Positions 1 through 25,183 of a DNA stretch of 25,183 bases are shown here, piece after piece. Every line of letters begins with the position of its first letter. Within the stretch, counting starts at the first letter, position 1. The translations under genes and the position numbers were made by a program. The notes beneath the pieces were generated by a model. That model saw only the letters and a list, made by a program, of their open reading frames with translations, did no database searches and was not told where the DNA came from. The stretch is from Promethearchaeota archaeon (GTDB lineage: Archaea > Asgardarchaeota > Lokiarchaeia > Sigyniarchaeales > SOKP01): NCBI GenBank assembly GCA_019057865.1, contig JAHLWP010000047.1:1-25183 (forward strand). The letters run 5' to 3'.

Positions 1-220
1 AACTTTATGTTTTTATTTGAATTTTTAATTATATACCATATTAATTTTATATAATAATTAGAGAATTGATTTTTATATATATTGATATTACTCTTAAGAA
101 TCTATGAAAAGAATTAATAATTAACCTATCACCAGTATAAACTTCTATTCCTTCCTAGAATTTTTAATCTAAAATAAAAAAAATTTGAGAAAAATGAATA
201 ATTTAGATATTTTTAAGAAC

Positions 221-388
221 CACTCAGGTAATTTAATAGAGTGTAGCTATATTTGCAAGGTGACTCCTGCCAACGAGACCTAAGTACAAGGTCAAAAATA
301 TTGTAGGGGGAGTAGGGCGAAATTTTAGTGTACTTACATACACTACCAAAAGACAAAAATCCAGGGTGTTTAGCAGGAGTCATGGTTT
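221..388 (-). ncRNA. Candidate structured non-coding RNA (unknown family)
   Basis: GC-elevated patch in AT-rich DNA. Perfect 10-bp closing inverted repeat TGACTCCTGC (261-270) / GCAGGAGTCA (373-382), extendable through a G-U pair only on the minus strand. Internal hairpins at 277-293 and 326-345, extra hairpin at 221-243. Minus-strand TTTATATA box at 413-420. Confidence 0.4.
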
Positions 389-521
389 TTTATCTTATTT
401 CTATGGTTAAAATATATAAATAAGCATTTAAGTTCTTTTATTTTAAAAATATATAAAATAAGAAGCTAAGAAATTTTTACCTTTGAATTTTCAAATTTTT
501 TTTTAAATACTTTGAGTTCTC

Positions 522-1139
522 ATGCCTTATATGAGACTATTAGATTTAAGAAAATTTAATTTTAAGTGCTTATTATGTGGGAATTGCTGCTATAATGTAT
601 TACGTAAGGTGGAAACTAAAGATTATGCCTATGATTATCGTGGCAATTTTACACAAAATCCAGAAATCTCAGTTGCAATACCATATACCGAATTACCTAA
701 ACTTAAAGAAAATATTCATCAACAATACAACTTAGATCTTAGGGTTCATCCACAGGGTGTATTTTTTATGAAAGATTTTCCTGTTGGTTTCATATATCTA
801 TACCAAATGGGCGTAAAAAAGAAGAAATTTTGTATGTTTTATGATATTCGTCAAAGGAAATGTAAAATCTATTCTGTAAGACCTTCTACTTGCCGATATT
901 TTCCTCTCATATACAATCCACGTAATATTAGTTTTCCTAGTATTGAATGGGCTTGTACCGGAATTGAAAACGAGGTTAGAAAACAATTTTCTACTATGAA
1001 AGACAAACAGGTTTTCCAGATTGATAATATAGAGTTAGCACGTACCTTTCTAGATGAAATTTCTAATGTTCCAAGTTATAGTAATTTTTATCGTACTTCC
1101 TTTTGTGTATTTGCGAAATTTGGACTTCAGCTTTTCTGA
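522..1139 (+). CDS. YkgJ/UPF0153-family cysteine-cluster (CxxCxxCC) Zn/Fe-chelating protein
   Basis: FKCLLCGNCC near the N-terminus and CMFY..RKCKIYSVRPSTCRYFP, the family's C..Y..RP..CR.FP signature. Confidence 0.85.
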   Translation: MPYMRLLDLRKFNFKCLLCGNCCYNVLRKVETKDYAYDYRGNFTQNPEISVAIPYTELPKLKENIHQQYNLDLRVHPQGVFFMKDFPVGFIYLYQMGVKKKKFCMFYDIRQRKCKIYSVRPSTCRYFPLIYNPRNISFPSIEWACTGIENEVRKQFSTMKDKQVFQIDNIELARTFLDEISNVPSYSNFYRTSFCVFAKFGLQLF

Positions 1140-1280
1140 ATAATAAATTTAAAAAAGCCAAGTATTCGAGGGTTATCTTTTTACTCTTTAGGTCATATGT
1201 TTTATGTCCCATAAGTTTAATATCTAATATTTCTAAAACTACAATATATTATTTAAGTATATTAAGAAGAAAGAAATAAA

Positions 1281-1472
1281 ATGGTAAAATGTCGAAATTG
1301 TGGTAACCTAATGGAATATAAATCTATCCGTGTTGACAATAGAGGGACACTTCTTTTTTATGTGTGTAAAAAATGTGGATTCAAGAAAAAAGCAGGTGGA
1401 AGGGGTAAAATTACAAAAGATGATTGGCAAAGATATGGATTTTATTATCAAAAAGAATGTAATATTAATTGA
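1281..1472 (+). CDS. Small zinc-ribbon protein
   Basis: CRNCG...CKKCG pair with RpoM/TFS-like N-terminal ribbon spacing (KCxxCGxLM...YVCxxCGF); ATG start after a purine-rich leader. Confidence 0.6.
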   Translation: MVKCRNCGNLMEYKSIRVDNRGTLLFYVCKKCGFKKKAGGRGKITKDDWQRYGFYYQKECNIN

Positions 1473-1513
1473 TTTTATATTATTATCTGATTTAGAGAAT
1501 TATTCTTATTATT

Positions 1514-2590
1514 TTAAACAAATACACCAAACATAGGTCTTACCCGTTGGAGATAGAGAGAGCGAATTTTTTCACCTAAATACGTAATAAATTTCTCTAT
1601 AGCTGCTCTAAAATCTCTTACCATTTGTTCACTTATATTCTCATCTTTTAATGTTCCATGAATGATCTGATGCCGAATTTTAATGTTTTCTTTGATAAGT
1701 TCCAACTCATTTTTAAAATCATCAAGTCTGATATTAAAAAATGTTTCAAAAGACTTTTTAACTCCTCTTTTTCCACTAATCTTCTGAAAATTAAGAACAT
1801 CTAAATCTCTAGATCTTTTTTCCAAGATTTCCTTTAATAATTCAAATCGTCCAATTTCTTTCCCTTGGTTTCCCATTTTCTTTTGAATATAGTCATTGTA
1901 GATACCCAAATCTCTACACACTTTATGAATTAACTCCCATTTCCTAAGGTTTCTCCATTTCTCCGCTATGGCGAACTTTTCTTTTTCAATTCCAATGATT
2001 TTACCATCTACAGTACCGTAATAAGAAAAATATGTATTTTTAAATTCATCTTTAATTTTAGGATCTATAGTAGTGCCTATTTTTTTAAGAATATCTTCAC
2101 TAAATTTATCAACTTCTTCAAGTTCTCGCGAAAACCATAGTTCATGATGAAGAAAAAACAAATCTTTTGAAACATTTTCAAATGCAGATACTAAAAAAAT
2201 TAATGCTACAGAGTAATGTCCATCTTCTAATAGTTTGTCTACTCTCTCTAAATTAATATTATATGCATTAGTTGCTTTAATTTGTTCTAGTAATCTATAG
2301 GTATTGGTTTTACCTAAAAATGGAAGTGAATGATCATCATTTAATTGTTCTATAGGAAAATATAAATAAACTTTTCCTGACCTTGGATTATTGTTTAGGT
2401 AACAATTGATTTCCTCATTGTTCTCATCTATTAATGAAACGCCAACGAACTTTTCTCCTTTAAAAAATACTTCTACAGTAGGTTGATTTTGAAAAAGGGT
2501 AAAGCCTTCTGTTTTCAATTCATTAAGGAATATTTCTATAACCTTTTTCACATTTTCAAGAGAAATTTTATCAGCTATAGATTTTGACAT
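1514..2590 (-). CDS. HEPN-domain protein (putative RNase effector)
   Basis: Helix ALIFLVSAFE and C-terminal RHQIIH (RxxxxH, nt 1658-1675) followed by a final amphipathic helix, the HEPN arrangement. Confidence 0.7.
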   Translation of the reverse strand: MSKSIADKISLENVKKVIEIFLNELKTEGFTLFQNQPTVEVFFKGEKFVGVSLIDENNEEINCYLNNNPRSGKVYLYFPIEQLNDDHSLPFLGKTNTYRLLEQIKATNAYNINLERVDKLLEDGHYSVALIFLVSAFENVSKDLFFLHHELWFSRELEEVDKFSEDILKKIGTTIDPKIKDEFKNTYFSYYGTVDGKIIGIEKEKFAIAEKWRNLRKWELIHKVCRDLGIYNDYIQKKMGNQGKEIGRFELLKEILEKRSRDLDVLNFQKISGKRGVKKSFETFFNIRLDDFKNELELIKENIKIRHQIIHGTLKDENISEQMVRDFRAAIEKFITYLGEKIRSLYLQRVRPMFGVFV

Positions 2591-2995
2591 TATAATCCCA
2601 ATTTAAAATATAAGCTTTTTTATCTAATAAATTAATATTCTTTGAGTGCAAAATTTTGCTGATATTTTAATGATTTTCAATGAGCTTTTTCTTTAAATAC
2701 TCAGAAACACAAAATATTTTTTTGTTTATATTAATCCCATTTCTATTCTTATTACATGATAAAGATTTATATTTCTTTAGAATATATTAAATTTAATACC
2801 CAAGTATATTCAGGATGTATTAAAATTGCCATGAGATTTATAATTTGTATGAATTCCAAAAGGATACACACAACCGGAATTGTCAATATATAATTTAGTC
2901 TTATCATAATATTTCACATTTTTAACAGTTAATTTTTAAATTAATATTCAAATCACTCTTATTTAAAGAAAAAATGATAAGCTTATTGAAAAAAT

Positions 2996-3086
2996 AAAAG
3001 AATAAGAGGAAAGAGGGGGTGGTGATATAAAAATTAAGAAAAGGTCTAAAAATGAATAATAACAAATTTTTTCCTCTCATTCTTTT
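2996..3086. repeat. 17-bp inverted repeat (1 mismatch) with 57-nt spacer
   Basis: AAAAGAATAAGAGGAAA (2996-3012) vs TTTCCTCTCATTCTTTT (3070-3086). Confidence 0.7.
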
Positions 3087-3290
3087 CAAAAATATAATTT
3101 CAATATATATAAAGAAAATAAATTTTAGTAAAAATTAGGTTTTTATTTATTAAGCCAAATTCTAAGACTTGACAATATAATATTAATTTTAATATTAAAA
3201 GTAAAACTTCTTTTAACATAATTGATCTTTACTCAATTTTCCAAGAAGTTATTGAAATTAAGTGACTGGTAAAATTATTTCTCGAGTAAA

Positions 3291-3323
3291 TTTTTATACA
3301 ATTTTGTAGAATACAACTTTGTA
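3291..3323 (+). promoter_or_regulatory. TATA-like box overlapped by two tandem palindromic boxes TACAA-N2-TTGTA
   Basis: TTTTTATA at 3291-3298; TACAATTTTGTA at 3297-3308 and TACAACTTTGTA at 3312-3323, about 100 nt upstream of the TFIIB-like gene. Confidence 0.5.
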
Positions 3324-3419
3324 AAACGTGAGGAGAAGGCTTCTTCTCAAAAATTGCATTTTTAAAGGAAACATTTAAAAAGGAAACTCCTTCCCAACTA
3401 TTTCTTAGTAATAAAAATA

Positions 3420-4649
3420 GTGATCAAAAAAATGGTGATTAATAACAATATTTCAAGTTCCATTTCCCCACATTTCTCTTCGGTTTCATGTGATCTATGC
3501 AGTTCTGCTAATATCCAAGAAACTATTGAGGGTTATGTCTGTGGAGATTGTGGAATTGTCTTAGAAATACAAAAACTACAATATGATCGACATTATAATG
3601 ACGATATCCTTCAATATGCCATCTTAGGAACGACTCAAATAGGGACCAAAGGAGAACGACAAAAATCTCCCAATTCTGTGAAGCTTGAATATTTGAACTT
3701 CCTTCATTCAATAAAAGATAGGTTTAAATCAATTCAAGAAAAAGTTAAAATTGAGACAAGACGGATATTCAATTGCTTGAATTTACCCAGATCATATCAA
3801 AGAATTGTATTTAAGAGGGTTAAGGATATATGGAAGCAATTACGACTTGGAACTAAATATAGAAACATCGAAAAATTAGTCCCTATTGTACTCTACTATA
3901 CGTTAAGGCTTGAAAATATTTGCATTAGGCGATTAAAATTGTTAGAAGTCTCAAAGATCTCAAAGAAAGAATTTAATGATTTCTCATTACAAGTTTTGAA
4001 ATTTATCCCTGAATACCAGGAGAGAAATAGACAAGAATACATTACCCACAAAATACTCGAATTCACTGAATCGTTCGAATTAGGAATGCCCTTCTTCTAC
4101 CAATCCAAAAAAATTATGCATAAACTATGGGAGCAGATTAAGAATACGAAAGACGATGTTATCGCAGGATTAGTCACATCTATTTCTGCTTTGTGTTCCT
4201 ACAAGTGTGTTGTTAACGTATCCTCTATCTGTAAAAGACTTGGGATTAGAATGAGCACCATCCAATTTCAGGTAAAAAAAAGAATATTTGAGCAATTACA
4301 AGTAGATGGATTTACCAGCTTAGTTCGATCTTCTGACCTTTTGAAAGAAGTTATGCGAGAATTAGGACTACTCGAAACAAAAGAAAGGGTAGAAGATACT
4401 AAGAATGATATCATTCAAATCATTCTCGGCAATGCTAACCAAATTTTCAACCATCACAAAGGTACTGATTACTATTTTTTTGCTGTGCGAGATGTTCAGA
4501 ATAATCCCGTCTTAATGATGTTGAAAATCTATCTTCCATTGATGAATTTTGAATCTCTTAAACGACCTGAGGGACAGAGAAGGGAATTATTCGATTTTGA
4601 ACATCTTACATTTTATAAAAACAAAGATCCTCTCCTATGCGAAGCTTAA
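3420..4649 (+). CDS. Divergent TFIIB/TFB-like protein (Zn ribbon + cyclin-like folds + C-terminal extension)
   Basis: CDLC...GYVCGDCGIVLE zinc ribbon; RRIFNCLNLP cyclin-repeat helix; second repeat ending SICKRLGIRMSTI (HTH-like). Start may be the ATG at 3432. Confidence 0.75.
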   Translation: MIKKMVINNNISSSISPHFSSVSCDLCSSANIQETIEGYVCGDCGIVLEIQKLQYDRHYNDDILQYAILGTTQIGTKGERQKSPNSVKLEYLNFLHSIKDRFKSIQEKVKIETRRIFNCLNLPRSYQRIVFKRVKDIWKQLRLGTKYRNIEKLVPIVLYYTLRLENICIRRLKLLEVSKISKKEFNDFSLQVLKFIPEYQERNRQEYITHKILEFTESFELGMPFFYQSKKIMHKLWEQIKNTKDDVIAGLVTSISALCSYKCVVNVSSICKRLGIRMSTIQFQVKKRIFEQLQVDGFTSLVRSSDLLKEVMRELGLLETKERVEDTKNDIIQIILGNANQIFNHHKGTDYYFFAVRDVQNNPVLMMLKIYLPLMNFESLKRPEGQRRELFDFEHLTFYKNKDPLLCEA

Positions 4650-4713
4650 TATAGTTAATTAAAATAATTTAAGATGTTAATCTATTAAAAAATTAAATTT
4701 AAAGTGAAAATCC

Positions 4714-5451
4714 ATGAACAAAAAATCAATATGTCTAAGTTTTGTTTTAATGAGCTTACTTGGAATTATAGGATATTCTTATGGCACAACATCGTTGAGC
4801 TTATCCAATAATGATTATTCTCTTGGGATTAAAACAGGAAACTCATTTATCTGGGAAGTAACAACGGTAAATGAAACCGAGATGGAAACTATTTTTGGCA
4901 GTAATTAGCAAGATTTACTTGGTGCTGGAGAATCTAATGCAACAGGGGCAAGATTACAAATTATTATAACGAATATTACTACTACTAGCGTTGAATGGAT
5001 ACTCGACATTAAAATAACAATATGGACAGTTGGAGAGTTTCTATTCTATGATCAATTAACTAGTGAAATCGCTAGAAGCCCAGAAAATTTTGATGTATAT
5101 GAACACTCCTCTCATTTCTTCCCCATTCCATTAAGAGATTATTTACAGAACATTACAACCTTTCCTTTAGGTTATTCGGTTCAGAATAACACTGTTATCT
5201 ATTCGGATATTCGGAATGAGCCTTATGAAGTTTGGTATATTTTTAATGAAGATGTCGGAGTGAATAAAAAATTCCAAATTAAAAACGATGATGGAGATAT
5301 CATTTATGAATATATCCTCATTTCAATGAAGCTTGGAGAAAAAGAAGCAGTGATTTCATTTGGATATATTTTTATTATTTTCATAGTAGTAGGTGTTATT
5401 TACCTAACACTAATGAAAAGGAGATTTTTTACAGTTAAGCAGCCAACATAA
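4714..5451 (+). pseudogene. Secreted, C-terminally membrane-anchored surface protein interrupted by one in-frame TAG (4906-4908)
   Basis: ORFs 4714..4908 and 5260..5451 share a frame and the intervening sequence is open (…IFGSN*QDLLGAGESNATG…). N-terminal signal peptide, several N-x-S/T sequons, C-terminal TM helix followed by KRR. Confidence 0.8.
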
Positions 5452-5467
5452 ATTATTAATTATTATC

Positions 5468-5481
5468 TTTTTTTTTATTTT
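5468..5481 (+). terminator. Oligo-T tract, probable archaeal terminator
   Basis: T9-A-T4 run beginning 17 nt after the stop at 5451. Confidence 0.4.
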
Positions 5482-5650
5482 CATGTTTTTCTGATTAGAA
5501 TAAATCTTAAAGAGAATTATTCAATTATAGAATATGAATTTAATCTATTATATTTACGTATAAAGTAAAAAGTAAAATATGTTTGTTCCTATCATCATAT
5601 TTAAATTCATAAAATAACATTTGAAAAAAGTAATTAAAAAATTGAGCTAT

Positions 5651-5854
5651 ATGCGAGAGATAATAATTAATGATCCTAATGATGTTGTTTATCCTTTAAG
5701 TAAAGATGTGTATGAGGACCTGAAGATTTTATATCACGGAACAAGTAACAGTTATATGGAGAGGATTGAGAAAAAAGGCTGGTGTAAAAACGATCAACCA
5801 CACGATATGAAAGATATAAAATACATCTGTGAAGTTTTTGAAAGTTTAGATTAA
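5651..5854 (+). pseudogene. N-terminal fragment of an ADP-ribosyltransferase-like (H-G-T) protein
   Basis: ILYHGTS...IEKKG is the first-strand motif of H-Y-E/PARP-like ARTs. The ORF stops about 35 aa later with no downstream catalytic motifs, 22 nt from the convergent gene. Confidence 0.45.
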
Positions 5855-5876
5855 AAATATTTCTAGGATTTGAAGT

Positions 5877-6707
5877 TTAAAGTATACTATTTTGAATTTT
5901 ATGATAATAAATAATTATTTCTTCTCTGGGATGATTATAACAGTTTAACATGGGACCTATTATATCTTCTAATATGACTTTCTTATTTTCTAAGATATTC
6001 CTGACATTATATGTGCCCATTGAGTCTCTACTTAGCTCTCTTACATGTTTTTGAGGTTCTGGTGGCTCTCCATAAAAATATTGCCATTTTGATAATCCAT
6101 CGATTGTAAGTGAAATCTGTATTTTATTAGTATAATCAATTTTGCGGTAAAATAATTCCATAAACTTCAGAAAACCTAAAAAATAATCTACTATTTCGTA
6201 TAATTGCAAATGGTAGACCAATTCTGATCTTTCATTAAACAATTCTCTTCTATATGGATTAAAATGTAGACCATAAATTAAAAATCCCCTATTGTCGATT
6301 ATAATACTTCCTCCTTCGTATTTATTATTACATTGATGAATAAAATATCCATTTCCTTCCATTAATTCACGATCGAAGATTAGTCGCTCTTGAGAATCCG
6401 TTGGAATATTATTCTTCAGAAAATTTTTCATATCATTATCAGTCTTAAATCTCCTTACTTTGAAGACCTTAGGAACTATCGAAAATATTAAATTTAGTTC
6501 ATAATTACTTTTAGTTCTATTTAGTTCTTTTGTCAGGTTTCCTATTATATTGGCAATATTTTCCTGATCATTAATATATTCAATTATATGGTCTAATTGA
6601 GATTGGAAAGACGCTTTTTCAAATTCGCTTAGCTTGTCTTTAAGATTATTAATTTTTTCCTTAATCGTTTCTAAAATTTCTATAAACTTTTCACTTGTTT
6701 GATTCAT
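5877..6707 (-). CDS. Hypothetical protein: N-terminal coiled coil + domain resembling the C-terminal module of AlbA_2/Schlafen-type proteins
   Basis: 276-aa ORF; pattern IIIDNRGFLIY…FLKFMELFYRKIDYTNKIQISLTIDGL resembles that module (recalled, not searched). Confidence 0.6.
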   Translation of the reverse strand: MNQTSEKFIEILETIKEKINNLKDKLSEFEKASFQSQLDHIIEYINDQENIANIIGNLTKELNRTKSNYELNLIFSIVPKVFKVRRFKTDNDMKNFLKNNIPTDSQERLIFDRELMEGNGYFIHQCNNKYEGGSIIIDNRGFLIYGLHFNPYRRELFNERSELVYHLQLYEIVDYFLGFLKFMELFYRKIDYTNKIQISLTIDGLSKWQYFYGEPPEPQKHVRELSRDSMGTYNVRNILENKKVILEDIIGPMLNCYNHPREEIIIYYHKIQNSIL

Positions 6708-6781
6708 AATAGAAAATTAATTATTTTGTCTTTATTTTTATAATCTCTTTTATATACAACTAGTATTTAAAATTTTGGTTT

Positions 6782-6806
6782 GATTTATCTTATTATAAGA
6801 TAAATC
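6782..6806. promoter_or_regulatory. Perfect 12-bp-arm palindrome (operator-like) between divergent genes
   Basis: GATTTATCTTAT-T-ATAAGATAAATC. Confidence 0.6.
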
Positions 6807-6980
6807 TATAATTAAAAAAGTTTAAATAAATTCTAAATAAAAATCTAACTTAATTTGATATATAATGGGTGACAGAGCTGGCATTTTTCTCTCTTTTTCT
6901 ATTTTTATAGTAATCATTTAAAGGATTAATTTTTATATTATATAATACAAGAGACATAATTATTAAGAGAGAGTGTTAGT

Positions 6981-9680
6981 TTGAAAGATTTTAATGAAAT
7001 TATGAAAATAAATAATGGTCTAAAATTTTATAAGAGTGATTTACATATCCATTATCCTATAAAAATTAAGAATGAAAGTGAATGTTATGCAGAAGAAACC
7101 ACCATAAATGATGTCATTGATAAATTGATAAAAAATAATTATGAATTAATAGTTATGGGACATCATAATTCCATAAAAGCTATTTTTGAAATTAAAAACT
7201 ATATTGAAGCAAATAAAGATCTATCCATCGTTATATTGCCTTCTATCGAATTAAATTTAAAGGAAAATTTTCACCTTGTTATAATTTTTCCAGAAAAGTA
7301 TAATGAAGATCAAATAAGAGATATTTTAGTGAATTTTGGATTAAAATCTCCACCAAACAGAGATTATTATGAAGAAGAGACATTAAACTATTTTGAAAAT
7401 ACAAAATCGGTCACAGAAAAAGATATGTGGTATATTCTTGAAGAATGTAAAAAGAATAAGATAATTGTATTAGCACCCCATATCATGAGTGAAGATAATG
7501 GTTTTTTTAAACGAATAATTGATAGAGATCGAAATAAGATTATCAGAGAAGATCTTCTCACAATTTTAGAATGTAATCAAATTCCAACTTATTATAAGAC
7601 AAGTAAAAAAGAATTAGGAAAAAAAATTGCTCAGATAAGTTGTTCTGATGCTCATAATTTATCTCAAATCGGAAATGCATCTACATGGATAAAAATGGAT
7701 ATTCCAAGGTTTAAAAGCTTACAACAAATTATATATGAACCAAAAATACGAATTTCACTTGAGGAACCCGTATCAGAAATAAAATTTAAGATTATTGGAA
7801 TAACGATTGATGGTGGAAAGTTAAAAAATTTAAAAGTACATTTTAATGAAAATTATAACTCTATTATTGGAGGAACTGGTTCTGGTAAATCTGCTATTCT
7901 TGATGTTTTTAAATATATCTTTAATAACTTTGGTTATAATAACAAATTTAAAAAAATTTCTTTAAAAAGATTATATGATATTCATAAACCCGGTACAAAA
8001 TTCACATTATATTGTCAATGTTTAGGTGATATTTATAAAATTGTTAGAGAAATTCCAACTATTCAAGATTTTAGCAAAAAATTAGAAAAAGATATTGATG
8101 ATCTAATTGAAAATTTGACTCAACATGAGATTTTTAAATTAGTTCTTGATGATTTTCAAAAGATAACAATAGATCTCAACGATATATTTAACCCTGTAAT
8201 ATTTGGACAAAATGAACTTTTAGATTACTCATTTGTACCAGAAAATCTAATTGAGATTTTTAGTGCTAAAGTTAAAAGTGATATATATAATGATTTTAAT
8301 GAGCTTTATAATAATCTAAAAAGCAATATTACTATTTTTGATAAATTGAAAGACTTAAATGATGATAGAGATGATATTGAATTTAAGATAGAAGAAGCTA
8401 ATAAAGATATTGAAAAAAGTGAAATCAAACTTCAAGAAATTAAGGAAAAATTTCCAAAGCTTGAAATTTATAAGAAAGAAAGACAATATTTCAATAAAAT
8501 AAAGAGAAATTTGAAAGATAATTTAATTATTATTGAGAAATTTACTCAAGATCTTACATTAGAACTTGAACTTATTGAATTGACAGAAATAGCGAATAAA
8601 GACCAATTTAAAAAGATTAACAAAAAGCTAGAAAAACTTAGAGAGATTAAAAATGAAATCGATAAAAATATAGAACTTTATAAAAAGATTTATAAAGAAA
8701 TCAAAGAAATTTACAATTCTGAATTGCAAAATATATATAAGACTTATAATAATGAATTTAACGAATATTGTAAAGATAATGAAATACAAGATATAATTGA
8801 AGTTCAACAATATATTACTCAACGTGAAAGTGAACGCAACTTATATATAATGGAAAAAGAAAAAATAGAAAAGGATATTAAAGATTTAGAGCAGAAAAAG
8901 AAAGTTTTTTTAGAAGAGCTTGAAATACTCTATGAAAGATATAATAAACTATTCGAAGATTGGAGAAGACAAGCAGATTTATTTACTTCTAAAATGCAGG
9001 GGGCGACAAAAATAATAATCGAATCAATTACAAATATAGATGAATTCGAATCAATTTTAAAAGAGATGGATTTAAATTCAAATCAAATAAATAAAATTAT
9101 TAAAAAATTTACTCCTAAAGATTTTAACACATTATATGAAAATGATAGAGATATATTTAGAGAAGAATTAACCCAACTTAAATTTAAAGAGAAGACAATT
9201 GATAAGATAAGCGGTAATATTACAGAATTAATCCAATATAGGATTAAATTATGCATTGATAAGCCATCTGTAAAATTTTTCTTAAAGAAGAATTTTAATT
9301 TTTTTCCTATTGATGAGCTATCTACAGGAGAAAGATGTGCTACATTGTTAAATTTTGTCTTTTGTGAAAGTACAGAACCCGTTATAATTGATCAACCAGA
9401 AGATAATATAGATTATAATTATATTAGGGAAACGATTAAAATTCTTAAAGAACAAAAGGTTATAAGACAATTCATAATTGTATCACATAATCAAAATTTA
9501 CCGGTTTTAGCAGATGCTGATTTAATACTAACTATGAATAATATTCAAGATAAAAAGATTGAAATCAGATATCGGGGGAGTCTTGAAAATGAGGATATTC
9601 ATAAATCTATATTAAATCTTGAAGGCGGAAAGGAGGCATTTGAGCTTAGAAGTAAAAAATATCAATTAATTGAGTTTTAG
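6981..9680 (+). CDS. PHP phosphoesterase + coiled-coil ABC-type ATPase fusion (TrlF family / Ppl-like defence protein)
   Basis: PHP motifs DLHIH, HHN, SIE, FHL, APH, SDAH; Walker A GGTGSGKS; Q-loop FGQNE; long coiled coil; signature LSTGER; Walker B IIDQPED; H-loop SHN; terminal LEGGKEAFELR. TTG start, alternative ATG at 7002. Confidence 0.88.
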   Translation: MKDFNEIMKINNGLKFYKSDLHIHYPIKIKNESECYAEETTINDVIDKLIKNNYELIVMGHHNSIKAIFEIKNYIEANKDLSIVILPSIELNLKENFHLVIIFPEKYNEDQIRDILVNFGLKSPPNRDYYEEETLNYFENTKSVTEKDMWYILEECKKNKIIVLAPHIMSEDNGFFKRIIDRDRNKIIREDLLTILECNQIPTYYKTSKKELGKKIAQISCSDAHNLSQIGNASTWIKMDIPRFKSLQQIIYEPKIRISLEEPVSEIKFKIIGITIDGGKLKNLKVHFNENYNSIIGGTGSGKSAILDVFKYIFNNFGYNNKFKKISLKRLYDIHKPGTKFTLYCQCLGDIYKIVREIPTIQDFSKKLEKDIDDLIENLTQHEIFKLVLDDFQKITIDLNDIFNPVIFGQNELLDYSFVPENLIEIFSAKVKSDIYNDFNELYNNLKSNITIFDKLKDLNDDRDDIEFKIEEANKDIEKSEIKLQEIKEKFPKLEIYKKERQYFNKIKRNLKDNLIIIEKFTQDLTLELELIELTEIANKDQFKKINKKLEKLREIKNEIDKNIELYKKIYKEIKEIYNSELQNIYKTYNNEFNEYCKDNEIQDIIEVQQYITQRESERNLYIMEKEKIEKDIKDLEQKKKVFLEELEILYERYNKLFEDWRRQADLFTSKMQGATKIIIESITNIDEFESILKEMDLNSNQINKIIKKFTPKDFNTLYENDRDIFREELTQLKFKEKTIDKISGNITELIQYRIKLCIDKPSVKFFLKKNFNFFPIDELSTGERCATLLNFVFCESTEPVIIDQPEDNIDYNYIRETIKILKEQKVIRQFIIVSHNQNLPVLADADLILTMNNIQDKKIEIRYRGSLENEDIHKSILNLEGGKEAFELRSKKYQLIEF

Positions 9681-9783
9681 AAATATCAGTAGTTAATGAA
9701 AACTTCTTTAAACATTTAATTATAATAGTAGAGATTAATATGATTTATTAGAAATGACATAGAGGGATTAATTTATTTCTTTA

Positions 9784-10722
9784 ATAGACATTCCTTATTA
9801 TAATAATGTAGATGATCTGTGGATTATTACAAGTTATTTTAATCCATACCATTATAAGACGAAATATAATAATTTTAAATTATTTAAAAAAAGTTTAGAT
9901 TGTTCTGGACTCCAATATCTTGTTGTTGAAACAGCTTTTGGAAATACAAGTTTTGAATTGAAGAGGTCTCCACATATCATGCAGATTAGAGGTAAAGATA
10001 TTATGTGACAGAAAGAGAGAATGTTAAATCTAGCTTTAAAAAAAGTTCCATCTTCTTGTAAAAAAGTAGCTTGGCTTGATTGTGATATTCTTTTTAAGAA
10101 CTCAAATTGGACCATTGATGCTTCAAAATTGCTTGATAATTACCCAGTTATACAACTCTTTGAAGATGTGATAAGACTCCCCAAAGATCTATCTGTTAAC
10201 TCTTCTACTACACAATATTGGAAAAGTTTTGCTAATATTTATGTAAGACATCCAAATATTCTATTAATAGGAACATTTACAGAACATGAGCACACTGGTT
10301 TTGCATGGGCTATGAAAAGAGAGATTCTTATTAAATATAAGTTATACGATGCTTGTATTGCAGGAAGTGGAGATCATTTAATGGCACATAGTTTTTGTGG
10401 AGATTGGGATTCTCCTCATGTGTTAAATTTAGTAAGAAGTAGACCACATTTAATTCACTTTCAAAAATGGAGTGAAAAAATCTACCAAGACATAAGAGCT
10501 AGAATGTATTATGTCTCTGGTACAATTCTCCATCTTTGGCATGGTGAAATGGAAAATCGAAATTATTTCACAAGAAATAAAGAATTTAGTTATTTTGAAT
10601 TCGATCCTAAAAGAGATATTAAATTTGGGGCTAATGGTCTTTGGGAATGGAGTTCTTATAAACCAAAACTTCATAATTGGGCAAAAAGTTATTTTAATTT
10701 TCGATAAGAAGATGGAAATTAA
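9784..10722 (+). pseudogene. GT-A-like (DxD) glycosyltransferase-related gene with in-frame stops
   Basis: The frame of ORF 10021..10707 continues upstream through DDLWIITSYFNP…VETAFG…IM*QKERMLN (TGA 10006-10008 where Trp is expected) and downstream through FR*EDGN* (TAA 10705-10707). AWLDCD motif; no ATG at the apparent 5' end (ATA at 9784). Confidence 0.75.
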
Positions 10723-10737
10723 AAATAGGGAATTAAT

Positions 10738-10995
10738 ATGCTAGAAAATAAAATTAAACATGAAAGAGAAAAAATAGAAGAAATAGCAGGCCGAATCGAA
10801 AGATATGCTGATAGATTTGAAAATGCAAACGAAAGTGAAAAAGCTCAACATGCACGAAAGACAGCTGAAAAAATAAGGAGTAGCATATATTTAGATAAAG
10901 CTTTAAAAATTGAAAAAAAATTTGTCTTGAATATCAAGAGAGAACAATTATTAAGAATACAGATAGGAGATATGAAAAAAATGGATGGTTATTAG
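10738..10995 (+). CDS. Small alpha-helical hypothetical protein
   Basis: 85-aa ORF, AGGGA upstream of the ATG, E/K/A-rich helical composition. Confidence 0.55.
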   Translation: MLENKIKHEREKIEEIAGRIERYADRFENANESEKAQHARKTAEKIRSSIYLDKALKIEKKFVLNIKREQLLRIQIGDMKKMDGY

Positions 10996-11411
10996 CACTA
11001 TATTCATGATTCAAGATATGTTTGTTGAATTGTCAGCATATCAAATTAAGACTCTCTGAAAGTATTGACATATATAGCATGCTATAATTAATACCATACA
11101 ACAACTTAAGTTATTATACATTTTTTTCTTAATTGAATTGAAAATATAAGTGTAGATCAGATTAAAAAATAAATTGAGAGTTAGCTTAATCTGAAAATCC
11201 AACCTTCTATGTTTTAATAATTTATTATAATTTAGGGTAAAACCTGAAAGCGATTTTTCCTTGCTTCTTTTTTTTAATAGAAGATCACCTTTTATAATTA
11301 GGTTACAGTTCTAACACGTCCCTTGTCTTTTTTTATAGACTTTCAAAAAAGATTACTTCGTATTAAACTAATTTTAAATATAAAATACGCCATTACATTT
11401 ATGTATAAGAT

Positions 11412-12074
11412 TTGGATTCTTTGTTATTGGGTAAAATGAAAGATAAAGAAACAATAATTAAAAAATTAAAGGATAATAGGAATCTGGTTCTCATTCTTTT
11501 TACTATACTTATCTCAGGATTAACCATTGGAGTTCTTATATCAAAAATAGATAAACCGATAAAAAATACTTATTATATTGCTATGGAAGATGCCTATATT
11601 AAAAATGCTTATCATACTACTCATAATACGACTAGTTTACATATAAAAGATAATTTCCTAATAACTCTTATCAAATTTGATTTTACAGATAAACCTAAAC
11701 ATTGGGAAAAATGCGAAATAAGTTTTTATGTATATTATATTGCTTTAGATATGTTAATTTATTGTTATTTAACTAATTATACTTGGTCAGAGAATATAAC
11801 ATATAATCCTATTTGGTCGCCATTGTTTGGTTATGGTCAGGATTATGTTGAATATGAGGGATATTACAAAATAAAGGTGGATTACAATCTCAATTCTAGC
11901 TCTGGTTTCAAAAGAATTGATATTAGTAAATATATTAAGGATAACAAAACACTTTCATTAGAGATACTTGGCGGACATATTAGCGGTGTAGGGACAACAG
12001 GCGGAGACATAAGAATATATTCTAAAGAAGCTGATGTAAGTATTGAATACAAACCACAATTAATTTGGAGTTAG
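11412..12074 (+). CDS. Membrane-anchored DNRLRE/CBM96-like beta-sandwich protein
   Basis: N-terminal TM helix (LVLILFTILISGLTIGVLI), then EDAYI…LIKFD…WSENITYN…IDIS…YSKEA…PQL. Likely start is the ATG at 11436. Confidence 0.65.
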   Translation: MDSLLLGKMKDKETIIKKLKDNRNLVLILFTILISGLTIGVLISKIDKPIKNTYYIAMEDAYIKNAYHTTHNTTSLHIKDNFLITLIKFDFTDKPKHWEKCEISFYVYYIALDMLIYCYLTNYTWSENITYNPIWSPLFGYGQDYVEYEGYYKIKVDYNLNSSSGFKRIDISKYIKDNKTLSLEILGGHISGVGTTGGDIRIYSKEADVSIEYKPQLIWS

Positions 12075-12104
12075 AAATTCGAAATACACTTAGCGTCTAA
12101 ATTG

Positions 12105-12404
12105 CTATATATTTAAGACTTCATTTATAGTATAAATCTTACCTTCTTGTGCTTGGGCAATAAACTTTATAGCTCTGATCGCACCACTAGCAAAGCACAT
12201 TTTACTATGGGCTTGGTGTTTTAACTCAATTCTTTCTCCTGCTCCGGCATATAAAATAGTATGATCGCCAACAATATCTCCTGCCCTTATGGCGTGGATC
12301 CCAATTTCTTGTCTTGCCCCGATTAATCGTTTATTTGGTCCTTTTTCACGCCCAAATTTAGCGACCGCTTCAAATTGAATTCCAAGAGTCTTAGCAATTT
12401 CCAT
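12105..12404 (-). pseudogene. dapB: 3' fragment of dihydrodipicolinate reductase
   Basis: EIGIHAIRAGDIVGDHTILYAGAGERIELKHQAHSKMCFASGAIRA is the DapB C-terminus. The Rossmann domain and HHxxKxDAPSGTA motif are absent, and an in-frame TAG lies four codons upstream of the ATG. Confidence 0.9.
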
Positions 12405-12685
12405 ATCATCTATCTAGGTTCTTAAATTTTCTTTAAATATGTTCAATGTATTTCATTCTCTATCCTAATATAATTGGTTTAATAAAAAGTGATAGGAACT
12501 ACGAGTTTCATATTCCAAACAGATAATCTCCTCGGTAAAGGTTATATAACCTGATGGTATTTAATTATACCCTCTATGGTTAAATCTTCTTTAATTCTTA
12601 ATAATTAAATCGTCTAATGAAAAAAATACACAATTGATAATAACATTTAATTGAACGCATTTTCATATAGTTAAATAAAAAACGA

Positions 12686-13042
12686 TTGATTTCAATGATA
12701 GAAGAAAAACGAAAATTAACCGATGAACAAGTTAAGGATGTTATAAATAAATTTATTATTAATTTAAAGGATAGTCTCATTGTAAAGAAATGTGATCAAT
12801 TTTACGGTTGGATTCATAGAATAGCGAAAGAATCAGGATACATAAAAGATTTCGATTTTCAGAGATTAAATACATTAACACGTTCAGATATTTTGAAGTG
12901 TGTTGAGCAGATATGGAGTTATGTAATGGAAGGGATATTGGCACCGGGATCATCGAAAGAAATAACAGGAACCACAAATGATATTTATTTCCCATATTTG
13001 CATTTAACCCAAAAAGGTAAGAAAATAGCTGAAGAATGGTAA
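12686..13042 (+). CDS. Small winged-helix-like hypothetical protein
   Basis: C-terminal EQIWSYVMEGILAPG…FPYLHLTQKGKK is a wHTH wing pattern (LTxKG). Likely start is the ATG at 12695. Confidence 0.6.
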   Translation: MISMIEEKRKLTDEQVKDVINKFIINLKDSLIVKKCDQFYGWIHRIAKESGYIKDFDFQRLNTLTRSDILKCVEQIWSYVMEGILAPGSSKEITGTTNDIYFPYLHLTQKGKKIAEEW

Positions 13043-13338
13043 TAGTAATGATATAAAATAATTAAAAGTAAAGATAACATTTATCCGAACTTAAATGAAA
13101 ATCACTAATTTTAATTTAACTCATATATTTCAAATTGAGTCAATAATCGAAAGATTACGTAGTAGATACCTTATACTTTTTATTATAGTCTTAAGAATAT
13201 ATACAATGAAAACAAAAAACCTCTCAGAATTTAGCATTATAAATAAATAGTACTGAGTAACTCCAATTTGGACTGGAATGCTTAAATACTCATAATTACC
13301 TTATTAGTTAATAGATTAGAATAAAAAAGGTTTTTATT

Positions 13339-14115
13339 TTGAAGGAAATTTCTCATAAAACTTTAGCATATATAGTTGGAACATCTGGGACGCAACCATT
13401 ACGCAATAAATCGCTTGAGATTCTAATTGAATCCTCGGTCGAGCCAGATACAATCAATCTTGAACTTATTGCAAATGATATCCTTAATAGTTTAATAGTG
13501 CCTATTGAATGGCTCATAAATCATGGAATAAGAGCTAAGGAACTTGCCGCACGGTCAATTATGGAATCATCAAATGCATATCAGATTAGAGATAATGCTT
13601 GGATCAAGTATTTAGGATGGGTATTCCATTATATTGCGGATTGGGGTACACCTCATCATGCACCTTTCTCGAGGTCAAATCCAATTCCTGCACTAATGGG
13701 AGCGGGACTATTAATTGGAGGATTATTTGGTGGACTTTCCAAAGCAGGGCAAGGGTTAAAAGAAGTATTAAAAGCAATTGCAAAAGGAGTTGCAATTGGA
13801 GGAGGTATTAGCGGAACAGTGGCATTAATTGACCTTGCAATTGAACATAATGAATTTGAGAAGCACTGTGACAGACGCATTAAAGAAAACTTAGATTTAG
13901 TTGTCAACACATTTAAGAAAAACAGAAAATCCTTAAAATTTGAAAATATATTTAATGCTCTACAATTTTTTGAGATAAAAATGGATGAATTACGTCAAGA
14001 TTGTAATAATCTTCCAAAAAATTGGGTTTATAATAGTGATAATAAAGGTTTTGCATCTTATTTAGCTAAAATCGCGGTTATTATGGACATTGCTTCTCAA
14101 ATAGTTATGGGGTAA
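13339..14115 (+). CDS. Zn-dependent phospholipase C / S1-P1 nuclease-fold protein with a glycine-rich hydrophobic insert
   Basis: Metal-ligand motifs SH (N-terminus), EPD, LGWVFHYIAD, TPHH, HNEFE; no signal peptide; Gly/Ala-rich segment between TPHH and HNEFE. Confidence 0.8.
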   Translation: MKEISHKTLAYIVGTSGTQPLRNKSLEILIESSVEPDTINLELIANDILNSLIVPIEWLINHGIRAKELAARSIMESSNAYQIRDNAWIKYLGWVFHYIADWGTPHHAPFSRSNPIPALMGAGLLIGGLFGGLSKAGQGLKEVLKAIAKGVAIGGGISGTVALIDLAIEHNEFEKHCDRRIKENLDLVVNTFKKNRKSLKFENIFNALQFFEIKMDELRQDCNNLPKNWVYNSDNKGFASYLAKIAVIMDIASQIVMG

Positions 14116-14120
14116 TTAAG

Positions 14121-15062
14121 ATGAGTTCTAAGGATAATGAAATTAAGATTTCGAATGCAATCGAAAAATTAGGGGATACTCATAAAAGAATTATCTTACA
14201 GTTTGATCCTTTTTTGGATTCAGGAAGAAGTATTCCAAATCAAGAGATATTGCACAGATTAACTGAGGGTAAAACCTCTATAATTTGCAGGTCATCATTT
14301 TATAGTCTCTTCCCTCAATTAGTCGATTCAGATATTTTAATTAAAGACGAAAAATCTTGTTCATACATAATAACAGGATTGGGGTGGAAAGTATGGGAGA
14401 AGCTGAGAAGTAAACCAAGATCGTATGTTCCAGATGAGATCGAGTCTAAAATAAACGATATTATCTCTAAAATAGGACAACTTAACAGGTTATTAGCTTA
14501 TCCAGAATTATTAAAGAAGTGGTCTGAGAACTTTAGTATTTCTGTTGTAAATTTTTCTGAATTTTTAGTTAAGAACAAAAATACTAAAGCTAATCTAGAG
14601 TATGTTAGTGCCCTCGGATTAATTACATGGAATCATCTCTATCAACCAATATTATTAGCTGATAAGGAATATATGAAATGCACTCAACATCAATTTCCCT
14701 CATTTAAAAATCGAATATATACATTAAGTAAATATTTTGACTGGGAATATTGCATTCTTGACGATAGTAAATGGTTTGTGTGTCAAGATCATTATTTTTG
14801 GAGATCACATTATTATACACTTTACAAATTCGCTATTTCAAATATACCTGGTGATATAATCTTTAATCAAGCAAAAGAAATTGAAGATCAGACAAAAGCC
14901 TTTCTTAGAGAAGGGAATTTAAGTAAGAGAATAAATAATATTGTGTTTAACAAGTTGGTACGGCAAATAAAACATTTAAAAGGGTATTATTGGCCAAAGA
15001 AATATAAAATTAATCTTTCATGGTTATTTCCGCGGTTAGAAGGTATGCTCCTAAAAAGATAA
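14121..15062 (+). CDS. N-terminal winged-helix protein with an uncharacterised C-terminal domain
   Basis: RSSFYSLFPQLVDSDILIK…YIITGLGWKV wHTH pattern; starts after a 5-nt gap from the upstream stop. Confidence 0.65.
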   Translation: MSSKDNEIKISNAIEKLGDTHKRIILQFDPFLDSGRSIPNQEILHRLTEGKTSIICRSSFYSLFPQLVDSDILIKDEKSCSYIITGLGWKVWEKLRSKPRSYVPDEIESKINDIISKIGQLNRLLAYPELLKKWSENFSISVVNFSEFLVKNKNTKANLEYVSALGLITWNHLYQPILLADKEYMKCTQHQFPSFKNRIYTLSKYFDWEYCILDDSKWFVCQDHYFWRSHYYTLYKFAISNIPGDIIFNQAKEIEDQTKAFLREGNLSKRINNIVFNKLVRQIKHLKGYYWPKKYKINLSWLFPRLEGMLLKR

Positions 15063-15359
15063 TCAATTATAAGAATTATTATATATTAGAAATGCTAAAT
15101 TTGCTTTCAGCAACCGAATATCGTAATCGTGCTCATTCAATACTTTTTAGAGAAATTAAGTGTTTATGTTTTTGATACACTCAGTTCTTATAATATTCTA
15201 AATAGAGAAAATTTTAATTTGGTTAGAATCAATACAGTATAATAGTTCTTCTAGATTAATAAATCTCAAATTTTCTGGATATCGACTATAATCTAAATAA
15301 TTAGCTTTTGTATCATTAAAAGGTGCAACTATTTCTGAGTATTGTATTAACTTTTTTTT
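15063..15359 (-). pseudogene. Degraded coding remnant (possibly HEPN-like)
   Basis: One minus-strand frame reads KKKLIQYSEIVAPFNDTKANYLDYSRYPENLRFINLEELL… with three later internal stops and no start. Confidence 0.25.
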
Positions 15360-15709
15360 ACCTTATTTAAATCTTCACATTTTTCTCCAGATTTCTACAA
15401 TATCTACTAAGAATAGAACCTAGATCAAATTCTTTATTAAAAGAATTGAAAAAAAGCGTGAGCATAAAACAAATTATATTAACAAAAAAATTAGTCCATT
15501 CTACATTTTAGACTTTATAATAAAAAATAAAAAAAAAGCATTAAATTAATAGATTTTTGCGAAGAAAAATAAGTTGAAATTTTAATTTATTTAGAAAATT
15601 ATGCTAAAAAACTAAACATACCTTATCTTAAAGTATATTAATACAACTATGAAAAATAATTAAATGTAAACATGTTGCAAATTTTAGAATATTTTACTTA
15701 GAATTTCAC

Positions 15710-16276
15710 CTAAAGATATCTTTCTTTTAAATTTGATTTTAATTTCGCTATTGTATCTAGTACTTTTGATTTTATTTCATAAAAATCTTCCCGTTCTCTT
15801 AAATTTAGATTTATAGCCCTAATATCTTTATTATTAATTTTATTCCTTAGTATCCTTTCAAATTCCTCACATTTTTGTTTAGAATATGAAAAAATATTAT
15901 ACGTATACCCTCTTTTGATTGATAAAGAATACCTAGAAAAGTAATTATGAAGTTTAGTTAAATCATTATATATTTTCTCCCTATTTGGATTATTAAAACC
16001 ATAATATTTTACTTCTATAAAAATAACAGGTTTGTAATTCAAAAAAATTAAAATATCTGGAATTTTATTTGATGCTTTCAGGTAAAAAGTATTATAGATA
16101 TTCCATCGAGAATCTCTAAAAGCATCAATTTCATTTCTAAGAAAACCAATGAATCTGCATTGAAGATCAAACTCATTTAAAATATTGCAATTAATTATCT
16201 CATTAATTATAAATGATTTTGCCTTTCTTTCGATGATTTCATAAAAATCCTCGACATATAGAGATAATAACCCCAT
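15710..16276 (-). CDS. PD-(D/E)XK restriction-endonuclease-fold protein
   Basis: N-terminal helix NEFDLQ, IPDILIF, IFIEVKY, followed by the DLTKL helix. Starts after a 2-nt gap from the upstream stop, with GAGGA as RBS inside the upstream gene. Confidence 0.75.
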   Translation of the reverse strand: MGLLSLYVEDFYEIIERKAKSFIINEIINCNILNEFDLQCRFIGFLRNEIDAFRDSRWNIYNTFYLKASNKIPDILIFLNYKPVIFIEVKYYGFNNPNREKIYNDLTKLHNYFSRYSLSIKRGYTYNIFSYSKQKCEEFERILRNKINNKDIRAINLNLREREDFYEIKSKVLDTIAKLKSNLKERYL

Positions 16277-16278
16277 GG

Positions 16279-18507
16279 TTAACTTATATCCTCTAAGAAG
16301 GTATCTATAAGTACATAAATTGTTCTCTTAGCACTTGTATTAGGTGAAAGTTCTAATATCTTTTTTAATTTTTTAACATGATCCTTTTCTAGTTCAAGTT
16401 TAACTGATACTGTCACTTTTTGTTCACGGATTCGTTTTAAATTCTGTTTCGAAGTTTTGACTGATTTCTGTAACTTAGTTGAAATATCTTCTTTAACTTT
16501 GGTTTTTCTTTTATATGGTTGTTTAGCTTTTTTATAATCTTTTTTTGGGAGTTTTTCTTTAGATGAAATTCGTGTTAAGTCTATGGTTGATTTTATCTTA
16601 TTATCATTCTCTTCTTGTATTTTATCTTTTTCTTCTTTAGTCTTCGAAAGTGTAATTTCATTCTTCAATTTAGTTTTTATTACTTTTTCCTCTTCTCTAA
16701 TTATTTCTTTCTCTTCCTTTTCTACTGCTTTCTCTATCACTTCTGTTTCTATCTCTCTCTCCTCTTCTTCTTCCTCCTCCTCATCTTCGACTATTGGTAA
16801 AAAACCAGTTTCGAGAAAATGTTCAATCATCGTTCTTATATATCCTGGGTCTTCTTTTGACTTACCTAGTAATGTACTAAATGATTTGGTTGCATCATTA
16901 AATTCTATATTACGAGAATTTAGTTTTTCTAATCCCAATATATCTCCTTTATATTTTTCTGAATCATGGATATGATCATTTTCTAATCCAAAAAATGGTG
17001 CTAATACATTTTTCAATTCTTCTTTATCATCTTCAGTTAATTCTTTCTTTTTTTCTGTCAAACTCTTCCAATCTATATCTGGATATAATTCATTTCTATT
17101 CTGTGCTTTTTTCATTTCTTTAAATAGATATTCAAATTTCTCATCTTCAGATTTTTCAATGAAATCATATGAAAAAATTTCAAAAATAAATCTATTACCA
17201 CCATATAGCTGATCTAATGGATATATAAATCGTTTCGCCAATAATGATATAAGTTTCAAAATTTCTTTTTTTAAAATACTCTCAGAGTTAAAACCTTTTT
17301 TTGTAGGTATTTTCCATGGAATATATTTATTCCACTCCTTTTTTTTTGATTTGAAAAATAACAAAATTGACAAATGATTAAACAGGTGTCTTTGAGATAA
17401 TCTTATGCCTGTTGAACTGACATTATATCCAACCGATGTGTCTTTTCGATTTTTTTCAAATAATCTACCATTTCCCCACATACAAACTCCTTTATATTTC
17501 GCCAAATTATGATCTTTATCAAACGGATTAATCCCACAATAAGCATCAACAAAAATTGAACCTTTTATTCCATGTTCATCACTAAAGCCAATTTCATAAT
17601 CTTGAACAACTATTGGTAAACAATATGGATAATGAGAAAAAGCTCTATTAATTTCAAAGAAATCAAATTCTACTACTACAGTTCTTGAAAAATAGGGATT
17701 TATTGTAATTGATACATTATATCCCATATCATATATTTCTGAAGCTTTTTTCCAATATGTATCCTCAATTTCAGCCTTTAACTCTTCATATAATGCGAGT
17801 TCATTTGTTGTATATTTATAAACATTATTAATCTCAAAAACAGTCCATCCTTTGTCCAAATTTTTTATACCATCAAATTGCTCACATGTTTTCTTTTTTA
17901 ATACCCATTTTTCACTATTAAAAAAATTTTGGTCTATTGGAATTGAAAATGGTTTCCCATTTTCGTGAAAAGAATACACAGTCACATCACTGCCTAGGCT
18001 ATAACAAGAATATAAAAAAGCTTCTCCCCAAGTACCAATTGTATTTTTATTATCATTTTTACCAGATTCTCCAGGTTTAACAAGCGGAAGAATGTCGTCA
18101 GGATGAATTCCACCAGAATTTTCTCTAATTAACAGTATATTTTGATGATTACTCTCATAAAAAATAAGTTCAATTTTTAACGATTGATCTAACTTACCCA
18201 TTCTCAAATTTTTAATATAATTATCAAATATATTGTCTAAAAACTCAATTATTGCCATTTCTGGAGAAATTAGTAGGCTTCTATGCTTTATAATTTCTAA
18301 GGAAGGAGGATTTTCTATAGTTTTTTCATCTACTGAATGTTCATCCTTAAACCGAGGCTTTAAATTTAAAATTTTTTTTTCTCTTTCAAAAAATGCAATT
18401 GTTTTATCAAGATATGAATTATGCAGAGATTCTAAGGAATGTTCTTTAATTAGGGATTCCTTTTGCTTTGTTGTTAATTCATCCCATGGAATTGTGATTT
18501 TGCTCAT
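16279..18507 (-). CDS. MORC-type GHKL (HATPase_c_3-like) ATPase with S5-like domain and charged C-terminal tail
   Basis: AIIEFLDNIFD (ExxxN box), IRENSGGI (G1), IGTWGEA (G2), GWTVFEI; MORC S5 motifs GVCMWGNGRL and IPWKIPTKKGF; poly-Glu tract then Lys-rich region. Confidence 0.8.
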   Translation of the reverse strand: MSKITIPWDELTTKQKESLIKEHSLESLHNSYLDKTIAFFEREKKILNLKPRFKDEHSVDEKTIENPPSLEIIKHRSLLISPEMAIIEFLDNIFDNYIKNLRMGKLDQSLKIELIFYESNHQNILLIRENSGGIHPDDILPLVKPGESGKNDNKNTIGTWGEAFLYSCYSLGSDVTVYSFHENGKPFSIPIDQNFFNSEKWVLKKKTCEQFDGIKNLDKGWTVFEINNVYKYTTNELALYEELKAEIEDTYWKKASEIYDMGYNVSITINPYFSRTVVVEFDFFEINRAFSHYPYCLPIVVQDYEIGFSDEHGIKGSIFVDAYCGINPFDKDHNLAKYKGVCMWGNGRLFEKNRKDTSVGYNVSSTGIRLSQRHLFNHLSILLFFKSKKKEWNKYIPWKIPTKKGFNSESILKKEILKLISLLAKRFIYPLDQLYGGNRFIFEIFSYDFIEKSEDEKFEYLFKEMKKAQNRNELYPDIDWKSLTEKKKELTEDDKEELKNVLAPFFGLENDHIHDSEKYKGDILGLEKLNSRNIEFNDATKSFSTLLGKSKEDPGYIRTMIEHFLETGFLPIVEDEEEEEEEEREIETEVIEKAVEKEEKEIIREEEKVIKTKLKNEITLSKTKEEKDKIQEENDNKIKSTIDLTRISSKEKLPKKDYKKAKQPYKRKTKVKEDISTKLQKSVKTSKQNLKRIREQKVTVSVKLELEKDHVKKLKKILELSPNTSAKRTIYVLIDTFLEDIS

Positions 18508-18548
18508 AATGAATCAATTTTTAATTTGAAATACTTTTTTTTATATAT

Positions 18549-20081
18549 TAGTATTCAAGTATTTATTTTTTTTTCTATTATTTTCCGTGTTCGGAGAGCC
18601 GACATTATTTTAAATTTAACCAATCACCCCCCGTGATTTTTTCTCCCTTGTTAGAAATAGCTGCTTCAAGTAATCCTGATTTTGAACTAAACTCCATTTT
18701 CTCCTTTTTCTCTCCCGCGTTCCGGCATTTTTGATCAATTTTTTGTTCATTTTCCACGAATTATAAAGCAGCAGTCTTGCCAGCATGTCAAGATATCGCA
18801 CGTTATCGTGATTCGATTTCCATCGACGATTGATCCGATTTAAGTCGCTGAATCCCGTTTCGATCAACCATCGTCGTCGATAAAATAATGAAGTGCGGGA
18901 CGCCCAAGAACTTGTCTTTCCTTTAGGTTTCTCAGTAGTCATGATGGCAAACACCCGCTTCCGGGCATCGTCTAAAGATATTTTCCCCGTTCGATAGTCT
19001 CGTTTCACGCCCTGAAGAGTGAATCTGCGTTTTGCTTTTATTATCAGGTAAACATGTTGGAAAAATCGGTGTTTTGCTTCGTTGGCACTAGAAAACGTGT
19101 ATCTCCGCACCCGATTTCCTTCTCCCTTTATGTAGGCTTCGATCATTCCCCGAACTTTCTTATATTCTTTGGTTGGAATTAAAACATTACCATTCTTGGC
19201 CTTTATCTCATGTAGGAGCACCGCCCTATAAAACTCTCGATCCATCAGGACATATTTCAACTCAAATCCGAGATCAAGAAGGTGGTCAAGAAATTCAAGG
19301 ATTATGGGGATTTTGGACTGTCCCTTGGCCACGTGCTCCAATCCCGCAAAAAGATGGATTTCCTTCGACAAAATCGAAAAACCGAGGTAATGACGCATTT
19401 TCTTCGTTCCTTTCTGCCGATTAGTACCCTTTATCATTTTATCCTCACGCTGACCGTAATATGGATGCTCAGTGAAGTCAATGATTACGTTAACTTTTTT
19501 CGAGATAAGTTTAAGTCGTAAAGCTTCCGTTAATTGGGAATCCAAGCAGGTTCGCAAAATATCGCGTGCTTTATTAAGTCCAATCCTACGGAGATACTTG
19601 TTTACTTCGGTTTGATGCGGAATAATGCGCCTTCTCCTCCCGTCAGCAAATGATTTACGTCTTCCTTTTCTACTCCTTAATAGATACTCGTTGAGCATTT
19701 CACTGGTGTCATGAATCGACCTTCCGATGATTTCGGAATAGAAAAATACTTTAAGGAAGTCTTGATCCTCATATCTTGCGTTTTTAGCTCTCTTGAACTT
19801 CCACGTGCGAGAAACAATTGTATCACAAAACTTTTTAAAAAATGTGAACATATAATGGTTGGAAAGAAGTGATTTGGTTCCCAAATCCATAAAGGGTTTT
19901 AGAACTATATTTTGTACTTTCATACATAAATATAATCACTTCTTTCTAATAAATTTAGCGGTAAATAATTTAATATTTATAAATTATAAAATTAATAATT
20001 CAAAATGTTAATTAAGATATAAAATTAAATAGAATAAGTCTCAGTTCATTAGGATTCAGACTTCAAAATCCTTTGATACTG
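18549..20081 (-). mobile_element. ISH3-family (IS4-related) insertion sequence, about 1.53 kb
   Basis: Intact DDE transposase with visibly higher GC than the flanks. Imperfect terminal IRs TAGTATTCAAGTATTT (18549-18564) vs CAGTATCAAAGGATTT (reverse complement of 20066-20081), 12/16 identical. TTATATA on both flanks (18541-18547, 20082-20088). Ends uncertain by about 1 nt. Confidence 0.7.
18616..19923 (-). CDS. ISH3-family DDE transposase
   Basis: IIDFTEHPYYG (D1), LMDREFY (D2), YRRRWLIETGF (YxxRWxIE); 435 aa with no interruptions. Confidence 0.92.
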   Translation of the reverse strand: MKVQNIVLKPFMDLGTKSLLSNHYMFTFFKKFCDTIVSRTWKFKRAKNARYEDQDFLKVFFYSEIIGRSIHDTSEMLNEYLLRSRKGRRKSFADGRRRRIIPHQTEVNKYLRRIGLNKARDILRTCLDSQLTEALRLKLISKKVNVIIDFTEHPYYGQREDKMIKGTNRQKGTKKMRHYLGFSILSKEIHLFAGLEHVAKGQSKIPIILEFLDHLLDLGFELKYVLMDREFYRAVLLHEIKAKNGNVLIPTKEYKKVRGMIEAYIKGEGNRVRRYTFSSANEAKHRFFQHVYLIIKAKRRFTLQGVKRDYRTGKISLDDARKRVFAIMTTEKPKGKTSSWASRTSLFYRRRWLIETGFSDLNRINRRWKSNHDNVRYLDMLARLLLYNSWKMNKKLIKNAGTRERKRRKWSLVQNQDYLKQLFLTREKKSRGVIG

Positions 20082-20540
20082 TTATATAAATGTCAATAAA
20101 ATAATATATTTATACTATTTAAAAGAAGGGAGTATTTGATTTCTGAATTTATTTTTGAAAAATATAATAAAATGGAAATCCTGAATCCTTTATCATAAAG
20201 ATATGAATTTAATAATGCATTAATATCACAATGGAATCTGAATTTGATCTCTCTTAATTTCATAGTTAAAAATATTTGAATAACGTTTAAAAAACAAGCT
20301 ATTAATTGACTTCCAGAGCATAAGAGATGGTTAACAACTACACTTGGTAGCTCAAAAAATGCAGATTTTATTTTGAATCTACCCAATAGATATGCGCTAT
20401 TTAAAAATTCTTCCTTATACAGAGGAGATACACACTTATTAAAACTGGTAATTTTACATGTTCTAATGAAGATCCGAAAGAAAAAAATGAGAAAAGATGT
20501 AAAACTTATCTATGTCTAATATTCCTAATGGATTCAAGAA

Positions 20541-20858
20541 TCAAATTGTGCTATTTTCTAACTTCTCTTCGGGTACTCTTACTTGCTCTCCTGTGTCTGT
20601 TTCGAGATATTCTGTAGTTTCGTCCTCATCCAAGTAAAAAGTAAAGTGCGCCCTAATCGCAACGTCCATATCATCGGTATAAAATTCTGCATAATCGCCC
20701 CCAATATCGCTATCAGGGTTTAGCTTAATTCCCATTTCCTTCCACTCCATATACATCCTTGCTAAGCCTTCAAAAGTTTTAATAAAATCGTCAATGGAAC
20801 TCGCGTGCGAAGTAATCCACTTGTTCCGCCAGACCGAGACATATCTAATTTTTCCCAT
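20541..20858 (-). CDS. Acidic hypothetical protein (WRNKW…SIDD…DYA motif)
   Basis: 105 aa; GAGGT RBS upstream of the ATG; protein-like composition. Confidence 0.75.
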   Translation of the reverse strand: MGKIRYVSVWRNKWITSHASSIDDFIKTFEGLARMYMEWKEMGIKLNPDSDIGGDYAEFYTDDMDVAIRAHFTFYLDEDETTEYLETDTGEQVRVPEEKLENSTI

Positions 20859-21120
20859 ATACTTAACCTCAAATCTATTATTTTAATAGAAATAAATACT
20901 AATGGTTCTATAAAAAGAAAATGTCAATTTATCTCATTTTTTTCTCTTTTTCTTTAAATATAATAAGAAGAAGATAATAATGATTCTAATTACAAATCTA
21001 AATTTGAAATTGTATGACTGAAAGTAGAAAGATCTTAGACTATGGAGTAATGAAATTGTGAATGAACAATTAGAAAAAAGATTCAAAATAATGTTTTAGT
21101 TCGAATTTTAATAGTACTAT

Positions 21121-21459
21121 AGATACAAATCTTCAAAAACTTTAGCCCAATTATTAAAAGATGATAAAAACCAATTAATTTCAAATTAAAGGAAAAACCA
21201 GAATGGAAAATGTTCCAAATGTCAAACCCAATTATATGAAATTGAAGAAGATATCCAAATACGCAAATGGAAACGGGACTGTTATAGATGTGATAAAAGT
21301 ACCGAAATTGTTACTTATATTCTGGATCAGAATTAGTTTGGATGCGTAATTGGCTCTCATGCGGAAATCGATGAAATTCCTAAAATCATATATCCTTTAT
21401 TTCTTCCAAAGCTCAATTCCAAGTCCAAATACGAGATATTTTTGCTCATACCTTTTTAG
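21121..21459 (+). pseudogene. Degraded zinc-finger protein gene
   Basis: One frame reads …QLISN*RKNQNGKCSKCQ…WKRDCYRCDKSTEIVTY…N*FGCVIGSHAEIDE…IYP. Two CxxC pairs, stops at 21187-21189 and 21334-21336, no start. Confidence 0.5.
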
Positions 21460-21594
21460 AGGATTTTAGGTTATAAGAGGAGATAGGGTGGTAGTTTTTT
21501 AAGAGGTTCAAAAAGATTTAAAAGAATCATTAAAGGAGTAATACTAGTAGAGTATCCAAAAGGATATTATAAAATTAAAAAAAAAAAGGCAAAT

Positions 21595-21975
21595 TTATTT
21601 GAAAAGGTTTTTTTTAGGGACCAAATTAAATTTACCGTCAATAATTTTAAAGGGAATTAATATCTTGTTCAACCAGTCTTCCAAAGGCGTTCCAACAAAT
21701 TGTTTATATTTATCATTAGTTATTATAAAACATTTAAGTCTATAGGACAAATCAACAATTTCTGGGTCCGCGTAATTAAATTCAATAAAGTAATCAGTAG
21801 CGATATATTTACTATCATACCAATAAGGATTATCAATACGATATTTTAAAGATTTATCAGCAATCCCGATCACATAATATCCTAATCCTACAAAAGTATA
21901 AAAAGTGACGTTAATATTTTCAACTTTCGGAGGGATATCTAAATTTCTATTGAACGCCACACTACATACATCCAT
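21595..21975 (-). CDS. Hypothetical protein, possibly 5'-truncated
   Basis: 126-aa ORF whose frame stays open upstream to 22080 with no ATG; followed by a T-rich run on the coding strand (A-run at 21578-21587). Confidence 0.5.
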   Translation of the reverse strand: MDVCSVAFNRNLDIPPKVENINVTFYTFVGLGYYVIGIADKSLKYRIDNPYWYDSKYIATDYFIEFNYADPEIVDLSYRLKCFIITNDKYKQFVGTPLEDWLNKILIPFKIIDGKFNLVPKKNLFK

Positions 21976-23160
21976 TATAATATTAGGTTTATAATATGAA
22001 TATTTTATAATTTGCTTTTCACCTATTTTCTGTGTTGTAGGTTGAACTCCGCAGCAAATAGGTAAAAAATTGCTCTCTGCTTAATCTTTTGTCCTTAATC
22101 TAGCTCTATAAATTTCATATAATCTTATACCTACAATTAAAAAACTAACCCAATCCTAATCCTACAATCCCTACAACATGAAAAAGCGAAACATTCAAAA
22201 AAACAGCATACATATCTTTTCCTAAAAAATAAGCCTTATCCTTATCTGTACGCTTTCTATACTATATACAAAATATTCTTATCCTTTTCTAATCATCCAA
22301 ACTGCTATACTCTTTACTCTACTAAACTCACACTTAGCACTATTCACTGCAAAATCCGATGATAGATCGCATAATCTTAGCGACCCATGATCATTTTGGG
22401 TGCTTAAATATATAAATTTTTTGATGTATGGAGGAATATTCTCTTATATTTTTTCTGTAATTTATAAAGTTCCAAGTTAACAATTTTTATATCTTTAAAT
22501 AAAAGGGTATATAATTAAGCTTTTAAAATATCAATATTTCGAAATTTTTTCATAATTTGAACTCAATTTCAACCTCATTAAAATCGATTTGTGTTAAATA
22601 CCACTTTTTTGTCTGTATTAAATAGAAATTATTCTTCTTTAAAGGTAAACTCTGTTAGAAAAAAATAATTATCCATAAAATATAAATAGGGAAAATACTG
22701 AAATTCGTCGGATTCTTGAGACTTAAATCTTTACAATTTAATTTTAATCAAGTGAGTAAACCTGAATCTTATTATGATTGGTAAACCTTGAATTTTAAAA
22801 TTAGTTAATTCATAGATTCATTTTTTTTAAATTTTTAACAAACAAAGATTTAAAAATTATTAATAATTGAATTTGTCATTTTATTTAACACAATCCTTTG
22901 AATGATATTGGATTTATATATAATAAATAAGAAGGCTCTTTTCTTTTTACAATTGCAGAATAATTAGTGATAATACTTCATTATAGTTAAATATGGCCAG
23001 AACCATTACAATTTGGGCAAAGAGCAGCCCATTTTTATAGTAAAAATGTTCAAGATCTAGAACCAGAAAATCCCAATTTTCAGCAACAAAATATAGTCTG
23101 ATAACTGTACAACCAAGTTAGAAAAGAAAGATAAGGATTTTGATGAATTGAAAGCATATA

Positions 23161-23226
23161 TTAATAAATTAGTTGATTAAATTCTCTTATAATTATTTCA
23201 ATATATGTTTTGCCTTCAATAACCAT
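23161..23226 (-). pseudogene. Probable 5' stub of a deleted gene (21 aa)
   Basis: Strong GAGGTGA RBS just before the ATG, but the frame ends after MVIEGKTYIEIIIREFNQLIY. Confidence 0.3.
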
Positions 23227-23268
23227 TTTATTCACCTCAGGTTATTTCACTTTATTAGAAATTTAACT

Positions 23269-23403
23269 TTATTTCTTTTTTTTCCATTCTTGGAATCCTT
23301 TAGTTAATTTACCGCAGTGAATTGCGTTTTTTCCAGTTTCTTCATTATATTGCTTTTTTAAGGATTCAAGTTTAGGATTTCCTTCTGCTTTTTTTTTTGC
23401 CAT
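23269..23403 (-). CDS. 44-aa basic microprotein (not in ORF track)
   Basis: AGGTGA RBS 7 nt before the ATG; MAKKKAEGNPKLESLKKQYNEETGKNAIHCGKLTKGFQEWKKKK. Confidence 0.75.
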   Translation of the reverse strand: MAKKKAEGNPKLESLKKQYNEETGKNAIHCGKLTKGFQEWKKKK

Positions 23404-23691
23404 TTTCTAATCACCTATTATTCTTTAATTATTTTAAATTTTTTTTTTTTCTAATATTAACATTTATTAGTAAGATAGATTTCAATTTGTAATCTATGAT
23501 TCAATTTGTTATTTTTAATAAAAAATTTCATAATTTTTGTATTATTTCAAATTGCTAATGCTAATTTTGAAGATTATAATGATATCATTTTATATTTGAT
23601 TATATTTGATAGTTTGACTGAAAAAATATATGTAGAAAATGTTAACTTCAAAAATCCGTTAAATATTAATGTTTATTATTAAAATAAATTT

Positions 23692-24309
23692 TCATTTTTC
23701 TAAAGTATTTTTAACATAATCCACAAGTTTAGACCATTCACCTTTTATTATTATATCAGGATCTCTACTATCTCGTAGACAAAAAACCTTATATGGGTTT
23801 AAACAGTTTATTGTCTCAGTTAAATAATTAATCGAAGTTTTTCTTTTTGGTGTCATCACCTCTTCAAATGTAAAATAAAGGAAATTGATATGGGGAAAAG
23901 AATTATTAACCTCCTCAAAATTACTCTTAATTCTCTGTATTGCTTTCTTTAATTCTTTTCGACCACCATAAACACCATGAACCTTAATTTCAATCCCGAA
24001 TTTCACATCTTTAGGATCATATACATTAGTATATTTTTCTGTAGTTTTTGCCTCCTTACTTACAATTAGCAGGTCAAACTCTATTGAGAACCCCTCGATA
24101 TATGCATAAGGTTCAGGAATTTTATAATCGGAATTCAGAGACGATTCCAAATAGTGTCTAAAAATTCTTACACCTACGTCTCCTTTATATTTATTCCATT
24201 TTAATTTATTTTGGGGCTCTTTTTCTTTATGAAATTCTATTTCTTTACTAAAATCATTAAATATTTTAATAATTTCTTTTTGTACCTCCTCCAAATCATT
24301 CACACCCAT
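23692..24309 (-). CDS. Restriction-endonuclease-like PD-(D/E)XK protein
   Basis: KGDVGVRIFRHYLE helix, EFDLLIV, YDPKDVKFGIEIK catalytic pattern. Confidence 0.7.
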   Translation of the reverse strand: MGVNDLEEVQKEIIKIFNDFSKEIEFHKEKEPQNKLKWNKYKGDVGVRIFRHYLESSLNSDYKIPEPYAYIEGFSIEFDLLIVSKEAKTTEKYTNVYDPKDVKFGIEIKVHGVYGGRKELKKAIQRIKSNFEEVNNSFPHINFLYFTFEEVMTPKRKTSINYLTETINCLNPYKVFCLRDSRDPDIIIKGEWSKLVDYVKNTLEK

Positions 24310-24393
24310 AGTACTTGCATAAATATTTCATTGTGGTAATATTTAAATTTTTCTGACTCGGTAATTGATTCTTAGTTTCATGTAATTCAACTA

Positions 24394-24416
24394 TACCATC
24401 AAATAAAACGATGGTA
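24394..24416. promoter_or_regulatory. Inverted repeat upstream of metK
   Basis: TACCATC-N9-GATGGTA, followed by a long T tract at about 24436-24450. Confidence 0.35.
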
Positions 24417-24499
24417 AGTAATTAATCAAACTCTCTTTTTTTTATTTTTTGGGTTCATTTATGTGGATTTATTAGTTCATATTACTTATATTATTCATT

Positions 24500-25183
24500 A
24501 TGACCCATCAAAGATTTGTAACAGCAGAGTCTGTTACTGAAGGGCATCCTGATAAAATATGTGATCAAATTTCTGATGCCATTTTAGATGCATTTTTAGA
24601 GAAGGATCCAGATGCTCATGTTGCTTGTGAAACTTTTGTAACAACTGGACTTGTTTTAATTGGTGGAGAGATTTCTGTTAAAAAAGGAACGAATATTGAT
24701 TACAACAAAGTAGTAAGAGAAACAATTAAAGAGATTGGATATGATGATTCAGCTATGGGTTTTGATTATCAAGGTTGTGCCATAATTAATACTATTCATC
24801 AACAATCTCCTGACATTAATCAAGGGATAGAAAGAGAGAAAATAGAGAAGCAAGGTGCTGGAGACCAAGGAATAATGGTTGGTTATGCTGTTAACGAGAC
24901 ACCAGAATTTATGCCCTTACCAACTCAATTAGTAAATAACCTTACTAAAAGATTAGCAGAAGTAAGAAAAAAAGATATAATATCCTTCTTAAGACCTGAT
25001 GGAAAAAGTCTCGTTTCAGTAGAATATGAAGATGGAAAACCAAATAGAATTCAAGCTATTGTAATAGCAGCTCAACACACGGAAGATGCTAAAAAAAAGG
25101 AGATAGAAAAAGATATAAAGGAAAAAGTAATCGATGTAGTTATCCCCAGAGAATTAATTGATGAAGAGACAAAAATCTATATT
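24500..25183 (+). CDS. metK: S-adenosylmethionine synthetase, bacterial/eukaryotic type (partial; runs off the window)
   Basis: ATG at 24500; [46 protein letters not shown]; frame open to the window end. Confidence 0.97.

Follow-up and report, generated by a model that had tools for sequence, protein, structure and literature searches.

Intergenic DNA near the start of contig C36 carries, away from genes, a 122-base element at 261-382 that belongs to a new family of structured small RNAs, itself a known kind of molecule. The window in which we analysed it comprises 25,183 nucleotides and is the start of that contig, in a 4.26-Mb assembly with 29% GC. The family is non-coding, occurs in one to eight copies per genome within a single archaeal family, and conserves both its helices and an unpaired core; the element is very probably a real structured RNA. 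The reading that we favour, which we hold as a whole with only middling confidence, is that 261-382 represents a single gene from a lineage-specific family of ~125-135-nt sRNAs that are likely transcribed from the minus strand, would act in trans as siblings of one another, and carry a putative protein-docking site in a U-rich tract.

The original prediction had described a 122-nt unit with a perfect 10-bp closing stem (P1), two hairpins inside it, and a C-rich tract between the hairpins on the minus strand, and all of these can be read from the sequence as listed (Table 1). It had also noted that the stem continues through a wobble pair on one strand. The next P1 position, C271/A372, indeed fails to pair on the plus strand and forms G·U on the minus strand, with A272-T371 and A273-T370 next in line; because C271/A372 pairs only there, P1 reaches 13 bp on the minus strand only (10 Watson-Crick, one G·U and two A-U pairs between 370-382 and 261-273). 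Downstream of the second hairpin (293-277), the sense strand runs through UCGUUG into the 3' strand of P1 (273-261), after which this copy has CCUUGC where the family consensus is WCCYUUU, the consensus CCYUUU tail being absent here. The element is a local peak of GC content (0.41 vs 0.12-0.25 in the flanks). Its minus-strand fold has an energy of -37.8 kcal/mol (z = -4.24), which 0 of 200 shuffles equal, and its plus-strand fold one of -35.0 kcal/mol (z = -2.33). The window copy scores 131.4 bits across the full covariance model and therefore looks intact.

Table 1. Features in and around the element, in window coordinates (sense, minus-strand reading; ORF, open reading frame).
Feature	Position	Strand	Sequence or composition	Remark
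P1 closing stem, perfect part	261-270 with 373-382		TGACTCCTGC with GCAGGAGTCA	10 bp; read directly
P1 5' strand (sense)	370..382	-	UGACUCCUGCUAA	pairs with 261-273
P1 3' strand (sense)	261..273	-	UUGGCAGGAGUCA	partner of 370-382
Invariant unpaired core	346..366	-	CCCUGGAUUUUUGUCUUUUGG (sense); CCAAAAGACAAAAATCCAGGG (plus strand)	exact 21-mer matches
Unpaired invariant tract in the window copy	~369-346	-	ACACCCUGGAUUUUUGUCUUUUGG	
5'-proximal hairpin	326..345	-	TAGTGTA-N6-TACACTA	7 bp, 6-nt loop
Variable pyrimidine-rich joiner (sense)	294..325	-	AAAAUUUCGCCCUACUCCCCCUACAAUAUUUUU	window copy contains CGCCCUACUCCCCCU
C-rich tract	complement of 305-319		CGCCCUACUCCCCCU	
3'-proximal hairpin	277..293	-	GACCT-N7-AGGTC	5 bp, 7-nt loop
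TATA-like box	420-413	-	TTTATATA	28 nt before the A of AUGACUCC
Upstream flank duplicated with the RNA, probable promoter region	383..504	-		TATA-like boxes 420-413 and ~460-444
56-codon ORF	213..383	-		present; rejected as a gene

BLAST searches of the genome and of related archaea, which had been suggested along with the original prediction, recovered three further copies, 83-88% identical, from the window's own genome (contigs C64, C9 and C43) and between one and eight copies in each of the other genomes of the genus, 24 of 24 of which carry the element. A covariance model built from 93 sequences with three helices (R1) finds four strong and three to four divergent copies in the window's genome. 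All 25 sampled genomes of the window's GTDB family, spanning six genera, are positive with R1 at one to eight copies each, and the 125 genomes sampled from 28 further families of the phylum are all negative. The exact 21-mer CCAAAAGACAAAAATCCAGGG (346-366) occurs in at least 118 stretches of species-representative genomes, the titles of which nearly all name Promethearchaeota or Promethearchaeia metagenome-assembled genomes (MAGs), and an 18-mer inside the core (CAAAAGACAAAAATCCAG) matches at least 120 metagenome stretches. Record labels naming Hermod-, Hod-, Thor- and Odinarchaeota raised the possibility of an Asgard-wide distribution, which we rejected when R1, run across the 29 families, returned matches in one family only. 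Since its matches are confined in this way, these labels, together with three bacterial bin labels, are probably loose names or binning errors, and the element is no ancestral trait common to all Asgard archaea. The covarying family comprises ~190 distinct sequences, and paralogues inside one genome diverge as much as orthologues across genera.

The pairing in this family is supported at every modelled position. In 104 model-aligned sequences, each of the 23 pairs (12 in P1, five and six in the hairpins) shows compensatory double changes, the kind of covariation for which the original prediction had suggested testing homologues. Paired cells amount to 89.4%, vs 72.4% in shuffles, and the covariation score is 0.434, vs 0.148±0.006 in shuffles, none of 500 of which reaches the observed value; sliding the partners by one to three columns drops the score to 0.05-0.08. 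The 326-345 hairpin has compensatory changes at 6/6 modelled pairs, with 92.9% of cells paired and a loop of variable sequence. All five pairs of the 277-293 hairpin covary (e.g., GACCU/AGGUC, GACGC/GCGUC and GCCUC/GAGGC), and P1 occurs in variants such as GACUCC/GGAGUC, GGCUCC/GGAGCC and GCCUCC/GGAGGC. One genus is without the 277-293 hairpin, which is thus dispensable.

Read in the sense orientation, the members share one architecture: P1 (10-13 bp across the family), the invariant U-rich tract CCCUGGAUUUUUGUCUUUUGG, a hairpin, the joiner, a second hairpin, the return strand of P1, and a CCYUUU tail. Even the most divergent members retain AAAAGACAAAAAU(C/U)C (in plus-strand letters), and no partner strand for the invariant tract, the hallmark of the family, was found inside the RNA. 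A weak, G·U-containing hairpin can form within the invariant core on the minus strand. The joiner is CGCCCUCCUCCCCCUAUUUUAUUUU in most members; other paralogue groups have different C/U-rich joiner sequences or inserted hairpins, and the C-rich tract is not universal. The original prediction had also proposed a pseudoknot or switch, built on the loop region TAAGTACA at 281-288 being the exact reverse complement of TGTACTTA at 329-336. The match is exact in the window but peculiar to this copy: the other 97 scored members have only 2-6 nt of hairpin-hairpin complementarity, in the same distribution as non-cognate hairpin pairs. As the 8-nt complementarity is unique to the window copy, we find no support for a switch and rejected the alternative pairing as copy-specific.

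No known RNA class accounts for the element. As the original prediction had anticipated, Rfam 15 has no match anywhere in the window at gathering thresholds, and at E<=10 positions 100-560 give nothing relevant, the one match being a spurious AT-rich hit to trypanosomatid mitochondrial LSU rRNA (10.4 bits). ARAGORN finds no tRNA or tmRNA gene in the window. RNase P RNA and SRP RNA were set aside, the genome having its own at C40:17000-17322 (140.7 bits) and C52:25269-25589 (85.7 bits), respectively. The identity of the element with 5S rRNA was tempting given that RF00001 matches nothing in the window's genome, the element included, and the two are alike in being ~120 nt long, closed by a helix from both ends and present in multiple copies; the branch lengths and conserved sequences of the element, however, do not fit helices II-V. 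We rejected this reading because separate, weak 5S candidates (23-28 bits with RF00001) lie at loci unrelated to the element in three genomes of the same genus, and because sister families have normal 5S genes and no element. Box C/D RNAs carry C (RUGAUGA) and D (CUGA) boxes at their ends, and H/ACA RNAs an ACA tail and a pseudouridylation pocket; inspection of both strands by eye showed neither a terminal C/D pair nor an ACA tail, and no Rfam snoRNA model matches.

The element is most probably transcribed from the minus strand, the strand at which the original prediction had hinted; family-wide counts of helix variants and consensus energies bear this out. G·U pairs are tolerated in real RNA helices, A·C pairs are not. 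When unique helix variants are counted, those whose one internal non-Watson-Crick pair is A·C on the plus strand outnumber those with G·U by 23 to 5 (p = 0.0009), and for variants with two such pairs the ratio is 17 to 3; by cell counts over 192 distinct sequences, it is 153 to 82, and A·C is the commoner at 17 of the 21 positions. Read from the minus strand, these A·C mismatches become G·U pairs, so that their excess favours the minus strand. The RNAalifold consensus energy is -36.4 for the minus strand vs -30.6 for the plus strand and was lower for the minus strand in 60/60 random subsets of eight sequences. The structure conservation index (SCI) is 0.875 vs 0.804 (higher for the minus strand in 56/60 subsets), and the single-sequence minimum free energy is lower on the minus strand in 81/100 members. 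These energies are not fully independent of the A·C and G·U counts, because they come in part from the weak G·U-containing hairpin in the core.

Duplicated copies point to the same strand. C64:8170-8413 matches window 260-504 at 85%, C43:23795-23987 matches window 265-455 at 87%, and G012:C64 matches window 315-504 at 84%. The own-genome duplicates thus share ~120 nt of extra flank solely on the side that is upstream in the minus-strand reading, and the similarity ends sharply at the opposite end of the RNA, a pattern that would look like a gene copied together with its promoter.

Several signs favour the same RNA family read on the plus strand, as a purine-rich molecule with A/G-rich junctions that ends at a T-rich tract past P1. 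This reading has a conserved 3' context (CAUNNUU), a right flank with 50-60% T for ~40 nt downstream, and runs of at least five T within 20 nt of the 3' end in 41/99 loci, vs 19/99 for the minus strand; a weak A/T peak lies at -33/-32. A conserved AAARGG leader could lengthen P1 by G·U pairs, G(-2)·U(+2) being present in 118/182 sequences. The plus strand has no internal T runs, whereas a minus-strand RNA would have U5 inside it, a possible terminator in archaea; the unpaired regions of the plus strand are rich in A and G, as is typical of structured RNAs. Against this stand the energies and the excess of A·C inside the helices, where G·U on the plus strand is rarer even than transversion-type mismatches, and the duplicates, which on the plus strand would carry 120 nt of downstream sequence and no promoter. 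We therefore consider transcription from the plus strand unlikely.

The TATA-like box of the original prediction is present on the minus strand, but it is not conserved even in two sibling copies (the C64 copy is without TTTATATA). As the box is missing from sibling copies in the genome, the 5' end proposed for the window copy is tentative. Promoter and terminator position profiles over the loci gave no decisive position-specific TATA signal on either side of the element. AAAATAGGG, considered as a genome-wide promoter element, was rejected; with 81 sites observed vs 52 expected it is not a general promoter signal.

The element sits alone in intergenic DNA, in the context of an independent gene, in line with the stand-alone sRNA of the original prediction. 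In 36-38 of 118 loci, including the C9 copy of this genome, the element occupies one syntenic slot, with a divergent radical-SAM gene (Zn_ribbon_HMPTM and Radical_SAM) on one side and the gene for a ~130-aa membrane protein on the other. Clustering all ORFs within ±3.5 kb of the 118 loci revealed no recurrent protein gene such as a transposase, TnpB, reverse transcriptase (RT) or Cas gene. Because ~30% of loci have a convergent neighbour in either strand reading, the following start codon lies a median of 233-241 nt away on either strand, and the neighbouring families are unrelated, we conclude that the element stands alone, and we somewhat favour a stand-alone, trans-acting RNA over other modes of action.

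A cis-acting 5' leader on the minus strand, riboswitch-like or protein-controlled and serving the next co-directional gene, with P1 and the U-tail as a terminator-like OFF state, would also suit a family that has one to eight copies per genome upstream of different genes and that combines a conserved core and a variable periphery with a closing stem followed by CCYUUU. The gene downstream in the minus reading is co-directional in 71/102 loci, but convergent in the other 31/102, and the gap to its start codon is long (median 241 nt, interquartile range 181-320). Downstream genes encode a radical SAM enzyme, an 88-aa protein followed by a DEAD-box helicase, or unknowns, and share no functional theme; on neither strand does the element lie consistently in the 5' UTR of functionally related same-strand genes, as a riboswitch or leader would. 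The window copy itself has no gene downstream in the 260 nt before the contig end. We regard a leader function as improbable.

The sRNA model leaves one feature of the flanks unexplained, which as a possible alternative pairing would fit a leader. In ~18% of loci, the C9 copy included, CC(C)TATTTTATTT is found in the right flank, at a distance of 12-24 nt from P1; it is the reverse complement of the joiner AAATAAAATAGGG (in plus-strand letters) and is missing from the window copy. Genome-wide, the motif does not behave as a common promoter word. Matches of at least 9 nt between flank and joiner occur in 27/99 cognate pairs, vs ~8 in non-cognate pairs and one in left flanks, and variants of the two are correlated (TAATATAGGG/CCCTATATTA and AAAATAGGA/TCCTATTTT). 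Duplex energies favour cognate over non-cognate pairs on both strands and do not discriminate between the strands. The flank motif might belong to a 5' leader that base-pairs with the joiner, forming a pseudoknot with P1, or it might be one of two inverted occurrences of a promoter-like sequence.

For the minus-strand RNA, we propose a stand-alone "sibling" sRNA that would be bound by a protein and act in trans. Paralogues share one unpaired segment and differ in another, as sibling trans-acting sRNAs do. The invariant U-rich tract may be the docking site of a protein that binds single-stranded, U-rich RNA; a protein site is favoured because the tract has no partner strand and no complementary site was found elsewhere in the genome. 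The obvious candidate would be an archaeal Sm-like ring, a putative partner that we put forward tentatively. The variable C/U-rich joiner, with its CCUCC-type anti-Shine-Dalgarno motifs, may let each paralogue recognise targets of its own through base pairing to G-rich sites, for instance ribosome-binding sites. An Sm-like-protein-bound sRNA with G-rich targets is proposed because the tract contains, on the minus strand, GAUUUUUGUCUUUUGG, which is close to Sm sites, the genome encodes four LSm-domain proteins (three of them clear, at C31:13433-13627, C5:129097-129312 and C69:24366-24560), the joiner usually carries CCUCC-type motifs, and the genome uses GGAGG/GGUGA Shine-Dalgarno sequences (GGAGG, AGGAG and GGTGA are ~10-fold enriched at -16..-6 before long ORFs).

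Comparable bacterial RNAs are the sibling sRNAs, among them Qrr1-5, and the C-rich sRNAs with anti-Shine-Dalgarno motifs (RsaE/RoxS, LhrC). The element resembles them in having several paralogues per genome, a length of ~100-130 nt, a common and absolutely conserved unpaired segment, unpaired C-rich motifs complementary to GGAGG-type sites, and a terminal stem followed by a U tail. In contrast to these bacterial RNAs, which belong to another domain of life and with which it shares no sequence relationship, its targets and chaperone are predictions, and its conserved segment is U-rich and without a complementary genomic site elsewhere.

Sm sites have the form AAUUU(U/G)UGG in spliceosomal RNAs, AAUUUGUCUAG in U7 and AAUUUGUCUUGG in Drosophila U7, and the minus-strand core of the element, GGAUUUUUGUCUUUUGGU, contains AUUU..GUCUU..GG, which is close to the U7 sites (bioRxiv 10.1101/2023.08.19.553944). 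A single-stranded R-A-U(3-6)-G-R site between helices, as expected of an Sm-class RNA, is found in GGAUUUUUGUC, which is invariant and lies between P1 and the hairpin, provided that minus is the sense strand. Like Sm-class snRNAs and U7, the element would be a small stable RNA with helices on both sides of a short, invariant, single-stranded A-U(n)-G tract, and its pyrimidine-rich joiner has a counterpart in the pyrimidine-rich (CUCUUU) guide of U7. It could be read as the scaffold of an Sm-ring RNP, a prokaryotic snRNA-like particle in which AUUUUUGUCUUUUGG would be a U7-type Sm site and the joiner would direct the particle to purine-rich targets, in the way that U7 finds the histone downstream element. 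Unlike U7, which consists of a 5' guide, an Sm site and a 3' hairpin, the element is a three-way junction closed by P1; no homology is demonstrable, the Rfam models of U7 and the snRNAs are without a match, and the invariant tract, at 21 nt, is twice the length of an Sm site, its likeness to which is one of sequence. This snRNA-like reading we consider improbable.

A miniature inverted-repeat transposable element (MITE) or other DNA-level repeat, in which the arms of P1 would be terminal inverted repeats, had been offered as an alternative in the original prediction, and we judge it very improbable. Like MITEs, the element is short, has an inverted repeat at both ends and occurs in multiple copies, several of them at contig ends; three copies in the genome are recent duplicates (83-88% identity), and the window encodes a DDE transposase at 18616-19923. 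The MITE reading is nonetheless unsupported, because target duplications are absent (over the family loci, flanking direct repeats of k = 3-8 at offsets of 0-8, or at any offset, are no more frequent than in permuted controls) and one copy sits in the conserved syntenic locus. Many dispersed, near-identical copies are not seen either: copy number is low, with four strong copies in the genome, and paralogues are as diverged as orthologues between genera. The hairpins covary independently and the unpaired core is invariant, neither of which elements based on terminal inverted repeats need, and the duplicated unit runs 120 nt past one of the supposed terminal repeats.

A small protein, encoded either by the 56-codon ORF 383..213 that the original prediction had listed or by a short leaderless peptide frame from the AUG found at the start of P1 in most members, can be dismissed despite the existence of the ORF and the hydrophobic residues encoded by the U-rich core, because the copies would translate the invariant core in any of three frames (LDFCLLVV, PWIFVFW and HPGFLSFGS), and since, besides, most members stop after 12-19 codons, indels of 1-3 nt separate the AUG and the core, and conservation tracks pairing, not codons.

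Our survey of the literature on Asgard structured RNAs, riboswitches and snRNA-like RNAs and of Rfam 15 found no description of the element. To our knowledge, Asgard archaea have yielded very few structured non-coding RNAs other than the universal ones, and we know of no good definition of the RNA partners of archaeal Sm-like proteins. The family is among the better-supported candidates obtainable from sequence alone, and its covariance model can be used at once for annotating these genomes, even if the Sm idea fails; it also helps to account for a class of contig breaks in Lokiarchaeal MAGs. For the biology of these organisms, it provides a tangible entry point to regulation by RNA in the archaea most closely related to eukaryotes, and its invariant U-rich tract offers a directly testable link to Sm-like proteins. 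If the reading as an Sm-ring scaffold were true, an Sm-class guide RNP would for the first time be documented beyond eukaryotes, in their nearest relatives among the archaea.

The right flank of the RNA, that is, the plus-strand 3' side, which would lie upstream if the gene is on the minus strand, carries recurrent sequence words. TTTTATCT, TTATCTTA, and TATCTTAT are enriched there, being found at 25, 15, and 12 of 104 family loci, respectively, versus 0–6 on the left flank, and may constitute a promoter or leader element. In the window, the corresponding word is TTTTTATCTTATTT, at positions 391–403. About 18% of the family loci, including L034 (the copy on contig C9 of the same genome, G000), have the sequence CC(C)TATTTTATTT located 12–24 nt to the right of the closing stem P1. 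It is complementary to AAATAAAATAGGG inside the RNA, and at some loci the flanking and internal sequences vary in a correlated manner; CC(C)TATTTTATTT is absent from the window copy. In one paralogue group (L132, L112, and L141), the right flank contains the palindrome AAGACAAAAAATTCnTGTCTTCTAG about 25–55 nt from the RNA, in which the RNA-core word GACAAAAA is repeated.

The exact 21-mer core, the invariant unpaired tract of the RNA, was also found at L076, L096, and L115, on contigs assigned to Saccharibacteria, Patescibacteria, and Nanopelagicaceae bins. Full family members are present at L096 and L115 (89 and 98 bits), and the three contigs are probably Lokiarchaeal and misbinned.

In the 60 nt preceding about 1900 long ORFs across G000, positions −16 to −6 show an enrichment of about 10-fold for GGAGG, AGGAG, GAGGT, and GGTGA; Shine-Dalgarno sequences are thus used by a substantial share of this Lokiarchaeon's genes. 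Searching the whole genome (99.7% complete) with the Rfam 5S_rRNA model (RF00001) returned no match. Only sub-threshold candidates (23–28 bits) were recovered from the three same-genus genomes G006, G023, and G002, two of which are closed, and two closed genomes of a sister family score 54–65 bits. The 5S rRNA of the genus seems to be divergent or frequently missing from assemblies.

Most ORFs in the window, other than those tabulated below, had no Pfam match, and the window looks like a variable genomic region. At its left edge, positions 1–55 and the reverse complement of G000:C56:20558–20612, at or near the end of contig C56, have the same sequence, which suggests that the assembly graph branches at a repeat immediately left of the window.

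Selected protein-coding genes with Pfam assignments or recognizable domains in the window
Feature	Position	Strand	Remark
CxxCxxCC-domain gene (PF03692)	522-1139		adjoins the RNA
AAA_23/SMC_N-type ATPase	6981-9680	+	899 aa
DDE transposase gene (PF01609)	18616-19923	-	

The CxxCxxCC-domain gene has a DNA paralogue on contig C64, which also bears a copy of the RNA (window 484–1058 versus G000:C64:15622–16196, 85% identity). There, the paralogue lies 7.3 kb away from the RNA copy, which means that the RNA-plus-flank unit (260–504) and the gene were shuffled as separate blocks.

Follow-up and report, generated by a model that had tools for sequence, protein, structure and literature searches.

An Undescribed Leaderless Relative of Zinc Phospholipase C from an Asgard Archaeon

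Zinc phospholipases C (PLCs) are secreted bacterial toxins, and S1/P1 enzymes are secreted nucleases. Membrane-acting effectors of abortive infection include the patatin phospholipase CapV of CBASS and the 2TM effectors. Within the PLC/P1 superfamily, one branch already tied to conflict is Het-C (Tox-HET-C), known from polymorphic toxins and fungal incompatibility, for which the motif HxxxDxxxH is listed (PMC3482391). Our searches of the literature on Zn-PLC-fold defense effectors, on glycine zippers in abortive infection, and on phospholipases in Asgard defense yielded nothing relevant except Het-C. Here, we analyze two adjacent genes in a 25,183-nucleotide stretch of an Asgard archaeal genome (the window), the first of which encodes a relative of zinc PLC that has no signal peptide and has not been described before. 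An earlier, sequence-only reading had proposed that the pair forms a system with no named counterpart; searches of PADLOC, NCBIfam, Pfam, and the literature agree, as none of them gave a named system of this architecture, and neither product matched PADLOC-DB 2.0 at E values up to 0.01. The two genes are as follows.

13339..14115, forward strand: gene 1, TTG start, 258 aa
14121..15062, forward strand: gene 2, ATG start, 313 aa

According to its AF2 model (pLDDT of 85), the gene 1 product has the Zn phospholipase C/P1 nuclease fold, the fold named in the sequence-only reading. Foldseek returned only weak E values (0.05 to 0.1); therefore, VIA-align was needed to settle the assignment. It matched the model to 28 PLC and nuclease entries, with Z scores from 18.1 down to 12.1 over 184 to 196 residues; the best unrelated chain scored 4.6. 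The model shares the all-alpha fold of the zinc PLCs (PC-PLC, Listeria PlcB, and the alpha-toxin N-domain; PF00882) at Z scores of 15 to 18: alpha-toxin scored 18.1 (190 residues, rmsd of 3.0), and the PC-PLC and Listeria PLC entries scored 15.1 to 15.5, with Bacillus cereus PC-PLC at 15.5. The S1/P1 nucleases (PF02265), namely, S1, P1, TBN1, and SmNuc1, share the superfamily fold at lower scores of 12.1 to 13.0, the highest being that of S1. At the sequence level, a profile of the gene 1 family reached PC-PLC with an E value of 0.006, and its matches among PDB sequences at E values up to 10 were PLCs only, with no nuclease among them. The gene 1 product itself falls below the gathering threshold of Zn_dep_PLPC (PF00882; 13.6 versus 26.8 bits, E value of 0.067) and has no Pfam match to S1-P1 nuclease (PF02265) at E values up to 0.1.

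These scores bear on an alternative in which gene 1 encodes a membrane-held S1/P1-type nuclease or nucleotide phosphodiesterase that, upon infection, would break down single-stranded DNA or RNA or else a signaling nucleotide. The nuclease alternative draws on the shared fold, on the SmNuc1 structures with nucleotide products among the VIA-align matches, and on the fact that nucleases are the commonest defense effectors. Yet the PLCs score 2 to 5 Z units higher, and only PLCs were recovered by the family profile.

The predicted metal site points in the same direction as far as its last ligand is concerned. All of the motifs quoted in the sequence-only reading are present (S5-H6, E35-P36-D37, H97-YIA-D101, P105-H106-H107, and H170-NEF-E174), and eight side-chain ligands follow the order H, D, H, H-x3-D, H, H-x3-E/D that is canonical for this all-alpha superfamily with its trinuclear metal site. 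Their codons are given below.

13354-13356, forward strand: H6
13447-13449, forward strand: D37
13522-13524, forward strand: H62
13627-13629, forward strand: H97
13639-13641, forward strand: D101
13657-13659, forward strand: H107
13846-13848, forward strand: H170
13858-13860, forward strand: E174

One of these, the conserved H62, had been overlooked in the first list of motifs. Because each of the eight ligands is either invariant or conserved in at least 90% of the sequences in alignments of 15 and of 25 homologs, the motifs are not a chance resemblance; they stay invariant, or nearly so, down to 23 to 30% identity. H97, D101, and H107 align directly, residue by residue, with H118, D122, and H128 of PC-PLC, while the remaining equivalences were assigned by order, spacing, and whole-chain structural alignment. 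The ligand order and the H-x3-D-x5-H and H-x3-E spacings are identical to those of the zinc PLCs. Like theirs, the last ligand is an invariant Glu, whereas S1/P1 nucleases have Asp in this place, which argues against the nuclease alternative. Het-C is more distant: the gene 1 motif is H97-x3-D101-x5-H107 (HxxxDxxxxxH) rather than the one listed for that family, there is no match to Het-C in Pfam, and Het-C toxins are domains exported as parts of large proteins, whereas the gene 1 product is a small cytoplasmic protein.

The N terminus sets the family apart from its secreted relatives. In 86 of 88 family loci, the start codon lies five positions before H6 (TTG in 57, ATG in 28, and GTG in 1), and TTG makes up only 14% of the internal Leu codons of the family. 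A start codon at such a fixed place indicates that the N terminus is fixed and that gene 1 has no signal peptide, as had been proposed. In the superfamily, the N-terminal residue, Trp1, binds the metal through its amino group and carbonyl. Residue 1 of the model aligns with chain residue 1 of the solved structures, except that it is Met and not Trp. The Met1...His6 spacing equals the Trp1...His6 spacing of P1 nuclease, a likeness that counts for the nuclease alternative. Zinc PLCs are secreted and processed to Trp1; in contrast, the gene 1 product has no leader, begins with its initiator Met only five residues ahead of the first ligand His, and is archaeal and intracellular, without a C-terminal PLAT-like domain. 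An unprocessed initiator Met may stand in for the Trp1 of the secreted enzymes, and the fixed Met1...His6 terminus would make a well-defined case for testing how a site normally dependent on leader cleavage can be built without processing. The TTG start, found in 65% of the family, would be compatible with deliberately low expression.

A second difference from both zinc PLCs and S1/P1 nucleases is a hydrophobic insert within the ligand set.

13675..13836, forward strand: hydrophobic glycine-zipper helical insert, residues about 113-166 of gene 1

H107 and H170 are 63 residues apart, whereas the equivalent PC-PLC ligands, H128 and H142, are separated by 14; an insert of roughly 49 residues therefore sits between them. 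The Gly-rich hydrophobic segment that had been described between two metal-ligand motifs is thus real, spans nucleotides 13675 to 13836 or thereabouts, and is 25% Gly. Zipper runs can be read at G123-x3-G127-x3-G131, G149-x3-G153, and G154-x3-G158, with no match to the Pfam Gly-zipper models at E values up to 0.1. AF2 places helices at residues 116 to 134, 140 to 154, and 158 to 183, with a low pLDDT of 51 to 65 for the insert, and the hydropathy is only borderline (Kyte-Doolittle peaks of 1.66 and 1.71 in a 19-residue window). The loop that joins the helices is rich in Lys, which speaks against a hairpin that spans the whole membrane. A hairpin of hydrophobic residues next to the catalytic site would nonetheless suit a lipid substrate better than a nucleic acid, and on all of these grounds we consider the nuclease alternative unlikely.

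Since GxxxGxxxG zippers are known oligomerization and pore motifs, gene 1 could also be imagined as catalytically silent, with its zippers acting as a pore-forming or membrane-depolarizing factor and the PLC fold serving as a scaffold. The hairpin is indeed the most unusual feature of the protein. Conservation runs opposite to what a pore would predict, however: the ligands are kept in the most divergent homologs, while the insert keeps its Gly positions almost unchanged among close relatives, degenerates further out, and is short or weakly hydrophobic in some distant members. A silent pore former is therefore highly improbable. For the enzyme that we prefer, a membrane setting would fit another observation, namely, that in another clade the conserved neighbor of gene 1 is a small protein whose end is a glycine-zipper transmembrane helix.

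Gene 2 follows directly, with a junction of TAA-ttaag-ATG, that is, a 5-nucleotide spacer. Its product can be divided into two parts.

14121..14414, forward strand: N-terminal winged helix-turn-helix (wHTH), residues 1-98, pLDDT about 85
14415..15062, forward strand: C-terminal domain, about 215 aa, basic and aromatic-rich by composition

Both elements of the partner described in the sequence-only reading, a wHTH and an aromatic-rich domain encoded 5 nucleotides after gene 1, are borne out. In VIA-align, the predicted wHTH matched TubR, Rio2, and RosR (Z scores of 9.7 to 10.2 and rmsd of 2.2 to 2.3 A over 82 to 85 residues), and Foldseek assigned it to PadR/MarR proteins with a probability of at least 0.9. 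Residues 101 to 313 contain 16.4% Phe/Trp/Tyr and have a pI of 9.35. This C-terminal domain has conserved blocks across 12 homologs and gave nothing convincing in Pfam, NCBIfam, PADLOC, a PDB profile search, Foldseek, VIA wide, or the ESM Atlas. Its pLDDT is mostly below 65; thus, the lack of a fold match does not imply a new fold.

To describe how the pair is distributed, we used clades defined on a quick IQ-TREE tree. In the clade of the window, all 13 members that could be tested carry the partner immediately downstream of gene 1, with a gap of at most 12 nucleotides or an overlap, and this linkage holds with partner identity down to 26 to 31%. Other clades lack it: in one, an unrelated zinc-ribbon/transmembrane protein is encoded upstream in place of the wHTH partner, and the largest clade, with proteins of 237 aa, has no conserved neighbor. 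Overall, only 2 of 20 species genomes with the gene 1 family have the wHTH partner, which is absent from the other 18. The proposal of a two-gene system therefore stands for the window's clade, where linkage is tight, and fails for the family as a whole. Since the partner is confined to one clade, gene 1 is the constant unit, with gene 2 as an accessory of that clade.

The family itself is restricted and patchy. Within one Asgard family, 19 of 134 other genomes carry it (about 14%), with up to 4 copies per genome and multiple divergent copies in some; elsewhere in the phylum, it was found in 0 of 266 genomes. A scan of genome contigs with a family alignment gave two loci, and one with the single gene 1 protein gave none. 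A pattern scan of IMG/VR returned no relative and a BFVD fold search no match; hence, there is no sign of a viral family.

Both copies in the source genome are flanked by recognized defense genes, in line with the placement among defense genes that had been noted for the window. Two of the neighbors in the window are as follows.

6981-9680: TrlF/Ppl-type ATPase gene
15710-16276: HSDR_N-like gene

NYN and DUF6602 genes are also nearby, as is a MORC-like pair that we counted as defense. The second copy, on contig C34, lies among Cap4-nSTAND3, AbiTii, DUF4238, and HEPN genes, and an AbiTii-like gene adjoins it; this downstream gene, encoding 311 aa, is not a homolog of the partner. Neighbors in other genomes include DpnII REase, GmrSD, GajB, SspE, and Schlafen. 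Many non-defense genes (TPR, LRR/Roc, and response regulators) are present as well, and the neighborhoods are heterogeneous. The enrichment in defense islands that had been put forward as a check is suggestive only: 156 PADLOC models were matched around family loci versus 66 by random genes of the source genome, and the control is crude, since it counts models rather than proteins and redundant GajB models inflate it.

This mixed background leaves room for a non-defense accessory enzyme of membrane-lipid turnover (head-group remodeling or phosphate scavenging), located in variable regions by chance and accompanied by gene 2 as an ordinary local transcription factor. Such an enzyme would be consistent with the heterogeneous neighborhoods and with the 66 models matched by random genes, as well as with the fact that most members stand alone, without an immunity-like partner. 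From the latter, it follows that the enzyme is either not intrinsically toxic or regulated otherwise. In contrast, lipid-synthesis and phosphate genes showed no conserved association with gene 1 in about 90 loci, and the very patchy distribution, the multiple divergent copies, the defense genes around both copies, and a turnover of partners from clade to clade, as conflict modules typically show, count against such an enzyme. We regard this scenario as fairly unlikely.

We tentatively favor a membrane-bound PLC-type effector under winged-helix control. Gene 1 would encode a cytoplasmic phosphodiesterase with three metals (Zn-type) that belongs to the phospholipase C branch of the PLC/P1-nuclease superfamily, probably acting at the inner membrane face in conflict or defense. 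The glycine-zipper helical hairpin, beside the active-site cleft, may anchor the enzyme in the inner leaflet or promote oligomerization there, and the anchored enzyme could then remove polar head groups from phospholipids of the cell itself. The module would be an accessory conflict element, serving abortive-infection virus defense or addiction and moving among variable islands of one Asgard family. The proposed logic resembles that of CapV and the 2TM effectors, in which an intracellular enzyme or hairpin encoded in defense islands damages the cell's own membrane; unlike these, gene 1 has an unrelated fold and is linked to neither a cyclic-nucleotide synthase nor a sensor domain.

A cytoplasmic archaeal branch with a built-in membrane hairpin would widen the known roles of the PLC/P1 fold. 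We know of no characterized enzyme that cleaves archaeal ether phospholipids, and the gene 1 product is a candidate for this activity. If it is a defense effector, it would represent a new effector class in Asgard archaea, whose immune repertoire has been little explored. The boldest form of this idea, possible but doubtful, is that gene 1 is the founding member of an Asgard-restricted group of intracellular, membrane-inserting zinc phospholipase-C-type immune effectors, which would use the initiator methionine as a metal ligand, attack archaeal ether phospholipids from inside, be the first PLC-fold effectors in prokaryotic antiviral defense, and have interchangeable regulators (wHTH-313, the zinc-ribbon/transmembrane protein, or none).

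How gene 1 might be controlled in the window's clade is suggested by two candidate elements upstream of it.

13262..13272, forward strand: palindrome TCCAATTTGGA, candidate operator for the winged-helix partner
13282..13288, forward strand: TTAAATA, candidate archaeal TATA box, 51-57 nt ahead of the gene 1 start

Such operator-like palindromes at the promoter, together with a DNA-binding protein encoded 5 nucleotides after gene 1, recall a type II toxin-antitoxin module in reverse order, carried by a mobile element, in which gene 1 would be the toxin and gene 2 a binding antitoxin that autoregulates via its wHTH. A dapB 3' fragment and an IS near the pair suggest integration, and in locus L090, where gene 1 starts with ATA and the partner gene is interrupted, both genes look compromised together. 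Yet 313 aa is large for an antitoxin, and gene 1 homologs persist without gene 2 in most genomes; a toxin-antitoxin pair is thus distinctly unlikely. Under the effector reading that we prefer, gene 2 would be cotranscribed with gene 1 and control it, its winged helix binding the palindrome TCCA-N3-TGGA beside the TATA box and its C-terminal domain either sensing a trigger or restraining the enzyme. TCCA-N3-TGGA occurs once in the 25-kb window; it is found upstream of gene 1 at the same position in L004 and twice in each of L015 and L090. The (T)TTAAATA element is kept in the window and in L004, L005, L014, L015, and L090, and the palindromes upstream of gene 1 vary together with the partner subclade.

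Gene 1, which encodes a protein with the zinc phospholipase C (PLC)/P1 nuclease fold, and gene 2, which encodes its winged-helix (wHTH) partner, lie on contig C36 of a genome of 4.26 Mb with a G+C content of about 27%. An archaeal SSU rRNA on contig C77, together with the sources of the related loci given below, identifies the host as an Asgard archaeon. With 5 nt between them and non-coding DNA on both sides (about 300 nt upstream, about 650 nt downstream), the two genes form a self-contained unit:

13262-13272, palindrome TCCA-N3-TGGA upstream of gene 1, the sole copy in the window
13282-13288, TTAAATA box upstream of gene 1, just after the palindrome
13339-14115, plus strand, gene 1 (TTG start, 258 aa)
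14121-15062, plus strand, gene 2 (313 aa)

The predicted fold and the ligand residues place gene 1 in the PLC/P1 nuclease superfamily. Its all-alpha AlphaFold2 model (pLDDT 85, pTM 0.85) aligns over its whole length with the N-domain of Clostridium perfringens alpha-toxin (Z 18.1, 190 residues, rmsd 3.0), Bacillus cereus PC-PLC (Z 15.5), Listeria PLC (Z 15.1), and S1/P1-type nucleases (Z 12.1-13.0); the best unrelated chain reaches Z 4.6. Relatives down to 23-30% identity retain the ligand residues H6, D37, H62, H97, D101, H107, H170, and E174, each of them invariant or conserved to at least 90%; the ligands follow one another as in PC-PLC, with the same H-x3-D-x5-H and H-x3-E spacings. A 25-homologue profile matches PC-PLC among PDB sequences (E 0.006), pairing H97, D101, and H107 with H118, D122, and H128. 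Gene 1 reaches Pfam Zn_dep_PLPC only below threshold (E 0.067) and differs from that family in being intracellular, in starting at its initiator Met, in its hydrophobic insert, and in its confinement to one Asgard family. A P1-like nuclease or nucleotide phosphodiesterase is a rival reading, to which the nuclease alignments lend some weight. Yet the higher PLC scores, the profile matches to PLCs only, and the invariant Glu at the last ligand position argue that the family is closer to the PLC branch. Another Asgard family encodes a different, 379-aa PLC-like protein (L087:987-2126, genome G049) with EPD, HYLADxGxPFH, and HxxHE motifs and without the glycine-zipper insert; thus, further PLC-fold lineages exist in the phylum.

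In secreted PLC/P1 enzymes, cleavage of the leader exposes the amino group of Trp1, which serves as a metal ligand. Among 88 gene 1 family loci, the codon that stands five positions ahead of the first His ligand is TTG in 57, ATG in 28, GTG in 1, and ATA in 2 (both from one genome), and an in-frame stop lies within 10 codons upstream in 63. Since TTG accounts for only 14% of internal Leu codons in these genes, this position is the start codon; the proteins therefore begin Met1...His6, which matches the Trp1...His6 distance in P1 nuclease. The initiator Met, which archaea do not formylate, could serve unprocessed as the N-terminal metal ligand. The share of TTG starts (65%) is unusually high, which is compatible with deliberately weak translation that may keep expression low.

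H107 and H170 are 63 residues apart, whereas the equivalent ligands of PC-PLC are separated by 14. The extra segment of about 49 residues (25% Gly, with GxxxG runs) comprises a pair of hydrophobic stretches (Kyte-Doolittle 1.66 and 1.71) with a Lys-rich amphipathic linker between them, and is modelled as helices with low confidence (pLDDT 51-65). Because a domain that folds as one unit cannot span the membrane, we read the insert not as a true two-pass hairpin but as an element next to the active-site cleft that either anchors the protein, in monotopic or re-entrant fashion, or provides a surface for oligomerisation; its positively charged loop leads to the same reading. The Gly positions are nearly invariant among close relatives. 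Farther out, a clade of 237-aa proteins retains a single hydrophobic helix before H170, and in a few distant relatives the insert is short and weakly hydrophobic. A catalytically silent pore-former is unlikely, since the metal ligands are better conserved than the zipper.

The gene 1 family is small: clustered at 50% identity, it has 26 representatives in a set of 1.8 billion proteins, and there are 80 metagenomic loci. The related loci come from marine-sediment metagenomes, and one is from a MAG titled Promethearchaeota archaeon; genes outside the window were called by a simple longest-ORF rule. A quick maximum-likelihood search with 67 full-length members resolved several groups. The sequence-only reading had proposed a two-gene system, and the fold, ligands, insert, wHTH, and 5-nt spacing that it described are all real. 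The pairing itself holds for clade A, the branch of 15 rows that includes the window: a gene 2 homologue lies directly downstream in 13 of 13 testable loci (two further loci are at contig ends), with identity falling to 26-31% and a gap of at most 12 nt or an overlap. It does not extend to the other clades. A second clade instead has a 99-132-aa protein encoded 26-43 nt before the PLC-like gene at nine loci (L029, L039, L051, L052, L068, L069, L076, L077, and L080; e.g., L069:8195-8593). With a CPxCG...CPxC zinc ribbon, a C-terminal glycine-zipper transmembrane helix, and a possible strand-helix N-terminus, this protein may be an alternative, membrane-anchored partner. No conserved neighbour was found in the largest clade (26 rows, the 237-aa proteins) or in another of 11. 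The window's genome has a second, 40% identical copy (contig C34, 10853-11632; L003 8845-9645), flanked by a Cap4-nuclease/nSTAND3 protein (768 aa) and an AbiTii-like protein (311 aa); the latter was considered as a gene 2 homologue and rejected as unrelated. Gene 2 is present in only 2 of the 20 species genomes having the family. Because the partner differs or is absent outside clade A, gene 1 is the part that stays constant, and gene 2 is an accessory specific to clade A.

Residues 1-98 of gene 2 form a winged helix similar to TubR, the Rio2 wHTH, and RosR (Z 9.7-10.2), and to PadR/MarR by Foldseek. Residues 100-180 are a generic helical bundle and the remainder is poorly modelled; beyond the winged helix, no family match was found in Pfam, NCBIfam, PADLOC, PDB profiles, Foldseek, or the ESM Atlas. 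The C-terminal part is basic (pI 9.35) and 16.4% aromatic. The arrangement of palindrome and TTAAATA box recurs in L004 and is doubled in L015 and L090, while in the L006-L017 subclade, with gene 2 partners of about 30% identity, three TCATAC-N-AT repeats take the place of the palindrome. Since the operator-like repeats change together with the wHTH, these candidate operators suggest that gene 2 autoregulates its operon. In clade A, gene 2 would control the enzyme as well as repress the operon; it may act as a sensor of some trigger or keep the enzyme inactive. Alternatively, the pair could be a reverse-order toxin-antitoxin addiction module; the tight spacing in clade A would suit it, but the presence of the family without gene 2 in most genomes speaks against it. 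At L090 10001-11698 (Promethearchaeota archaeon YT6_002; also L093), gene 1 starts with ATA, and an in-frame stop with an ATG restart splits gene 2 into 96 + 198 aa precisely where the wHTH meets the C-domain; the L015 locus, which is 89% identical, has a TTG start and an unbroken fused partner. Either L090 is losing both genes together, or the two gene 2 domains are separable.

Of 134 other genomes in the window's taxonomic family, 19 carry the gene 1 family (2 of 36 congeners in an earlier draw), some with up to four copies; none of the 266 genomes sampled elsewhere in the phylum does, and searches of IMG/VR and BFVD gave no member. Neighbours in the window include a TrlF/Ppl-type PHP-ATPase, an HSDR_N-like small nuclease adjoining a 742-aa protein, a DDE transposase, and NYN and DUF6602 genes. 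Some of the 148 neighbours at other loci are DpnII REase, Schlafen/AlbA_2, GmrSD, GajB, AriA-like ATPases, SspE, and a DRT reverse transcriptase; TPR, LRR, and Roc proteins account for many of the rest. These 148 matched 156 PADLOC models, whereas 148 genes drawn at random from the window's genome matched 66, an excess of about 2.4-fold that, with so crude a control, is only suggestive of defence enrichment. The C34 copy, with DUF4238 and HEPN-like genes nearby, lies in a second defence island.

The most economical reading is that gene 1 encodes a cytoplasmic, membrane-associated PLC-type metallo-phosphodiesterase with a putative function in biological conflict. A non-defence lipid-remodelling enzyme is a rival reading: the defence genes flanking both copies in this genome speak against it, and the heterogeneous neighbourhoods elsewhere speak for it. 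Het-C is the only branch of the superfamily already linked to conflict (PMC3482391), and its motif spacing and architecture differ from those of gene 1. Neither the family nor the gene pair is described by a PADLOC or NCBIfam model or, within the searchable literature, by a paper.

Three loci from different clades have an AbiTii-like gene no more than about 600 nt from the PLC-like gene: L003, L004:2182-3165 (minus strand), and L025:19-267 (minus strand). At a contig end, L089:136-5947 carries three tightly spaced genes upstream of a clade A PLC-like gene, including a 1034-aa fusion of a prenyltransferase alpha-alpha toroid with an ABC-type ATPase. Finally, the window encodes a stand-alone DapB C-terminal fragment (12105-12404, minus strand, 99 aa; Pfam DapB_C, E 1.7e-22). 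Because it is only 68% identical to the second dapB copy on contig C12, it fits a 3' gene duplicate carried in by an integrating element.
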